Part shown: piece by piece, positions 1 through 64,000 of the stretch
How positions within the stretch are numbered: position 1 is the stretch's first letter
How the letters are laid out: the number at the start of each line of letters is the position of its first letter
Assembly (NCBI GenBank): GCA_025677605.1
Contig: GCA_025677605.1_4110.1
From: a phage
DNA: 64,000 bases
Reading direction: 5' to 3' (one strand)
Position numbers and translations under genes: made by a program
The notes under the pieces: model-generated
Seen by the model: the letters and a program-made list of their open reading frames with translations, nothing else
The model's database searches: none
What the model was told of the DNA's origin: nothing

Positions 1-40
1 ATATGGTTATAACATCGAACTAGGTAATTATAATTACTAT

Positions 41-3000
41 ATGTACGAAAACTTCCTACAAAGTGTTCGTTATACATATGATCATTTGGGTGTTGAAACT
101 GAAATTTCTGGATTGTACTACTATAACGTAGTTGGTAAAGATAATGAACTACACCTTAAGACCGATTGGGTTCGTTCTAAGGAAGATTCAAAGCAATTCG
201 TTAAACAAACGCCACAAATCGAACACACTGATATGTATCGTGTATTCAATACCGTATTCGAAATGGAAAACTTTAAAAATCCATTAGAAGGTATGTATGC
301 ATATGTTACTGAAGTGGATCGTACCTATCAATATTACAAAGAAGAACGTCAAACCTATATGGATTGGCATGTAATTAGTGGTGAAGGTATTCAAAGTGAA
401 CGTTTCAATCGCACATTTGAATTAGCCCAGAAAATTATTGATGGTAAGAGTACTGAAATCATTGAAATTCAAGTTGATGGTGTGGATGTAACCGATTATA
501 CACGTCATGTATATAATAACAAGGTTCAAAGCATCACTTTAGGTGAAGATGTAGCTCTTAAAGATGAATCAGTGATTCAAATTAGAACATACAGCAGTAC
601 TGAAGTACCAAATAAAGAGTTGGGTGCATATGAAATCCCAATCAACTTACAAAATAACCCATACAACGATAATATTCTTTATATCAACCAAAGTAATTTT
701 ACATTACATTTTAAAGATATCATTCAAAAGAATATCACCAGTGGTTCCGTTGATGATTTCAACGACTACGAAGATCGTTTGTCTAAAGGTTTAGTGGATA
801 ACTCCGTTGGTACTAAGATTATTCAAAACGAAGCATCAATGCTACCGTTAATGGCACATTCTGCAAATGAAGATATTGACCTATTTGAATCTGTATTGTT
901 TATGCAATCCGAATATTTCCGTTTCGTAAACAAGTTCAATACACAAATGATCCGTTTGTACAATGAGAACCCAGCAAACTTCTTAGCTAATAATGCTTCT
1001 AATATTGTTGATGAAATTCTAACAATTATTAATATGGGTCATGATAATACTTTCCCATTCTATTATGATAACGTAGCAAGTACTTCTGGCTTCATTCGTG
1101 CGTTTGTACCACCAACTCCACAGTTTTTGGGTATTTTGAAAGCACACGTTCCAGAAAAAGCAACATTTTTGAATGCTGGTAGTAAGCAAAGCTGTTATAA
1201 CATCAGTCATACAGGTGCAATCACTAAAGCATACCGTGTAATAAACGGTGTTGATAAAATGGATGACGTTATATATGAGTTAGAAAATAGAATTTTCAAT
1301 AGTATTGATGTTATTTTCAAAGATGAAGATTACCAACCTAAGCTAGATGCTTCTGATCTTTTCCCAACTCCGTATTACAGAGATACAGAGTATAATGACG
1401 AAGAGAAAAAGAACTTACTACTACGTGGTTATATTAATTTCATCGCAACCAATGGTATCAGTAACAGTTCACATGATTATGATCCAAATAACTGGATGAC
1501 TTGGAACTATACTGGAACACATTATATGGTTAATGGTCAACAAACACAAATAGCAGCCCGTGGTTCATGGCGAGCAATCTACACTGACCAATTTGGTACA
1601 TATCGCCCAGCAACCCATCCGTGGGAAATGTTTGGTTTCTCCCAACGTCCAGTTTGGTGGAACCAGGAATATGAACCTACCGCAGTTCAAGTTGGCGAAC
1701 GTGATGGTGATGTTGTTTATGTATATGAGGCATTAGTTATCAACGAACAAGGTAACATGGTTCCTAGTGGGTTATGGGACGTTGGTAACGAGAAAGGTGA
1801 TAGCTCAACGGGTACTATCTTGTTTGGTGCACGTAAAGGTCAATATGACAAGTACAAACGTTTTGGTACACAACCATTTAAGATCACTAAAACAGGCAAG
1901 CAGACAGCATCTGGTGTTGATATTTGCGTCATTGAGTACATTGCTCCTGAAGTTTTAGGTCTTGTATATGGTAGTCTAAATCATCGTGCTGAACCGTGGA
2001 CTTATGGTGATATGGGTGATATGGAATTCACTTATATGAACACAGCAATGTTTGCATATGATGAATTATTGATGTTATTCAAAGCTAAACCTGCACAGTT
2101 CACAAACTATTTCTGGGATACCCGAAATAATACATTAAAAACTGTATCTGGTAATGAACCACAGTTTTTATATGGTGATACTCGTTTACGTTTGAACTTT
2201 AATAGTGATACAATCGTACATGGTGAGAATAGTACTCGCGTTATTGGTTATCAAATGATTGTTAGTGATTATTTGATGTATCAAAACAAAAATATTACAA
2301 CTAAGTACGGTGAAATTGTTCGTTCTTCTCATATTAATGTGGGTCATAAACTAGGTGGATTCACTAAAGCTGACCAATTAACATTTACATCAGAAGCAAC
2401 TGGTCTAATTTCACAAGAAAACCAATCTATCGGTTTAGTTCGTTCTAATAATATTAGAAATGAGCAAATGAGTGCAATTAAAATTACTTGGACTGGTAGT
2501 GCTTACCAAATTGATGGTTATGATTTAGTTTCTGCAACATTCAATTATAAATTGCCTGTTAAAAACGGTCATAAAGTATCTTTGAAAGTTGATAATCGTA
2601 ATGTTGTTCATTATAATGAGTGGAAAAATGATGCATCCATTCCTTACGGAACTTTGATGAATACCTTCCAGGAAGTTTACACATTTATTTGTGGTTATGG
2701 TGAGTATCTAAAGCAACATGGTTGGATTTTTGAAGAAGTTGATGAATCTGGTATCCAACAGGACTGGAATACAATTGCAAAAGACTTTTTAATCTGGAGT
2801 CAACAACAATTGAGTACTGGTGAATTCATTTCTTGTACCCCATCAGCAATTAATGCTAAATTTGGTACAGATTTTGGTTCAGTTCAGTCAATTGCACAAA
2901 ATAGTGGTGGTGTTTGGTCATTATTAGATGATTCAAACCAAGGTATACGTCAATTTGAGATTGAAACATCTCGTATTGGTAACATATTCACGGTAAGAAC

Positions 3001-6000
3001 TACTGAAGAATCAAATAAACGCATGGCACTTATTCGTTTAAGTATCAGTTCTTATGAACATGCTGTTATTTTTGATGATCAGACTATTTTCGGTGATTAT
3101 ATCTATGAACCAACCTATGGTGCAGTTCAAGAATTGATTAAATTGTATGGATATATCACTGGTTCATGGTCTGGACGTTTACAAGCTCCTGGATTTATCA
3201 TCCTAGAAGCTGGGACATTACCATCATTTGAAACTTTGGTGTCTAATTTCCAACATTATTATGATAATGAAACCCCAGTTAGTGATGTTCAATTAAATGA
3301 ACTTTCAAACCACTTAATTGGCTATCAGTCTCGTGATTACTTACAACGTATGATCACTAATGAGCCTGGTCGAATTGATTTCTATAAAGGTTTTATTCAT
3401 GATAAAGGCACTAACCAAGTACTAGAAAAAGTATTACGTGTATCTAAATCATATAATACTGATGAGTATAAAGCATTACAAGAATGGGCATTCCGTGTTG
3501 GTTCTTATGGTAACATTGATGGTGTTAAAAATCTTCAATTTAAACTAATTAATAATGAGTTTAAACAACAACCACAAATGATTACGTTCGACCGTTATTC
3601 CGATAAGGTTGAATCTGAGAATGAAATTGTATATTATGGTGAAATTGGTGAAGATTCACGCTGGATTAGTCGTCCAAAAGGTAAATTCTCATTCCCTATG
3701 CGTAATGGGAGAAGTGAGAATATCCAATTACCTAATATTGGACCAGTAACCCTAGATGAAATTGATTATACCACATTAAATTACGAAACTGCAAATCAAG
3801 ACCGCATTAGTTATATGAATAATTCTGGTAAAATCCCAACATCTGTTTGGATGTTCCAAGATATCAATAACGAATGGAATGTGTATGATTTAGTAGATAC
3901 TGGTATTACAATGGTTTCTATTACACCAATTGAAAGTGAAGATCCATATGCTGAGCAATATTGTAAAGTACTATTGTCTGATGATATCCCACTCAATGAT
4001 GGTGATTATTATTATTTTGTTGATGAAACAAACTTTATGCCTGATGCCCTACGTGATGAATGCCAATACTACACTTCTGGACTAGATCCAAAAGTTATGG
4101 TAGTGCCATTTGACACTTCCATTACTATTGACTTTTCAACAGTAGAATCAGCACCACGTTTGTATCGTTATGTTAGTAGATTTAGTACTCAACAAGAACG
4201 CGATGAATATATTGCTAAAAAATATAGTTACAGTGCACCTGAAAGCACTTTGTTTGACCGTCCTACTACGTATGATGAAAGAACAAACATTACTGCATTG
4301 TATTTGAATGTGTTTGACCCAATTAACGGTGTTATTCCTGGGGTTGCAATGCAAGATGTTGATTTCATCTCTCCAGTGGACCCAGCACAGTATAGCAGTA
4401 ACGGTGAACTATTACAAGCATGGGGTGCTGAAAAGGTAGGTAAAGTGTGGTGGAACACTAGCACTGCATTCTATCTGGATTATACCCGTCCAATCTTTGA
4501 TGAGGATGGTAACGTTGATGTAAAAGCAACTAATGAATATAAGCGTTATAATTGGGGTAAATTATTACCACACAGTGTTATTGATGTTCTAGAATGGGTT
4601 AGTTCACCAGTAGAACCATACAACTGGGAAAAATATTGTGCAGAACAAGCCAATAAAAATAAAAACAATACTATGTATCTCCCAAGTGGGATTGCAATGG
4701 ATGAGAACTACAGTTCATCTATGGAATATGATCCAATCACTGATACATATGTAGTTCGTTATTATTTCTGGGTTCGTAATACCATTTATGTTCCACCAAT
4801 GACTACTCGTAGTAAGTCTTGTACTGATATTGCACGTATTATTCAAGATCCAACACAATTGAATGTTCCTTGGTTTGCACCTATTAATGAAAATAGTTTC
4901 ATTCTAAGTAATATGCAATTTGAAGTTAATGATGATACAAGCATTTTGACAATTTCATATAGAAATGACAATATCGAAGTACTGAAGCATGATCAATATC
5001 AACTTTGTAAAGAAGGTGATAGTTATGACTTTAACCCAGATATTTGGAATTCACTATGGAACTCACTAATTGGTCAAGAAACTACTTCAACTGGTGTTGT
5101 AAATGAAATAATTTATCCTAAAGTTGAAACTGGTTTAGGTTCTAATAAAACTTGGTTCCAGAATGTCATTGAAGCTCGTCGTGCGTTTGTTGAAAGTGCA
5201 AATAACTTTTACCGTTCACAGAACATCACAACTAACAGTGTTGTTATGAATGATGTGTTTAATGTGAAAACATTAAAAATGAACCCAAATGATATTACAT
5301 TCCGTGTTCTATCATTTAACAATGAATTGGTAATTGCACCAGAAGATAACCGCTTTAAAGAGAATGATGCAGTATTTGTAAGTTCCATCGGAACTCTACC
5401 AGCACCATTATCTTCTAGTTCAGTATATTTTGTTCACATTGATCCAAATGGATACATTCAATTGATGAACAGCCCAAGTACAGTTGGTAGTACTGTTACA
5501 ATCACTCTAGAAAATAGAGGTGAAGGTCAACACAAGATGATTAAACAAGCTGACTTCATAGAATCACTTGGTACATCTTTGGATATGACCCAGTACTGGA
5601 ATCTGGCTGATTGGTACGATACTGGATACGATAGCAACACTGAATATACACAAGAAGTTAGTTTAGATGACGCAAACACTAAAAATTACCAAATTGGTGA
5701 TATTATCCGTGTAACTGATAGTGATGGTGTTTGGACATTATACATCAAGACTGCATCTCGTAATAATATATACTGGAAAGCTATTGGACGTGAGAATAGT
5801 ACAGTTGAATTGAATTCAATGTTATATTCTGGGTACAATGTTTACAATGATGATGGTTCTTTGAATTCTCATGAGGTTAACGTTCGTAATGCGTTAGCGT
5901 TGTTGAAAAATTCATTCAACTTATATCAAAGTAATATTGTTTTTGATATGGTTAAGTACGTACACACTGAACAAAGTGTTGTTGACTGGGTATTCAAAAC

Positions 6001-8800
6001 CTCATATATCTATATTGTAGGTTTAGAACAATCTCTCGTACAAAACTACTCAAATGACAACTTGATTAATCAAATTGTTGAGTACTTCGAAGAAGTTAAA
6101 CCATACAGAACCAAAATCCGTTCTCAAATAGAACAGAAAACTTCTGATGATGATTTGATTAATGGTATCAGTAATGACCTTGACCCAGATGGCTATATTT
6201 TAGTTGATGGTGTGTGGGTTAAGACTGAAAAAGACATTTGGGATTTAGAATATGCACAATTTAATGACGTAACCCAACGTTGGGAAAAGATTGGTTCACT
6301 ACCAAGTGACTTTATCACACCTAACAGACGATTCCAAGAAATCGACGTTATTATGCATTATGATAATATTCAATGTGACCCGTATGATAGTAATTATACA
6401 ATTGATGAGTTGAAATCAACCAATAGTAAGTATCAATCTAATGCTTCGGATATAGGAAATGATTATGAGTTACAGAGATATGTTTATACATTCCCTGAAT
6501 ATGATAATAATACCTTAATTTCACAGATTGGTATTGAAATGACTACCAAATATTCAGATTTGGATATTAGTAATGGTGTCATTAAAGGAATTGATGCATG
6601 GTATAAAGCCCATTCAACTGATATTGCAATGACTGACCAATTTACTGCTGATTTGGAGCAGGTAACTGCTGATACAAACAACAGTAACATTTTAGAAGAC
6701 GTTAAGAAATATATTCAATACAATACATTGGCAACTCGTGTGAAAATGTTTAAGAATATATCTGATGACATGGTTTCTAATGAGATTGGTTGTCCATTTA
6801 AGGGTACGAACTATAATGATAATCCTAATACTCGCCTACCTTTTGGGTTCAGTGCAAGTAGTGATTACAACTATGGTTATTTTGAGATTAGTATTGAACT
6901 ATATGAAAAATATGTCGATATGATCAAGAAAAATCACCCTGAGTTTACTAATGAAGACCAAGTTCGTAATATACTAGAGATAGAATATGGTGTTTATTGC
7001 TACAAGTATGATACCACATTAAATGACCGTTATTATTCTGATACCGTTCATGTGTTATCTGCAATGCGACAAACATTTAATAAGAATATTCTAGATCATT
7101 ATTATGTTGCTAGAGAAATCTTAAGTAATCGTGCAGTTGATAAGTATGCTTTTGTTATGATGCCAAGGAAATATGTGTATGTTGTGAATGCGGCAGGTGA
7201 ATATCTACCGATTCCTGAAAGTTACAGCATATCTGATTTCATGGAAGACTTATTCATAACAACCGGAGAATCAGTTGTATTGGCTGAAATTGATTTAAAT
7301 GATTTACCACAAGACCAGAATAATCCAATGTATTCTGCATATGTTGAAGTACTGGAAAGTATCAATACTGCAAAATATTTCAATGATATGAATGCATTCG
7401 ATAACTTGGCATTGGAATCACAAACCAAATCCATTAAATGGGAAGTTAAAGATAGTGAGATTGATCCTTATATCATCGACATTTCTGAACTAAACCCATC
7501 AGGAAGAACAATGGCACAATTACGTTTCACTGTTGATGGTTACGGTTTCGATGAAGTTGCTCAAGAGCAATTAAAAGACACAAGTAGATTCCAGATTGAG
7601 GGTATGATCGTACAAAACCCTTACAATATGTCAGAAGCAGTTGTAAGTATTCCATCATATGATATTGTCATTGAGAATATGGGTAAAGATGTGTTCAAAG
7701 AATCTGAAAAATACTTCTTCCCAATTTCAGAAATTAAAACAATTACTGAAATCAAAGTTCACGATGAAGGTTTGAAAGATGGTGATAAGGTTATGATTTT
7801 CACGCCAGATGGTGAAGATTATGTACGATTCCAAGACGGTAACTGGGTAACTATATTAAGTGCTAGTAAAATCCAATCCTCTAAAAAACCAAAACTATAC
7901 ACAGTACGTGTATTGGGTAATGGTAACGTAGAGTTGGTTGATAGTAATGGTGTAGTGTTAATGTTTGATAGTATAACTAAGCGTGAAAGTAATGAGCGTT
8001 TTTATACATTATCAATGAACTTAGTTAGAATCCGCACTTTCCAAGACCCTGAGTTTGATGACAATGGACTTAAACTATATGAAAATAATCGTCATTACAG
8101 TATACATGCATTGAACTATGAAGTATTCTATGACGAAACATTATATGGTGGTAAATTCAATGATGGTATCACACCTGATGAAATTGATTTGTGGTTAGTT
8201 TCCAATGAGATTTTTGAAGTTGATGGTATTACAATTGATAATGGTTACAATCAGCCAATCTCTGGTAAAGGTGTCCTGGGTGAACTAGTACGAGCTAAAA
8301 TGACTGATGGTATTGAAATCACTGTATTTGAATACGATGTTGATGTTATTCAACCAGTACTAAGTTATGATCGCGTGTGGCAGTATGCACAACCTGTGGT
8401 CAATAACACGTTCATCAAAGAAGTAGGATGTAGTGTAATTAACATTACAACCGTTGAAGATGAGGCAATCACTTATGTTGCTAAACCTCGTTCAATAAGC
8501 CCATATATCATTACTGATTCAGTACTGTCAGGTGCTGCGGCACAGAATGATGATATTATTGTGGTTGGATATGAGAAGGTTCAGGTAAGAAACACTGACC
8601 GTCTATTACGTGGTGTCATGTATAGTGCGGAACATAATTTTACTAAAGGAACGTCTTATAGCTTTAATGGATTGAACTTGGGGAGCATTGATAAGTTTAC
8701 TCAATATCAAAACTTCTATCCACCAATTCCATTAGATACATTCAGAAATGGATTGTCAATTACTGGAACTGATATCGAAAATCTATTGAATATTCAATAA
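41..8800 (+). CDS. Giant protein (2919 aa), function unknown; possibly virion-associated
   Basis: Single uninterrupted 8.76-kb ORF; overlapping antisense ORFs are short. No catalytic motif recognised by eye. Followed by a bidirectional terminator. Confidence 0.85.
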   Translation: MYENFLQSVRYTYDHLGVETEISGLYYYNVVGKDNELHLKTDWVRSKEDSKQFVKQTPQIEHTDMYRVFNTVFEMENFKNPLEGMYAYVTEVDRTYQYYKEERQTYMDWHVISGEGIQSERFNRTFELAQKIIDGKSTEIIEIQVDGVDVTDYTRHVYNNKVQSITLGEDVALKDESVIQIRTYSSTEVPNKELGAYEIPINLQNNPYNDNILYINQSNFTLHFKDIIQKNITSGSVDDFNDYEDRLSKGLVDNSVGTKIIQNEASMLPLMAHSANEDIDLFESVLFMQSEYFRFVNKFNTQMIRLYNENPANFLANNASNIVDEILTIINMGHDNTFPFYYDNVASTSGFIRAFVPPTPQFLGILKAHVPEKATFLNAGSKQSCYNISHTGAITKAYRVINGVDKMDDVIYELENRIFNSIDVIFKDEDYQPKLDASDLFPTPYYRDTEYNDEEKKNLLLRGYINFIATNGISNSSHDYDPNNWMTWNYTGTHYMVNGQQTQIAARGSWRAIYTDQFGTYRPATHPWEMFGFSQRPVWWNQEYEPTAVQVGERDGDVVYVYEALVINEQGNMVPSGLWDVGNEKGDSSTGTILFGARKGQYDKYKRFGTQPFKITKTGKQTASGVDICVIEYIAPEVLGLVYGSLNHRAEPWTYGDMGDMEFTYMNTAMFAYDELLMLFKAKPAQFTNYFWDTRNNTLKTVSGNEPQFLYGDTRLRLNFNSDTIVHGENSTRVIGYQMIVSDYLMYQNKNITTKYGEIVRSSHINVGHKLGGFTKADQLTFTSEATGLISQENQSIGLVRSNNIRNEQMSAIKITWTGSAYQIDGYDLVSATFNYKLPVKNGHKVSLKVDNRNVVHYNEWKNDASIPYGTLMNTFQEVYTFICGYGEYLKQHGWIFEEVDESGIQQDWNTIAKDFLIWSQQQLSTGEFISCTPSAINAKFGTDFGSVQSIAQNSGGVWSLLDDSNQGIRQFEIETSRIGNIFTVRTTEESNKRMALIRLSISSYEHAVIFDDQTIFGDYIYEPTYGAVQELIKLYGYITGSWSGRLQAPGFIILEAGTLPSFETLVSNFQHYYDNETPVSDVQLNELSNHLIGYQSRDYLQRMITNEPGRIDFYKGFIHDKGTNQVLEKVLRVSKSYNTDEYKALQEWAFRVGSYGNIDGVKNLQFKLINNEFKQQPQMITFDRYSDKVESENEIVYYGEIGEDSRWISRPKGKFSFPMRNGRSENIQLPNIGPVTLDEIDYTTLNYETANQDRISYMNNSGKIPTSVWMFQDINNEWNVYDLVDTGITMVSITPIESEDPYAEQYCKVLLSDDIPLNDGDYYYFVDETNFMPDALRDECQYYTSGLDPKVMVVPFDTSITIDFSTVESAPRLYRYVSRFSTQQERDEYIAKKYSYSAPESTLFDRPTTYDERTNITALYLNVFDPINGVIPGVAMQDVDFISPVDPAQYSSNGELLQAWGAEKVGKVWWNTSTAFYLDYTRPIFDEDGNVDVKATNEYKRYNWGKLLPHSVIDVLEWVSSPVEPYNWEKYCAEQANKNKNNTMYLPSGIAMDENYSSSMEYDPITDTYVVRYYFWVRNTIYVPPMTTRSKSCTDIARIIQDPTQLNVPWFAPINENSFILSNMQFEVNDDTSILTISYRNDNIEVLKHDQYQLCKEGDSYDFNPDIWNSLWNSLIGQETTSTGVVNEIIYPKVETGLGSNKTWFQNVIEARRAFVESANNFYRSQNITTNSVVMNDVFNVKTLKMNPNDITFRVLSFNNELVIAPEDNRFKENDAVFVSSIGTLPAPLSSSSVYFVHIDPNGYIQLMNSPSTVGSTVTITLENRGEGQHKMIKQADFIESLGTSLDMTQYWNLADWYDTGYDSNTEYTQEVSLDDANTKNYQIGDIIRVTDSDGVWTLYIKTASRNNIYWKAIGRENSTVELNSMLYSGYNVYNDDGSLNSHEVNVRNALALLKNSFNLYQSNIVFDMVKYVHTEQSVVDWVFKTSYIYIVGLEQSLVQNYSNDNLINQIVEYFEEVKPYRTKIRSQIEQKTSDDDLINGISNDLDPDGYILVDGVWVKTEKDIWDLEYAQFNDVTQRWEKIGSLPSDFITPNRRFQEIDVIMHYDNIQCDPYDSNYTIDELKSTNSKYQSNASDIGNDYELQRYVYTFPEYDNNTLISQIGIEMTTKYSDLDISNGVIKGIDAWYKAHSTDIAMTDQFTADLEQVTADTNNSNILEDVKKYIQYNTLATRVKMFKNISDDMVSNEIGCPFKGTNYNDNPNTRLPFGFSASSDYNYGYFEISIELYEKYVDMIKKNHPEFTNEDQVRNILEIEYGVYCYKYDTTLNDRYYSDTVHVLSAMRQTFNKNILDHYYVAREILSNRAVDKYAFVMMPRKYVYVVNAAGEYLPIPESYSISDFMEDLFITTGESVVLAEIDLNDLPQDQNNPMYSAYVEVLESINTAKYFNDMNAFDNLALESQTKSIKWEVKDSEIDPYIIDISELNPSGRTMAQLRFTVDGYGFDEVAQEQLKDTSRFQIEGMIVQNPYNMSEAVVSIPSYDIVIENMGKDVFKESEKYFFPISEIKTITEIKVHDEGLKDGDKVMIFTPDGEDYVRFQDGNWVTILSASKIQSSKKPKLYTVRVLGNGNVELVDSNGVVLMFDSITKRESNERFYTLSMNLVRIRTFQDPEFDDNGLKLYENNRHYSIHALNYEVFYDETLYGGKFNDGITPDEIDLWLVSNEIFEVDGITIDNGYNQPISGKGVLGELVRAKMTDGIEITVFEYDVDVIQPVLSYDRVWQYAQPVVNNTFIKEVGCSVINITTVEDEAITYVAKPRSISPYIITDSVLSGAAAQNDDIIVVGYEKVQVRNTDRLLRGVMYSAEHNFTKGTSYSFNGLNLGSIDKFTQYQNFYPPIPLDTFRNGLSITGTDIENLLNIQ

Positions 8801-8801
8801 C

Positions 8802-8833
8802 AAAAAAGGAGAGCCAATGGCTCTCCTTTTCTT
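8802..8833. terminator. Bidirectional intrinsic terminator between convergent genes
   Basis: A-run, then perfect hairpin GGAGAGCC-AAT-GGCTCTCC (about 8808-8826), then T-run; reads as hairpin plus U-tract on both strands. Confidence 0.8.
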
Positions 8834-8834
8834 T

Positions 8835-11120
8835 TTACACTACAGATGGGGTTTTAACTTGACGTTTTGGTTTGATACCCAACTTTCCGTTAATCACATC
8901 AAATGTTACGTTACCACCATTTACCAGTGAACCGCATAGCATTTCTTTAGCCAGAGGAACACGGATGTTCTGCTCGATTGTACGTTTCATTGGACGTGCA
9001 CCCATTCCAGGCTGAACACCATTTGCTTCTAACCATTCACGAGCCGCTTTAGTCAGTGTTACTTTCACGCCACGCTCTTTGATTTGCTCATTTAGACCAG
9101 CCATGAACTTATCAATAACGCTCTGGATAGCTTCACTGGATAGCTCATTAAACTTCACGATGCTATCGATACGGTTTAGGAATTCAGGTGGTAGGAAAGC
9201 TTTCACTGCCTTCTCCTGTGCTGTTTCACCACCACTCAAACCCAGACTACGTTTATTTGCATCTGCTGCACCCAAGTTGGTTGTCATAATAACTGTTACG
9301 TTGTTAAAGTATACAGTTTTACCCTGTGAACCAGTTAGGTGACCTTCATCCAGAACCTGTAGGAAGGTTAGCAGTACTTTAGGGTGTGCTTTTTCAATTT
9401 CGTCCAGCAGTAGAACTGCATTCGGGAATTGCTCAATTTTGTCGAGTAGCAGACCATTACCAGTATCGTGACCAACATAGCCAGGAGGTGAACCAATTAG
9501 TTTTGCAACGGTATGTTCTTGTGAAAATTCAGACATATCGAAGCGAATCAGTTCAGAACCCATTGCATCGGCTAGTGCTTTAGTGATTTCAGTTTTACCA
9601 GTACCAGACGGACCGACAAACATGAATGCACCCTGAACACTTGCTTTCTCACGAAGTCCTGCACGTGCAACCATTACGTTATCAACCAATTTCTCCACTG
9701 CTTCTTCTTGACCGAATACACGACTACGAAGTGCTGCTGGTAGTGACTTCATACGTTCAGTTTCAGTACAAGCTACTACGTTGATATCCAAGTTTGCAAT
9801 TCCCGCAACAACTTCTTGAATTGTGCGTAGTGAAATCACATTATCAGATTCATCGCGTGAACGTTTCTTAGCTGCTGCTGCATCCATAATGTCGATTGCT
9901 TTGTCTGGGAAGTGTTTGTTCTTCAGGAACTTATCACTCAAAGACACAATCGCATCCATTGCTTCAGTACTGAAAGTTACGTTATGGAATTTCTCATATG
10001 TACCTTGCAGACCATTTACAATCGCACGAGTTTCTTCAATAGTTGGCTCAACTACGTCAATTTTCATGAAACGACGAGTCAATGCACTATCTTTCTCGAT
10101 GTTTTTACGATATTCATCATAAGTAGTTGCACCGATTACACGAATCTCACCACGAGATAGTGCTGGTTTCAACATGTTACTCATATCCATTGAACCGTTG
10201 CTTGCAGAACCTGCACCTACCATGATATGGATTTCGTCAATGAACACGATTGTATTTTCACGTTTCTTCAGTTCTTTGAGAAGATTATCAATACGTTCTT
10301 CGAATTCACCACGATACTTAGTACCAGCGGTTAGTGCACCAACGTTAAGAGATAAAATCTCAATGTTTTGTAGATGTTCTGGTACATTACCATCAACAAT
10401 GGCTTGTGCTAGACCGTCAACAATCTGAGTTTTACCAACACCAGCTTCACCAGTAAGAATAGCATTCTTCTTAGTTTTACGAGCCAGAGTTTCAATTAGT
10501 GCATCCAGTTCTTTTTGACGACCAATCATTGGGTCCAGTTTACCATCTTTAGCCAACTGTGTTAGGTTGGTCGTGTAATCTTCGATTGATTTCTGTTTTG
10601 ATGCAGGTTGTTGTTGAGCCACCTTTTTCTCCCCAGTAGGTTCATCAGCGATGCTTTGTAGGTTAATTTCAGAATCAAGAGATTCTACATATTTCTGAAG
10701 AGTGCGGGCCGCTTCAGTACGAGTTACACCCTCTTCCAACAATGCTGCTTCTAATGCAGTGTTTGGGAATGACAAACATTCAAACAGTACAAAGAATGCA
10801 TCAATTGAGAAATCGTCACGTTTGAGTTGTTCGATGACAGATTTCTTAGATAGTTCTTGCATTACACGATTGACGATTAGTGTAGTGCGATTAACTTCTT
10901 CCCCCATAGTGCTGCGTGGTGCGTGTGGAACATTGGTATTTTTCAGATATTCAATCAAGCGGTCACGCACTTTCGTTGCGTCAACGTTCATTGTACCAAA
11001 TACATCAATAATGCTATCCACTGTCAGTACTGTAGCACTGATGTGATCGATTGTCAAGAAAGTATGACCCATAGAGGTTGCAAGGTCGTCGCTGCTTTTG
11101 AATAGCTGTGTTAAATTCAT
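8835..11120 (-). CDS. ClpA/ClpB-family double-AAA+ unfoldase
   Basis: N-terminal Clp_N-like repeats; D1 Walker A GEAGVGKT and Walker B FIDEIH; D2 Walker A GPSGTGKT with LLLDEIEKAHP; SLGL loop at the position of the ClpA IGL ClpP-docking tripeptide. Confidence 0.9.
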   Translation of the reverse strand: MNLTQLFKSSDDLATSMGHTFLTIDHISATVLTVDSIIDVFGTMNVDATKVRDRLIEYLKNTNVPHAPRSTMGEEVNRTTLIVNRVMQELSKKSVIEQLKRDDFSIDAFFVLFECLSFPNTALEAALLEEGVTRTEAARTLQKYVESLDSEINLQSIADEPTGEKKVAQQQPASKQKSIEDYTTNLTQLAKDGKLDPMIGRQKELDALIETLARKTKKNAILTGEAGVGKTQIVDGLAQAIVDGNVPEHLQNIEILSLNVGALTAGTKYRGEFEERIDNLLKELKKRENTIVFIDEIHIMVGAGSASNGSMDMSNMLKPALSRGEIRVIGATTYDEYRKNIEKDSALTRRFMKIDVVEPTIEETRAIVNGLQGTYEKFHNVTFSTEAMDAIVSLSDKFLKNKHFPDKAIDIMDAAAAKKRSRDESDNVISLRTIQEVVAGIANLDINVVACTETERMKSLPAALRSRVFGQEEAVEKLVDNVMVARAGLREKASVQGAFMFVGPSGTGKTEITKALADAMGSELIRFDMSEFSQEHTVAKLIGSPPGYVGHDTGNGLLLDKIEQFPNAVLLLDEIEKAHPKVLLTFLQVLDEGHLTGSQGKTVYFNNVTVIMTTNLGAADANKRSLGLSGGETAQEKAVKAFLPPEFLNRIDSIVKFNELSSEAIQSVIDKFMAGLNEQIKERGVKVTLTKAAREWLEANGVQPGMGARPMKRTIEQNIRVPLAKEMLCGSLVNGGNVTFDVINGKLGIKPKRQVKTPSVV

Positions 11121-11159
11121 GTTCTCTCCTATGTGATTCTTCTCACTGTCATTAAAATC

Positions 11160-11187
11160 ATTATATCACATTCTTTCAGTTTGTCTA
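11160..11187 (-). promoter_or_regulatory. Sigma70-type promoter (extended -10 TGaTATAAT, -35 TAGACA, 16-nt spacer) upstream of the ClpA-like gene
   Basis: Minus strand reads TAGACA-16nt-TATAAT with TG upstream of the -10; about 35 nt upstream of the start codon at 11120. Confidence 0.6.
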
Positions 11188-11216
11188 CCTAGTAAATACA
11201 GATATACCGATTTATT

Positions 11217-12725
11217 TTGGAGAACAAAATGGCATACAGAATGTGGAAAAAAGGTAGAACCAATGATTATAAATTCATAGATTCTGCCATTGCTGAACAA
11301 TACAATATTGGTGGCGTAGACATGTGGCTTTATGCCTTTGTCGGTGCTAAACCATCAACAACTCCTAACGACTATTCTTACGGTGGTGATTATATCACTG
11401 ATGGTTCCGCTGCGTCAAGTATTGGTGACCTAATTTTTGGTGAAACCTCAAATCGTAGTTACAATCTAGAGGCTATCACACTTAGTTGTGTTTATCAAGT
11501 ACAAGAAGCAACACCTGATTTAAAAATTCCTGGGTTGTTCTTTAACTTCAACACAATGGACATTACAGTTCATTATAACACAATGATGCAGCGATTGGGA
11601 AGAAAAATTATGCCTGGTGATGTAATTGAACTTCCAAACCTTCGTGATTTCGATGTTGTTGGTAAAGATTCAGGTTTAAACCGTTTTTACGTAGTTCAGG
11701 ACGGATTTAGAACATCTGAAGGTTACTCTGCAACATGGCAACATCACATTTACAAAATTCGTGTCAAACCTATTACCGATTCACCTGAGTACGCGGACTT
11801 ACTTACTAATAATGATTATCCAGACAACCCAGATGACCCAAATAATGGTAATGGTAACAGTGGTTCCAATGGTTCTTCACCAAACAGCAGTTATGATAAC
11901 GAAATGGATATCATGAACCGTATTATAATGCAAGCTGATGATGAAGTCCCTTATATCCACTTCACAAATGAACATATATACGATGATAGACTAGATACAA
12001 CCGATTTGTCAAAGTTTGTTCTTAATGGATATGACTTCCCAGAAGAACCAGCTAACAAAATGTACTTCTTGAAGAAAACTTTACCAGTACTGAAAGAGAA
12101 AGTCAACAATTCATGGGAAAATGTTTCAGTACCGTATGGAACAACGTTTCCACGTAAACCATCTGATGGTGATTTCTTCTATAAAGAGAATGATTCAGAT
12201 GTTACTGGATATTCCCTGTATCAATATGACAAATCTCTCAAAAAGTGGCTCAATTGTGACGTTGAATACTCAACTGGTGACGTTCCACCTAATAATGCTG
12301 AGGATTTTTACATTCAATATGAAAAACCAACAATGTACCAGTACTTAGATGGTACATGGCAAGTTCCACCAGATACACATGTTAACTTACCTTTCAGTTC
12401 GAACAGCGTGTATGGTAACATAGACTCACAACAAGATTCAAGACCTAAAATTCCACCCGCTCGTGGTACTGTGCAAGAAGGAAATACTTTCCCATCTGAT
12501 CCAACTGATGGTGAATACTTCTATCGCACTGATTACAACCCTGTAACTCTTTGGGAATACAGTGAAGTTAAAAAGTCTTGGGTAATCTTTGATTATGGTG
12601 GACGTAAACCGTGGGAAGGTGCAGATTTAGCCCTAACCGAGTTCGTTAACAGTCCTAATCGTGTCCCATTACACGACGCGGCAAAACCAAACACTCTATA
12701 CCGTGCAAAAGGGGATAAAGAATGA
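11217..12725 (+). CDS. Hypothetical protein, possibly baseplate/tail
   Basis: 502-aa ORF with GGAG RBS; stop overlaps next start (ATGA), suggesting translational coupling. No motif recognised. Confidence 0.75.
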   Translation: MENKMAYRMWKKGRTNDYKFIDSAIAEQYNIGGVDMWLYAFVGAKPSTTPNDYSYGGDYITDGSAASSIGDLIFGETSNRSYNLEAITLSCVYQVQEATPDLKIPGLFFNFNTMDITVHYNTMMQRLGRKIMPGDVIELPNLRDFDVVGKDSGLNRFYVVQDGFRTSEGYSATWQHHIYKIRVKPITDSPEYADLLTNNDYPDNPDDPNNGNGNSGSNGSSPNSSYDNEMDIMNRIIMQADDEVPYIHFTNEHIYDDRLDTTDLSKFVLNGYDFPEEPANKMYFLKKTLPVLKEKVNNSWENVSVPYGTTFPRKPSDGDFFYKENDSDVTGYSLYQYDKSLKKWLNCDVEYSTGDVPPNNAEDFYIQYEKPTMYQYLDGTWQVPPDTHVNLPFSSNSVYGNIDSQQDSRPKIPPARGTVQEGNTFPSDPTDGEYFYRTDYNPVTLWEYSEVKKSWVIFDYGGRKPWEGADLALTEFVNSPNRVPLHDAAKPNTLYRAKGDKE

Positions 12726-14065
12726 AAGTAGAATACTACTATGATGGTCAATTTCGTCGAGTACTGAAACATCTTATCAGGATTTTTGGTGGGTTTCAAG
12801 TACAAAATGGAGTTGATGACGAAGGTAAACCAAGATACAAGCAAGTTCCATGTAGATATGCAGATATTTCACGTTTGGCTGCTGCTGTTATCAATGGTAA
12901 CAGTGAGAACGTAATGCCTACTGCACCGATCATGACTATTAGTGTGAATCAATTGAAATTGGATCGTAAAAGTATTCGTTCAAATGCGAACGAAACTATT
13001 ATTATGGGGACAAATAAGTCCCCTGCACCAAATGAATTCACTCCTGAGTTGGATAAGCAGTATAAAATAACAAGACATAACCCTGTACCTTGGACATTTA
13101 CATTTGATTTAAACATATGGGTTACACAACTGCAAACAAAAATGGAATTATATGAGCAAATCAGTACATTGTTTGCTCCAAGTGTTCAATTGCAACTATC
13201 TGATAACCCATTAGACTGGACGGCACAAAGTGATGTGGAATTAATTGACTGTCAATTCAGTACTCGTGGATTTCCACAAGGAACTGATACTGAACTTGAT
13301 ATTATGGTTCTTACATTTGAAACAACTATATGGTTATCATTACCTGCTATCGTTGAAAAGCCAAAGCTTATACAACAGATAACAACTAATATAGAAAGTG
13401 GTCGTGATGAATTGGATTTTGAAATAGGAAACTATCAGGATATAATTACTGATGTATTCACTCCTAAAAATTTATGCATCAAAGTTGAAGAAATAACAGA
13501 AGCATCGGATAAAAACGCAGATACTTATGTCCTTACATTGGTAAGTCAAAGTATGAGTGAGAGAACATCCAACGGTGGTATATATTCTTGGGAGAAATAT
13601 ATTCAGTACTTAGAGCCTGAATACAAAGATAAGAAACTCGGTATTAAATTCCAACAAGCAATCGAAGAAAGTAATCCTTTGCGTGGAACTATAATATCAA
13701 TGGGACACGAAGATAAGGCAAACAAGATTGTTGTTCAATTGGATAGTAGTAATTATGTTGTCGATTACTCTATCATAGCGTTGATATCTAAAGATGCAGA
13801 ATTGTATTCAGCTATACCTGAACAATATTATGTAAATAATAGTGCAAGAGATTTAATTTACAAAGACACAGTTATTCCACCAAATTATTTGTTCAAAATA
13901 ACGAATGAAGGTGCTGAACTAATTGAACCGTCTTCAGTACTTAATTATGTTTACAATCGTCAAGATAGTCACTATTATAGATACAATGAAAAATTCAAAT
14001 GGCATAAGAGTATTATGTCGCAATACCGTCAGGGATATTGGAAGATATCATTCACTGACAAATAA
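12722..14065 (+). CDS. Hypothetical protein, possibly baseplate/tail
   Basis: 447-aa ORF overlapping the upstream gene by 4 nt. No motif recognised. Confidence 0.75.
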   Translation: MKVEYYYDGQFRRVLKHLIRIFGGFQVQNGVDDEGKPRYKQVPCRYADISRLAAAVINGNSENVMPTAPIMTISVNQLKLDRKSIRSNANETIIMGTNKSPAPNEFTPELDKQYKITRHNPVPWTFTFDLNIWVTQLQTKMELYEQISTLFAPSVQLQLSDNPLDWTAQSDVELIDCQFSTRGFPQGTDTELDIMVLTFETTIWLSLPAIVEKPKLIQQITTNIESGRDELDFEIGNYQDIITDVFTPKNLCIKVEEITEASDKNADTYVLTLVSQSMSERTSNGGIYSWEKYIQYLEPEYKDKKLGIKFQQAIEESNPLRGTIISMGHEDKANKIVVQLDSSNYVVDYSIIALISKDAELYSAIPEQYYVNNSARDLIYKDTVIPPNYLFKITNEGAELIEPSSVLNYVYNRQDSHYYRYNEKFKWHKSIMSQYRQGYWKISFTDK

Positions 14066-14074
14066 GGAGGATGT

Positions 14075-14539
14075 ATGAATGAGGCAGTAGGAGCAATATT
14101 TTTATCTAAAAGTACTGGTCATATGATGCTCAATCTTAGATCTGAAAGCAGTACCTATTCAAACAACTGGGCTTTTGTTGGTGGAAAACTCGAATACAAC
14201 GAATCCCCTTTGCAAGCTTTGCATCGTGAAATACGAGAAGAATTGGGAGATTCGTTACCTGATATAATTGATATTATACCCTTTGATGTATTTTGTACTA
14301 AGAATGGTAAGTTCAAATATTATTCTTTCGTTGTTGTTGTTGAAAATGAGTTTGTTCCTATTCTCAATAAGGAAAGCTCTGGATATGCTTGGGTTAAAAT
14401 TGGCTCATGGCCTAAACCTCTTCACCCTGGAGCTAAAAATACATTATTAAATGTCAATTTGATGAAAGATTTTTATTCTTTATGGGAAAGTATAAACGCT
14501 GGTACACAATTTGTCAATAGTCTACCATATAGATATTAA
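14075..14539 (+). CDS. Nudix hydrolase
   Basis: Nudix box GGKLEYNESPLQALHREIREELG; AGGA RBS upstream. Confidence 0.8.
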   Translation: MNEAVGAIFLSKSTGHMMLNLRSESSTYSNNWAFVGGKLEYNESPLQALHREIREELGDSLPDIIDIIPFDVFCTKNGKFKYYSFVVVVENEFVPILNKESSGYAWVKIGSWPKPLHPGAKNTLLNVNLMKDFYSLWESINAGTQFVNSLPYRY

Positions 14540-14540
14540 A

Positions 14541-14567
14541 AAAAGGAGCCAATGGCTCCTTTTTCTT
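14541..14567. terminator. Bidirectional intrinsic terminator
   Basis: A-run, GGAGCC-AAT-GGCTCC hairpin, T-run, between convergent genes. Confidence 0.75.
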
Positions 14568-14572
14568 TTGTA

Positions 14573-15670
14573 TTACACACCAATAATAGGAATACCAGTT
14601 ATATTAAGCAGTACTGAAGCCTGAAGCTTAACACTTTGACCAGTTCCTAAACCGGAAATTGAACCATCAACACGGAAACCTAAATGTTTATTAGTATTGA
14701 GTGAGTTGATAACCCATGCTTCATAATCAGTCTTCGTCATTCCACCTGGATTTGGAATTGTTGGGTCCACACCATTAACTACCATATTAACATCCCAAGT
14801 TGGTTGTGAACTGGTAATAACATCTTTAATAACTTCCAGACTTGTAATTCTACGTGGATCTGGAATCTCACTACATGGGATAGAACCAGGAACAAAAGCA
14901 CCTTCATTGTCAATATAGAATTGACCTTTAATGATAAATGTCTTGGAGTTGAATGGTAAAGAAACAACTTCACCAGTACTATCCTGTACTTCACGAATCA
15001 TAATCTTCAAATCATAGAAATAGTTACTTCCGAATTGGAAAACACCATTACCATTACTAAATGATGTCCAGTTGTCTGGATCTACCTTAGAACCACCACC
15101 TAAGTTGAAATATGCAAGTGTCTTAGTACTTTCAGTTTGGGTAAATTCAATATATTTTTTACCTAAATCATAGTTTATATCCAATAGTGATGAATATTCT
15201 TTGTTTTCAGGACGAGATGTTTGAATTTCACGCCATTCTTTGTTTTTCATCAAAACACGGAGTGAATCACCGTTATTTGTCAAAACCATACGACCCATAA
15301 CACTACTTTCGCCATCTGGGATGGTGTTGAAAATTGTGATCATTGGGATTGATGCCCAATCTGCTTCAGAAGCAGTATCTATTGGTTGACGAGCGTTATC
15401 TACTAGAGAAATAAGTAGTTCACCTATGTTACCAGTGTTTTTATACCAAATTTGTCCTTTAACACTACCACGTGGTGCAGATGGACCACTAAAATGCTCA
15501 ACTAAGTGTAGAAAGTTTTCGTTCCATGCTTGACCATAACCAACCTTATTACGCCCAACTAAGTTAATAGGAACTGGGTTAGTACCTGGTTGGTTAGGAC
15601 CAAGGATAACGTTGTTTGGAATGGAAGCATAAACGCTTCCATCACTGCGATATATAGTATAATTATTCAT
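14573..15670 (-). CDS. Putative tail fiber/baseplate protein
   Basis: 365-aa ORF in the fiber module; G/N/T-rich N-terminus typical of fiber proteins. Function inferred from context. Confidence 0.7.
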   Translation of the reverse strand: MNNYTIYRSDGSVYASIPNNVILGPNQPGTNPVPINLVGRNKVGYGQAWNENFLHLVEHFSGPSAPRGSVKGQIWYKNTGNIGELLISLVDNARQPIDTASEADWASIPMITIFNTIPDGESSVMGRMVLTNNGDSLRVLMKNKEWREIQTSRPENKEYSSLLDINYDLGKKYIEFTQTESTKTLAYFNLGGGSKVDPDNWTSFSNGNGVFQFGSNYFYDLKIMIREVQDSTGEVVSLPFNSKTFIIKGQFYIDNEGAFVPGSIPCSEIPDPRRITSLEVIKDVITSSQPTWDVNMVVNGVDPTIPNPGGMTKTDYEAWVINSLNTNKHLGFRVDGSISGLGTGQSVKLQASVLLNITGIPIIGV

Positions 15671-15680
15671 TTACCACTCC

Positions 15681-16295
15681 TTACTGTAGTTGTACACGAA
15701 CAGTATATTTTATTTGTAAAACACGGTTCGCACTTTTCTCTACTGGGTGGAAAATAATATGAGATAACGGCATACCATTATCACCATCAGTATATAAACC
15801 CAATTCATCAAACACGTAAGTACCGTCCATGTTAGTACTTGAACTTGTATTCTGGTCTACTGGTTCACCTAGTCCCAAAGTACAAATACAAACGATATCG
15901 GTGTATGCTTGACCTGGAATATGAACAGTTGTGATGTTATTATATTGTGAATCAATGCTACTTGAGATTCGTGGGTTTATTTTCTTCAAATATGTTTGTG
16001 AATATAGACCACCAAATGAAGTTACACGTGGTTTTTTGTATGTTACACGCCCAGTACTCAATACTACAGTACCACCGTTACCAAAACGCATTTCTGATAT
16101 TGAACCAACTGGGATACCAGAACTATCTTGGTTATATGCTAGTGCGTTAGCGATTGCAGTACTCATGTTTTCTGGGTGAATTGCGTTCGATTTATCGAGC
16201 ACAATTTTTTCATTCGCAGGATCAGTAACGTCAGTAATTAGTACATGACCCTTAACGAACAGTTTTGGTTGTTCTGTTTCTAATTTCATTTCCAA
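15681..16295 (-). CDS. Hypothetical structural protein
   Basis: 204-aa ORF tightly packed with neighbours. Confidence 0.7.
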   Translation of the reverse strand: MEMKLETEQPKLFVKGHVLITDVTDPANEKIVLDKSNAIHPENMSTAIANALAYNQDSSGIPVGSISEMRFGNGGTVVLSTGRVTYKKPRVTSFGGLYSQTYLKKINPRISSSIDSQYNNITTVHIPGQAYTDIVCICTLGLGEPVDQNTSSSTNMDGTYVFDELGLYTDGDNGMPLSHIIFHPVEKSANRVLQIKYTVRVQLQ

Positions 16296-16298
16296 TCC

Positions 16299-16796
16299 TT
16301 AAAAGTTTATTAAAATTTCTTCAATTTTTCCAGCCATACTCTTTTGAATATCAGTTGGATTCTGACTAATGTAATTACGGTCGATGCCAACTTTCAAATA
16401 TGTAAAATTACCAGTTAGTGTTTCTGCAAATGTGCCAGTTGTACCATGCTCAAGCATACTATCGCCATTATTTGGGTTGTAAATTCTGGTATCAGTAAAT
16501 TCCAGATAATAATTACATGATTCGGTAAATTTAATCGGGAACCAATCATCATCAGTTGGGTTACTAGCTAATGTTGCTAACACATAAATTCTTCCAATAA
16601 ATTCACGTAATGTGAAGGAAATTGTATGTAGACCAGTTGTACTACCATAGTAGCCACCGCTTGCCATTGGTAATGTCACTTCGTTCCAGTGATAATCGTC
16701 ATTTGATGGATACCAACTATCAGAATCTGGAAAATCCTGAATAGCTCCATCTTTTCCTTTGCGTTTGAAAAGAAAATTCTTTGATCTTAAAGCCAT
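16299..16796 (-). CDS. Hypothetical structural protein
   Basis: 165-aa ORF; ATAAATA-like late-promoter motif upstream on the minus strand. Confidence 0.65.
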   Translation of the reverse strand: MALRSKNFLFKRKGKDGAIQDFPDSDSWYPSNDDYHWNEVTLPMASGGYYGSTTGLHTISFTLREFIGRIYVLATLASNPTDDDWFPIKFTESCNYYLEFTDTRIYNPNNGDSMLEHGTTGTFAETLTGNFTYLKVGIDRNYISQNPTDIQKSMAGKIEEILINF

Positions 16797-16905
16797 TGTT
16801 AAGCCCTTTTGTGTAGTGAACTTTCATTTATTTATTATTGGTCTTCGTTGCTGCATTGAACAGATAAATATTCCTATATGATAACAATTCATAAAGGGAA
16901 TAATT

Positions 16906-18033
16906 ATGACAATTTCATTCAACAATGGGTCTGGCGGTTCATGTAACAATTCTGGTATTAAGAGTTTAGTAATTAACTCTGCTGGTCATTTGATTGTAAC
17001 ATTCGCTGATAATACAATACAAGATTTGGGTCTAGTCGTTGGACATGACGGTACTAATGGTAAAAATTTCTATCCTGATGATGTTGGTATGGAAATACCA
17101 GACGGTACATTTGCAGTTGATAAACCAGAAGGTTGGTGTTATTTAAGTCTAGCAAATGGAACTGCAAAACTATATTTTAAAACAAATGATGCTGGTGTAG
17201 CACCAAGTACTTGGAACACAGTAGAATTTGGTAAAGGTGATACTGGTGCACCAGGTAAATCATTTAAAATTGATTCTTCTGGTCCTGTTTTCCCAACCAC
17301 TGGTCTATTTGACCAATATACTTTCTATAATACTTCCGATGGTAAAGTGTATTTTTATAATCAAAAAGCTGGTTCATGGAGTAATGGTATTGATTTCCGT
17401 GGTGAACAAGGTCCACGTGGTCGTTTCCATATTGACAGTGATGGTCCTGCTTTCCCAAGTATTGATAACTTACCAGAAGATTATTGCTTCTATAACACGA
17501 CTGATGGAAAACTATATTACGTAGATATTAATAAGCAAACCACCCCTCCAACAAAAGAATGGAGTGAAGGTATTGAGTTCCGTGGTAAAGATGGTGAACC
17601 TGGTCCAGAAGGTAAGCAAGGTGATCCGGGTCAGAATGGTAAAGATTCAATTATCGTTGTAAACACGATTGATCATTCATGGACCAACGCAGTATTGGTG
17701 ATCGGTACATGCCCAGCAGGTTATGTAGTAACTAATATTGAAGTTGATATCACCCAAGCTTATATTGACCCTGTAACTGAAATGCACATTCGTGTAGGTG
17801 GGGAAGCACAAGAAGATATCGGTGGTACTATTATTGCACCAGTTGATTATTTTGATATCAACCGTGCACTACGCTTTATCGTTAATGAAACAAACCATGA
17901 ACCGTCAGCAGAAGATGAAATCATTGCTTGTGTTTTTAATGAATCAGTTAATAACAGTAATTATGGTCAAATGAAAGTAATTTGTACTCTAGCATGGCAA
18001 GCACCAATCCAACCAATTGAAAACAACATCTAA
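16906..18033 (+). CDS. Tail fiber protein with short collagen-like Gly-X-Y runs
   Basis: GKGDTGAPGKSF, GEQGPRGRF, GKDGEPGPEGKQGDPGQNGKD triplet runs; GATAAATA motif about 45 nt upstream. Confidence 0.75.
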   Translation: MTISFNNGSGGSCNNSGIKSLVINSAGHLIVTFADNTIQDLGLVVGHDGTNGKNFYPDDVGMEIPDGTFAVDKPEGWCYLSLANGTAKLYFKTNDAGVAPSTWNTVEFGKGDTGAPGKSFKIDSSGPVFPTTGLFDQYTFYNTSDGKVYFYNQKAGSWSNGIDFRGEQGPRGRFHIDSDGPAFPSIDNLPEDYCFYNTTDGKLYYVDINKQTTPPTKEWSEGIEFRGKDGEPGPEGKQGDPGQNGKDSIIVVNTIDHSWTNAVLVIGTCPAGYVVTNIEVDITQAYIDPVTEMHIRVGGEAQEDIGGTIIAPVDYFDINRALRFIVNETNHEPSAEDEIIACVFNESVNNSNYGQMKVICTLAWQAPIQPIENNI

Positions 18034-18046
18034 GGGGGATTGATTA

Positions 18047-20218
18047 ATGGCAGTTTTTTCTAACTTTGAAGGGACAATGAAAACCAAGTTTATACTTGGT
18101 AAAAATGGGGCATTAATTAATTATGCTAACAATTCCCTGTCTATTACAGATAGTTTCGGAAGCATCTTATTGCCCGTACAAGTTGGTGAACCGATTAATG
18201 ATAATTCAGCGATTACTGCAAAGTATCTCGCTGACCACCCAACTGTATTATTTGGGAATGAAATCCCAGATAATAGTCTTGGTAAGGATAATTATACTTA
18301 TTTGCAATTAGACCAAGAAAGTGGTGGTATCCTAGATATTTTCGCTAAGAAGAATGGTGCATGGATAAAATCAATGTATGTTAATACTAAAGTATTATCC
18401 AGTACTAATGGTTCTGATTATATTGGTTTGGTTTCTGGTGGAACACTACAACAAGCTTTGTATTATATAACACCTGAAGAATTTGGTGCTATCGGTGATG
18501 GTATTGCTGATGATACTGACGCAGTTCAAGCTTGTGCTGATTACGCTAAAGCTCATGATATCCAAATACAAGGTAAAGGTGTTTATCGTTTATCCAAAGC
18601 AATATATTTTGAAAATATTGAATGGTATGGTGGAACATTAACTGGCACTGGTAAAACAATGATATCAGCAACCAACTGTAAAATACAAGGGGCAAACATT
18701 GCTCGTAGTTATATTCAGTTTTCTGGTGGTAATGGTAAGTTCTATTTCAACCGCTTTTATGGTACAACATTCACCTGTGCATTCTTTATGCGTGATTTAA
18801 CTTCAGAAGGTATTCTCGACTTTTGTTTCAATGAAATGTACGATGTTAACTTTGGTGTTCTACAGCAAGGTGGTAGTGGTGAAATAGTAAAATATGCTCG
18901 CTATGCATATAACCATATTCACGATATCTATGGTGATGGTATTGAATTAAACGTAGTTTCAAGACACTTCACTGATGGTCTAATCATTGAAGGAAACCAT
19001 ATTGAAAACGTTGATGGTACTAACGCTCCAATCCCACTATCAAACTGGGGTATCGGTATCGGTGTTGCTGGTAAAGGTCCATATGGAGTTGATATTCCAG
19101 ATAGTCAATATGTTAAAAACTTCACTATTGCTCGAAATAGAGTATATAACTGTCGTCAATGTATACACGTTGAAGTCGGTAAGAATTTTAATATAATAGA
19201 TAATGAGACATTTCCATCAACCACAATATCAACTGGAACTGGCTTAACTGCCGCAGGTATCATCACTTATGGATGTCAAGATTTTGTTGTTGACGGATTA
19301 ACTGGTCGCTATTTGGATGATCCAGCAACTGCACCAACAAACAGAATGATTAAATTTACATGGGGTGTTAACCCTGCTGATGCAACACACCAATATGCAT
19401 GGTATGCAGGTCCACCAAAAGATTTTAAAGTTCAAAACGTTTTCATTCCTGAATCTAGTATAGAAATATACACATCCGGTGCAAACGCATGGACTAACGA
19501 AACTGATATGCACAATATAACTTGTGAAAAATTATATTGGCGTGGATTACCATCATCATCAAAATTCAGTAAAATTTATACAAAAAATTTAGATGTAATT
19601 GGTCAATATCAAGATGGTGAAGGTGGTGGCGTTTATACCAGAACTAATTATACATATACCAGTTGGATTGGTAATATAGTTCAAGATGACGCTAATATAT
19701 CAAATTATTCATTCTCACGAATGTATGTTGATAGAATAGATCAATCTGGTAATAACTTCACGGTAACAACTGAAATAGATGGAACTGGTCACCGTGGCCC
19801 AGTACTGATACCAGTCACGGAGCAATATTATCTACCTTATGATGAATTCCCAGGTGGTAGATATTTCCCCAAAGGAACAATTTTACACAAACAATCTGGG
19901 GGTAAATATGTAGTAACAGTAGCTGGTGCATTCGTAGGAAAATATGAACAGCTTAAAGCAGCAGTAGTTGGTGCTAAAACTATTAGAACACATAACACTG
20001 CATGGGGTACAAACCAATATGCTAAAGCAGCAGGTACAAGAATTGTAATTCCTGGTGCTGGTGAAAATGGAACTGATCTCCACACTCATATAACACGAGC
20101 TACATACGTGGTCAACTCGGTATTTTGCATTGATATAGCAGATGAAATAAAAACTGCTTTCCCTGATGGGACTCCATTGTTAGCCGAATCCCCAATTACA
20201 TACATTACACTTCCATAA
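18047..20218 (+). CDS. Tailspike with pectate-lyase-fold polysaccharide depolymerase domain
   Basis: FGAIGDGIADDTDAVQACADYA motif typical of beta-helix depolymerase tailspikes; N-terminal ~60 aa shared with the next gene. Confidence 0.85.
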   Translation: MAVFSNFEGTMKTKFILGKNGALINYANNSLSITDSFGSILLPVQVGEPINDNSAITAKYLADHPTVLFGNEIPDNSLGKDNYTYLQLDQESGGILDIFAKKNGAWIKSMYVNTKVLSSTNGSDYIGLVSGGTLQQALYYITPEEFGAIGDGIADDTDAVQACADYAKAHDIQIQGKGVYRLSKAIYFENIEWYGGTLTGTGKTMISATNCKIQGANIARSYIQFSGGNGKFYFNRFYGTTFTCAFFMRDLTSEGILDFCFNEMYDVNFGVLQQGGSGEIVKYARYAYNHIHDIYGDGIELNVVSRHFTDGLIIEGNHIENVDGTNAPIPLSNWGIGIGVAGKGPYGVDIPDSQYVKNFTIARNRVYNCRQCIHVEVGKNFNIIDNETFPSTTISTGTGLTAAGIITYGCQDFVVDGLTGRYLDDPATAPTNRMIKFTWGVNPADATHQYAWYAGPPKDFKVQNVFIPESSIEIYTSGANAWTNETDMHNITCEKLYWRGLPSSSKFSKIYTKNLDVIGQYQDGEGGGVYTRTNYTYTSWIGNIVQDDANISNYSFSRMYVDRIDQSGNNFTVTTEIDGTGHRGPVLIPVTEQYYLPYDEFPGGRYFPKGTILHKQSGGKYVVTVAGAFVGKYEQLKAAVVGAKTIRTHNTAWGTNQYAKAAGTRIVIPGAGENGTDLHTHITRATYVVNSVFCIDIADEIKTAFPDGTPLLAESPITYITLP

Positions 20219-20235
20219 TAAGGAGATATTTCAAA

Positions 20236-21138
20236 ATGGCAGTTTTTTCTAATTTAGAAGGAACTTTGAAGAAGAAATTTATTCTAGGTAAAAATGGTGC
20301 ACAATTCACAACAAATGGTGATATTGTGCAAATCCAAGATTATTCTGGAACACGACTTCTTCCGGTTTCTGCTGGTGACCCAACCGCAAACACACACCTA
20401 GTAACCTTAGCATATTTTAATGCTCATGGTGGTAGTGGTGCAAGTGGTATTTTGCGTGGTGATATCGCTCCTGCTGATACACTAGGAACTGATGGTGATG
20501 TTTATTTTATGGTTGATGCAACCAACATCGTTCAAATATATATTAAAGACCTTGGGATTTGGAAACCATTTAATGGTGGTGGTCCAGTAACCGATAGTCC
20601 TTATGTAACTTCATTCTCTGTCCCTGTTGCAGCATTTGTTCTTATTCCTGGAACAGTCGATGAATATACATATACCATTCCTGAATCACAACATGACCGT
20701 GGTCGTGACATTTTAGTTCAAATGGAAGATACACCAACAGACGGTAATCCAAATATTCGTAGTGTGGTTAATTCCGAAATTACAGTGTCTGGATTTGGGG
20801 ATATTACAATTAAAATGCTTGGCCTCCCAGATGGTATTACTGAGGTTAAAGTTAATATTATAGGAGCAACCGCTATGACTACCCCATACGGAAAATTGAT
20901 TAACAAAGCAGACTGGATTGCTGCTGCTGATAAATTCACTTACACTGTCACTGCTGATACACATAAACAAAGTCCTGATTCTTTGTACGTGGCAATCTAT
21001 GGTAATGATGTACCTGGTTCAACAGCATCTGCACCGTTTGATTTGGTATTCGTGGATACACAAATTGATACAGATGGTAATGTTACTTTTGTATCTGATG
21101 AACAATTCAGTGGTAAGATTGTTATCGCTGGGAAATAA
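20236..21138 (+). CDS. Second receptor-binding protein sharing the N-terminal adaptor domain
   Basis: N-terminus MAVFSNLEGTLKKKFILGKNGA nearly identical to the start of 18047-20218; C-terminal part unrelated. Confidence 0.75.
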   Translation: MAVFSNLEGTLKKKFILGKNGAQFTTNGDIVQIQDYSGTRLLPVSAGDPTANTHLVTLAYFNAHGGSGASGILRGDIAPADTLGTDGDVYFMVDATNIVQIYIKDLGIWKPFNGGGPVTDSPYVTSFSVPVAAFVLIPGTVDEYTYTIPESQHDRGRDILVQMEDTPTDGNPNIRSVVNSEITVSGFGDITIKMLGLPDGITEVKVNIIGATAMTTPYGKLINKADWIAAADKFTYTVTADTHKQSPDSLYVAIYGNDVPGSTASAPFDLVFVDTQIDTDGNVTFVSDEQFSGKIVIAGK

Positions 21139-21145
21139 GATATAT

Positions 21146-21177
21146 GCCAGGTATGATGTCTTAGTGCCTGGCTTTTT
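21146..21177 (+). terminator. Putative intrinsic terminator
   Basis: GCCAGG...CCTGGC stem with a long loop, then TTTTT. Confidence 0.45.
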
Positions 21178-21252
21178 CATATATACAAATAAATAATTAC
21201 ATATTAACACAGTTAATAAGTATTTTAATTTTACCCAAATGGAGGGAAATGA

Positions 21253-24200
21253 ATGTACTCGATAAAAACAGATCTAGCAGTAACTGGTAATACTAATGTT
21301 GGTAAAGAATTATCAGTTAAAGGTAATGCGGTCTTCGATAAAAACGTAACCATTAAGGGGACCGTTAGTTTCGCTGATGCTACCTTCACTGCAATTACAG
21401 TAGATCAAGCAACAATCAACACAACACTCGATGTTACAGGCAAAGCGTCACTTAAGGGTGGAATGGATGTACTTGGCAATACAGTTATTGGTAATACTAC
21501 TGCTGGTTCCGATACAGCAACTATTAATTCCAATGCTACTTTTAATGGCACTTCTACTTTTGCCAAAGATATTACACAAACATCAGGAAAAGCAATTTTT
21601 CAAGATACCACCACTTCTGCATTAGAAGTTAATGGTACAACAACATTAAATGGTAACCTCACTGCTGCGGCAGCAACCACTGCAAGCTTTGATAAATTAA
21701 CTGCTAATGAAGCAACCATTGCAACTGTATCAGCAACTGATATTACTGCAACTGGTGCAACCGTTGAGAATCTAACTGTAACTGGTAAATTAGATGGTGA
21801 TTTCACATTAGGGGATGTTAATACCGATAATTTAGTTGTTGAAAAACTATCTACATTAAAAGGTGCTGTAACCCTAGAATCAAACATCATTGGTACTAAT
21901 ACTGTAGCAAACCTAAAAGCTGTATCTTTGGGTTCTAATGCAGCGGATTCGACTGCACGCCTAGGCTTTGCATATACTGCTCCTGGTTTACGCCCAACTG
22001 TAATTCTACAAAACGAAGTACAGTCCGAGCTAATGACACCAGCAAATCTAACAGTACTTAAAACTGCTACATTTGGTGATGTATCAGCAGCAACCAATGG
22101 TATTACCGCAAAAGGTTTGAACCTATTTGATTACCTAACACTTTCTGGTAACTCAATACAAGATCCAACCACACCAATTCTACGTGTAACTAAAGGTAAA
22201 ACACAATTAACTGACCTACAAGTTGATGGAACTACTAATATTACTGGTAAAACTACTGTTGGTGATTTGGATATTACTGGAACACTATCAGGTAACTTTG
22301 TACTAAGTGATATTACTGCGGATAATTTAGTTGTTGAAAAACTAACTACACTAAAAGGTGCATTAAACCTAGAATCTAATATTGTTGGTTCAACTGCGAA
22401 TGCTAATTTAAAATCTGTCACTTTAGGTGGAAACGTAGCAGACACGAATGCTAAAGTTAACTTTACATATACTGCTCCTGGTTTACGTCCAACTGTAATT
22501 CTACAAAACGAAGTACAGTCCGAATTAATGACCCCAGCAAATCTAACAGTGCTGAAAACTGCTACATTTGGTGATGTATCTGCATCTACCTACGGTATTA
22601 CAGCAAAAGGTTTGAACCTATTTGATTATTTGAAAATAACTGGTAATGCGGTACAAGATCCAAATACATTAACTCTAGATGTGGATGGTAAGGCTCAATT
22701 CAAAGACGTTAATTTCACTGGTACAGTTACTGGTTTTGTTCCTGACATTTCTGGTCAAGATATTACACCTAAAGATGTAACTGCTTCTGGTAATATTAGT
22801 GGTGTTAATCTAGATGCTTCTGGTACACTAACAGTTGATGGGGATTCCGTTCTAAAAGGCACAACTATAACTGATTTGACTGTTACTGGAACTACAACTG
22901 GTATTACACTAGCTGGTCAAGACATTACTCCTAAAGATGTAACTGCATCTGGTAATGTTAAAGGTGTTGACGTAACTGCATCTGGAAACCTAACAGTTGA
23001 CGGTACTACCACATTGGTTGGTAACACGGTAGTTGATGGTTTATTTGAAGTTGTTGGTCAAACAACCACTGTTAAAGATTTGAACGTTACTGGTACACTA
23101 TCTGGTGCTGCAATTAAAGCAAACGTTGATGGTCTAGACATTCTACCTAATTCTGTAACCACAACTGAAGAAGTTGCAGTGGGGACTAATCTAAGTGTTG
23201 GTGGAAACGCACTCTTTAGTGGCTTGAAAGTTGAAGTTACTGGTAAAGTTACTGGTGTTGGTTCTGATGCATTAGAAACTGGTTCAATTGAATCTGACGG
23301 TACTATCACTGCCCCAAATATCACAGCAACTACTAAAGTGACCGCAGCTTCCGCACAAATTACCGGAACCGGAACTGGTCTAAGTGTAGATCATAATGCA
23401 TCAGTTGGTGGTGATTTAAATGTTACTGGAACTTTAACGGCTGGTGTTATTGACCTAAGTGCGGCTGATGTAACTGTTAAAACACTTGATGTATCTGAAA
23501 GTGCACATGTAGGTGGAAACCTAACTGTTGATGGTACTGTAGATTTAAGTGCAGCAGATGTAAGTGTTAAATCTTTAACTAGTGCTGGTCCTGTGATTAG
23601 TAATGATGCTACTGGAACTAACATTCTACCAAAATTACAAAGTACTGATATTACTACAACTAACAGTACAACTGGTACAGCAACAGTAACTACAGCAAAC
23701 ATTTCTACATTAAATGTTACTGGTGAAAGTACATTGGCTGCTGTTTCTGCTGTTTCTGTAACTACTCCTTCTATTGTTAATACCGATGGTATTAATTTAG
23801 AAAATGATACAGTTGCACATGGTGACCTAACTGTTAAAGGTACATTTACACCTGAAGGTGGATTAGATTTAAGCCCAGTTGATATCAGTTCTAAATCATT
23901 AACAACAACTGAAGGTGCAACCATTGGTGGAAGCTTAACTGTTGATGGTGCAATTAATGCTGCTGCGGCAGATCTAACTGTTAAATCACTAACTTCTTCT
24001 GGTGTTATTACTGTTACTGAAAATACTGAACCAAGTATTCTACCAAAACTAACAAGTACTGAAGCAACCGCTGGTAAATTGAATGTTACTGGTGATGCAA
24101 CAGTCGGTGGTAAAGCGACCGTTTCTGGTGCACTTGAAGTTACTGGTGCTTCAACATTTGGTAACGCAGTAACTGTAAACGTCGGTGGTATTACTGCTAA

Positions 24201-26796
24201 AGGTGGCTTGACTGTTGCTTCTGGAAACTTGAAAGTTGCTGCTGCGGCAGTGGTTGATGGTTCAGTAAGTGCTGGTTCATACACAAGTGCTGGAGATAAA
24301 ATAACACTAGCTAAACCAACAGATGTTACTGGTGATTTGCACGTTGAAGGTGCTTTCACTGCAACTTCCGTTGATTTTAGTACAACTGATTTAACTGTTA
24401 AATCACTACAAGTTGATAATGACGTTACTATCGATGGTAACTTGACTATCACAAATGCTGATTTGGAAACTAACTCATTAGCAAGTACTACAAGTACTAC
24501 TGTTGGTACTGACCTAATTCTAACTACTGGTACAATTACTGGTGCTCCAACAATTTCTGGTGCAACTACACTAAGTTCAACCCTACATACTGTAGGTGCT
24601 GCAACTTTTGATGGTACTGTTGATGTTGGTGGTAAAATTACTTCTAAATCAATCCAAGTAAGTGCTACTGGTGTTGGTGTAGCTGTTGATAATGATGCAA
24701 CTGTTGGTGGTTATTTGACAATTGGTGAAACATTAGGTGTTACTGGACTAAGTACTCTGTCTGGTGGGGTTGATGCAGGTTCTGCATTAATCAAAACTAC
24801 TGGTGAAGTTCAATCAGCAACTCTACAAACTTCTGGTAAAGCAACACTAGCAAGTGTTGATGTTTCAGGTGATGCAGTTGTTACTGGTGACCTAACTGTT
24901 AAAGGTGCATTTACACCTGAAGGTAGCCTAAACTTAGGTTCTGCTGTTCTAAACGTTGAAGGTGTTGATGCAAGTGCTAACTTAACTGCACTCGGTTCTG
25001 TAACTGCTGGTACTACACTAACTGTTACTGGTGTTTCAACTCTAAATGGTGGTACTAACACTACTACTCTTTCAACAAGTGGTAAAGCTACATTAAGTAG
25101 TGCGGAAGTTACTGGTGCTCTAAGTGCTGGTGGTGCTTTGGCTGTTACTGGTACTACAAATCTAACTGGAAAACTAACCGCTGGTGAAGCTGCTCTCAGT
25201 TCACTAACAGTTTCTGGTGATGTTACCATTAATGGAACACTAAACCCTGGAACATTGGATCTATCTACTACTCCAGTTGATGCGAAAAGCTTGAAATCTA
25301 GAGAAACACTAGAAGTTACTGGTCTAAGCACTCTAACTGGTGGTTTGGCTGTTAGTGCAAATACCGCAATCACTGCTGCTGGTGACATTACTGGTACTAC
25401 AATTACCACAACTGGTAAAGGTACATTTGGTAGTGCAGCGGTAACTACTGGTTTGACTGTTGGTGGTGCTTTGGTTGTTAATGGTGCATCCGTGAACATC
25501 TCTGATGCTTCTACTGTGACTATGCCTAAAGCTGATATTTCTGCGAAAGGTATTATCATCGGTCCTAAAGTTAGTTCAAGACCGGAAACTATCCAATTTG
25601 TTGGTGATACTTATATTGGTAGTAACCTATTTGTTGCTGGTAATATTAACGGTTCAGTAGATTTGGCTGGTCAGGATATTTCCCTGAACTCATTAACTTC
25701 TAATACCACAATTCACGCAGTTGAGGATATTACTACTGATGAAGATATGCACGCACGTGCTGCAACATTCGGTGCACAAGGTTCAACAGCTAACAGCCTA
25801 ACTGTTAATGGTAACGCAGTAACTACTGGCGACTTTACTGTTAGTGGTAAGATTATTGGTACACTGGACCAATCTGCAAGTGCAGTCGAAGTTAAATCTC
25901 TAACTTCTACAACCTTTATCGCTGCTGGTACAACCCTAACAGTTGGTTCAACAATCACTGCTGAAGGTTTGAGTACTTTGAAAGGTGGTATTGCAACTAA
26001 TGGTGCTACAATCAACGCTGGTGATGGTGCAATCACTACAACTGGTGATGTGTCTGGTGCAAACGTTAGTGCGTCTGGTGCAGTAACTACTGCAACTATT
26101 ACAACTTCTGGCCTAGCAACTATGGCAAGTGCTAAGATTAACACTACTCTAGCAGTTACTGGTGCAACTACACTATCTGATGTTGTTACTATCGGTAAGA
26201 AACTAACTGTTAGTACTGGTGGTATCGAAATCACTGCGGGTGGCTTCAATGTAGTTGCGGGTGGTGCAGCAATTACTGGTGCTACTAACCTTAAAGGTGC
26301 TGTAACACTAGGTTCTGCGTCTGCTGATGCAATCACAGTTACTGGTACATCTTCATTTGCTGAAAATGCAACATTTGCTAAAGATGTGACTATTGAAGGC
26401 ACACTACATACAGATATTGCTGATTTAGTAACTGAAAGTGTAACTACTAAAAAGTATGCTGTTACACCTGCTGCTAAAGTACAGGCATCTGTTGCTGCTC
26501 CAAGTGAAGGAACATGGTCACCTGATGGTGAGTCTAATGTGTACTATATTACACTAGACCAAGCATCAACTACACTAGGTCCAATTAACGGATTGATTGG
26601 AAGTGGTAAGGCTGGTTCTTACTATATCTACGTACAACAAGATGCAACTGGTGGACGTGAACTTATCACTGATGGTACTTATGCAGTAGTAGGTGGTGAG
26701 ATTAACAAAACACAAAATACAGTTAGTATCATTCAGTTGATTTATGATGGATACAGCCCAGTAGTAGATATGTTTATTGCACAACGTACTGCTTAA
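21253..26796 (+). CDS. Long tail fiber (1847 aa), highly repetitive T/G/A/V-rich
   Basis: Recurrent LTV(D/T)G and TVKSL motifs, internal tandem duplications; GGAGGG RBS. Antisense ORFs here are compositional artefacts. Confidence 0.85.
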   Translation: MYSIKTDLAVTGNTNVGKELSVKGNAVFDKNVTIKGTVSFADATFTAITVDQATINTTLDVTGKASLKGGMDVLGNTVIGNTTAGSDTATINSNATFNGTSTFAKDITQTSGKAIFQDTTTSALEVNGTTTLNGNLTAAAATTASFDKLTANEATIATVSATDITATGATVENLTVTGKLDGDFTLGDVNTDNLVVEKLSTLKGAVTLESNIIGTNTVANLKAVSLGSNAADSTARLGFAYTAPGLRPTVILQNEVQSELMTPANLTVLKTATFGDVSAATNGITAKGLNLFDYLTLSGNSIQDPTTPILRVTKGKTQLTDLQVDGTTNITGKTTVGDLDITGTLSGNFVLSDITADNLVVEKLTTLKGALNLESNIVGSTANANLKSVTLGGNVADTNAKVNFTYTAPGLRPTVILQNEVQSELMTPANLTVLKTATFGDVSASTYGITAKGLNLFDYLKITGNAVQDPNTLTLDVDGKAQFKDVNFTGTVTGFVPDISGQDITPKDVTASGNISGVNLDASGTLTVDGDSVLKGTTITDLTVTGTTTGITLAGQDITPKDVTASGNVKGVDVTASGNLTVDGTTTLVGNTVVDGLFEVVGQTTTVKDLNVTGTLSGAAIKANVDGLDILPNSVTTTEEVAVGTNLSVGGNALFSGLKVEVTGKVTGVGSDALETGSIESDGTITAPNITATTKVTAASAQITGTGTGLSVDHNASVGGDLNVTGTLTAGVIDLSAADVTVKTLDVSESAHVGGNLTVDGTVDLSAADVSVKSLTSAGPVISNDATGTNILPKLQSTDITTTNSTTGTATVTTANISTLNVTGESTLAAVSAVSVTTPSIVNTDGINLENDTVAHGDLTVKGTFTPEGGLDLSPVDISSKSLTTTEGATIGGSLTVDGAINAAAADLTVKSLTSSGVITVTENTEPSILPKLTSTEATAGKLNVTGDATVGGKATVSGALEVTGASTFGNAVTVNVGGITAKGGLTVASGNLKVAAAAVVDGSVSAGSYTSAGDKITLAKPTDVTGDLHVEGAFTATSVDFSTTDLTVKSLQVDNDVTIDGNLTITNADLETNSLASTTSTTVGTDLILTTGTITGAPTISGATTLSSTLHTVGAATFDGTVDVGGKITSKSIQVSATGVGVAVDNDATVGGYLTIGETLGVTGLSTLSGGVDAGSALIKTTGEVQSATLQTSGKATLASVDVSGDAVVTGDLTVKGAFTPEGSLNLGSAVLNVEGVDASANLTALGSVTAGTTLTVTGVSTLNGGTNTTTLSTSGKATLSSAEVTGALSAGGALAVTGTTNLTGKLTAGEAALSSLTVSGDVTINGTLNPGTLDLSTTPVDAKSLKSRETLEVTGLSTLTGGLAVSANTAITAAGDITGTTITTTGKGTFGSAAVTTGLTVGGALVVNGASVNISDASTVTMPKADISAKGIIIGPKVSSRPETIQFVGDTYIGSNLFVAGNINGSVDLAGQDISLNSLTSNTTIHAVEDITTDEDMHARAATFGAQGSTANSLTVNGNAVTTGDFTVSGKIIGTLDQSASAVEVKSLTSTTFIAAGTTLTVGSTITAEGLSTLKGGIATNGATINAGDGAITTTGDVSGANVSASGAVTTATITTSGLATMASAKINTTLAVTGATTLSDVVTIGKKLTVSTGGIEITAGGFNVVAGGAAITGATNLKGAVTLGSASADAITVTGTSSFAENATFAKDVTIEGTLHTDIADLVTESVTTKKYAVTPAAKVQASVAAPSEGTWSPDGESNVYYITLDQASTTLGPINGLIGSGKAGSYYIYVQQDATGGRELITDGTYAVVGGEINKTQNTVSIIQLIYDGYSPVVDMFIAQRTA
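21784..22700 (+). repeat. In-frame tandem duplication (period 495 bp) inside the fiber gene
   Basis: 21979-22133 and 22474-22628 are near-identical, both encoding APGLRPTVILQNEVQSELMTPANLTVLKTATFGDVS; a further 165-bp repeat encodes GQDITPKDVTASGN at about 22753 and 22918. Confidence 0.85.
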
Positions 26797-26804
26797 TATA
26801 AATG

Positions 26805-26830
26805 GTGCGGGGTTTTCCCCGCACTGTATT
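26805..26830 (+). terminator. Putative terminator or stable 5' hairpin
   Basis: Perfect hairpin GTGCGGGG-TTTT-CCCCGCAC after the fiber stop; only a weak T-tract follows. Confidence 0.5.
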
Positions 26831-26862
26831 GTAAATAATTTAATTTTAAATGAGGAAATATT

Positions 26863-27651
26863 ATGGCTCAATTTACATATGTGAGTGGTAGTTCAGCGGC
26901 AGATTACAAACTAGGTAAAATAATTTCTAATCCTAGAGGTGTTAAAGGTCAATCACGTAGTCCACAACCACCCAATGATCCTAGTGGTGAGTATTTTTAT
27001 ACATACGACGATGTTCGTCCATTCTATGGTATTAAACTAAATCCAAATGCAGAAATACCAAAAGCTGCTGATGAAATTCGCAAGAGAGAAGGCTTCTGGT
27101 GGTTAGAATATGTATCTGTTGGCGATAGAAATTCAAAGGGTGAATACCTTGAATATCGCAAAATTGAAGGTGATGCAGTAGTTACATTTAACGAAACCGA
27201 AGTAGCACCATATGCAGCATTAACCGCAGTAAAAACACAAACCTACATTGATATGGATTTGGCTGATGTTAAAGCTGATTTGAAGCAAAGAACCGCATAT
27301 GAACGAGATAATTTAATTAATAGTGGTTATCATTATAAAAATGCTGACGGAACAGTTGATGTAACATTCCCTAGTGATGTTAATGGTCGTCAGATGTTAA
27401 ACAACTATTATACACAAGCGATTAATGGTTCCCAAACTATTAATATCTATCTAGATAGTGGTGAGATTGTAACAGTTGATGGTGATGAGATGGTTGAAAT
27501 TTTCAATGGTCTATTGGCACAAATCGACGGATACTTTAATGACGCAATTGCACAACAAACTGCAATTGATGCAGCAACTACCATTTTTGATGCACAAAAA
27601 GCAGCAACTTTTGTATATCCAGATCAATCTAAGATCCCAGTACGTAATTAA
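26863..27651 (+). CDS. Hypothetical protein, possibly fiber-associated
   Basis: 262-aa ORF with GAGGA RBS between two fiber genes. Confidence 0.7.
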   Translation: MAQFTYVSGSSAADYKLGKIISNPRGVKGQSRSPQPPNDPSGEYFYTYDDVRPFYGIKLNPNAEIPKAADEIRKREGFWWLEYVSVGDRNSKGEYLEYRKIEGDAVVTFNETEVAPYAALTAVKTQTYIDMDLADVKADLKQRTAYERDNLINSGYHYKNADGTVDVTFPSDVNGRQMLNNYYTQAINGSQTINIYLDSGEIVTVDGDEMVEIFNGLLAQIDGYFNDAIAQQTAIDAATTIFDAQKAATFVYPDQSKIPVRN

Positions 27652-27660
27652 TAAACACTA

Positions 27661-27691
27661 AGGTCAACTATGGTTGGCCTTTTCTTTTTCT
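27661..27691 (+). terminator. Intrinsic terminator
   Basis: AGGTCAAC-TATG-GTTGGCCT stem (one G-U wobble) followed by TTTCTTTTTCTT. Confidence 0.65.
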
Positions 27692-27704
27692 TAAAATAAA
27701 TACT

Positions 27705-27713
27705 TGATATAAT
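27705..27713 (+). promoter_or_regulatory. Extended -10 element TGATATAAT, with AATAAATA just upstream
   Basis: TGaTATAAT about 20 nt upstream of the 27733 start; no clear -35. Confidence 0.4.
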
Positions 27714-27732
27714 TGTATGAGGATAGTCAATA

Positions 27733-29706
27733 ATGTCAATTAATAGAATTCGTGGTGATGGTGGTGTTATCATAGATAGCAAAGCATTCCTTGAACTACC
27801 AAAAGCCCCAACGATAGTAACAGCAGACCAAATGCGTACAGGTATGATTCGATACAACACTGAATGGAAAGCATTCGAAGGTGTTCTTGAATTTGAAGAT
27901 GGTTCAGTTGCGTATAGACGTTTTGCGAACCTAGATGCAAATGGTAAACTATTGTCATCTCAATTACCAGATTCTGTAACAAGTGGATTGCAATTCCTTG
28001 GTACATATGATGCTATTGAAGATGATACTAACCCACCCGCATCCTATGCAGCATTACCTGCACCATCTGTTTCCTTAAATGGTGATTATTATGTAGTTCG
28101 TGGTATTATGGATGCCGCACAAGAGCACTATACACAAAATACCCCTACAACAAGTCCAGTTAAATTCACACCAGTGAACCCAACTGGTCAAGGTGATTGG
28201 ATTGAAATTCTATATTATATAGATCAAAACCCAATTGAACCAACTAAAAAATTGGTAAGTTATGCATTTGCTCGTATTGTAACAACTGCAATCCCAGCAA
28301 GTGGTCATGAAGGTCTTGTGGATTTGGCACAAGATGAATCGATCACTACACCGTTTGATACATCTTTAACACCACAAGGTCAGACTGCATTAGCTGACAG
28401 TGATTGGATTATAATCACAGAAACGAAAAACATTCGCCTACGTCAGTCAAGAGCTAGTATTTCAGCTTCTTCAGTACTGTATGATAACACTATCATGGTT
28501 GGTAGTCAACGTCAATTTAGTACCAACGCAGGTACAGTTCAAACTACCTTAGATAACCTCGTATTAGAGGGCTTACGCCGCACTGGTGACTCTATGGTTG
28601 ATGATGGACTGATAGGCAAAGGAAGACTAGGGGTAACTTATGGTAGTGCTACAGAGCCAGCTATAGGCTTTAATAACGCTCCATATGACCCAAATACTAA
28701 CCCAGGAAACGATCCAAGTAAATGGACTGACACAAAAACTGGTATTTTCCACCCAGCAGATGCCGCTATTGGTTTAACCACAGCAGGTGTTGAACGTGTG
28801 AGAGTAACAAATGGTTCTTTGAATTTATATCAAAGCACTACTACTCCCGCATCTGCACCAACATTACGTTTTGCTAATGCTTCCAACACAAACGTAGGCA
28901 TTAGTGGTGAAAATAATATTTTGTCATTTAGTTCTATGAACAAAGTACAAGTTGAAATACAAAATGGTGTAACCAAATTACATGGAAACTTAGAAGTTGA
29001 TGGTATTAGTACTTTAACGGGTGATGTTACGGCGGTTTCAAATGTTACAACTAATGGTAATTTGAACGTTAAAGGGAATACTATATTAGGAACTGGTATT
29101 TCAACTAATTTATTAACAGTTAACTCGGTGTCCACGTTTAATAAAGAAACTAATTTTAACAATGCTAATAATAATTTTAATGGAATCCTGCTAACCAGTG
29201 GTAATTCATTTAGATTTGCACACGTTACCAACGATATTAATATGAAACTACTAAACGGTGAATTGCGTATGGATGTTCGTGGTTATGCGGATTTATCTGT
29301 ATATGACAGTAATGTGTTGCGTACACGTATTAACCGTTATGGTATCCAATTACCAGTACTAACAACTGTTAATGACAGTGAAGGTGTTGATGGTATGATT
29401 GCGTACTCTGAACAGAATAGAACATCAATGCAGAAAGTTGATGGTAAATGGGTTCCGATTGGTTCTGGTACAGTAAGAACTACATTATTCACTGTTGATA
29501 ATTGGGTACTTGATGGTGCATATTACAGACTGACAGTTCCAGAAACTGATATAGTTAATGCTGAAATTCAAGAACAAGTAGCAACTGATGAATTTGTTAA
29601 AGTTGATGTTGATAGTGTTAAGTTTACATTAACTGGTGTAGTTTATAGTATTCCTTCTTCTCCTGATGTTCGTTTTGCAGGAAGAACATTAGTAACAGTG
29701 AAATAA
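27733..29706 (+). CDS. Tail fiber protein
   Basis: 657-aa ORF rich in T/G/N/S with fiber-like composition. Function inferred from composition and context. Confidence 0.75.
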   Translation: MSINRIRGDGGVIIDSKAFLELPKAPTIVTADQMRTGMIRYNTEWKAFEGVLEFEDGSVAYRRFANLDANGKLLSSQLPDSVTSGLQFLGTYDAIEDDTNPPASYAALPAPSVSLNGDYYVVRGIMDAAQEHYTQNTPTTSPVKFTPVNPTGQGDWIEILYYIDQNPIEPTKKLVSYAFARIVTTAIPASGHEGLVDLAQDESITTPFDTSLTPQGQTALADSDWIIITETKNIRLRQSRASISASSVLYDNTIMVGSQRQFSTNAGTVQTTLDNLVLEGLRRTGDSMVDDGLIGKGRLGVTYGSATEPAIGFNNAPYDPNTNPGNDPSKWTDTKTGIFHPADAAIGLTTAGVERVRVTNGSLNLYQSTTTPASAPTLRFANASNTNVGISGENNILSFSSMNKVQVEIQNGVTKLHGNLEVDGISTLTGDVTAVSNVTTNGNLNVKGNTILGTGISTNLLTVNSVSTFNKETNFNNANNNFNGILLTSGNSFRFAHVTNDINMKLLNGELRMDVRGYADLSVYDSNVLRTRINRYGIQLPVLTTVNDSEGVDGMIAYSEQNRTSMQKVDGKWVPIGSGTVRTTLFTVDNWVLDGAYYRLTVPETDIVNAEIQEQVATDEFVKVDVDSVKFTLTGVVYSIPSSPDVRFAGRTLVTVK

Positions 29707-29709
29707 AAA

Positions 29710-29736
29710 AAAAGGGAGACAAATGTCTCCCTTTTC
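29710..29736. terminator. Bidirectional intrinsic terminator
   Basis: A-run, GGGAGACA-AA-TGTCTCCC hairpin, T-run, between convergent fiber and thyA genes. Confidence 0.8.
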
Positions 29737-29738
29737 TA

Positions 29739-30668
29739 TTATACAGCCATTGGTGCTTTGATTGTTGGCATTGGATTGTAATTCAAAAGTTTGAAAGAAT
29801 CCATTGTAAAATCTTCAATATCGGTAATTGAAGGATCTAGCCATAATTCTGGTAAATCACGCGGTTCACGTTGAAGTTGTTCTTTAACTTGTTCTACGTG
29901 GTTTTTGTAAATGTGACAATCACCACCATTCCAAATAAACTCACCAACCTCAAGTCCAGTGATTTGTGCAATCATATGGGTTAGTAGTGAATAGCTACTA
30001 ATATTAAATGGTACTCCCAAAAATAGATCCGCACTGCGTTGATGTAGAATACAGCTTAGCTTACCCTGTACGACACAAAACTGTACGAAGCTATGGCAGG
30101 GTGGTAAAGTCATATCATCAAGCTCACCAACGTTCCAGGCACTTAGAATGTGACGACGACCGTATGGATCTGCTTTGATACCTTCAATGACTTGTTTTAG
30201 TTGGTCAGTAACACGACGCATAACAACACCATGTGAACCAGTATAATCAATTACTTTATAACCTTTATCTTTTAATTCTTGAATTTCTGCTGTACTGGCA
30301 CTGAATTTATAATCTTCCCATTCACGCCATTGCTTACCATAAACTGGTCCAAGCTCACCATTAGAATATCCAAGAGCTACACCTTGATTAAGGTAGTTGT
30401 CTGTCCAAATTGTTTTCTTTTCCCAATCACGAGTGCCGTGTAGAATTTCACACAAGCGACGCTCATCATGAGAACCTTCAATGAACCATAATAATTCTGA
30501 AGTCATTGCTTTCCAAGCTAAACGTTTGGTTGTCACTGCTGGAAAGCCTTGTTGAAGGTCAAAACGCATTTGTTGACCGATTAGTTTGATAGTACCTACA
30601 CCTGTACGATCAGTACTTTCTACGCCTTCATCCAGAATTTTTTGATATAGTTCTTGTAGTTGTTTCAT
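29739..30668 (-). CDS. thyA: Thymidylate synthase
   Basis: Colinear with E. coli ThyA: DRTGVGT, GPVYGKQWR, SAWNVGELD, catalytic LPPCH, QRSADLFLGVPFNI, IKAPMAV C-terminus. Continuous ORF, no intron. Confidence 0.93.
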   Translation of the reverse strand: MKQLQELYQKILDEGVESTDRTGVGTIKLIGQQMRFDLQQGFPAVTTKRLAWKAMTSELLWFIEGSHDERRLCEILHGTRDWEKKTIWTDNYLNQGVALGYSNGELGPVYGKQWREWEDYKFSASTAEIQELKDKGYKVIDYTGSHGVVMRRVTDQLKQVIEGIKADPYGRRHILSAWNVGELDDMTLPPCHSFVQFCVVQGKLSCILHQRSADLFLGVPFNISSYSLLTHMIAQITGLEVGEFIWNGGDCHIYKNHVEQVKEQLQREPRDLPELWLDPSITDIEDFTMDSFKLLNYNPMPTIKAPMAV

Positions 30669-30671
30669 TGT

Positions 30672-31262
30672 TCATCCTTGAAAAAATGTTGTAAAGTGCA
30701 TCATATGCTTTTCTTGTGCATTTCTTGAGCCTATTCCCGTCCAATTTCCATGCGGCTTAGGTACTGATGCGGTTTCTTCGAATTCTTTTAGTACTGGATT
30801 ATATGAATATACTTTTCTGTCATTAATGTCATAGCAGTATATTTCAGGATTATCAGTACTGTCAATATACATTTGTACAGCCCATGCAGTACCACCACTA
30901 ACTTGAGTAGGTGAAACCAGTGATGCCATACAATAAACTCTCTCTGTGTTTAAAATTTGATATCTATTACGAGCTAATAGATTATAAACATACGAGCCAG
31001 GTTTAGGTACACGGCGTTGTAATGAATAACATGCCATGTTTAGTTGATGTAGAATAGAACTATCATTCAAAATATAAGATGGGATTTCTAATATAGTACT
31101 TTCATCAACACTATGATTATGATTTTTGAATGAAAAGTTAATTACATTAAAACCATTTTCCATAGCATATAAAGTGAAAAAGCGGTCTGCACCTTGTGCA
31201 CCACCGCTATAAAATGTATTAGTTAATCCCTTGATTGCTTCATCAAGTTCATTTATCGTCAT
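30672..31262 (-). CDS. SLOG/DprA-like Rossmann-fold protein
   Basis: SGGAQGADRFF glycine-rich loop and later SGGTAWAV resemble SLOG-superfamily (DprA/LOG/YpsA) motifs. Weak, motif-only call. Confidence 0.55.
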   Translation of the reverse strand: MTINELDEAIKGLTNTFYSGGAQGADRFFTLYAMENGFNVINFSFKNHNHSVDESTILEIPSYILNDSSILHQLNMACYSLQRRVPKPGSYVYNLLARNRYQILNTERVYCMASLVSPTQVSGGTAWAVQMYIDSTDNPEIYCYDINDRKVYSYNPVLKEFEETASVPKPHGNWTGIGSRNAQEKHMMHFTTFFQG

Positions 31263-31575
31263 TCTTATGTTCCAAAGCAGACATTAATTCTTGTAATTTC
31301 TCATCCTCTAATGCGAAACTGGTTTCAAGGGCTGCCAAAATGACAGCACCAGCTTTGATTAAGGACTCTCTAAATTCATCGAATGATACATGCTTATCGG
31401 GGCGAGTTGCCCCTTCGAAGAGATAATAGGCACATAAGGAAGCCCAATCATTCTTTGTTTTAAGTGTATCAGATAATGTATTTGGATTATCTATTTGTTT
31501 CTGTCTTTCTTCAGTTATTTTGAGAATGATATCTTCTCTAGTAACTTTAGCCATTCTTACGCTCTGCAAAAACAA
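31249..31575 (-). CDS. Hypothetical small protein (start uncertain)
   Basis: 108-aa ORF overlapping the upstream gene by 29 nt; an internal Met (MAKVTRED) is a likelier start. Confidence 0.5.
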   Translation of the reverse strand: MFLQSVRMAKVTREDIILKITEERQKQIDNPNTLSDTLKTKNDWASLCAYYLFEGATRPDKHVSFDEFRESLIKAGAVILAALETSFALEDEKLQELMSALEHKNDDK

Positions 31576-32203
31576 GTTTTAGTTTCTCAATTGCTTTGGT
31601 TTGAGAAATACCTTCTGGAAGTTCAATGTAAAAAACTTTCTTATCAGAATCAGTTTTCACATTCGTTTCGTTGGGACGAAGAGAAGGTTCTAGGTTATAA
31701 GCACGCTCATAATGCTCTTTAGCTAGTTGATCATATTTTGCAGCAGTTTTTAGTAGTTCATCAACAATAGTTTCATCTTCGACTTTTGTATCTTGAACTT
31801 GTGGATTGAATGGGTTGTAATCTTTTACTTTACCATCTTCATGTTTTTTACTTTCATTACCGTCGATTGCATCATTCAGTACATCAAGTGAAATCTTGTT
31901 GTTACCGCCAGTGTGCATGTCAATATCACAAGTACGGACTTTACGTAGATATTGTAGATTGTGAAGAACATCTAGCATTTTACGACCATCGAGATAACCT
32001 ACTTGATGCATAACTTCCCAAAGTTCAACAGAAGCTTGTCCACGACCCATAACTAAATCGGTTACAGCAGATACATATGCTTCTGGAAGTGAGTCACGAT
32101 ACACAACAAGACAATGATCATGATCATCTGGAAGTGAACGCCAAACAACGAAAACACGAGAACCAGTATTACGAATTACACCTGTGTGACGAATAGCAGC
32201 CAT
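31547..32203 (-). CDS. Hypothetical protein
   Basis: 218-aa ORF; stop overlaps the upstream start region. Confidence 0.6.
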   Translation of the reverse strand: MAAIRHTGVIRNTGSRVFVVWRSLPDDHDHCLVVYRDSLPEAYVSAVTDLVMGRGQASVELWEVMHQVGYLDGRKMLDVLHNLQYLRKVRTCDIDMHTGGNNKISLDVLNDAIDGNESKKHEDGKVKDYNPFNPQVQDTKVEDETIVDELLKTAAKYDQLAKEHYERAYNLEPSLRPNETNVKTDSDKKVFYIELPEGISQTKAIEKLKLVFAERKNG

Positions 32204-32445
32204 TATTCTTCCCCTTCTGTACCAGCGGTATCTTGTGCTTGAGCAGCAGCTTCTTCACGTTCTTTGATATCAGCAAGTGCTTTATCAGCAAATTTAACGA
32301 ACTTGGAAACAATTGGTGCTACGTTCACTAGTTCATCAACTTGAAACGCATTACGTGCAACCGCAGATTCCATAATACGAGCAGCGTTGATTAGGTCAAC
32401 TAGGTCTAGGATTACTTCGTCTTGTGCATTGTTTTCAGTACTCAT
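32203..32445 (-). CDS. Hypothetical small acidic protein
   Basis: 80-aa ORF packed in the operon. Confidence 0.5.
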   Translation of the reverse strand: MSTENNAQDEVILDLVDLINAARIMESAVARNAFQVDELVNVAPIVSKFVKFADKALADIKEREEAAAQAQDTAGTEGEE

Positions 32446-32552
32446 ATATTACTCTCCATGTATGTTATTACAATTTCCATTATATCATAGTTAATTGGGT
32501 TGTCCCAATTATAAAATAAAAGAGAACGACGAATCGTTCTCTATATTTATTT

Positions 32553-34019
32553 TTACGAACGTTGGCGTTTTTTGTCCGCTTCATATTCGTAGTGAACAGT
32601 TTCACCAAATGGTGCTACTTTGTTCGGGTTACTGTGAATCACAAACAGTGTTTTACAGTAGTTAGGATCACCCCATGACTGCCACGGTTCACCATCGGTA
32701 AACATGATAAGCTGTTTAGGCTTATAATTGTCATGCTTCATGTGAACCCAAACTGCTTCAAAGTCAGTACCGCCACCACCTTTTACTGGATATTCAAGAA
32801 TCTTACGTTCTTCACCAGTTTTATAATCCATCACAGTATAAACTTCAGTATCAAATGTCATGATACGAATTTTAAACTGCTTGAATTGTTTAGTGATGCC
32901 TAGTACTTCACTGATGAAATCACGAAGCATATCTTCACTGATAGAGCCTGATGCATCGAGTGCAATTGCAATATCAATATCGTCATCTGGTTTCATGCCT
33001 GGGAAGATTGGATTCCCGTAGAATGAACCGTTAGAACCAAAACCAGCACCCCACGAACGGCGGCTTGGGCTTTGATAGGTCGCATCGGACTTCAACCAGC
33101 TACGAAGAGTACGTTGAAGTTTAGAACGCCAGTCAATTTTTGGTTCTTTAAAGTTATTGATCATACGAGCGATTTCAGCAGGAGTACCACCTGCACGAGC
33201 AGCATTCATCATTGCTGTTTTGAAATCGTCCATGTATTCACGTTTTTGTGCTTCAGATGCACCACCTTCACCATCTTGTGGTACATCGTGTTGGTCAATG
33301 GTAGTGCCTTTGCCTTTACCATTTTGGATATCACCAAAAGTACCGCGTGATTTACCTTCACCTTCACCACTACCAGATTGTGGTTGTCCTTCACCTTCAC
33401 CTTGTTCTTGTTTATCTTCTTCTTCTAGAAGAATATAAATCTCTTCTGCGGTCATACCATCATACTTCTTATCATACAACCATTGACTTTGAATCTTACC
33501 AATTTTTTCACGAACAATAATTTGGTTGATTGCATAGTCTGCTGCACGGTTGTATCGTTGTGGATCACGCATCCCACGACGAAGGAAGTGATCGTATGCA
33601 CAGTGAAGAATTTCATGACAGATAACTGCAATCAGGTTTTCATCAGTCAAACCTTCGGTCATTTCTTTCAATTGTTCTTCAGTTACTTCAGGATGCTTCT
33701 CACGAATTGCTTCTTCGTATGCTTCTTTCTTGCTTGGGTCTTGAATACCCATGATAAATTCTACGTTATAGAATAAATGTTTACCATCTACTGCTAAGGT
33801 ACGACACCATGTATTGTTTGCAACTGGACGCAGACGTGAAGCCAGTACACCAAAGAATGGAGCAGTTAACATCAGAGAAGTACGAGCAAGAATCAAACGG
33901 TCTTGGCATTCTTTCTGGAGTTGTGGTGTTACGTCGCTAAATTTCTTATCGGACATGATATTTCCTCGTTTAGTTAAGATAAAAGAAGGATACCATGTGG
34001 CATCCTTCTTGTCAAACAT
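32553..34019 (-). CDS. VWA-domain protein with N-terminal HExxH metallopeptidase-like motif
   Basis: HExxH in AVICHEILHCAYDH; Gly/Glu-rich linker; VWA MIDAS motif DASGS in IALDASGSISEDM. Confidence 0.85.
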   Translation of the reverse strand: MFDKKDATWYPSFILTKRGNIMSDKKFSDVTPQLQKECQDRLILARTSLMLTAPFFGVLASRLRPVANNTWCRTLAVDGKHLFYNVEFIMGIQDPSKKEAYEEAIREKHPEVTEEQLKEMTEGLTDENLIAVICHEILHCAYDHFLRRGMRDPQRYNRAADYAINQIIVREKIGKIQSQWLYDKKYDGMTAEEIYILLEEEDKQEQGEGEGQPQSGSGEGEGKSRGTFGDIQNGKGKGTTIDQHDVPQDGEGGASEAQKREYMDDFKTAMMNAARAGGTPAEIARMINNFKEPKIDWRSKLQRTLRSWLKSDATYQSPSRRSWGAGFGSNGSFYGNPIFPGMKPDDDIDIAIALDASGSISEDMLRDFISEVLGITKQFKQFKIRIMTFDTEVYTVMDYKTGEERKILEYPVKGGGGTDFEAVWVHMKHDNYKPKQLIMFTDGEPWQSWGDPNYCKTLFVIHSNPNKVAPFGETVHYEYEADKKRQRS

Positions 34020-34030
34020 TCTTTTAGTTA

Positions 34031-35356
34031 TTAACCAAGAGAACGTGCTTTGCGTACTAGGTCAGAGTACTTCATAACGAAGTCTTTGAACGCTGGAACA
34101 TCTTTGTACGCAATCGCTACCTTATGTTGAGTGATGGTACGAATTGCTAGTACTGCCAGTTCTGCCTGAGTTTCGGAGAAGTTACGGTCCAGGAAGGTGA
34201 TGAAGTTGTTGCACAGCTTGCCCCACTCTTCAACTGGAAGACGTTGTTCTTGCTTCTCATTGTACAGGTCGATAATTTTATAAACCAGATTCAGAGAGAT
34301 GAAGTAGTTCGCAGAAATATCCAGCGTTGCATCAATCTCTTTAATCTCACCCTGTAGGATGGACATAGTATCTGGTAGTTTAGATACGTTTTCTACGTAT
34401 TCGATATATTCAGTTGCTACACCTTCACCAACACGACCAGCGATTAGAGCACGGAACACTTCTTTATCAATGTTGTTGCCTTTCTTCAGGTCTTCGTAGC
34501 GTGCTACTGCTTCCCATGAACGTGGAGAAGTACCACCACTGTGAGAAGGATCTTGTGGGCTAAGGGTGTTGAAGTACTTAGCACCAGTGTTGTTGATGAA
34601 CGCAACAGTACCTGGGTTCAAACGCTTAGCAATCGCGTAATCGTCAATCCAATCTTGATGGTAAGGAACCATTTCGATGTGGGTCATACGGTCACGTAGT
34701 GGCGTTGCCAGAGAGAACGTTACGCCGCCATCAGTTTCACGGTTACCTGCTGCGAGAATCAGTGCAGTCTTAGGTAGCTTCATCTCACCAACACAACGGT
34801 CGAGGATTAGCTGATAAGACGCTGCCTGTACAATCGGCATAGCAGAGTTAATTTCGTCAAACAGGATAACACCTTTCCAATCTGGAGACAGTTTCAGTAC
34901 TTTAGGTGCTGCCCATACAACTGCTGTTTCAGCGATATAATCTTTAGCTGTTTCCAGTTCAGATTCAATCAGTTGTTTGCCATCCATATCCAGGAACACT
35001 TTTTCAGGGACTGGGATACCACGTAGGTCACTTGGTTCAATCTGTGACAAACGGAAGTCGATGAAGTTAGTGTCTTGGTCAATCAGTTTTGCTTCAAACG
35101 CTGCCAGTTCGCGGCGAAGTGCATCAGCATTTTCAGTATCAACTTCAATTTGTTGTTTCATGAACTCGATTTTAGCCAAGTTATCCTTACGAAGAGGATA
35201 GTTCTCGTCAGCGTATTGACGTGCAATCGCAGACTTACCGATACCAGGGCTACCCCAAATCATCAGACTATCCTGAATTTTATCTGCCAGAGCCATAGCC
35301 ATTTTTGCTTTCTTAGGAGTCAGTTTTACGTTCAGGATATCTTGTTGTTCGCTCAT
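34031..35356 (-). CDS. MoxR-like AAA+ ATPase
   Basis: Walker A GSPGIGKS, Walker B ILFDEIN, ~100-aa insertion between them; immediately upstream of the VWA gene; AAGGA RBS. Confidence 0.85.
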   Translation of the reverse strand: MSEQQDILNVKLTPKKAKMAMALADKIQDSLMIWGSPGIGKSAIARQYADENYPLRKDNLAKIEFMKQQIEVDTENADALRRELAAFEAKLIDQDTNFIDFRLSQIEPSDLRGIPVPEKVFLDMDGKQLIESELETAKDYIAETAVVWAAPKVLKLSPDWKGVILFDEINSAMPIVQAASYQLILDRCVGEMKLPKTALILAAGNRETDGGVTFSLATPLRDRMTHIEMVPYHQDWIDDYAIAKRLNPGTVAFINNTGAKYFNTLSPQDPSHSGGTSPRSWEAVARYEDLKKGNNIDKEVFRALIAGRVGEGVATEYIEYVENVSKLPDTMSILQGEIKEIDATLDISANYFISLNLVYKIIDLYNEKQEQRLPVEEWGKLCNNFITFLDRNFSETQAELAVLAIRTITQHKVAIAYKDVPAFKDFVMKYSDLVRKARSLG

Positions 35357-35421
35357 GTGTATTTTCCTTTTGTTGGATAAAAAACTAGGTTTATATTATA
35401 ACCAATCCGTTGGCAAAAGTA

Positions 35422-35461
35422 AAGGAACTGTGTTAAAAGTATTTTAACTTATCAGTTCCTT
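35422..35461 (-). promoter_or_regulatory. Nested inverted repeat in the 5' leader of the MoxR-like gene
   Basis: AAGGAACTG...CAGTTCCTT outer arms (9 bp) enclosing GTTAAAA-GTA-TTTTAAC. Confidence 0.45.
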
Positions 35462-35523
35462 ATCTTCAGTGAATCATCCGTGTGTTTAAAAAGGTCAATC
35501 TTGTTTGCCGTCTTGATGTGGTC

Positions 35524-35551
35524 ATTATATCACATCGTTCAGGCTTGTCAA
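35524..35551 (-). promoter_or_regulatory. Consensus sigma70-type promoter P1 (TTGACA-16nt-TGaTATAAT)
   Basis: Minus strand reads TTGACA, 16-nt spacer, TATAAT preceded by TG; perfect -35 and -10 hexamers. Confidence 0.75.
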
Positions 35552-35616
35552 CAACTTTTTTTCTTTCTTTTTCAATCTCACATCTTGTGATTTTGAAATC
35601 TTGCTTCGTGACGTTC

Positions 35617-35644
35617 ATTATATCACGTTAATCTGTACTGTCAA
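35617..35644 (-). promoter_or_regulatory. Consensus sigma70-type promoter P2, tandem copy of P1
   Basis: Second TTGACA-16nt-TGaTATAAT about 93 bp upstream of P1, same orientation; flanks also similar. Confidence 0.75.
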
Positions 35645-35708
35645 CATCTTTTTCATTTTTATTTTCGAAGCGTTCTACATATGCATCGAAAATAACTGCT
35701 TGAAATCA

Positions 35709-36053
35709 TCACCGACACAATGTTAATTCAGTAACTACCATTGCGTCGGAGAGATATATGTAGTAGCCATCAACATAATAAGGACTTCTACATATTCTAT
35801 CAAGCGATGTAAATATTATAGAGCTTTTGAACTCTCTTAGCAAGGGGATTTTTGTAAATTCATAAAGATTATTTTCTTCACAAATCATAAATCCATACTT
35901 ACTAAGCCTCAAACCACCACCAGTTCTGAAGTTTTCAAAAATAGACATCAGAAGCATTCTGTCAGTGATTTCAGCGTCCGATTCATGTACTTCTTTAACT
36001 TTTATAAGTACTTCATTTTGAAATTCAGTGCTGTTAGTGGGTTGTGGTATCAT
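35709..36053 (-). CDS. Hypothetical protein
   Basis: 114-aa ORF. Confidence 0.55.
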   Translation of the reverse strand: MIPQPTNSTEFQNEVLIKVKEVHESDAEITDRMLLMSIFENFRTGGGLRLSKYGFMICEENNLYEFTKIPLLREFKSSIIFTSLDRICRSPYYVDGYYIYLSDAMVVTELTLCR

Positions 36054-36055
36054 AA

Positions 36056-36457
36056 TTACATCCCCACAAAACCTTGTCTGGCAGCATAAGAAGGAGCATC
36101 TTTAACTTTATAGCTACGATGACCTTCACTGTCAACTTTAGGAGCCATATCTTCAGTACCGAAATCTTCTTCAATTTCTTTAGTACTGTCTTTTGCTTCT
36201 AAGTCATCATTATATTCCACATCTGCCAAAATGTCACATGCTTTTTTAAGTTTTTCTGCGATTTCTTTATGGTCAGAACCTTCTTCTTTTGCTTTATCAA
36301 CTAAAGCAACTAAAGATGTAGTGATTTCCTTTAGTAAATCAACGATAACGTTGTCCGAATCTTCTTGGACAACGATACCATTTTCTTCTTGAGGAACTTC
36401 TTCTTCTGCCATAATCGCATCTAGTGATTCCACTAGTTCACGATAGTTGTATGACAT
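36056..36457 (-). CDS. Acidic hypothetical protein
   Basis: 133-aa ORF, strongly E/D-rich. Confidence 0.6.
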   Translation of the reverse strand: MSYNYRELVESLDAIMAEEEVPQEENGIVVQEDSDNVIVDLLKEITTSLVALVDKAKEEGSDHKEIAEKLKKACDILADVEYNDDLEAKDSTKEIEEDFGTEDMAPKVDSEGHRSYKVKDAPSYAARQGFVGM

Positions 36458-36458
36458 A

Positions 36459-37409
36459 TTACTTATCTCCTAGAAACTTATTGTACTTACTTTGGAGACT
36501 TTCAAAAATGTCTTCTACAGATTCGTCTTCTTCAGACTCTTCTTCTTCAGCTTCGTAAACATTAAGTGGGTTATCACCTAGAGCAGTACCAGGTGCTTTT
36601 GGCTTGAATTCATGTACACGATGTACATTGCCTTCATTATCATATTCTTCTGGATTTGGAACATTGTCAAGTTCTTCTTGAACAACACGTCTCCAGTAGA
36701 ATTGGTTTCCTTTAGGAACTACGATGAAGTTATCACCTTCAACACCATTGGTTTTAGCTTGACCATCTTGAACAGCATCGTATTCAGAACGGAAAGGACC
36801 AAAATCAGTTGTGTCAAGTGCTGGACTCTCTTCTTCTAGACTTAGGTCAGGAAGGATTTGAGATTCAGTAACTTCTTCTTCAATTTCTTCTTCATCTTCA
36901 TCTACTGCTTCAGTAACAGGAAGACCAGCTAGAGACATCATACGACCGAAATCGAATTCTTCTTCAATAACTTCTTCGTCTTCATCTGATAGAGTAGATT
37001 CTAGCTTAGGTTGACCACTCATGTCAAGAGAAAGTTCATCTTCTTCACCAGGAGCTTCAACATCGATAACTGGAATGTCAGCTTCACCTTCTGCATCAGC
37101 ACCGAAATCAGTTACTGAACCAGATAGATCATCAACAGCTTGTGCTAGTGGGTCTTCTTCACCAATTTCTGGAACAGGTGCTACATCAGCACCCATTTCT
37201 GGAGCAACAACTTCTGGTTCTTCCGCTGAACCACCAAAAGAACCGAAGTCAAGTGGAGCGATTGGAGAAACAGTAGGTGCTACGGATGATTGCTTTTCAG
37301 CTTGACCAGCTAGTGCAAGCATACGGGATAGTGCTTCTAGATCATCAGATTCTAGACCAGCAATATCAATTTTAACCTGTGCTTCATTAATTTTTTTTGC
37401 CATTTTCAA
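36459..37409 (-). CDS. Highly acidic low-complexity protein (scaffold or internal-protein-like)
   Basis: 316-aa ORF with long E/D runs; AAGGA RBS. Confidence 0.65.
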   Translation of the reverse strand: MKMAKKINEAQVKIDIAGLESDDLEALSRMLALAGQAEKQSSVAPTVSPIAPLDFGSFGGSAEEPEVVAPEMGADVAPVPEIGEEDPLAQAVDDLSGSVTDFGADAEGEADIPVIDVEAPGEEDELSLDMSGQPKLESTLSDEDEEVIEEEFDFGRMMSLAGLPVTEAVDEDEEEIEEEVTESQILPDLSLEEESPALDTTDFGPFRSEYDAVQDGQAKTNGVEGDNFIVVPKGNQFYWRRVVQEELDNVPNPEEYDNEGNVHRVHEFKPKAPGTALGDNPLNVYEAEEEESEEDESVEDIFESLQSKYNKFLGDK

Positions 37410-37422
37410 TAAATCCTTTTAG

Positions 37423-38895
37423 TTATTCATCATTATTATTTAATGATTTTAAAATCTGCACTACTTCATCTTTATTACCAGCTAATAGAATGTCAGCGGC
37501 TAGTAAAGAAACCTTATCACCACGGGTTAGCAGTACTGTAATCTTTTTCGCATAAGGAGAAGATTTAATTTGTGATGCAAGTGCTTCCATACCATTCCCT
37601 TGCTCAACTTCTGGTTCAGGGGTCGGTTCTGGTTTAGGCTCTTCCTTTGGTTCTTCTTTCGGTTCAGCCTGTGCTTCAGGTTTAGGTTCTTCTTGTGCTT
37701 TTGGTTCTTCTTGTGGTGCGTCATTTGGTTTAGGTTCATTCTCTGATTTAGAAGATTCAAAACGATCCAGAATAGCTTGTGCAGCACTTTTTGGAATCAT
37801 TTTACCATCTGGACCAATGAATCGATCACCACCAACGTATACATATTCTTTACCTTTCTTAGAAGTAACTTTTGTTCCGATTTTCATTGCACCGGATTCG
37901 TTATGTTTAAGAATAGCTTGTTGTGCAGCACGCTCAATACTTTGTGCAGCACCTGAATTTAATTGTTTTTTAGTTTCAACATCAAACCAAGCACCACGTT
38001 GTTTAGCATAAGTTTTGTTTTTACCAGAAGTAAAACGGTATCCATCTGGTACACCAACTGCTGGTTCATCTTCAGCTTCGGTAACTTTTTCTGGCTTCTG
38101 TACAGAACCAAAACGTTGTTCTTCACCAGTACTAGCACCAGTTAAAGAAGGGAAATCTTCAGGATTTGCCTTAACGAACTGTGAATATGCTTGGAAAATA
38201 GCTTTCGAGCCTTGTTCAGATACTACCACATTACCGTCATTATCGCAAAATTCTTTACCGTTCCATTCAGAACGAACATTACCTTGAATCAATACAGATT
38301 TCAATGGGATTAGCTTATTGTTTGTAGATAATTGGCGAGCAATGCGAAGACCTTCTTCACTTAGCTTACGTGTCATTTCTGGGCTTACAGGGCGACCGCT
38401 TTTTAGTTCAACAAAGCGATGACTGTTAGGAATAAACTTATATCCTTGAACTACCATACCTGCTGGGATAGAAATATCTTGTGCATGTGGGGGTAGAATA
38501 TAAAATTTCAAAGTACTCCACTCTTTTTGTAGAGTTTCTTTGGAAACTTGATATACACGTTGTTCATCACCCATTAGTTCTGTAATCACTTCACTTTCAG
38601 AAAGAATAGTACCGTCATCACTATGGAAGCGGCTTTCACCGATGAACGTACACTCTTTTCCATTGTGAAGATAGTTTTCGCCAATTTTAAATGCAGTGTT
38701 TGATTTATTGTTGTGCTCAACAATTTGTTGTCGAGCACAAGCATACATATTTGGATATTTTTGTGGATCAACCATCATCATATTACTATCATTGAACCAC
38801 ATACCTTCTAAGAAGACATATTTTGCTCCAGTATGGGAAGTATAGATATACCCATTAGGAACTACCGTACTTTCAGTACTGAATAATTTAAGCAT
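37423..38895 (-). CDS. Hypothetical protein with Pro/Glu/Lys-rich repeat linker
   Basis: 490-aa ORF; central EPKPEAQAEPKEEPKEEPKPEPTPEPE low-complexity stretch. Confidence 0.7.
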   Translation of the reverse strand: MLKLFSTESTVVPNGYIYTSHTGAKYVFLEGMWFNDSNMMMVDPQKYPNMYACARQQIVEHNNKSNTAFKIGENYLHNGKECTFIGESRFHSDDGTILSESEVITELMGDEQRVYQVSKETLQKEWSTLKFYILPPHAQDISIPAGMVVQGYKFIPNSHRFVELKSGRPVSPEMTRKLSEEGLRIARQLSTNNKLIPLKSVLIQGNVRSEWNGKEFCDNDGNVVVSEQGSKAIFQAYSQFVKANPEDFPSLTGASTGEEQRFGSVQKPEKVTEAEDEPAVGVPDGYRFTSGKNKTYAKQRGAWFDVETKKQLNSGAAQSIERAAQQAILKHNESGAMKIGTKVTSKKGKEYVYVGGDRFIGPDGKMIPKSAAQAILDRFESSKSENEPKPNDAPQEEPKAQEEPKPEAQAEPKEEPKEEPKPEPTPEPEVEQGNGMEALASQIKSSPYAKKITVLLTRGDKVSLLAADILLAGNKDEVVQILKSLNNNDE

Positions 38896-38907
38896 TGTAT
38901 TATCCCC

Positions 38908-39459
38908 TTACGAAATCATTCGAAGTAGTTGCTCACGTTCAGCAGGACTTAGACCTTGTAGAATACCAGCAATACCTTGTGATTGGGTAGATGGATTCGC
39001 CGCTGGTTGTGGTGGTTCATTTGAAGCTTGTGGTGCTGCTGCTGGTTCACTTTGTGGTTTAGCTGGTGCTGGCTCTTCTTGATCACGATATGTGTTCATG
39101 TATTCACGAGCAGCCTGTAATAGAGCGTTACCAACATCTTTTGGTGTAAAAGAACGGCGTTGATTATTACCGAGGAATTTCACATCCAATTGATTACCTT
39201 TGAAGAATTGTGCAACATCAGCATATGGAACAGAGCTTTGTGCTTTGCCATATTTTTTACCAATATATCGTTTAAATTCAGCCCATAGGCGGTTAGCTTC
39301 TGCACCAACTTCCTGTGCACCTTGCTCAATCTGCCCACTACCGAACATACCTTTTACTTTCCCTTTAGCACTATCAATAGCACTTTGAGAACGACTATAA
39401 GGACGAGCTTCATTCAGTTCATTGTCCTCATACTCAAACATTTCATTAAGTATACTCAT
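38908..39459 (-). CDS. Hypothetical protein
   Basis: 183-aa ORF with Pro/Ala/Gln-rich C-terminal region. Confidence 0.65.
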   Translation of the reverse strand: MSILNEMFEYEDNELNEARPYSRSQSAIDSAKGKVKGMFGSGQIEQGAQEVGAEANRLWAEFKRYIGKKYGKAQSSVPYADVAQFFKGNQLDVKFLGNNQRRSFTPKDVGNALLQAAREYMNTYRDQEEPAPAKPQSEPAAAPQASNEPPQPAANPSTQSQGIAGILQGLSPAEREQLLRMIS

Positions 39460-39462
39460 CGT

Positions 39463-39993
39463 TTATTCCTTTTTACCAAAACCAGCACTCATATATTGAG
39501 AGTATTTATTATCACGTTTAATCTCTTCTTTTGCGTCTTCAACTGCTTTATCAGCACGTTCTTGACCAGAAATACCAGTACTATCTACTGCATCACCGAA
39601 ATCTTTTCCGATAACACGAATTTCGTCAAAATCAACGTCATCTTCACTGATTGACATTTCGATTTGACGTGGTTCATCTTTACCGCGAACACGAATAAGT
39701 GCTTCAGTAACAGATAGAAGGTTTCCAATTTCATACATTAGTACATTAGACTGTACACCACGATTACATTTGAAATCAAACATCCAGATTTCACCACAAT
39801 CTAGTTCATAAAAGTCTAGTGGTTTTTCCATGAAAATAGTTTTCTTCAGAGCACCAACTTCGAAAGCATCATAGCGATCTACTAGACGTTGGGTAACTTT
39901 ACTCAATTGTTCAGTACTAGGTTCAAATGCAAATTTGACACGATATTCATATACAGGTTTATTTTCTGTTAGAATTTGTTGTAGTTTGTTCAT
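39463..39993 (-). CDS. Hypothetical protein
   Basis: 176-aa ORF. Confidence 0.65.
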   Translation of the reverse strand: MNKLQQILTENKPVYEYRVKFAFEPSTEQLSKVTQRLVDRYDAFEVGALKKTIFMEKPLDFYELDCGEIWMFDFKCNRGVQSNVLMYEIGNLLSVTEALIRVRGKDEPRQIEMSISEDDVDFDEIRVIGKDFGDAVDSTGISGQERADKAVEDAKEEIKRDNKYSQYMSAGFGKKE

Positions 39994-40021
39994 TTAATAA
40001 CTCCATTAATGGTCGTTTAAG

Positions 40022-42135
<2,114 letters not shown>

Positions 42136-42146
42136 AGTACTTCTCC

Positions 42147-42923
42147 TTAAAATCCTATATTACCGAATACACGGTCAATGATATCTAGTCCTTGATTAAC
42201 TTTTTCTGGTAGTAATGAATTAATGCGAGTACTATACATTTCTTCAATATTATCAAATTGAATACAATTATCAGGCTTAATTGTAATATCCATAGTTACT
42301 GGTGCACTAGAGCTATATTCCAATGTATCGTAACTGATATTGGTGATGATACACCCTGTAAGAACAAAGTATTCCATTACACCAGCACTGTTATAGTTTG
42401 AGCCACCAATGAACTGATCTACTGCATTAACTAACCCACCATTATTTGTCACAGCGGTTGCAGCAGAAACAGCCGTATTTCTTGCCAAATCTTCAATACT
42501 ATCATCTGTGTTACGTCCATTTAGCATTTGAATAACCATACCAAATTTATACGAACCATAGTCTTGTTCACTTCTGGAGGTAATACGTCTTTGAAAATCT
42601 AATTGTTTTTGTAACTGTCTAGACAATGCTTTAGCACTTTCATTGCCAATTGAATCACGAATTGTTAGTGTGATGGGTTCCCAGTTATGATTACCAATAT
42701 ATGTAGTATTGGTAGTAAAATGGTTCAATTTATGAGTACTGAATGTTACTGTTGGTCTATCAACTTTATCAACATCTAATGCGATGTGATCACGCTCATC
42801 AATATCAGTACCGAAATTATAAACAATAACTCTAAATTTGTACTTCGCTTTAGGTTGTAGCATTGTTTTATTTCTTCCTGATGGTAATGGAACGCCATAT
42901 TTACTAATCATGTTTTTTGCCAT
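42147..42923 (-). CDS. Tail tube-like protein, paralog B
   Basis: Shares N-terminal block with 43011-43694 (YGVPL...KAKYKFRVI, SIGNESAKAL); downstream of sheath gene. Tube function inferred from synteny. Confidence 0.7.
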   Translation of the reverse strand: MAKNMISKYGVPLPSGRNKTMLQPKAKYKFRVIVYNFGTDIDERDHIALDVDKVDRPTVTFSTHKLNHFTTNTTYIGNHNWEPITLTIRDSIGNESAKALSRQLQKQLDFQRRITSRSEQDYGSYKFGMVIQMLNGRNTDDSIEDLARNTAVSAATAVTNNGGLVNAVDQFIGGSNYNSAGVMEYFVLTGCIITNISYDTLEYSSSAPVTMDITIKPDNCIQFDNIEEMYSTRINSLLPEKVNQGLDIIDRVFGNIGF

Positions 42924-42964
42924 AGCAACCTCTTTTAATTTAAGGTATTATACTTTATTTAGCA

Positions 42965-42996
42965 TAAAAAAAGCCCCGAAATAGTTTCGAGGCTTT
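42965..42996 (-). terminator. Intrinsic terminator between the two tube paralogs
   Basis: Minus-strand RNA forms AGCCUCGAAA...UUUCGGGGCU hairpin (one G-U) followed by UUUUUUU. Confidence 0.65.
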
Positions 42997-43010
42997 AGAA
43001 GTATCTTTAA

Positions 43011-43694
43011 TTAATCAAAGAAGTTTGTATCAGGTAGTGTAGTACTACTAATGTTGGTTTGTGCACCACTAATAGAAGATGCAGTACTTGGATTACCGAA
43101 ACCAGTAACTTCATCACCGAATGCTTCACCGTTTGGACCCAACTTAGCACAACCATCTGGTTGAACAGTCATAGTAATAACTTGTGCTTCGCTTGAAGAA
43201 TAATCCCAATCACCAAAGTTGCTGGATTCAATAAAGCAACCCTGACAAACCCAAGTACTTAGAGTACCTTCAAAAAGGTTTGTTGCATTTTCGCTATTAG
43301 AACCATCTAGTTCTTGAATCCACATTTCAAATTTAAACTGGGAATCAGTCATACGTGATTCTTGACTATAGTAGTTGAATTCTTTACGCATTTGGTTGTA
43401 AAGTGCTTTTGCTGAAGCATTACCAACTGAATCACGGAAAGCAACTTCAATCGCATCCCAAGTATATTTGCCTTTATAGTGTGCGGAACTGTTATAACTA
43501 TGAACAGTTACGTTTTCATGCGATACAGATACTGCACCAACAGTGTTTGTATCTAGTGTAATCATGTTGCCATCATCATTGGCACCAAAACCAAAGAAAA
43601 TTACACGGAATTTATATTTTGCTTTTGGTTGTTTCATTGAAATACGACCACCACCAGCAAGCGGAACGCCATATCGATCTAGCATAGTAGCCAT
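43011..43694 (-). CDS. Tail tube-like protein, paralog A
   Basis: 227-aa ORF directly downstream of sheath; paralogous to 42147-42923; perfect TATAAATA about 40 nt upstream. Confidence 0.7.
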   Translation of the reverse strand: MATMLDRYGVPLAGGGRISMKQPKAKYKFRVIFFGFGANDDGNMITLDTNTVGAVSVSHENVTVHSYNSSAHYKGKYTWDAIEVAFRDSVGNASAKALYNQMRKEFNYYSQESRMTDSQFKFEMWIQELDGSNSENATNLFEGTLSTWVCQGCFIESSNFGDWDYSSSEAQVITMTVQPDGCAKLGPNGEAFGDEVTGFGNPSTASSISGAQTNISSTTLPDTNFFD

Positions 43695-43731
43695 TAATTA
43701 ATTCTCCTATTAGGAAATGAGATCTTTATAT

Positions 43732-43739
43732 TATTTATA
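43732..43739 (-). promoter_or_regulatory. T4-type late-promoter-like box TATAAATA
   Basis: Perfect TATAAATA on the minus strand about 40 nt upstream of the tube-like start codon. Confidence 0.45.
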
Positions 43740-43840
43740 AAAATTAACATACTTTATGTAGTACTTAATGATATGTTTTATCTATAGGGAACCAATCCAT
43801 ATTAATACAATATGTGTACTGGAATTCACCAGTATATAGC

Positions 43841-44011
43841 TTAAACCTTACACCGAACTGACCATCTGCCATTTGTATAAGCAGAAAAATCACTCACAAT
43901 ACCCACATCTTTTAATACTTCCATTAAGGCTTCTATAAGATTTTGGGCTTCTTCTTGTGATTCTGAATTAAAGGCCAATTCTTGCAGGATACTTTTAATT
44001 ATTTCGTCCAT
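43841..44011 (-). CDS. Small hypothetical ORF (56 aa), not in the supplied track
   Basis: ATG at 44011 with AGGTGAGAGGG RBS; translates MDEIIKSILQELAFNSES...; between sheath terminator and tube promoter. Confidence 0.35.
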   Translation of the reverse strand: MDEIIKSILQELAFNSESQEEAQNLIEALMEVLKDVGIVSDFSAYTNGRWSVRCKV

Positions 44012-44057
44012 ATATCCCTCTCACCTTACTGAATATATGGTATTTAATTTAAACAAT

Positions 44058-44084
44058 AAAAAAGGGAACCATATGGTTCCCTTA
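44058..44084 (-). terminator. Intrinsic terminator downstream of the sheath gene
   Basis: GGGAACC-ATAT-GGTTCCC hairpin followed by U6 on the minus-strand transcript. Confidence 0.75.
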
Positions 44085-44089
44085 GTGTG

Positions 44090-46753
44090 TTATTGAGTCT
44101 TTTCAATACGAATCGGTACGTAAATGAAGTTGATAGACTTAGTAGGTTGGATTGCGATATCCATCCAAAGTTCGTTACGGTCAATACGCTCGGAGGTGTT
44201 GTTACTTTCATCACAAACAACTGCGAAGTTATATAGACCTTGTTGTTGAACGATTTCAGCTAGGAAGCTATTAACTACACCACTGAATTCCTGACGAGTA
44301 CTTGGAGTATTCAAACGGAATAGGAATGGTTCAGAAATAATTTCTAGTTGACGACGAATATAAACAACTAAACGTGCAACGTTAACACGGCTTAATGCGG
44401 AAGTTTGGTTAGGAGATAGTGTTTTATCACCATATACTAGCAAACCACGATTTGGACGCATTGCAATTGGGTTAATGTTGTTGGTGTACATTACATCACG
44501 TTGACCTTGGTTATAAACTACTGGCTGATATTCACCTTCATCATTGATGAAGCCAACAGATGCAGCGTTTGTTACAACACCACGAGTAGTACCAGCAGGT
44601 GGATACCATACATAACTTACGCTGTCGCTGTATGCATAGGTACGCATTGCAATAGTACTGCCAGGAACTGCAACTTCTTCACCATCAACGTTAGTACTTA
44701 AGCACCAGCCCATATATTGAGCAGCATAATCATATGCAGTAGTACGACCAACATCACCATTACTTGGTGCGTTATTTGCGTTAGTTGCCCATTGTTGAAC
44801 AGCATTACCGTTACCAGTTGGGTTCAAACGTGCTGGAACATCAGTTACGATGAAAGCAGTTTCTTTACGGTCGGTGTTTAGGGTCACACACTCATCTAAA
44901 CATTCAACATAACCAGGAACAGAAATTAGGTTAAAGTCAATGAATTCAGAACGGATATCATCGTTTCCAACGATAACTGCATTTAGTGCTTCTACAACCA
45001 ATTGGCGTTGAGCAGCACGACCAAACAAGCCATTCCCATCAAGACCAACACCACTGACAACATGCCAAAATCCATCGATCATTTTCTTAACCACACCTTC
45101 AGTATTTCCAAGGTCGATTGCGAGCATACCGTTTTGGTATAGAGCAGCCGCTGGAACTTGTTCAGGGAAGTTAAAGTCTTTGAAGATCATACCGTTTAGT
45201 GTACTTTGATCAGTACTGTCAAGTTTAACCCACTCACCATTAACATTACGATAGAAATCGTAGCCATCAATACCTTGTGATTTAGGAGAAACCCAGATTG
45301 TACGGTCAGCAGCAGGTTCGTCAACTTGCACATATTTGTTAGCTTCGTCAACTTCAACCCATTTGTCATTAGCAACATCAGCTAGATACATGGTAACATT
45401 TAGATTATCAGAATTACTGAAATCATACCATAGAGTACCTTCTTTAGCGATACTACGTGGAACGTTACTATCAACACGGAAATTGTTAACGTTAATCAAA
45501 GCATAGTTATTACTATCAACAGTTAGTTTTGCAAATTCATCTTCATCAAATAGTACACTACCACTTTGTGCAGTTTTGAAACTATAACCTTTAGAACTAT
45601 TAATTACTAGGCCACCATTACTTTCTCTTTTAAATTTAAAGCCATCATTGATTAGTTCAGATGAAGCATTTAGATTGTCAAGAATAGTTTGGGTGTTGAT
45701 AACACCACCTAGTGCAACTGCTAGTACTTTAACAGTTTTGGTCAAATAAGAGAAAGTCAAGTAAGAATCTTGGTCTGCTTGAACAACTACAGTTTCACCA
45801 ACTGGAATCGCTGGAGCACTTAGTGCTGGTAGTTTTGCACTTTGAATATAGAAAGAGAAACTCTTACTATCCCAGTCAAAACGAGTAGCGATGAAGCTGT
45901 TATTTAGAACACCACTTTTGGATTCAATTTCTTGGAAACTGTTACCAGTGAATGCTTGTACTTGATTCCAAACTTGAGTTAGGGATGCATAACGTTTAAT
46001 AACAAAACGAGTACCGAAGTAATTAGCACCATTTTGAGTGTAACCATCACGAATCCAGATATTACCTTTCTCAACTGTATTACCTACTGGTACTTTGTTG
46101 ATTGGTGAAAGGTAAGTTTCAACTTGAACTAGACCAGATGCTGCACGTTTGTACATTAGCATTTGACCATTGCTTGGCTTATAACGTAGTACTAGATCGT
46201 CAACGTTAATACCAACTAGGCTAACATCACTAACTTCTTCAGCACTAACAATAGTTACTGGTTTTAGTTGCCAGTCATAGAAACTGGTTGGTGAATCCAC
46301 TTTAGAAACATATGCTTCAACTTGTGATTGAGCAACATCTAGCCACAATGTACCGTTTGGTACTGGACCAGTTGGAGCAGTAGCAGAAGGTGATAGTTGT
46401 GCCAAGTCGATATCTGCACGTACAACATAAGCACGGTTAGTAATACCAAGGTAAGAATAAGCAGCATGTAGGCCGTATTCGTTTAGTTCGTCACCTTGAA
46501 CAACTGAACCATTACTTGATTGAAAAATCGGTGTGCCGTAAGTGTCTAGTGAACTTTTCTGAGAAGTTAGAAGTTGCAACTTACCAGCATTTGCTTTTGT
46601 GGTTCCAGCAGCGATTGTGTTGCTACCTGGTACTAATTTATCTTCTGCGGTAGCAATGATGAATAGTGGTACTGTTCCAGGTGCGGAAGCAGTGCTCATA
46701 CTTTCATCAGTAACTGAAATGGAAACGCCAGGCGATAGGAGTTCTCCTGCCAT
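44090..46753 (-). CDS. Tail sheath protein
   Basis: 887-aa ORF; N-terminal LLSPGV and NRAYVVRADID blocks and hydrophobic C-terminal region as in contractile sheath proteins; AATAAATA about 50 nt upstream. Confidence 0.88.
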   Translation of the reverse strand: MAGELLSPGVSISVTDESMSTASAPGTVPLFIIATAEDKLVPGSNTIAAGTTKANAGKLQLLTSQKSSLDTYGTPIFQSSNGSVVQGDELNEYGLHAAYSYLGITNRAYVVRADIDLAQLSPSATAPTGPVPNGTLWLDVAQSQVEAYVSKVDSPTSFYDWQLKPVTIVSAEEVSDVSLVGINVDDLVLRYKPSNGQMLMYKRAASGLVQVETYLSPINKVPVGNTVEKGNIWIRDGYTQNGANYFGTRFVIKRYASLTQVWNQVQAFTGNSFQEIESKSGVLNNSFIATRFDWDSKSFSFYIQSAKLPALSAPAIPVGETVVVQADQDSYLTFSYLTKTVKVLAVALGGVINTQTILDNLNASSELINDGFKFKRESNGGLVINSSKGYSFKTAQSGSVLFDEDEFAKLTVDSNNYALINVNNFRVDSNVPRSIAKEGTLWYDFSNSDNLNVTMYLADVANDKWVEVDEANKYVQVDEPAADRTIWVSPKSQGIDGYDFYRNVNGEWVKLDSTDQSTLNGMIFKDFNFPEQVPAAALYQNGMLAIDLGNTEGVVKKMIDGFWHVVSGVGLDGNGLFGRAAQRQLVVEALNAVIVGNDDIRSEFIDFNLISVPGYVECLDECVTLNTDRKETAFIVTDVPARLNPTGNGNAVQQWATNANNAPSNGDVGRTTAYDYAAQYMGWCLSTNVDGEEVAVPGSTIAMRTYAYSDSVSYVWYPPAGTTRGVVTNAASVGFINDEGEYQPVVYNQGQRDVMYTNNINPIAMRPNRGLLVYGDKTLSPNQTSALSRVNVARLVVYIRRQLEIISEPFLFRLNTPSTRQEFSGVVNSFLAEIVQQQGLYNFAVVCDESNNTSERIDRNELWMDIAIQPTKSINFIYVPIRIEKTQ

Positions 46754-46847
46754 ATTAAATCCTCCAAAAATAATTGGTTATTCGAATATATTTCGTATAG
46801 TCTTATTTATTGGTGGATTTAATTGACTTGAGCTAATTGATTTTTTA

Positions 46848-47474
46848 TCAGTTTTTCGTATAAATAATATCCAGTGCTTTGTTTTCTAGGTCTTTTATAG
46901 TTCCATTATTCTTGATAATATAATGTGGGTTGTTAATACCAATCCATGCCCATTCAGATTCATGTACTGATTCCAGTTCAACTGGTTTCATTTGGATATC
47001 ACCTTTATTGTATGATGCTGCTAGACCATACCAGAATGGTAAATTGCGTTGAACTTCAATGATGATACCGTTATTTTCACGAATCATTTTCAATTCATTT
47101 GGAAAACGACAATCAGTAATGATAATGTTACCTTCTATGTCCATCATAGAACGTTCTAAACTGAATACCCAAATGTCATTATGCAAATAACGACGAACTA
47201 CATTAGTACCGTAATTTTGCAGTACCCAACGTGGTGAAACATCATCACGTCCTAATTTATTACACCAGTACTGATCCGGTTGTTCACGAATAGCACGACC
47301 TTCTTTAGTAGTTCCTTCTAGCATTTCCCTGTCCCAGCCAAAAATAGCTGCAACTGAATCTTTCAGGTTCTTTGCAAACGACATACGGGTATATCCATTA
47401 TCGATGAATGTTTTAGCGTATGTATCTTTACCACTTCCTATTGAGCCATTGATGGCTACGATTTTTCTTTCCAT
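46848..47474 (-). CDS. Deoxynucleoside monophosphate kinase-like protein
   Basis: P-loop INGSIGSGKDT resembling the T4 gp1 N-terminus; ~200 aa. Confidence 0.7.
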   Translation of the reverse strand: MERKIVAINGSIGSGKDTYAKTFIDNGYTRMSFAKNLKDSVAAIFGWDREMLEGTTKEGRAIREQPDQYWCNKLGRDDVSPRWVLQNYGTNVVRRYLHNDIWVFSLERSMMDIEGNIIITDCRFPNELKMIRENNGIIIEVQRNLPFWYGLAASYNKGDIQMKPVELESVHESEWAWIGINNPHYIIKNNGTIKDLENKALDIIYTKN

Positions 47475-47476
47475 AG

Positions 47477-47791
47477 TTACACTTCCTTCATATATTCATC
47501 ACCAACTAAGCTTCTAACTATATCAATAATAGTTTCATTACCGTTGTATACTGACACATATACAACATAAAATGTTTTTCCATTATCATCCCTGCATATA
47601 CTTGCCCATGCGTTAATTACATCCCTGGTGAATACATCAACTAATGCATTTTTGATAAATCGCCAGTACTGTTCTGATTCGAAATAATTGTCGCTTAATT
47701 TTCCACATCTGAATTTTGCATATTCAATTGTCATTATATCACCGTATATGAAAAAAGACCCCAACATGGAGTCTTTTTTTATTTTAACCAA
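47477..47791 (-). CDS. Hypothetical protein, start uncertain
   Basis: The annotated 5' end contains a terminator-like hairpin (about 47755-47776) and a GTGATATAATGA element overlapping an internal Met codon (47734-47732); true start probably internal. Confidence 0.45.
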   Translation of the reverse strand: MVKIKKDSMLGSFFIYGDIMTIEYAKFRCGKLSDNYFESEQYWRFIKNALVDVFTRDVINAWASICRDDNGKTFYVVYVSVYNGNETIIDIVRSLVGDEYMKEV

Positions 47792-48575
47792 TAATCATAC
47801 CAAGTGGTTCACCACCATCTTTGTATCTCTTCAACTGTTCTTTAAGTTGTTCCTGGAGTTGCATACCTTCATTACGAAGTGTATCACCATCCATTGAAAA
47901 TGTTCCTTGTGGTCCTGGTAAAGAAGCAAACTTAGCACGGTTGCGACCTAACATAATCATCGCTTCCGATAAAGCCCAATCACGAAGCCACGGATAACTC
48001 ATTTGACGTTGGAATAGTAGTGGTTCTGGGATGTTATGATACACATGAACCAGTACTTCTTCTGTGCCGCGAATATCACGGTCAATAACCAGTTTCTTAG
48101 TCATAGGGTTAAACTGGAAAATAATCTCACGTCCAAACATACGTCCTACTAATTCCTGAAACTGGAAACTGAAGTCATAGGTTGTTAAATCATAACCACC
48201 AGCGTTGCGAGCAGACGTTAGTAGATATGTGTTTGTAAATGCAATTGAAAATGGATCAACTGAGTTACCACTACCAGAACTCAAATAACCATTACCATAA
48301 CGATAAATTTTCTTAACAATTTCCACTTCAGTTGGTAACATGTAAACTGATTGAGAATCATAGAATTTCATGCTTAAAAAAGCTTCTTCTTTTGATGCAG
48401 AACTCCATGCTCTGTAGTTTGATACCGCATTATCGATTGCGATTTCTAATTGTCCATCAGTAATTTCAACTTCAACAGCACCAGCACCCAACATTTGTGT
48501 AATCACATCTTTTAATTTTTCACGGTGATCGTAATTTGGGGCATCTGGATTTCCACCCATATAGTCATATGACAT
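47784..48575 (-). CDS. Hypothetical protein
   Basis: 263-aa ORF. Confidence 0.7.
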   Translation of the reverse strand: MSYDYMGGNPDAPNYDHREKLKDVITQMLGAGAVEVEITDGQLEIAIDNAVSNYRAWSSASKEEAFLSMKFYDSQSVYMLPTEVEIVKKIYRYGNGYLSSGSGNSVDPFSIAFTNTYLLTSARNAGGYDLTTYDFSFQFQELVGRMFGREIIFQFNPMTKKLVIDRDIRGTEEVLVHVYHNIPEPLLFQRQMSYPWLRDWALSEAMIMLGRNRAKFASLPGPQGTFSMDGDTLRNEGMQLQEQLKEQLKRYKDGGEPLGMIIG

Positions 48576-48626
48576 AAAAAAGCACCTCTTTAATGTTTAT
48601 ATACATTATTTAGAGGTGCTATTGAT

Positions 48627-48839
48627 TTAGCTTAGTCTATCGTACCAACAACGCAAATAAACTAAGTTAACAAAGTGTTCAGTATCTATCATATCAAGGA
48701 AACCAAATATACTAACTGAATATATATGTTTCCCATCATGATAGTATATTATATAGTCTTGATTTGGCTCAATCCAGTAATGAGTATTTCCGACTATTAA
48801 TTTATGATTATAAACACCTGTTAAAAGATGATCGCTCAT
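48627..48839 (-). CDS. Hypothetical small protein
   Basis: 70-aa ORF. Confidence 0.45.
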   Translation of the reverse strand: MSDHLLTGVYNHKLIVGNTHYWIEPNQDYIIYYHDGKHIYSVSIFGFLDMIDTEHFVNLVYLRCWYDRLS

Positions 48840-49216
48840 TAACTTATCTTTGTACAGTTAGTGACAATGTGTTCAATATCTTTTTTAGTGAAGGGGCCGA
48901 GTACTAGAACCTCTTCCCCATTACCAAACATACTTAGTGGTACTGACTGCTGATTCGCAAGATATTCAATCTGCATCATTTCATCCATGTCATCTGCTTC
49001 ATAGACAACTTGTTCCAGTTCATTGTCTTTAATCCATGAATCCCAATGAGCTTTAAACTGTTTGGCTTCATATTCTTGAACATAGTTAGGGGATGCTGGG
49101 TTGTACTGATGTAGCATAGTCATGCCAGCCATAACCAATTCTTTTGGTGATGGGGTTTTACCTTTCAGTACTACGATAGCTTGAATAGTTTTTGCTTTCA
49201 CTTCATTAGCAGCCAT
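48839..49216 (-). CDS. Hypothetical protein, weak PTH2-like peptidyl-tRNA hydrolase resemblance
   Basis: IQAIVVLKGK N-terminus and VLVLGPFTKKDIEHIV C-terminus loosely resemble PTH2; weak. Confidence 0.55.
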   Translation of the reverse strand: MAANEVKAKTIQAIVVLKGKTPSPKELVMAGMTMLHQYNPASPNYVQEYEAKQFKAHWDSWIKDNELEQVVYEADDMDEMMQIEYLANQQSVPLSMFGNGEEVLVLGPFTKKDIEHIVTNCTKIS

Positions 49217-49228
49217 TTTATACCTCTA

Positions 49229-49537
49229 TTATAGGATGATTTTGTTGTCAGGGACAATCAACGCTGGCTTATCTTCTAGAGTCTTAATTGCTTCAACATA
49301 AGCATCAACCAGTGCAGGGTTTGCATCACTGATACTGATGATGTTAGATTTGAAGAAAATAACACCTTTTTCTGAACTAATAAATTCTAGATAATCACGT
49401 AGAATGATTTCACCTTTTTCGTCAGTACCTAGCTGTGCTGGGTAGTTAACTACTACTGCTTCTGGAGCATCGGTTTGTAGAACTGCTAGTACTGGGCCAA
49501 CGTTGTTGATGTTTAGTAGTTTAACGGTAATAGTCAT
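49229..49537 (-). CDS. Hypothetical protein (start trimmed to internal ATG)
   Basis: Track ORF 49229-49687 overlaps the upstream gene by 130 nt; ATG at 49537 (MTITVKLL) has an AAGGA RBS just after the upstream stop. Confidence 0.5.
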   Translation of the reverse strand: MTITVKLLNINNVGPVLAVLQTDAPEAVVVNYPAQLGTDEKGEIILRDYLEFISSEKGVIFFKSNIISISDANPALVDAYVEAIKTLEDKPALIVPDNKIIL

Positions 49538-49556
49538 TTTTGTCAAGTCCTTTTGT

Positions 49557-50069
49557 TTATTTGAGAATATATAAATGTTTTTCAGCATTAACCAGCCTGT
49601 GGTCAATGATTTCTTTGATAACGTTCCAGTTACCACCGCCCAAATCGGCTCCAATTTTCGGAAAGTGTACATGAACATTTCGTTCAATTTTACAGAAAAA
49701 ATTCAAATGCATGAAAACGTCATCAATGGCATCATAGCTTACGTATTTTGCACCATCAGTTCCGTACCATTTTTGAGTAATGCAGTTTGCGATAATCAAA
49801 TCATCATTAATTGCTGAATATGCAATTTGTCCGGTTCTTAGAAAACCCATTCTCTTTTCATATTCTTTATAATCATCATATGCCTTTGGGTACTGCATTC
49901 TGAGTTCTTTTGCAAAACCAGAACCCATTTTACCTTGAGCATTACAACCATGAGCTATAATATGTAATGCAGTATGATCATCAGTTACAGTACTGAATAA
50001 TTCAAACAGATTACCGTGATGTTCATGTATCATGTGTTCTCCGAAAAGAAAAGGACTCGAATATATCAA
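49557..50069 (-). CDS. Putative macro-domain (ADP-ribose binding/processing) protein
   Basis: HIIAHGCNAQGKMGSGFAKEL and FPKIGADLGGGNW resemble the two glycine-rich macro-domain loops; motif-only call. Confidence 0.5.
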   Translation of the reverse strand: MIYSSPFLFGEHMIHEHHGNLFELFSTVTDDHTALHIIAHGCNAQGKMGSGFAKELRMQYPKAYDDYKEYEKRMGFLRTGQIAYSAINDDLIIANCITQKWYGTDGAKYVSYDAIDDVFMHLNFFCKIERNVHVHFPKIGADLGGGNWNVIKEIIDHRLVNAEKHLYILK

Positions 50070-50087
50070 GTCCTTTATATTATTAGG

Positions 50088-50345
50088 TTATTCTTCTTCA
50101 CCGAAACGAATTTTCTTCAATTCTTTTCGATGCTTTCTTGCTATTGTACTTTTGTGAAGTCTATTACTACGTTTTGTGTCTTTTTCAATATACCAGCTAT
50201 CTTCTGGTGGATTGAAGTCACAATAACCATCTTCCGTAATTGTTCCTAAGAATGCAGATTTTTTAGGAATATTTGTTTGAGCTTTAGTCTGAAATTGACC
50301 TTTTGCTAATTGTTCACGAAAACTGAGCATAATAGTATCTCCCAA
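50088..50345 (-). CDS. Hypothetical small basic protein
   Basis: 85-aa ORF. Confidence 0.45.
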   Translation of the reverse strand: MGDTIMLSFREQLAKGQFQTKAQTNIPKKSAFLGTITEDGYCDFNPPEDSWYIEKDTKRSNRLHKSTIARKHRKELKKIRFGEEE

Positions 50346-50380
50346 ATTGTTAAGAAGAACTTGTTGTTCTTCAATATTAT

Positions 50381-50620
50381 TTAGGGGTTTTTTACAACCT
50401 CATGTGAAGCAATAAATGCTAAAATATCATCTTTACTAAACACTTCAATAATGTGAGAAATAGCAGCATCGTATTCTTCACGTCTTGATGTGTATTCTTT
50501 CATTTCATGAATTTTCTTTTGAGCTTTTTGTTTTGATTGGTTGATATCTGGAGTTTCAAATTTAACTCCCAAACTGTCAGCCAATGCACGTGCTCGTGAT
50601 GATACCTTATCGATATTCAT
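50381..50620 (-). CDS. Hypothetical small protein
   Basis: 79-aa ORF. Confidence 0.45.
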   Translation of the reverse strand: MNIDKVSSRARALADSLGVKFETPDINQSKQKAQKKIHEMKEYTSRREEYDAAISHIIEVFSKDDILAFIASHEVVKNP

Positions 50621-50868
50621 TAGTTCCAGCGACCTTCTTTTAGCCCGTTAACAAAACCAGTACATCCACCAGGAACATACTCATCATTTACGAAAATTTG
50701 TGGAACTTGACGAACTGGCTCACCGCAAATTTCTGATAGTTTAGCACCATCAATACCTTCAGAAACCACATCGATAAAATCCATTTCAAATGAATTGTTC
50801 TCACAAATTGCTTTTGCTGTATCACAGAAATTACAACCAGTCGTGCGACCATAAATTTTCACTTTCAT
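50620..50868 (-). CDS. Glutaredoxin/NrdH-like redoxin
   Basis: 82 aa with CxxC (CNFC) near the N-terminus and thioredoxin-fold pattern. Confidence 0.75.
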   Translation of the reverse strand: MKVKIYGRTTGCNFCDTAKAICENNSFEMDFIDVVSEGIDGAKLSEICGEPVRQVPQIFVNDEYVPGGCTGFVNGLKEGRWN

Positions 50869-50872
50869 ATAA

Positions 50873-51289
50873 CTATCCTTTATTTTTTTGAAACAATTTA
50901 ACAGCTTTAATTATACTGTTACACATTCGTTCGGTCAAATACTTTTGACAATCTTGAACATCAATGTACATGAATTTATCCAATTCTGGATGGCTTTTAC
51001 CATATCGATTGGTATAAGTACTGTTACACTTCAGTTCATCCGGTTCGGGTTTGTATTTAGCTGTATAGAAAAATAAAACTAATCTTTTCCCTTTCCTGTA
51101 TGATACATCACCTAATAAGAGAAGATCCTTTTCATCAATCTCAAATCCTGTTTCTTCATAGCACTCACGAACAGCAGCTTCAGCAAATGTTTCATTGCCC
51201 TCGGTTTTACCTTTTGGTAAATCCCAATGCTTCTGTCCGTGTTGTGTGTCCAACAAGTATCTGACCATCACGATAAAATATAATGCCAC
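50873..51289 (-). CDS. Nudix hydrolase
   Basis: Nudix box GKTEGNETFAEAAVRECYEETGFEI. Confidence 0.8.
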   Translation of the reverse strand: MALYFIVMVRYLLDTQHGQKHWDLPKGKTEGNETFAEAAVRECYEETGFEIDEKDLLLLGDVSYRKGKRLVLFFYTAKYKPEPDELKCNSTYTNRYGKSHPELDKFMYIDVQDCQKYLTERMCNSIIKAVKLFQKNKG

Positions 51290-51375
51290 AACTATAACGC
51301 ATAATCTTATCTCTTAATAGCAATGATGCCCAGATACAATTATTATATCAGAAGTCGTTCTCTTTTCCCAGAGTT

Positions 51376-52509
51376 TTAAAACATTTGTTGAATTGCTTCA
51401 CAACGTAAAACTGAAACAAAATCACGGATTTCAGATGCTTCTAACTCACCGTCTTTTACCAGTTGTTGAATATCTGGAAGTACTACATCAGTGTAACGAT
51501 CATATACCTTAATGATTAAATCTTCAAGGTCTAAATCAATCTCTTTACGTAGAATAAAATATTCCAGTACTTTGTAAAGGAATTCTTCACCGCCGTTATT
51601 CTTGATATTCATATCCAGTAATAATTGTCCCATTTCATTTGGGGTCTTTTTACGGAATGCCTTGATATCATCACGGAAACGTTTGATGTAATTACTGAAT
51701 TTAACGTACTTAACGGGCATTTTAATAGCACCATTCAGTACTGAATCCTCACCAATTTCTTCTTTCTCAAGAAGCACAGACCATAAGAAATATGGCTTAT
51801 ATGCTTCAGTACAATTATCAGAGATATGATCAATGAGTTCCAATGACTTTTTGGTTAATGTAGCATTAAATGCTTTTTCATAGTAACCAAACTTACTTAG
51901 TGTTTTAAGGAACTTAGCTGGCTTTTCTTCTGACAGTGCTTTTTCAAATTCAACATAAACACGGTCTGGAACAAGGTGATTTAGCTCACCAGACGCTACC
52001 ATATCGATTGCAAGTGCTTCAGTAGTCTCGTGTATAGAGAAATCAGAATAACGCGTAGCAAAGCGAGCTAGACGTAATACACGCAATGGATCTTCTTTGA
52101 AGTGTTCGGATACATGACGTAGTACTTTATTCTTGATATCAGCTTTACCACCGTATGGGTCGATGTGAATTTGCAGTACTGGATCATACGCGATTGCATT
52201 AATTGTAAGATCACGACGATACAAATCTTGTTCCAGTGTTACACCTTTTGTATCCACTTCGAAGCCACCGTATCCAGTACCAGTTTTTCGTTCAGTACGG
52301 GCTAATGCGTGTTCGTTACCTTCTGGGCTTAGATAAACTGGAAAATCTTTACCAACCTGTTTATATCCAATACTTTCTAAGTATTTGATATCAGATTCAG
52401 TTGCACCAACAATGACATAATCTTTGTCCTTTGCACGAATGCCCATTAGACGGTCGCGGCAGTATCCACCAACAAGGTATTTTTTCATTCTTATTCTCCC
52501 ATCAACCAA
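51376..52509 (-). CDS. tRNA nucleotidyltransferase (CCA-adding enzyme family)
   Basis: Head-domain motifs GGYCRDRLMG...DKDYV, RRDLTINA, EDPLRVLRLARFA; likely true start MKKYLVGG. Confidence 0.85.
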   Translation of the reverse strand: MVDGRIRMKKYLVGGYCRDRLMGIRAKDKDYVIVGATESDIKYLESIGYKQVGKDFPVYLSPEGNEHALARTERKTGTGYGGFEVDTKGVTLEQDLYRRDLTINAIAYDPVLQIHIDPYGGKADIKNKVLRHVSEHFKEDPLRVLRLARFATRYSDFSIHETTEALAIDMVASGELNHLVPDRVYVEFEKALSEEKPAKFLKTLSKFGYYEKAFNATLTKKSLELIDHISDNCTEAYKPYFLWSVLLEKEEIGEDSVLNGAIKMPVKYVKFSNYIKRFRDDIKAFRKKTPNEMGQLLLDMNIKNNGGEEFLYKVLEYFILRKEIDLDLEDLIIKVYDRYTDVVLPDIQQLVKDGELEASEIRDFVSVLRCEAIQQMF

Positions 52510-52624
52510 TCACGCAGACTTTCCCAGAAGCCTTTTGGCTTGTATTCTGGAACTTGATATTCGTCGGTTCCTTGTTCAGAAACACCCCAATCTTCTTCTA
52601 ACATTGCAATCATAAAGCCTCCAA

Positions 52625-53047
52625 TTAAATTAATCTGTCACGCAAGCGGGATTCATATTGTTTATGTATAGATAGTATATACTGAAATGAAGAATAGTCA
52701 ATACCAAATGTGTCATCAATGAACATATACTGGGCCAGTACTTCAGGTCCATCATCAACTACAGGCAATGAACCTGCTTTTTTTTCTAACACATTCCATG
52801 CAAACTCATCGGAAGTATCAAATCTATGGTATTGTAGTTCTATCTTACTTTTTCTTAGTATAATTAATAATTCATCACCATCATCATATGCATTACGGAT
52901 TTTAATACGTACTGTTCCTTGTAACTGGTTAGTATACATTACGCGATATTGGTTGTATGTGACTAAACCACGTCTTTCAGTACTGAACTCTTGTTCAGAA
53001 AAGTACTTTAACGTTTCGTTGAATTTGGGTATTTTAGTAACGTCCAA
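52625..53047 (-). CDS. Hypothetical protein, tandem paralog 1
   Basis: C-terminus AQYMFIDDTFGIDYSSFQYILSIHKQYE matches paralog 2. Confidence 0.6.
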   Translation of the reverse strand: MDVTKIPKFNETLKYFSEQEFSTERRGLVTYNQYRVMYTNQLQGTVRIKIRNAYDDGDELLIILRKSKIELQYHRFDTSDEFAWNVLEKKAGSLPVVDDGPEVLAQYMFIDDTFGIDYSSFQYILSIHKQYESRLRDRLI

Positions 53048-53450
53048 TTACGTAATCCTCATACTGTTCGTATACACGCATTATACTCTGATATGTCACA
53101 AAGTCAATACCAAAGGTATCATCAATGAACTGATATTGCATAAACTCTTCCTCGGTAGCACCAATAGGAAGTGTGCCGTTTCGTTGATCGTTTGATTGAA
53201 CATCTTCAATGTACATCAAACCTATACTTTCATCTAAAGTGATATCTATCATAAAAACATCTTCACTATAAAACATGTTATATGAACGGATGAAAAGATT
53301 ACCAGTTCTATCAAAACTTGATACATGTGTTTCAACGTAGGTTCTATCTAAACTAAAGAATAAACCAGTACCATCGGGTTTTCGTTGGTCTTTCAATTTA
53401 ATTTCGATAGCATCAAATATCGGTTTAATATTAAACTTTTTCATAAGCAA
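53034..53450 (-). CDS. Hypothetical protein, tandem paralog 2
   Basis: C-terminus MQYQFIDDTFGIDFVTYQSIMRVYEQYE matches paralog 1. Confidence 0.6.
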   Translation of the reverse strand: MLMKKFNIKPIFDAIEIKLKDQRKPDGTGLFFSLDRTYVETHVSSFDRTGNLFIRSYNMFYSEDVFMIDITLDESIGLMYIEDVQSNDQRNGTLPIGATEEEFMQYQFIDDTFGIDFVTYQSIMRVYEQYEDYVIGRY

Positions 53451-53629
53451 ATCACATACTTATTACTATGTGGATCGTAACAGTAAGAGTCGTTCACCTT
53501 AATGCCAGGTTTGAGTTCCAGGGTTGTACCCATTTCAGTACTGGGTTCTGCATCAAAGTAAATCATCACACCAATGCCACCGAGTAAGGCTATGATACAT
53601 ATAACTGCACCTATTGTATATTCCATCAC
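53441..53629 (-). CDS. Small predicted membrane protein
   Basis: 62 aa with hydrophobic span GAVICIIALLGGIGVMIYF. Confidence 0.5.
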   Translation of the reverse strand: MMEYTIGAVICIIALLGGIGVMIYFDAEPSTEMGTTLELKPGIKVNDSYCYDPHSNKYVICL

Positions 53630-53642
53630 TATACCTCTGTTA

Positions 53643-53729
53643 TAAAAAGTAATTATACATTTTATTGTACAATATAAAAAGGTCTTAAAAAGTAATTATA
53701 CATTTTATTGTACAATATAAAAAGGTCTT
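53643..53729. repeat. Perfect 43-bp tandem direct repeat (2 copies), each with palindrome TATTGTACAATA
   Basis: 53644-53686 and 53687-53729 are identical; overlaps the stop of gene 53662-54075 and the intergenic space before 53441-53629. Confidence 0.9.
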
Positions 53730-54075
53730 TCACATTATCATAAGTAATGTTAGATAGATCATAAATCAATGATAACTGAAAAAATGAAGCTTCGTCTATA
53801 TCTACTGGGATTATAACATCATCATCTTCTGCCATTTTATTATCGTAGTATTTTATGTGGTCTTCATTAAACTCAATAGAGATTGATACTGCGTTGGATT
53901 TCATATCTTCAATTAATCCAATCAAATTAGATTTATCATTAATAAAAAATCCAATTCCAACCCTACGGTCCTCTGGATATGGATAGTACCATCTATTAAA
54001 TACTAGACTATCTGGTAAATCAACATCATGTGTTGATACGAGAGATTTTACAATTTCCATCCAAGCATAATTCAT
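53662..54075 (-). CDS. Hypothetical protein
   Basis: 137-aa ORF whose last ~20 codons are encoded by the 43-bp repeat. Confidence 0.6.
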   Translation of the reverse strand: MNYAWMEIVKSLVSTHDVDLPDSLVFNRWYYPYPEDRRVGIGFFINDKSNLIGLIEDMKSNAVSISIEFNEDHIKYYDNKMAEDDDVIIPVDIDEASFFQLSLIYDLSNITYDNVKDLFILYNKMYNYFLRPFYIVQ

Positions 54076-54094
54076 AATTAAAACTCCATAAGAA

Positions 54095-54122
54095 AAGGGA
54101 CAGAATTAATCTGTCCCTTTAT
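54095..54122 (-). terminator. Intrinsic terminator
   Basis: GGGACAG-AATTAAT-CTGTCCC hairpin followed by a U-tract on the minus-strand transcript. Confidence 0.65.
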
Positions 54123-54126
54123 TATA

Positions 54127-54459
54127 TTACTCTTCTTCGTCAGTTACATCAACTACAACTGGACGGTCTGGATGGTTTCGGCGGTGCAATTTAATGCTTT
54201 TGTCTTTACTGAATACAGTTTCCATTTTTTCGAATGAATCGACAATCGCCTTGTATAAATCTGCATCATCGGCAGTAACAGACTTACCACCTGATGTTAA
54301 AGTTACTGCGTACTGTGTCTTATGCTCTTTTTTCACATGAACACCAATATTCAGTACTGAAGAATCACTAAATTTATTTAGAGTGTTTGCTTCTTGATGA
54401 ATTGCGTCATGGATTGCTGGAGTAATATCAACATTACCTTGAATAACTAGATTTAGCAT
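54127..54459 (-). CDS. Ribosome hibernation promoting factor-like protein (HPF/YfiA/RaiA family)
   Basis: 110 aa colinear with bacterial HPF: MLNLVIQGNVDITPAIHDAI vs MQLNITGNNVEITEALREFV, then VHVKKEH...TLTSGGKSV...DLYKAIVDSFEKME. Confidence 0.8.
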   Translation of the reverse strand: MLNLVIQGNVDITPAIHDAIHQEANTLNKFSDSSVLNIGVHVKKEHKTQYAVTLTSGGKSVTADDADLYKAIVDSFEKMETVFSKDKSIKLHRRNHPDRPVVVDVTDEEE

Positions 54460-54473
54460 ACTTCACCTTCCTT

Positions 54474-55400
54474 TTAGATTGAGCTTAACAAAGTATCCGC
54501 TCTGTTTGTTACTTGCCTATACCATAAGGAATTTTTGATTTCTCTTTTAAACTTCTTATGATTTTCAGCTTCAGCACTTCTCCATAGTTTATTAAATGAG
54601 GCCAACTTATCAACACCCATCGTGTAAGCCATGTCAAAGAGAATACGTTGTTGGTCTTTTGTAAGATTTACTGCATTTTTTTTCTTCATTAGAGTTGTAA
54701 AGTCATTATATGTCCTTTTCAAATCTTGAAGTAATAGTTTATGTGCTTGTGCGTTGGTAATACCGTTTCTGTACTTAATTGCATCAGATTCTTTCTTACC
54801 TAAGTAATGTCCATAACCTATTGTATAATTACCTTTCATATCCTTATAAGGATGAAATTTTGAATTGTAGAAAGGAACTCCAACTTTTCCCCCAAGTAAA
54901 CGTCTTTTGTTCTTGGACTGAAATTCAATTGAACCTTCAGCTTCTTTGATGTGTGCTACTATTTCAGGATCATTATAATCGAAAAGTACTACCACATCAG
55001 GTAACAGTACGTCTTTCAAATCCTCTTTTGTTGGGATAAAGATACCCTGCGATGTATGAAGTTTAGCATTAAGATTGATATTCTTCAATACTGTAACGTA
55101 ATCTTCAAACAACACATTATGCGGTTTAAACTTCTTAGCTATCGAATGATAACTATCACCGTATTCAACAGTATAATGTTTCTCGCTGCCTGGAACTACT
55201 TTAGGTGTATACCCTTTAGGTAATTCCTGCTTTTGAATTTGTGTAACTTGCGGTTTTAAATTGTGCACCTGACTTTCGCCCGATGATGATGCACGATCAT
55301 GTTGAGAAAAACCATAAAATCCAAACGCAGCGATGATAACAAGTGAAACTAATAAGCCTATAGCTGTCTTAGTTTTAGGTGTTTGTATCGCTATTGTCAA
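54474..55400 (-). CDS. Endolysin: N-terminal signal-anchor, LysM, T4-lysozyme-like (GH24) domain
   Basis: Hydrophobic anchor GLLVSLVIIAAFGFYGF; LysM-like HYTVEYGDSYHSIAKKF; GNYTIGYGH and LWYRQVTNRADTLL match T4 lysozyme YYTIGIGH and RWYNQTPNRAKRVI. Confidence 0.85.
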   Translation of the reverse strand: MTIAIQTPKTKTAIGLLVSLVIIAAFGFYGFSQHDRASSSGESQVHNLKPQVTQIQKQELPKGYTPKVVPGSEKHYTVEYGDSYHSIAKKFKPHNVLFEDYVTVLKNINLNAKLHTSQGIFIPTKEDLKDVLLPDVVVLFDYNDPEIVAHIKEAEGSIEFQSKNKRRLLGGKVGVPFYNSKFHPYKDMKGNYTIGYGHYLGKKESDAIKYRNGITNAQAHKLLLQDLKRTYNDFTTLMKKKNAVNLTKDQQRILFDMAYTMGVDKLASFNKLWRSAEAENHKKFKREIKNSLWYRQVTNRADTLLSSI

Positions 55401-55533
55401 AAACGCCTCCTTTGTTTGCGTGTTATGATGAGCAATTACAAAGAGGGCTTATGAGGCCATTTGCAAAAGCCTCATCGGACTTTCTACAATACTTTCAGTA
55501 CTGAAAAGGTAACTTTCATTCTGTACATGTAAG

Positions 55534-55562
55534 TAGTATAGCATCTTTCAATTTCATATCAA
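55534..55562 (-). promoter_or_regulatory. Putative sigma70-type promoter (TTGATA-16nt-TATACT)
   Basis: Minus strand reads TTGATA, 16-nt spacer, TATACT; the 14-bp palindrome TTTCAGTACTGAAA (55493-55506) lies in the predicted leader. Confidence 0.4.
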
Positions 55563-55647
55563 GTAAAATCTTGATATTTCTTTTGGTTATAATTATGGGT
55601 ATATTAATACCCATTTTATTTAGCCAATTGTATGACAAACCTATAGG

Positions 55648-56058
55648 TTAGTCGTAGTACGTTCTCCCTACTGTGAGGTGATAACGTAAGTACTTTGATT
55701 GTAATCCTAGTTCATTGCGAATGTGTCCAATGAATTCATCATCGAACTCTATGATAAAGAACGAGCCTGGTTTCTTTTTATCTTTCACTTGAACAATATC
55801 AGGATTGAATTTTATTTTAATTTTTTGACCATCGTACTTTTTCCAGTACTCTGGATTTGGTGGCACTTCACCTCGAACAATACTGACGTGTGCTCCCCAT
55901 TGTGGGTCTTTAACATCAATGTGTAGATCAGTTCTGATGAAGTACTGGTAGTATCTAACCAACTGTAATGGAAGTTGCAGTACTAACCAGAAGTCCTTCT
56001 TCTTTTTCATAGTGCCACGGTCTGGATCATACACCAGAGTTCCTTCCATTTCAATCAT
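55648..56058 (-). CDS. Hypothetical protein
   Basis: 136-aa ORF. Confidence 0.6.
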   Translation of the reverse strand: MIEMEGTLVYDPDRGTMKKKKDFWLVLQLPLQLVRYYQYFIRTDLHIDVKDPQWGAHVSIVRGEVPPNPEYWKKYDGQKIKIKFNPDIVQVKDKKKPGSFFIIEFDDEFIGHIRNELGLQSKYLRYHLTVGRTYYD

Positions 56059-56065
56059 ATTTTAC

Positions 56066-56269
56066 CTATAAATGTACATATATGTTTTTATTTTCAATAC
56101 GAACATATGTTTCCAAAACATCTTTTGGAATTTTATTACTTGTTTTGTACCATGTAGTATTATCTACTAAAACAAAAGTTTCACCGTCAGTTTCACCAAA
56201 TGTACTCAATGCATAAATGAAGTAATTTGGTGCTGCACTACAATAGATATCAGCATTAATTTCAATCAT
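56066..56269 (-). CDS. Hypothetical small protein
   Basis: 67-aa ORF. Confidence 0.5.
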   Translation of the reverse strand: MIEINADIYCSAAPNYFIYALSTFGETDGETFVLVDNTTWYKTSNKIPKDVLETYVRIENKNIYVHL

Positions 56270-56272
56270 ATT

Positions 56273-56407
56273 TTACACCACTACAAAGCTTAACACAACT
56301 AATGTAATAAACACACCGACAATGGCGGTCATTTCTGGATTTGCATCATAAGTGTAGCGAATACACTTAACAAAATCCGATCCAAATTTCTTTAATCCTT
56401 TCATCAT
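56273..56407 (-). CDS. Small hydrophobic ORF (44 aa), not in the supplied track
   Basis: ATG at 56407 after AAGGAAAAAA; encodes MMKGLKKFGSDFVKCIRYTYDANPEMTAIVGVFITLVVLSFVVV; stop 3 nt before the next start. Confidence 0.3.
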   Translation of the reverse strand: MMKGLKKFGSDFVKCIRYTYDANPEMTAIVGVFITLVVLSFVVV

Positions 56408-56456
56408 TTTTTTCCTTTTTTAACATCAAACATAAAGACTTCTACGTATACCACGG

Positions 56457-56843
56457 TCAATTCCCCAAATCTGATAAGATATCTAAGATTATATCATGAA
56501 TTTCGAAATCTGTGTAAGAAAAGTTTCGTGTGAGCTTATCATTAACTTCATCAATGGACAACATTTGATATCCGACTAGTACACCCTGAACACGACTGCG
56601 TTTAACTCTTGAGTACAGGTAAGAAGGTACTGAAATACGAGTCCCAAGAAATGTAGTACCTTCCCCATATAACTCTACTGTATATCGGTTCTTACTTTTG
56701 TTTCTTACATTAACATAGCATTGTGGATAACGTCTAGGTGTAATACTTTCATACAACATAGATGCAAAACTATCTTTAGAATTATAATACTTTTTGACGA
56801 TCTCAGTAAATCGTTTAGTATGTCTTTTTTTCCATCTCATCAT
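56457..56843 (-). CDS. Hypothetical protein
   Basis: 128-aa ORF. Confidence 0.55.
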   Translation of the reverse strand: MMRWKKRHTKRFTEIVKKYYNSKDSFASMLYESITPRRYPQCYVNVRNKSKNRYTVELYGEGTTFLGTRISVPSYLYSRVKRSRVQGVLVGYQMLSIDEVNDKLTRNFSYTDFEIHDIILDILSDLGN

Positions 56844-57301
56844 TTAGATCCTATAAAAACTAATGGAAAATATATCTCATCATAAGTTGAGAGTGATTTA
56901 CATTTCTGAATCATCTCATAATGGATAATTTCAGATTCAATATTAGGATATGGAACAGGTGTAGGTGTGGATGGTTGTAATGCATAAAATGTATCTAATC
57001 TATTATATTCACCCATTGGTGTATTACTCCCATCTGGATATCTAACTTCGATCATAACCTGACAATTCGTTGTGTCATCCCACACATAAAATAACTCTTG
57101 TGCTACGCATTGGACTGAATAATTACCATCAAATGCACTAAACATCGCACCGTCATAGTATCGGAATTGAGGATTTGTATATCCAAGAATTTCAGCTAAT
57201 ATATTAGCTTTGTGTTCATAAAAATCCATTTTCAATAGATTAGTATCTTTACAAACATCAACCAAACGATACAAGCATTGCAATATTTCACGATTAATCA
57301 T
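56840..57301 (-). CDS. Hypothetical protein
   Basis: 153-aa ORF overlapping the downstream gene by 4 nt. Confidence 0.6.
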   Translation of the reverse strand: MINREILQCLYRLVDVCKDTNLLKMDFYEHKANILAEILGYTNPQFRYYDGAMFSAFDGNYSVQCVAQELFYVWDDTTNCQVMIEVRYPDGSNTPMGEYNRLDTFYALQPSTPTPVPYPNIESEIIHYEMIQKCKSLSTYDEIYFPLVFIGSK

Positions 57302-57347
57302 AATATTACCTTAAAAATATTCCCCACATAGTGAGGAATATAAAGTT

Positions 57348-57581
57348 TTAGTCATCTTTATCAAGCAACTCTTGCAATTCTTCACGATATGTGAAATACG
57401 AGATGATGATAAGTAGAACGACAATTGCAGTAATTACAATCCATACTGGTACAAAATGTAATACTAATGCGAACATCAATATTACTAAAATGCTCATTGC
57501 AGTACTGAATAGTAGTTTCACTGTATCAACAAAACCATCCAACAAGCGTACTGCAATATTTTTAAGTAGTTTATCAACCAT
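57348..57581 (-). CDS. Small predicted membrane protein
   Basis: 77 aa with two hydrophobic spans. Confidence 0.5.
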   Translation of the reverse strand: MVDKLLKNIAVRLLDGFVDTVKLLFSTAMSILVILMFALVLHFVPVWIVITAIVVLLIIISYFTYREELQELLDKDD

Positions 57582-58164
57582 TTTTATTCCTCATATAGTT
57601 TTTATAACATTTTCTACACAGGCTCTTATATGATTCATCACCACCAATAAACACTTTATCAGTACTATCTACGATGCGAGCATTCATTATGGCATTTCTT
57701 CCGCACTTTTGATTTTCACATACGTTCTTTAATTCATGGATCTCATCTGCTATTTCAAATAACCTTTGAGAACCTTCAAATGTATTTGATTCAAAATCGG
57801 TTTTAATACCATAACAATATACATCAACCATATGCTCATCAGCAATATCGGCTAATAAATCAATTTGTTTTCGATTTAAAAACTGACATTCATCAACGTA
57901 GATACTATTATAATCATTGTCAACCTGTAATAGTTTTATTACGTCATGAATAACGCTTAGGTCATCTTTTGGAATAACTTGAGCTTCAGATTCTATACCG
58001 ATTCTCGATGTTATTTTACCAGTACCATAACGATCATCTAATGCACTCGTTAAGTAGATGACTTTCATCCCGTTCTTCTTGTGGTTATATGCGTTCTGTA
58101 AAAGATGTGTACTCTTTCCTGATGACATACTCCCACTAAAGAAAATAAGTTTACCCATAACCAA
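57574..58164 (-). CDS. tdk: Thymidine kinase
   Basis: P-loop FFSGSMSSGKST, YVDECQF Walker B-like, C-terminal zinc ribbon CENQKCGRNA...CRKCY. Confidence 0.9.
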   Translation of the reverse strand: MVMGKLIFFSGSMSSGKSTHLLQNAYNHKKNGMKVIYLTSALDDRYGTGKITSRIGIESEAQVIPKDDLSVIHDVIKLLQVDNDYNSIYVDECQFLNRKQIDLLADIADEHMVDVYCYGIKTDFESNTFEGSQRLFEIADEIHELKNVCENQKCGRNAIMNARIVDSTDKVFIGGDESYKSLCRKCYKNYMRNKNG

Positions 58165-58172
58165 TCCTTAGT

Positions 58173-58343
58173 TTATAAACTTGTTTCTGTTGTACTAATT
58201 ACACTACCTCCGTATAGTAATTTTACAGTAATGCGTTTATGTGGTGAAGTACTACCATCACTATTCCACAGTTCTACATCTTCTGATTCTATTTCTACAC
58301 TAAGATTATTTCGAATTAGTAATTCTATATCTGTTTCATCCAT
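58173..58343 (-). CDS. Small hypothetical ORF (56 aa), not in the supplied track
   Basis: ATG at 58343 just after the upstream stop; encodes MDETDIELLIRNNLSVEIESEDVELWNSDG...; stop 8 nt before the tdk start. Confidence 0.3.
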   Translation of the reverse strand: MDETDIELLIRNNLSVEIESEDVELWNSDGSTSPHKRITVKLLYGGSVISTTETSL

Positions 58344-58671
58344 TTTTAATTCTCAAAAAAGTATGTTTACATTTTACTCTTTGTCCGTAATAAGAAACAC
58401 CTTCATTGAACATTTCAATCTTACCTTCTTTAAGAAGACGTAAGATATCAGGGTCATTCTTCGTTTGAACACAATGTTTTCCATTAACCTGTAATTCTGC
58501 ACCGCTTTTCAGAATTTCATAAATCAATTTGCGGCGTTTCCCGCCATAAGGTGCATCACGCACTGTATCAAGTAATACCTTACATTCAGGCTTTAAATCT
58601 CGGTGTAGTTTTCCATCTTTCGAAACGTATGTTTCAAAAGCATTATAGTTCTTACTACCTCTAAGTGCCAT
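58336..58671 (-). CDS. Hypothetical basic protein
   Basis: 111-aa ORF. Confidence 0.55.
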   Translation of the reverse strand: MALRGSKNYNAFETYVSKDGKLHRDLKPECKVLLDTVRDAPYGGKRRKLIYEILKSGAELQVNGKHCVQTKNDPDILRLLKEGKIEMFNEGVSYYGQRVKCKHTFLRIKNG

Positions 58672-59158
58672 AATTTTTCACCATATCAGGATACTTTTCC
58701 ATTAGTTCAGTAAGACGTTTACGTTCTTGTTCTTCAAGTAAGCTATTAGAATATAGTGTTTTTAACTTTATACCTAATACATTTTCTTCGTTTTTAATTC
58801 GCTCACAGAAAACATAATTTTTTGAGAATTTCTTACTTTCTGATAACATTATATCACCAACATCGAAAATGTACTTTTCTTCTTCAGTACTGAATTCTGG
58901 TGCTTCAGCAACTATATAGATATCTTCAGAATATTGTGGGTACGTACTAAAAACTTTACCATTATACAAGGCAGTGATTGCAATATCAGCAAATACATTC
59001 GTTGGTTCAGAACGTACACGGTAATGTTCAGTTCGTACAATCTCTTTAATGGTATCAATCGCATCTGATGTACTATGTGCGTAATCAAAACTCATTATAC
59101 CATCAGTTGCACAATCAGATTCACCATATGAACTACGCAATAATATAATTGTATACAT
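58661..59158 (-). CDS. Hypothetical protein
   Basis: 165-aa ORF. Confidence 0.6.
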   Translation of the reverse strand: MYTIILLRSSYGESDCATDGIMSFDYAHSTSDAIDTIKEIVRTEHYRVRSEPTNVFADIAITALYNGKVFSTYPQYSEDIYIVAEAPEFSTEEEKYIFDVGDIMLSESKKFSKNYVFCERIKNEENVLGIKLKTLYSNSLLEEQERKRLTELMEKYPDMVKNYGT

Positions 59159-59165
59159 AAAACCT

Positions 59166-59447
59166 CTACATTGCTGGTACTGTACTCAACATTAGAAGTA
59201 CTGCATTTTCATCAAGGGACTCTGCTGAATCCATAATTACAGAGTTAAACAAATCAGAATCATACTCAAATGCTTCGTAGTCTGTGTCATTAGGGATAAG
59301 CTGGTACGTATAGACGATATCGAATGTATCATCGTCAGTGGTTTTCTTGAAATGCTTTAAATCATTTACATTTTCAAGGATTGCATATTCTTCAAAGCCT
59401 TTAGTACCATCATTCATCAACATCCATGCTACGCCAACAATTTTCAT
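59166..59447 (-). CDS. Hypothetical small acidic protein
   Basis: 93-aa ORF. Confidence 0.5.
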   Translation of the reverse strand: MKIVGVAWMLMNDGTKGFEEYAILENVNDLKHFKKTTDDDTFDIVYTYQLIPNDTDYEAFEYDSDLFNSVIMDSAESLDENAVLLMLSTVPAM

Positions 59448-59462
59448 ATATTTGAATCCTTA

Positions 59463-60032
59463 TTATTTGTTTACAAAGAAATTACGTGCTTCTTCAAAGG
59501 TCATTGAAGTATATACTGGATTCCACGCATCGTCAACAGAAGTCAGTACTTTAACTTCCATTACATCTTGTGGTGTATAGAATTGCCATGTATTGTGATC
59601 TGGCTCATAGTTAGGGTCCAGAACAAAAACTGTTCCATCCTGACCATAAACTTGACCATCCTCGAATAGCTCACGGAAGAAGTCTTCCCCAGTAGTTGGG
59701 TCTTCGTATGCATTATAAAAACGAAAAACAACATTCTCAACATCAGTTCTGGTAGTACCATCGTCTTCATCATATTCTACCAAACGGTCCTGATGAAATA
59801 CGAGGTCAATAGCACCAATGCGAGGTTTATTATGTGGAGTTTTGATTTCTTGCTGGGAATTGAAATCAACACGTTCAGTACTGATGAATACACCACTTGG
59901 AGTAATTTCAATACCAGTGACATTTTCAGCAGAATAGTAAACCTCACACATATCATCAATGTGCATGTGCTCATGATACACTTCCATTTCAGGATTCTGC
60001 ATCAACAGTGCTGCTAAGTCTTTTGCTTTCAA
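59463..60032 (-). CDS. Hypothetical protein
   Basis: 189-aa ORF. Confidence 0.6.
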   Translation of the reverse strand: MKAKDLAALLMQNPEMEVYHEHMHIDDMCEVYYSAENVTGIEITPSGVFISTERVDFNSQQEIKTPHNKPRIGAIDLVFHQDRLVEYDEDDGTTRTDVENVVFRFYNAYEDPTTGEDFFRELFEDGQVYGQDGTVFVLDPNYEPDHNTWQFYTPQDVMEVKVLTSVDDAWNPVYTSMTFEEARNFFVNK

Positions 60033-60421
60033 TCTTCAATCTCCATAGAATTATCATCATCATAATCGTCACTTGTGTACTTAGTTTTTACCTCAATACC
60101 ATTCTCGTGAAGGTATGTGATAAAACCATTACCATAAACGAATTGATTATAGTAAATGTTTTCTTCCACATGAGTGTCATATTCATCTTCATAATATGTG
60201 GGCATTGTAACATCATGCCCTGCACTTTGCAAGTACTGGAACAACTCTTTCAGTACTACTTCAATATCACCTTCTTCTGTACCATAACAATACGCAGGTT
60301 CACCATGTGTGAATTTGAATCCTTTACAGGAAACTGTAAAAATATCACTCATACACATACCACAGTCATCACATTCATGAATTGAGCAATGCTGATGGAA
60401 TTTAATTTTTTTGATTTGCAT
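60029..60421 (-). CDS. Hypothetical Cys-rich protein (possible zinc-binding N-terminus)
   Basis: N-terminal HQHCSIHECDDCGMC cluster; acidic C-terminus. Confidence 0.55.
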   Translation of the reverse strand: MQIKKIKFHQHCSIHECDDCGMCMSDIFTVSCKGFKFTHGEPAYCYGTEEGDIEVVLKELFQYLQSAGHDVTMPTYYEDEYDTHVEENIYYNQFVYGNGFITYLHENGIEVKTKYTSDDYDDDNSMEIED

Positions 60422-60761
60422 TCAGGAAATCACCGATTTCAGTAGTTGACATTGGACTATCAGCACCATCATACCATAAAGATACATAAGGCTTAATAGA
60501 AGAAGTATCAATGCAAAGACCTTCTCGTTCACATTTAGTACTGAATTCTGTACTGTCACTTGGTTCTCCAATGAGAATATCAAACTCGTACATTGTAACA
60601 TCTTTATCAGTACTGTACACTAGCATACCATCATAAGAAATATGAAGGTTTACATCTGCTTGAAACAGACGGTCAGTGATAGATTCCCAATCTTCTCGTG
60701 GTACTGGATCTACTAAACGTGCAATAAGACCTGCTGTTATGCGATAATCACTCATAGTCAA
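60402..60761 (-). CDS. Hypothetical protein
   Basis: 119-aa ORF. Confidence 0.55.
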   Translation of the reverse strand: MTMSDYRITAGLIARLVDPVPREDWESITDRLFQADVNLHISYDGMLVYSTDKDVTMYEFDILIGEPSDSTEFSTKCEREGLCIDTSSIKPYVSLWYDGADSPMSTTEIGDFLNANQKN

Positions 60762-60784
60762 CCTCTTTTTTATAGTAAAAGAAA

Positions 60785-60812
60785 AGGAGAGTCAAAATGA
60801 CTCTCCATGTTT
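60785..60812 (-). terminator. Intrinsic terminator
   Basis: GGAGAGTCA-AAA-TGACTCTCC hairpin followed by UUUUCUUUU on the minus-strand transcript. Confidence 0.7.
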
Positions 60813-60815
60813 ATA

Positions 60816-61277
60816 TTATTCAAGATACTTAAGTTTATATAAAGTACCCTCAATGAAACTCATTATATCTTCAAGGGTATTAGTACTGCCATAGTCTTCA
60901 GCTTCTTCAAGCATAGCATGAACGTACTTACATTGTTCACAGTATTCTTCAAGAATCGGAATACACTGTTCAATTGGTGTGAACTTATAACTGTGTCCAG
61001 TACCAATTTGTAAAGCACCACGAGTGTTCATAATTCCTTCAATGAACGCATCGACATATTCTGGTAACTCTTTATACAACTCATCTAATTGTAGATGTTT
61101 TGTGTAGTGTTTACTTTGTAAATGCCAGCTATGTGCAATTGCTGGTAGTATAATGCTGTTTTCAATAAATGTCAATAGTACTTCATCATAAGCACTGTCT
61201 TCTTCAGTACAGCCAATGAAGTCCATAACATGTCGCAAGTCGTTAATATTTTCCATAAAATCTCTCCAGGGAGTCAT
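60816..61277 (-). CDS. Hypothetical protein
   Basis: 153-aa ORF. Confidence 0.6.
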   Translation of the reverse strand: MTPWRDFMENINDLRHVMDFIGCTEEDSAYDEVLLTFIENSIILPAIAHSWHLQSKHYTKHLQLDELYKELPEYVDAFIEGIMNTRGALQIGTGHSYKFTPIEQCIPILEEYCEQCKYVHAMLEEAEDYGSTNTLEDIMSFIEGTLYKLKYLE

Positions 61278-61288
61278 TCTATGTCTAT

Positions 61289-61705
61289 TTATTTGATCAG
61301 AAATGTAAATTCGGGATTCATATCTCTTATTACTGAATTACGTCTTCTATCCCATACAACTTTACTAAAATACTCGGAGTCATCACATACTATCAGTATA
61401 CAATTCCTAAGAGAACTCGTTGTGTAAGTACTTAAATCATTTTCTGTAATGAAATGAACATTCCTGTTGACTTGTACTGGATAATCTCGTTTAAAAAACA
61501 AAACTACTATAGGTCTTTCAGTACTCAATGCATTAATAAATTCAATTACACTATCATAGATTTCAGTACGGATATTATTAGTTTTTATTGTACTTATGTA
61601 ATTCTGTTTAATTCCGTACTCTTCATTGATTTGATACTCAAAAAACTTTTTAAACAATTCTTTGGTTAAATCAGATGAATTTTTAATATTCGTTGCGTTA
61701 CTCAT
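61289..61705 (-). CDS. Hypothetical protein
   Basis: 138-aa ORF directly downstream of the non-coding island. Confidence 0.6.
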   Translation of the reverse strand: MSNATNIKNSSDLTKELFKKFFEYQINEEYGIKQNYISTIKTNNIRTEIYDSVIEFINALSTERPIVVLFFKRDYPVQVNRNVHFITENDLSTYTTSSLRNCILIVCDDSEYFSKVVWDRRRNSVIRDMNPEFTFLIK

Positions 61706-62425
61706 TCACTTCGTTCTCTCGTAACTCAAGAATTCGTTTCGTTATCTACGATAACTCACTCATTCATATTAATTAATATTGTATTGTACTTTTAAAGATT
61801 GACGGGATTTGTTGAGGACATTTTCATCCCCCCGCAGGGGAATGATATTAAAAAAGAACCAATGAAGGTTCTTGATTTTGACGCTGATGGCATCGGAATT
61901 TATCGAATTGCGAATTTCTCCATATTTTGGACGGATCAAGGGTGTCCAATTTTTGGAGAACGAAAGCGGGTTGCTCTGTTTCTCTCTATCGCAGTCATAT
62001 GCAACGGTCGCAGGTATTTTCATCCCCTGCACTAAAGTACTGGAACTATTCGATCAATTCAGTACTCGTTTTACTCAAATTTTGGGTGCAACTTTCCCGT
62101 AGAAAAATTGACCGCTTGTTTTAAGTAAAACTCCCTTAGCAAATCTGGTAAGGTGCGATCCTTATACATCTATCGAGGAACTCTCTGTATGCTTATCGGA
62201 GTTCTTTATTGAGCCGTGTCGCCGTGTGATCCGTGTCTTATTTCGCGTTTGTATGAATGCACTTGGATGGTACTAACGGGTTTCTTTTGCTCATCGCCTC
62301 AGTGGGAAGGCTCATCTATCCTTTACATTTTCAAGAGAAGTAGGTTCTTCTTGTCCGTTGTTAAAACGTCCACTGACATTTTCCATTACAATATAATTAT
62401 AGCACAATATAAAGTATTGTCCCAA
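61706..62425. other. GC-richer non-coding island (~720 bp), candidate structured RNA or origin-like element
   Basis: No convincing ORF (track ORFs overlap each other, lack RBS); about 45-48% GC in sampled 60-nt stretches; three CCGTGT iterons at 62213-62240; duplicated TTTTCATCCCC..GCAGGGG motif at ~61822 and ~62013. Confidence 0.5.
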
Positions 62426-62839
62426 TTACATATAAACTTTTTTCAATTCTTTGCTGCTTCGTTCAAATACTGTTTCAATGAACTCAATATCCTGAAGAAG
62501 CTGAAGAGTACTGGCATCTGTCTCATTGCGTGACACATTTCTGTACTTTTGTTCAGGGTGATTGAATACCACCTTGACTACACTATTTAGGTCTACAAAA
62601 TTTGACGTTTTTTTCGTATAGGAAGCCTGAAGCTTAATATACTTCCCATTATCTTGTAGATTAGTTTTATGAATTAGTTCTTCAATACCTGTAAGATGTA
62701 AATAACTATCTTCTTCTTTGACAAATGTAATAGTTAACAGTACTGTCTTTTCGTCTCCCATGTCAGAGATATTTTTCACAGCACTAACAATTTCTAAGTT
62801 TGAAAAATCTAAATCTTTAAGCATTACACATATTTCCAC
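62426..62839 (-). CDS. Hypothetical protein
   Basis: 137-aa ORF. Confidence 0.55.
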   Translation of the reverse strand: MEICVMLKDLDFSNLEIVSAVKNISDMGDEKTVLLTITFVKEEDSYLHLTGIEELIHKTNLQDNGKYIKLQASYTKKTSNFVDLNSVVKVVFNHPEQKYRNVSRNETDASTLQLLQDIEFIETVFERSSKELKKVYM

Positions 62840-63180
62840 AAAGTTCTATAAGTGATAATTTCTTCTCTGGTAACAGAAACTTCATTGCACTTAACACCAT
62901 CCGTTTCATACTCGAATGGTCGTTGTGGTCGATATTCTGTTAAACCTCGTTCATACGTACAATGATAATACTTGTTCTCGTTCATGTCAAGAAAAACAAG
63001 ATCAAATTCTTCAGTAAATCGTCTATGCCCTTTACTTTCATTGCAAATGATTTTGTACTGCACATCTGGACCAAAGGTTTCAGTACTGTCATCCCATGTA
63101 CCATAGTCAGTATACACATCATCTTCATCTAACTCTGCAAGATGCCACATTAACTGTGGTAAAAAGATTTTTGATTTCAT
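62824..63180 (-). CDS. Hypothetical protein
   Basis: 118-aa ORF. Confidence 0.55.
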   Translation of the reverse strand: MKSKIFLPQLMWHLAELDEDDVYTDYGTWDDSTETFGPDVQYKIICNESKGHRRFTEEFDLVFLDMNENKYYHCTYERGLTEYRPQRPFEYETDGVKCNEVSVTREEIITYRTLWKYV

Positions 63181-63200
63181 TTATTTTCTCCATTAAAAAA

Positions 63201-63228
63201 GGACTTGATTTCTCAAGTCCCTATTATA
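63201..63228 (-). terminator. Intrinsic terminator downstream of the HNH gene
   Basis: GGACTTGA-TTTC-TCAAGTCC hairpin followed by U6 on the minus-strand transcript. Confidence 0.7.
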
Positions 63229-63233
63229 ACATA

Positions 63234-63845
63234 TTACTCATGTTTATCCAACAGCTTTTGTGCCTTTTTTAATGCTTTCATGTGTCGCCCGTACTCACGA
63301 ACATGCCACAGATGATCGTTATCCCATAGCTCTTGACGCAATCTACGTTCTTCGAGCATTTCTGGTGTAGGACGTTTACTTTCCTTCTCAATCTTATTGA
63401 AATAACGATTCATATGTTCTTCAAGAAGATTACGTCCCTTCACTTTATCAAGAAATTCATCAACTGTTTCAGTTTTATTTGAACGCAACTGATTACATCT
63501 CGCACACATAGTATTGAAGTTTGACTCCAAATCAGCACCACCTTTAGATGCAAGATGATTATGATCTACAGTCATCATAACTTCATAAAGACCACATACT
63601 GCATACACATTTAAATGCGGTTTACCATATACCGGATCACTACAGTTAGAACGTTCGATTCGAACTTCTGTAGCCTCGATGCCACAAGCAACGCACTTAC
63701 AATTCTTAACGAATGTTAGTACTTTTTGTGGAAAGTATCTGAAAGTAATACCATTATAAGTATAACGTTTCATTTTGGTACTAGTATGATTGAGTTCATC
63801 TAGTAAACTCAATTTGGTTACATAATAAACATGATATTTAGACAT
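63234..63845 (-). CDS. HNH family endonuclease
   Basis: Cys-rich CKCVACG, DHNH (MMTVDHNHLASKGG) and downstream CARCNQLRSN as in HNH homing endonucleases. Confidence 0.8.
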   Translation of the reverse strand: MSKYHVYYVTKLSLLDELNHTSTKMKRYTYNGITFRYFPQKVLTFVKNCKCVACGIEATEVRIERSNCSDPVYGKPHLNVYAVCGLYEVMMTVDHNHLASKGGADLESNFNTMCARCNQLRSNKTETVDEFLDKVKGRNLLEEHMNRYFNKIEKESKRPTPEMLEERRLRQELWDNDHLWHVREYGRHMKALKKAQKLLDKHE

Positions 63846-63846
63846 A

Positions 63847-64000
63847 CTATTCCTTAACTTTTATGTTAACACGAATATTTTGGTCTTGGAGTTTGCGAAT
63901 TGTATCAATTAGTGCATCATATCTCAGTGCACATTCATTGTACATGGAATCCCAACGCGTCAGAACGTTAAGAATTTCATCACCAGCATATCCTCTATTA
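63847..64000 (-). CDS. Partial CDS (C-terminal ~50 codons; continues beyond window)
   Basis: Open minus-strand frame from the window edge to TAG at 63849-63847, just upstream of the HNH start. Confidence 0.4.
   Translation of the reverse strand, partial: NRGYAGDEILNVLTRWDSMYNECALRYDALIDTIRKLQDQNIRVNIKVKE

Follow-up and report, generated by a model that had tools for sequence, protein, structure and literature searches.

A conserved structured leader and a putative sigma-70 promoter upstream of the endolysin gene in Rak2-like jumbo phages

In the gap upstream of the predicted endolysin gene of Escherichia phage A4, we observe what comparison across Rak2-like jumbo phages suggests is a previously undescribed, clade-wide structured leader element of this gene, consisting of a hairpin of variable sequence (P0), a conserved 11-mer and a covarying hairpin (P1). 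The best-supported reading of the region is a promoter combined with RNA-level control of a lysis enzyme. The initial annotation had proposed a regulated lysis promoter with operator or RNA-hairpin control; the conserved promoter and the structured leader bear out part of this proposal, whereas an operator role is unlikely. The palindrome and the 8-bp-arm repeat that had been put forward as regulators both lie in A4-only insertions and are not the conserved elements. The conserved control elements, which had been missed, are the 11-mer, P1 and a segment complementary to the Shine-Dalgarno (SD) region.

The endolysin locus and its putative promoter

The window, that is, the whole 64,000-nucleotide stretch of DNA that was analysed, corresponds at 99.8% identity to the reverse complement of Escherichia phage A4 (ON286972.1), an Asteriusvirus and jumbo myovirus of 355 kb. 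All genes around the 247-bp gap (55401-55647) are oriented on the minus strand. The gap separates A4_527 (55648-56058; 136 aa, PHROG 12204), whose stop codon forms the gap boundary and which had no Pfam or PDB match, from A4_528 (54474-55400; 308 aa), which has a TTG start at 55400-55398. The A4_528 protein is a TM-LysM-lysozyme and a predicted SAR-type endolysin; it has a hydrophobic segment at its N-terminus, a region resembling LysM and a Phage_lysozyme domain. Its homologue in phage CBB was predicted to be a SAR-type endolysin as well and seemed toxic when cloning was attempted (PMC5259590), while the phAPEC6 orthologue Gp293 is absent from virions, whereas the tail lysozyme is present in them (PMC7247149). 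Because of the prediction and toxicity in CBB and the absence of Gp293 from phAPEC6 virions, it is reasonable, though unproven, to call A4_528 an endolysin, predicted to be a non-virion enzyme. The HPF/RaiA gene (54127-54459, minus strand) starts 14 nt downstream of A4_528 and is followed on the gene strand by a canonical intrinsic terminator, GGGACAGA-UUAAU-UCUGUCCC + UUUUCUUAU (54120-54094), which is annotated at the same place in phage G17 and marks the end of a two-gene unit of endolysin and HPF. No tRNA genes were found in the 64-kb window.

The TTGATA-16nt-TATACT element that had been noted on the minus strand is present at 55562-55535, its previously given end at 55534 being one base off. 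The -35 hexamer TTGATA (55557-55562, minus strand) reads TTGTAA, TTGATA or TTGACA in relatives, and the extended -10, TGCTATACT (55535-55543, minus strand), has TATACT at 55540-55535 and TG at -15/-14. The element TTGATA-16-TATACT scores 10/12 over the two hexamers, and its -35, 16-nt spacer, -10, TG at -15/-14 and hexamer conservation are those of a sigma-70 extended -10 promoter. The hexamer match alone proves nothing, because a 5-kb scan returns 23 promoter-like hexamer pairs versus 27.5 in shuffles, with no enrichment. When A4 is aligned with six Asteriusvirus relatives, the TTG of the -35 and a 15-nt block, ATGCTATACTACTTA, are invariant in all seven sequences, while positions in the 16-nt spacer vary. 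Invariant hexamers with a drifting spacer are the pattern expected from a working promoter. From the position of this element, transcription is predicted to start on the minus strand at 55526-55530, probably at A55528, 7 nt past the -10, and a start at A55528 would give a 5' UTR of about 128 nt.

Equivalent elements are found in other lineages. In Turkey5 (TTGTAA-16-TGCTATAAT, which differs from the ATGCTATACTACTTA block) and EJP2 (TTGACA-17-TAGACT) they lie in the same place, in RaK2 an equivalent promoter is near the leader, and in the CBB group TTGACA-17-TAAAAT is found about 95 nt upstream of the 11-mer. Within the window, TTGnnn combined with TGnTATAhT has nine matches, all on the gene-rich strand and about six of them in gaps upstream of genes. 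An extended -10 class, 'TGAAACG...TGnTATAAT', has been reported for phage CBB (PMC5259590, Table S6). The A4 element resembles this class in its TGn extended -10, its TATA(C/A)T, its placement on the coding strand and its position upstream of a gene, but differs in having a canonical TTGATA at a 16-nt spacing rather than TGAAACG, and TGRAAC...TGnTAkAnT has no match in the window. There is also a weak promoter-like site on the plus strand at 55461-55490. In the literature we found neither transcriptome studies nor mapped 5' ends for Asteriusvirus, CBB or RaK2.

The leader module and pairing at the ribosome-binding site

We compared 18 distinct leaders, drawn from GenBank phages, IMG/VR and metagenomes as the sequences preceding full-length homologues and spanning Asteriusvirus, Mimasvirus (CBB) and its relatives, Eneladusvirus (BF), the 7t3 group and Alcyoneusvirus (RaK2). 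The relatives were gathered by an alignment-based scan, a single-protein scan of viral contigs having returned 121Q only, and a tighter pattern was used for collection, the loose pattern GTAGAAAGTCCN{8,18}TGCA giving mostly chance matches. Lysozymes outside A4's own clade are only 46-57% identical to that of A4, and over the part that begins with GTAGAAAGTCC and ends at the start codon, the leader has 83-88% identity in all Asteriusvirus relatives. The order P0, 11-mer, A-rich linker, P1 is common to all leaders (18/18). Measured from the AAGTCC core within the 11-mer, the start codon comes 78-96 nt later; 17/18 leaders use TTG or GTG, and RaK2 uses ATG.

In A4, P0 (CAGUACU-GAA-AGUAUUG; 55487-55503, minus strand) directly abuts the 11-mer in the same register as in other genera, and its outer pairs AGUA...UAUU are the same as in CBB and L138. 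The P0 sequence is variable among leaders; for the 121Q and TH47 clades, the hairpin is weak or falls out of register, and the 5' arm shares positions with the putative -10 in Turkey5 and RaK2. The 11-mer, GTAGAAAGTCC (55477-55487, minus strand; RNA GUAGAAAGUCC, predicted to be single-stranded between P0 and P1), is unique in the window and exact in 16/18 leaders, the exceptions being L138, with one change, and RaK2, which has TTGTTAAGTCC. P1 (AUGAGGC-UUUUGCAAAUG-GCCUCAU; 55451-55475, minus strand) is a covarying stem whose outer part reads GAGGC, GCGAC or GUGGC across genera, each with matching partners; the stem is shifted in BF, and the loop CUUUGUGCA is conserved among the leaders. An alternative helix (55463-55487, minus strand) would pair the 11-mer (55487-55478) with the P1 5' strand and loop, GGCUUUUGC (55471-55463), and on the raw MAFFT alignment RNAalifold independently predicts this 11-mer/P1 5' helix, GUA-G-AAAGUC : GRCUUU-(G)-UGC, in 18/18 leaders. 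Because the alternative helix cannot coexist with full P1, the module may be either bistable, switching between P1 and the alternative helix, or a pseudoknot.

The stems are supported by compensatory change. On a hand-registered alignment, P0 and P1 together have 82% paired cells, versus 41-50% when the partners are slid against each other, and a covariation score of 0.366 versus 0.07-0.12 when slid, a value reached in none of 500 shuffles; 10 pairs have a compensatory change. P1 behaves in the same way on the MAFFT alignment, which was not hand-registered, with 90% of cells paired (36-63% slid) and a covariation score of 0.254 (0.02-0.07 slid). The alternative helix is 87.5% paired versus 39-58% slid and RaK2 alone contributes its one or two compensatory changes. 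A covariance model built from the 11-mer and P1 finds one match per jumbo-phage locus at 35-62 bits, including BF-type and new metagenomic leaders that had been left out of model building, and no match in 19 loci with distant lysozymes. In the 64-kb window it has a single match at 53.8 bits, the next best being 9.5, and pattern scans likewise find one module copy per genome, always upstream of the TM-LysM-lysozyme gene. Rfam 15 (4227 families), searched with the A4 region, the whole window and seven relatives at E up to 5-10, gave no relevant match. The leaders thus have compensatory stems, conserved unpaired nucleotides and a fixed genomic context, the features by which a structured cis-regulatory RNA is recognized.

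Several other identities for these elements were considered and set aside. A hammerhead-like core, suggested by GAAA, GUC and CGAUGAG strings, was rejected by eye, CUGAUGA not being conserved outside A4. Coupling through a leader peptide was likewise rejected: short AUG ORFs run through P1 in A4 and 121Q, and there are none in L143, L144 and 7t3. With no conserved U tract after it, P1 was rejected as an attenuator or terminator, and a phage-sigma promoter made up of the 11-mer and the loop is unlikely, the spacing ranging from 11 to 14 nt and the copy number being one per genome.

Downstream of P1, every lineage has a segment complementary to the SD or start region, in sequences that are lineage-specific. 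In A4, the anti-SD segment GCCCUCUUUGU (55438-55448, minus strand) is complementary to the SD segment ACAAAGGAGGC (55405-55415, minus strand), which holds AAGGAGG (55412-55406), and the pairing for A4 and 121Q can be written GCC(C/A)UCUUUGU : ACAAAGGAGGC. The corresponding pairing is CUCCUGUUGCU : AGCAAAUAGGAG in EJP2 and UCUUCCUUAUU : AAUAAGGAGGA in CBB, where a second hairpin covers the UUG start codon; in the 7t3 group CUCACUGA : UCAGUGAG lies over the GUG start, and in RaK2 UUCUGUAU : AUACAGAA lies just before the AUG. The SD or start codon is paired in the predicted minimum-energy fold of 17/18 leaders, that of Turkey5 leaving the SD open. Over positions -14 to +2, the mean unpaired probability is 0.32 in the 18 leaders versus 0.49 in 66 window genes, and the A4 value of 0.34 is only the 9th lowest of the 66, such that the predicted effect of pairing at the initiation region is consistent and modest rather than extreme.

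The P1 and alternative-helix states often differ by no more than a few kcal/mol. Folding does not demonstrate a link between the 5' module and translation, because the mean predicted accessibility is unchanged whichever helix is forced (0.31 vs. 0.30 for P1 and the alternative helix). A five-strand switch running 11-mer : P1 5' : P1 3' : anti-SD : SD, attractive by eye in CBB, was also considered; constrained folding gave no consistent change in SD accessibility between its states, and we do not claim it.

On balance, we lean toward an account in which the endolysin-HPF unit has a sigma-70 promoter and a leader that throttles translation of the endolysin, a toxic, membrane-anchored protein. 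Host sigma-70 RNA polymerase would start at about A55528 from the extended -10 promoter (55562-55535), producing a leader of about 128 nt and then a bicistronic endolysin-HPF transcript that would end at the terminator at 54120-54094. The GCCCUCUUUGU : ACAAAGGAGGC helix and the weak TTG start would together hold endolysin translation low, which would suit a membrane-tethered, toxic enzyme of the SAR type. We infer from the predicted folds that this pairing limits translation in vivo, and we also infer that the 5' module modulates translation in response to some trigger. The invariant 11-mer and P1 may form a switch, may be bound by a protein or an RNase, or may stabilize the RNA.

An alternative that we consider unlikely, though worth keeping in view, is that a trans-acting factor (a phage or host RNA-binding protein, an RNase or an sRNA) docks on the module or processes it and so sets mRNA stability, 5' processing or elongation for the endolysin-HPF unit, the last by nut- or put-like antitermination, and that the SD hairpin is a separate, constitutive damper. 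The 11-mer is invariant despite the low lysozyme identity between clades (46-57%), which is more than pairing alone needs, and a single-stranded box followed by an A-rich spacer and a hairpin recalls a boxA-boxB layout. The fairly constant distance from module to start (78-96 nt) and the insensitivity of predicted SD accessibility to P1/alternative-helix switching also fit this explanation. Against it, no candidate factor was identified, no antisense partner was found in the window, and the 11-mer has no resemblance to the boxA consensus. P1, moreover, lacks the conserved U tract of a terminator or attenuator, and each genome has a single copy of the module, whereas systems of the nut type usually serve several operons.

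It is more doubtful still that P0, the 11-mer and P1 form an orphan sensor (a riboswitch-like aptamer or pseudoknot) or an operator for a dedicated phage RNA-binding protein, in which switching from P1 to the alternative helix and back would set the timing of endolysin translation and thereby of lysis. To our knowledge, no holin-independent lysis clock has been described in Rak2-like jumbo phages.

Inverted repeats and the AGTACT family

The perfect 14-bp palindrome that had been placed within the predicted leader, TTTCAGTACTGAAA, is found there at 55493-55506, which corresponds to +23 to +36 of the predicted RNA. The genome-wide motif of which it had been called an instance is likewise real: the window contains 17 sites with at most two mismatches from the palindrome versus 0.6 expected, and TTCAGTACTGAA has seven exact copies. 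The core AGTACT, with 127 copies versus 20-33 expected, is the top over-represented hexamer in the window and is enriched 4-8x in every Rak2-like locus compared; we found nothing in the literature on AGTACT enrichment in Rak2-like phages. Its sites lie mostly inside genes, and 7/127 are intergenic, the gaps making up 6.7% of bases. Because AGTACT is found in each of the three codon phases and at no higher density in the gaps, it is a clade-wide DNA signature and not a promoter-linked operator.

The palindrome itself falls in an A4-only insertion of about 15 nt that is missing from all relatives in the alignment, and it is shared only with L183, a near-identical A4-like metagenome contig. It overlaps the A4 P0 hairpin by 11 nt, its right half forming P0, and its left flank CCUUUUC could lengthen the P0 helix by pairing with GAAAG in the 11-mer. 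It therefore seems that the perfect dyad in the DNA is incidental to the A4 version of P0, which is built on the self-complementary AGTACT. The palindrome neither overlaps the promoter nor is conserved with it, and an operator role is unlikely because it lies at +23 to +36, is found in A4 only, and has a core motif that is not commoner between genes.

A second stretch particular to A4 runs from the stop codon of A4_527 to the -35 (55564-55647, minus strand), where relatives have about 20 nt. This stretch of about 84 nt has no match in any other of 50,697 phage records in a BLAST of the gap, the unmatched query positions 1-87 being the stop codon plus 84 nt of gap. The 8-bp-arm inverted repeat claimed at 55595-55614 is present as ATGGGTAT-ATTA-ATACCCAT; it is unique in the window, found in A4 only, and has a hairpin energy of -10.2 kcal/mol. 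On the plus (antisense) strand, the stem is followed by TTTATTTAG, which gives it the shape of a terminator with a U tract (UUUUAUUUAG). On the gene strand, AATTATAACC comes next, without a U tract, and the intrinsic-terminator test of the minus strand, in which the stem is followed by AAUUAUAACC, was negative. The repeat might stop antisense transcripts, and it might equally be debris of an A4-specific insertion; we regard it as an A4-only hairpin and assign it no conserved role. Another repeat with 8-bp arms, ATATCAAG-N6-CTTGATAT (55556-55577), was absent from the initial annotation; it overlaps the -35, and its upstream arm is inside the A4-only insertion. The window contains 35 inverted repeats with 8-bp arms (about 11 expected) and 12 perfect 14-bp palindromes (about 6.3 expected), such that both kinds are only 2-3x enriched window-wide, and one such palindrome with two such repeats within 247 bp is well above expectation.

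That nothing dedicated is encoded here, with the endolysin gene served by read-through transcripts, the hexamers arising by chance in AT-rich DNA and the palindromes being insertion or deletion debris, seems to us improbable. Promoter-like matches do occur at chance frequency, no sense-strand terminator was found between A4_527 and the leader, and the palindrome and the repeat at 55595-55614 are lineage-specific. However, the -10 block is invariant next to a variable spacer, the module is conserved with covariation across five lineages, and the gap measures 247 nt versus a median of 12 nt for all gaps in the window. The least probable explanation, which we largely discount, is control at the DNA level, in which the palindrome, the repeat at 55556-55577 or both are operators for a dimeric phage protein that recognizes the TTCAGTACTGAA motif and represses or roadblocks the promoter: a perfect palindrome from an over-represented family, the clade-wide excess of its core and the overlap of the repeat with the -35 speak for it, but the palindrome and the upstream arm of the repeat are A4-only, the motif is mostly intragenic, in all codon phases and no denser between genes, and the P0 dyads of other genera vary in sequence and loop length yet keep their pairing, which is the signature of an RNA hairpin and not of a conserved protein site.

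Significance and comparison with known systems

The timing of lysis sets burst size, and the Rak2-like jumbo phages are candidate agents for therapy and biocontrol. If promoter-driven expression with a throttling leader is correct, it would explain how a toxic SAR-type endolysin can be placed behind a host-type promoter without premature lysis, and it would extend the principle of T4 gene e to a distant clade that uses different parts. The leader may also help explain why attempts to clone the CBB homologue failed, and it could be used as a tight damper of expression. The conserved 65-nt module is, in addition, a single-copy candidate RNA motif that is absent from Rfam.

The lambda nut site, with its boxA, spacer and boxB hairpin, and the put RNAs of HK022 have a layout that the module recalls. 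As in these RNAs, a single-stranded box that is conserved precedes an A-rich spacer and a hairpin whose loop is conserved, and the module lies just downstream of a putative sigma-70 promoter. Unlike in lambda nut, the 11-mer is unrelated in sequence to boxA CGCUCUUUA, the P1 loop has 11-15 nt rather than being a GNRA-like pentaloop, and there is one site per genome, with neither an N-like protein nor an intervening terminator identified.

Riboswitch-like RNAs are approached in other respects. In both cases, covarying stems lie on either side of conserved unpaired nucleotides, a conserved strand takes part in an alternative helix, and the SD-sequestering segment downstream differs by lineage. 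The A4 module, however, is small, has no known ligand, matches none of the 4227 Rfam families, and leaves the predicted SD accessibility independent of which helix forms.

A functional precedent is T4 gene e, in which early transcripts fold over the ribosome-binding site and repress translation (McPheeters et al. 1986, reviewed in PMC3014915). In both phages, a lysozyme or endolysin gene is reached by transcripts of the host RNA polymerase (putatively so in A4), the SD or start codon pairs with an upstream segment of its own leader (a prediction in the present case), and the presumed purpose is to avoid premature lysis. In T4 alone, late promoters (TATAAATA) lie within the 5' strand of the hairpin, such that late transcripts escape repression; this way of relieving repression does not apply to the A4-type leaders, because TATAAATA is absent inside all leaders inspected. 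The A4-type leaders instead have an additional conserved 5' module of P0, 11-mer and P1, which has no T4 counterpart. Unlike in T4 gene e, they precede a gene that starts with TTG or GTG (ATG in RaK2) and encodes a TM-LysM-lysozyme instead of a soluble lysozyme. By analogy, then, the A4 leader would work like that of T4 gene e, without being a member of that design.

Probable endolysin transcription unit and leaders of relatives

Directly downstream of the A4 endolysin gene (A4_528) lies a gene for an HPF/RaiA ribosome-hibernation protein, with a canonical terminator behind it (gene and terminator together, 54094-54459). Because the HPF gene begins only 14 nt 3' of the endolysin gene and is itself followed by this terminator, the two appear to form a single two-gene unit. 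Across genera, the endolysin gene is followed by that for HPF and, at a greater distance, by that for the CCA-adding enzyme.

In CBB (L011/L142) and seven relatives, we observe a promoter-like element, TTGACA-17-TA(A/C/T)(A/T)AT, approximately 95 nt upstream of the invariant 11-mer of the endolysin leader. This element lies within the upstream gene's coding sequence and is kept in all of the CBB/BF-type genomes (8/8), with a variable spacer; the promoter tables published for CBB do not list it. Some GenBank records of related loci (L004 and L006, 2472-2609 in both) annotate a 45-aa "hypothetical protein", whose ORF spans the conserved leader, including the 11-mer, the P1 hairpin and the anti-SD segment, and overlaps the endolysin start. 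In A4 this ORF is not preserved, and its annotation is probably artefactual.

Elements around the predicted A4 promoter

The -35 hexamer of the predicted endolysin promoter is overlapped by a second inverted repeat, perfect over its 8-bp arms, ATATCAAG-N6-CTTGATAT (55556-55577), whose upstream arm lies inside the insertion found only in A4. This repeat is absent from the initial annotation. On the + strand, a weak promoter-like site, TTGCAA-18-TACAAT (55461-55490), is oriented toward a terminator-shaped hairpin (55595-55614), and it is purely speculative that the two could yield an antisense RNA of approximately 120 nt covering the beginning of the leader of the endolysin gene. Promoter-type hexamer matches occur at chance frequency.

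An over-represented hexamer and further long gaps

AGTACT is the top over-represented hexamer in the whole window (127 copies versus 20-33 expected), with CAGTACTG as its preferred context, and it is present in all three codon phases and both gene orientations. A 4-8 times enrichment is seen in every Rak2-like jumbo-phage locus examined (L003-L014, L034, L060 and L173-L191), a comparison that covers A4, 121Q, CBB, BF, 7t3, RaK2 and metagenomic relatives. As candidate causes, AGTACT could be a site for a protein or for primase, or a target of modification.

The other two unusually long gene-free gaps lie at 62033-62425 (393 nt) and 49217-49556 (340 nt), and neither has tRNA or Rfam matches. The former opens with an extended -10 promoter match, TTGGGA-N15-TGCTATAAT, which leaves a leader of approximately 360 nt behind it.

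The upstream gene A4_527

The A4_527 protein (55648-56058) has no match in Pfam or PDB sequence searches and is assigned to PHROG 12204, a family of unknown function. Its two H-x-S/T-x motifs, HVSIVRG and HLTVGRT, recall 2H phosphoesterases such as LigT.

Follow-up and report, generated by a model that had tools for sequence, protein, structure and literature searches.

A probable large structured non-coding RNA gene, present as four paralogs in an A4-like jumbo phage

Few large, intricately folded RNAs are known from bacteria and phages (OLE, GOLLD and ROOL are examples), and every class discovered so far has led to new biochemistry. RNA II of ColE1, studied by Masukata and Tomizawa, reportedly extends over a length similar to that of the RNA considered here, ~550 nt, from its promoter to its G/C run. 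In the jumbo phage PA5oct, four lncRNAs of 236-619 nt, ncRNA001-004, have been defined by RNA-seq (PMC7318152). The present locus occupies positions 61706-62425 of a 64,000-nucleotide stretch of phage DNA (GCA_025677605.1, contig GCA_025677605.1_4110.1), the whole of which is referred to as the window. It is best explained, with a probability of roughly 0.8, as a stand-alone gene on the minus strand for a large, highly structured non-coding RNA of ~540-590 nt.

The 64-kb window is 99.9% identical to Escherichia phage A4, and the source genome is that of an A4-like Asteriusvirus. The genes flanking the element are separate and complete (DUF7325 and phrog_35272); the one downstream of the RNA occupies 61289-61705, with its start codon at 61705. 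Within 61706-62425 the longest ORFs are of 87, 78 and 76 aa. In 44 members of the family the longest ORF, all frames considered, spans 40-88 codons (median 58), and no conserved ORF was found among them. A preliminary description of the region, made from the sequence alone, had noted that it holds no credible ORF, and this is borne out: many indels separate the members of ortholog pairs, with lengths (1, 2, 4 or 5 nt) that are not multiples of three. The same description had put the GC content at 45-48%. The direction of that claim is right but its size is not, the measured values being 39.4% for 61706-62425 and 42.1% for the RNA body (61796-62389), against a window mean of 36.4% and 33-34% in the flanks. 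A nearby HNH endonuclease gene does exist, at 63234-63845, two genes from the RNA element, and encodes a 203-aa protein with an HNH domain only. Its supposed association with the element does not extend to the family, as HNH genes are found at only two of the 32 other loci examined (the 121Q ortholog and one more) and are absent from the remaining 30; the A4-like phage is rich in such genes. Overall, the observations of the preliminary description held in part, as did its interpretation.

The A4-like genome carries exactly four co-oriented paralogs, at ~65, 126, 206 and 321 kb (A4 positions), each lying in a gap of 650-900 bp that holds no CDS. Rak2-like jumbo phages carry orthologs throughout the group, RaK2 among them. 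A covariance model of domain 2 (R1) detects exactly four copies in the genome and also the copy in RaK2, which was outside its training set (nhmmer E = 7e-47; CM 106 bits). The element is conserved as well as the flanking proteins. Paralog c2 is antisense to both of its neighbouring genes, while c4 follows a sigma-factor gene in both A4 and RaK2. The downstream genes are unrelated between family loci, and no gene common to their neighbourhoods was found, nor any consistently adjacent initiator gene. GenBank records show either no feature at these loci or spurious small CDSs only, the annotator-called ORFs being A4_511 and RaK2 ORF245. A cmscan search of both strands of 60000-64000 against Rfam 15 (E<=10), group I intron models included, returned 22 hits, all at noise level, and the literature search found no description of the element. 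The RNA family appears to be new to the databases and literature searched and matches no Rfam family. A host RNA homolog was sought by blastn in 5426 E. coli genomes; no host RNA gene was found, only the island copy described below. A loose pattern applied to bacterial species genomes gave no member among at least 120 loci listed, a result that says little on absence.

The secondary structure, counted on 32 sequences, comprises 14 helices with 69 pairs (2124 cells), and four pseudoknots are supported within it. Paired cells amount to 98.4%, compared with 76.2% in shuffles and 34-44% in slid controls. Changes on both sides are seen at 58 of the 69 pairs, and the covariation score is 0.579, against 0.170 in shuffles and 0.05-0.09 in slid controls; none of 500 shuffles matched any structure measure. 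The compensatory substitutions expected of a structured non-coding RNA are thus in excess of the controls. Although a single alignment served both to derive the structure and to count it, the slid controls speak against circularity, as do sequences that took no part in the derivation: RaK2 and metagenomic variants keep the structure and add new compensatory pairs. Among the candidates of the preliminary description, that of a structured non-coding RNA is the one strongly supported, by the compensatory changes it had proposed to look for, by the four pseudoknots and by the promoter and terminator described below.

Domain 1 begins with a 5′ pseudoknot (P1-P3, 62296-62376, minus strand, as for all helices here) that is supported by covariation. 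P1 pairs 62370-62376 with 62299-62305 (six of seven pairs covary). P2 pairs 62333-62335 with 62321-62323 (3/3) and closes the invariant loop GAAAAUGUA (62324-62332), and P3 pairs 62309-62311 with 62296-62298 (2/3), crossing P1. The middle of the domain (P4-P7, 62131-62293) contains P4 (62289-62293 with 62210-62214), P5 (62217-62219 with 62166-62168), which crosses P4, and the hairpins P6 (62200-62204 with 62178-62182) and P7 (62160-62164 with 62149-62153). P7 is supported in one of the comparisons (438-441/450-453), but an alignment shift blurs it in another. GAUAGA and UAAGGGAG (62131-62138) are invariant stretches of this domain.

Domain 2 is a multiply pseudoknotted core (P8-P14, 61902-62065). 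The hairpin P8 (62058-62065 with 62037-62045) covaries at 9/9 pairs. From its loop arises P9 (62048-62054 with 61902-61908), in which all seven pairs covary and 99.6% of cells are paired. P10 (62028-62030 with 62010-62012) is a variable hairpin. P11 (62001-62005 with 61970-61974) crosses both P12 (61989-61993 with 61909-61913) and P13 (61982-61986 with 61962-61966), and P14 pairs 61957-61959 with 61917-61919.

Three copies of CCGTGT are indeed present on the plus strand, at 62214-62219, 62222-62227 and 62231-62236, out of only ten in the 64 kb, and had been taken for possible iterons. They read as three ACACGG repeats in the RNA and belong to a variable hairpin region (62214-62275, minus strand) that is closed by an invariant CCGU/ACGG pairing. 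Most members have a shorter and different hairpin there, with only CACGGC..GCGGC conserved. The triple is limited to the c1 lineage, other members having CACGGCRAYRCGGC and a different variable hairpin, so that the repeats are a lineage-specific insertion; they were rejected as iterons, and a role for them as a protein-binding element is not supported. An iteron origin would have at least three conserved direct repeats; the conserved repeats of this family are two (Y)CGTCAR boxes and an inverted partial copy, which are suggestive but do not form an iteron array. The partial duplicate TTTTCATCCCCTGC is likewise real, at ~62018-62031, within the loop and 3′ arm of P10. Its proposed long-range pairing with the first copy was discarded: the two copies of the TTTTCATCCCC motif match over 12 nt, no more than chance would give (BLAST E = 5.6), and show no covariation.

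Upstream of the 5′ pseudoknot lies a promoter of the phage middle type, TTGGGACA-N16-TGCTATAAT (62396-62425, minus strand). The -35-like element TTGGGACA (62418-62425) follows the family consensus TG[A/G][A/G]AC[A/G], and the extended -10 element TGCTATAAT (62396-62404) predicts a start at ~62389. This is the best sigma-70-type site in 61500-62700, with 10/12 matches and the TG present. The -35-like motif stands upstream of essentially all of 31 members, and 30 of 32 have TGnTATAAT, with at most one base of the hexamer changed, at a constant distance from the first conserved helix. It has been reported that phages CBB and GAP32 possess a ‘divergent RpoD-like’ promoter with the -35 sequence TGAAACG, and the promoter of the RNA matches this class (PMC5259590). 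The same type of promoter precedes the genes for DNA polymerase, SSB, primase, exonuclease and a late sigma factor. At the other end, the intrinsic terminator P15 (AGAACC..GGUUCU, 61855-61872; 5/6 pairs covary) is followed by UUUUUUAAUA, the whole covering 61846-61873 on the minus strand. It is the sole terminator-like site within 61500-62700, and its hairpin is absent from the c3- and c4-type paralogs. The structured RNA body, taken as reaching from the predicted start through the T-run of the terminator, measures ~544 nt (61846-62389). Upstream genes have terminators of their own just ahead of the promoter. Together with the antisense position of c2, these motifs indicate that the RNA is an independent transcription unit.

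Ahead of the terminator is a small hairpin, P16 (GAUGC/GCGUC, 61878-61894, minus strand), whose 3′ arm is ‘box 2’, GCGUCAA (61878-61884). Beyond the terminator lies a conserved 3′ module (61799-61840) consisting of a C4/G6 hairpin, CCCCUGCGGGGGG (61830-61840), and then GAUGAAAAU..CAAAUCCCGUCAA, the end of which is ‘box 1’ (61799-61805). The module is present in all members, and within the genome it occurs only at the four family loci. The CCCC-GCA-GGGG hairpin noted in the preliminary description is this same hairpin and is kept in every member. Between lineages the P16 stem passes from GAUGC/GCGUC to GACGA/UCGUC and UUCG/CGAA, although the alignment register is imperfect there. Boxes 1 and 2 vary together (GUCAA, GUCAG, CGAAG), and the 5′ arm of P16 varies with them, a pattern that a protein-binding site in DNA or RNA would fit at least as well as RNA folding. 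In every copy box 1 gives way to 40-50 bp of AT-rich sequence, in a genome that is itself AT-rich. This stretch is succeeded by ‘module B’, the two together filling 61706-61798 and reaching the start codon of the next gene. Module B is composed of small hairpins with GNA loops (GUUAUC-GUA-GAUAAC) and ..AAUUCUUGAG..ACGAAGUGA, and is conserved between paralogs and in distant lineages. Strong conservation, comprising the C4/G6 hairpin, box 1 and module B, thus runs ~150 nt past the terminator. Because of this, and because c3 and c4 lack the terminator, the 3′ end given here is a prediction, and the downstream module may either belong to the RNA or be a DNA site. P16 with box 2, the terminator, the C4/G6 hairpin and box 1 would most likely serve as a region of 3′-end formation and protein recognition.

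An intact copy of the RNA is carried in a defence island of E. coli, as in E. coli LR-29-1, in two of the 5426 genomes searched by blastn. The copy is full length (nhmmer 478 bits; CM 132 bits) and is preceded by the same type of promoter. Its closest phage relative is the copy of Serratia phage BF, at ~80% identity. The homology covers the RNA body through box 1 and ends there, module B not being retained. As the island shares only this part, the RNA body is a transferable unit. The proteins of the island were also considered as phage-derived, and only the DUF4326 domain has a homolog in A4.

As to function, the best guess is a folded RNA that acts in trans and is co-expressed with the replication genes; the trans role is suggested by its architecture. 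Transcription would start at ~62389 in the middle phase of infection, together with the replication genes. The product may then fold into a compact tertiary structure of two domains and act in trans, as a protein-binding scaffold or as a catalytic or self-assembling RNA. It would act neither by base-pairing to a target nor as a DNA site. A fuller reading joins these elements and is put forward tentatively, as a possibility with the odds against it. The RNA would represent an unrecognised class of ornate RNA, ~550 nt long and multiply pseudoknotted, that is catalytic, forms the core of an RNP or is a self-assembling scaffold. In the Rak2-like jumbo phages it would be required while the genome replicates and be maintained as four diverged paralogs; its presence in a defence island would reflect capture by bacteria, as a decoy or sensor directed against these phages.

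The alternative that survives best, though unlikely, is a replication-origin module in which the structured transcript is a pre-primer in the style of ColE1 RNA II or of T4 oriF/oriG, R-loop origins that combine a middle-mode promoter with an unwinding element. The 3′ module, with its G6/C4 run, (Y)CGTCAR boxes and AT-rich stretch, would be the site of the RNA-DNA hybrid and of the initiator, and the four co-oriented copies would be four origins for a 355-kb genome. The preliminary description had also proposed an origin-like or protein-binding element; this fails for the non-conserved CCGTGT repeats, and it is the conserved 3′ module that carries features of the kind. The likeness to ColE1 RNA II and the T4 R-loop origins is one of layout only: a non-coding, structured transcript running ~550 nt between the promoter and the G/C run, a promoter of the same class as those of the replication genes, an AT-rich stretch and a G-run/C-run towards the 3′ end of every copy, and a phage-encoded RNase H. 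The spacing of the co-oriented copies along the genome, and the repeated boxes and palindrome that change together as protein-binding sites do, also agree with an origin, and the bacterial-island copy could be an origin mimic. However, four pseudoknots and long invariant single-stranded stretches far exceed what a primer precursor needs, the fold being much more elaborate and better conserved than those of the known examples. Origins of the T4 type lack sequence conservation, while the conservation of this element equals that of the proteins beside it. In most members an intrinsic terminator precedes the supposed hybrid site, no initiator gene is consistently adjacent, and the cumulative GC skew has no inflection at the element. 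Unlike the known systems, no promoter for an antisense regulator was found in 61500-62700. Were this explanation true, these would be the first defined origins for the Rak2-like group.

A giant cis-acting leader or attenuator is very unlikely. On this account the structured domain would respond to a signal by regulating read-through at P15 into the gene at 61289-61705, with module B as its 5′ UTR. The order of promoter, structured RNA, terminator and next gene is that of an attenuator, module B abuts the start codon, and box 1 and box 2 could pair alternatively with the 5′ arm of P16. Yet c2 has no co-oriented gene downstream, the c3 and c4 types have no terminator to control, and the genes that follow differ without relation from locus to locus. 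In the E. coli island the RNA persists with neither module B nor a phage gene. An RNA of ~540 nt with four pseudoknots is also oversized for the purpose, the known riboswitches and leaders all being, to our knowledge, several times smaller.

Still less probable is a functional RNA on the plus strand, antisense to the flanking genes and transcribed from a TTGACG box at 61800. A plus-strand orientation was implicit in the preliminary description and was at first favoured here on the G·U counts of RNAalifold, whose energy for that strand is similar and whose own prediction there holds many G·U pairs; the TTGACG sequence itself resembles a -35 hexamer. Those G·U pairs are mostly invariant terminal pairs. 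Under a symmetric helix definition, the plus strand has about three A·C mismatches for every G·U. In the final structure the minus strand has 68 G·U against 10 A·C, and the excess of G·U fixes the strand as minus. Internal G·U/A-U/G-C exchanges are seen on this strand in P8 and P13, and the MFE z-score is -2.96, compared with -1.76 for the other strand. TTGACG is followed by no acceptable -10 element, and no terminator lies on the plus strand. At the level of motifs, the conserved promoter and the terminator sit on the strand that the G·U pairs indicate, as is expected of a structured RNA gene, and the plus-strand reading was dropped on the symmetric helices and the location of these signals.

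It is extremely unlikely that the element is a remnant or free-standing derivative of a self-splicing intron or mobile ribozyme linked to HNH. It resembles the group I introns of T4-like phages in being a phage-borne, pseudoknotted RNA of a few hundred nt with an HNH gene nearby. Its several copies in an HNH-rich phage, the movement of one copy into a bacterial island, and a superficial similarity, visible in the sequence, between GAGCCGUGU and the 5′ half of domain V of group II introns could be read in the same sense. Nevertheless, no Rfam group I or II intron, HEARO or ribozyme model matches at E<=10. Unlike those introns, the RNA lies outside genes with its own promoter and terminator, and c2 runs antisense to its neighbours. 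No gene is interrupted with exons in one frame, the flanks being complete genes, and the Rfam models recognise no group I catalytic core (P3-P8 with the G-binding site, or P3-P9) in 60000-64000. The HNH gene, being present at only 2/32 other loci examined, is not linked, and the group I intron remnant envisaged in the preliminary description can be set aside. For group II, a 34-nt domain V with an invariant AGC is lacking: GAGCCGUGU occurs in some members only, the putative AGC varies (GAGCC, GUGCC, CAGCC), and the enclosed hairpin is of the wrong and variable length (30-80 nt), with no Rfam match. Such domain V resemblances, like those to CR-II of RNase P, for which there was also no Rfam match, fell on inconsistent strands or at variable positions and were rejected. 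A HEARO or IscB omega-RNA, which would lie directly upstream of an IscB gene encoding RuvC and HNH domains, finds no Rfam match either, and the protein two genes away has the HNH domain only. The synteny of paralogs in distant phages, for example of c4 after the sigma-factor gene, argues against recent mobility.

Lastly, a decayed or unconventional protein-coding gene, for which the small ORFs A4_511 and RaK2 ORF245 in GenBank might speak, has a negligible probability, as no ORF is conserved in position (the longest are of 40-88 codons), indels out of multiples of three are frequent and the substitutions are compensatory across helices.

As a stand-alone structured RNA, the element has several features that make it tractable. 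Its covariation is unusually clean, extending to all four pseudoknots. It is carried by cultivable E. coli phages (A4, 121Q, PBECO4 and others), which puts genetics, RNA-seq, chemical probing and cryo-EM within direct reach, with four natural paralogs per genome and a promoter of the replication-gene class. The copy in the E. coli defence island amounts to a natural ‘experiment’. Its recognition also corrects the annotation of dozens of jumbo-phage genomes in GenBank, in which the 0.7-kb gaps are blank or filled with spurious small ORFs.

Among known systems, the lncRNAs of PA5oct are alike in that they belong to a Rak2-related jumbo phage and form four ORF-free transcribed loci; no structure or paralogy has been reported for them (PMC7318152). 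Like c2, ncRNA004 (~619 nt) runs antisense between minus-strand genes, and it ends in a C-rich/G-rich hairpin similar to the C4/G6 one. Homology was rejected: the best nhmmer --max match had E = 0.08 and covered that hairpin only, and the R1 covariance model gave no match to PA5oct at E<=1. With regard to ROOL, GOLLD and OLE, the phage RNA differs in being found in enterobacterial jumbo myophages and not in Firmicutes and their prophages. It has four paralogs per genome, a middle-type promoter and a 3′ module bearing boxes, and it lacks a tRNA neighbourhood, a search of the window for tRNA and tmRNA genes having found none. It matches no model of Rfam 15 at E<=10, so the resemblance to these RNAs is in kind only. 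What is shared is a length of ~500-600 nt, many covarying helices with pseudoknots, long invariant single-stranded stretches, carriage by phages and a GC content above that of the surroundings.

Comparative analysis identifies the element at 61706-62425 as a conserved, independently promoted gene, present in four copies, for a predicted multiply pseudoknotted RNA of the minus strand. The preliminary description was right to flag this stretch and to choose a structured non-coding RNA among its candidates, given the covarying helices and the element's own promoter on the minus strand; strand had been left out of consideration there. The 64-kb window shares 99.3-99.9% identity with Escherichia phage A4 (ON286972.1), a Rak2-like jumbo myophage of the genus Asteriusvirus with a 355-kb genome. 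The flanking genes are all on the minus strand of the window, with a DUF7325 protein upstream (62426-62839) and a phrog_35272 protein downstream (61289-61705). The HNH endonuclease first described as a neighbour is present (63234-63845, minus strand) but lies two genes off and is incidental. The stretch is indeed richer in GC than its surroundings, at 39.4% overall and 42.1% in the RNA body against a window mean of 36.4% and flanks of 33-34%, but the 45-48% originally given was too high.

The element is approximately 78% identical within the 121Q/PBECO4 group and approximately 70% identical in phages of Cronobacter, Pectobacterium, Serratia, Erwinia, Yersinia and Xanthomonas, while RaK2 and K64-1 match over a 115-nt core. 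The majority of GenBank records carry no annotation at this position. Both signature motifs and the covariance model (CM) recover exactly four copies in A4, at ~65, ~126 (the window copy), ~206 and ~321 kb, all in one orientation and each within a CDS-free gap of 650-900 bp. The paralog c2 sits between two opposite-strand genes, and c4 follows a sigma-70-family gene in A4 and likewise in RaK2. The family set comprised 31 distinct full-length phage members (IMG/VR plus A4) in 15 clusters below ~78% identity, to which the Escherichia coli copy, RaK2 and at least 17 metagenomic members were added. A 2-kb stretch of A4 without annotated CDSs, outside the window (L002:4140-6137), is not a member. 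The annotation of A4 also splits the large terminase subunit, encoded outside the window, into two CDSs (A4_29 and A4_30) with a 275-bp gap between them (L005:42973-43247; A4 ~230972-231246); an intron or a frameshift may be the cause.

A strand-symmetric criterion served to define the helices, which were afterwards counted on an alignment of 32 sequences in the RNA orientation. The resulting structure contains 14 helices and 69 pairs, with 98.4% of cells paired, against 76.2% in shuffles and 34-44% in slid controls. Changes on both sides were found in 58 of the 69 pairs, and the covariation score was 0.579, whereas shuffles scored 0.170 and slid controls 0.05-0.09; none of 500 shuffles reached any observed measure. 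Derivation and counting used overlapping data, which is mitigated by the slid controls and held-out sequences, and the alignment is imperfect near helices P7 and P16. Four crossings are supported: P3 with P1, P5 with P4, P9, and P11 with P12 and P13. P9 is formed by the hairpin loop of P8 pairing ~150 nt downstream, and all seven of its pairs covary. RaK2 (106 bits with the domain-2 model) and divergent metagenomic members, none of which entered the derivation, keep the fold and add new compensatory pairs.

The CCGTGT-repeat hairpin, the P14 extension, the inter-domain region and the terminator hairpin are optional or variable. Such variable segments are typical of the peripheral elements of large RNAs. 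The three CCGTGT repeats reported earlier are present (62214-62236, 3 of the 10 plus-strand copies in the window) but, belonging to a variable hairpin, are incidental as an argument for structure. The duplicated TTTTCATCCCCTGC has its second copy at ~62018-62031 but is a chance-level 12-mer (E = 5.6) and equally incidental; the CCCC-GCA-GGGG hairpin was found at 61830-61840. The palindrome AGTACT occurs at 127 sites in the 64-kb window, whereas dinucleotide-preserving shuffles predict 19 ± 4. The sites are scattered through coding DNA at ~1 per 500 bp, and the palindrome may serve as a motif for modification or protein binding. Its copies at 62036-62041 and 62061-62066 are the two arms of P8.

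RNAalifold energies of -147 and -153 kcal/mol do not discriminate between the strands. In the strand-symmetric helices, plus-strand A·C mismatches, equivalent to minus-strand G·U pairs, exceed plus-strand G·U by ~3:1, at internal positions alternating with A-U and G-C pairs. The final minus-strand structure has 68 G·U against 10 A·C, and the MFE z-score is -2.96 for the minus strand and -1.76 for the plus. The sole good sigma-70-type promoter in 61500-62700 (TTGGGA-18-TATAAT with TG, 10/12 matches) and the sole terminator in that interval are both on the minus strand. A plus-strand RNA is rejected on the G·U/A·C counts, promoter and terminator.

Essentially all family members are preceded by TG(A/G)(A/G)AC(A/G)-N16-TGnTATAAT. 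On sequence, this motif is the ‘divergent RpoD-like’ promoter, with a -35 of TGAAACG, located upstream of DNA-synthesis genes in phages CBB and GAP32 (PMC5259590). A strict version, TGRRACR-N13-15-TGnTATAAT, has 11 sites in the 355-kb A4 genome, on one strand only, including one in the window at 32466-32507 (minus strand). They lie upstream of the late sigma factor, the DNA polymerase region, SSB, primase, exonuclease and two of the RNA genes, and look like a compact middle-gene regulon that would include the RNA genes. The terminators of the upstream genes sit immediately ahead of the RNA promoter. P15, a covarying hairpin with a U-run, forms the predicted 3′ end of most members and is absent from the c3 and c4 types. 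In c3 paralogs (L003:15057-15110, L010:2792-2845) the -10 TATAAT lies 3-4 nt ahead of a covarying terminator-like hairpin with a T-run, which is the end of the upstream gene. Transcripts from this promoter would start without the 5′ arm of the hairpin, and the layout is therefore one of overlapping terminator and promoter.

Conservation continues past P15 through a C4/G6 hairpin, box 1 (CAAAUCNCGUCAR), an AT-rich stretch and the small GNA-loop hairpins that make up module B. Box 1 is a repeat of box 2, the 3′ arm of P16, and both boxes change together with the 5′ arm of P16 from lineage to lineage (GUCAA, GUCAG, CGAAG). These concerted changes point to a putative protein recognition site or alternative pairing. 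In the A4 genome the motifs of the 3′ module are confined to the four family loci.

Of 5426 complete E. coli genomes searched by blastn, two carry a full-length copy (nhmmer 478 bits, CM 132 bits). It is intact in LR-29-1 (NZ_AP027515.1 ~3478970-3479590; L133:11878-12494), and the same island occurs in EEC_W5 (L254). The copy is preceded by a promoter of the same type, keeps the terminator, C4/G6 hairpin and box 1, and sits within a 1.4-kb gap without CDSs in an integrase-borne island adjoining ffs. The integrase is disrupted by IS3, and the island carries the candidate defence system PDC-M45, with DuOB, DUF488 and mSLOG-DUF4326 proteins. Resemblance to phage DNA is confined to the RNA body as far as box 1 (~80% identity to Serratia phage BF), and the DUF4326 domain is the one part of the island proteins with an A4 homolog. 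The RNA gene itself thus counts as a transferable unit.

We infer from sequence when the RNA is made (in the middle phase, alongside the replication genes), where it starts and ends, and how it acts. The predicted RNA would be folded and trans-acting, serving as a scaffold, as the core of an RNP or as a catalytic RNA. We prefer this reading because tertiary-type features are dense, long single-stranded stretches are invariant, and the bacterial island retains the RNA body by itself. Its chief competitor is an origin module similar to ColE1 RNA II or the T4 R-loop, which draws on the promoter class, G/C run, repeated boxes, AT-rich stretch and the spread, co-oriented copies; the terminator, the intricate fold and the absence of an adjacent initiator gene argue against it. 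A leader or attenuator, and the intron remnant suggested earlier, are contradicted by specific tests.

A protein-coding reading is rejected. The longest ORF in 61706-62425 is at most 87 codons, in agreement with the initial view that no credible ORF exists; across 44 members the longest ORFs span 40-88 codons at non-conserved positions, and ortholog pairs are separated by many indels of lengths not divisible by three. Two GenBank ‘hypothetical protein’ CDSs inside the RNA gene, A4_511 (61953-62102, plus strand) and RaK2 ORF245 (L255:1367-1573), lack conservation and are probably spurious.

The element was not found described in the literature searched, and no tRNA or tmRNA genes were found in the window. 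The Rfam covariance-model scan proposed as a check in the preliminary description was run (Rfam 15, 60000-64000, both strands, E ≤ 10) and gave noise only. Four lncRNAs have been defined by RNA-seq in the related phage PA5oct (PMC7318152), and no homology to the family was found by nhmmer or covariance model. PA5oct ncRNA004 (L130:1117-1735, 619 nt) is antisense between minus-strand genes. Its 3′ end carries a C-rich/G-rich hairpin like the C4/G6 hairpin of the family, beyond which there is no match (nhmmer E = 0.08, no CM match).
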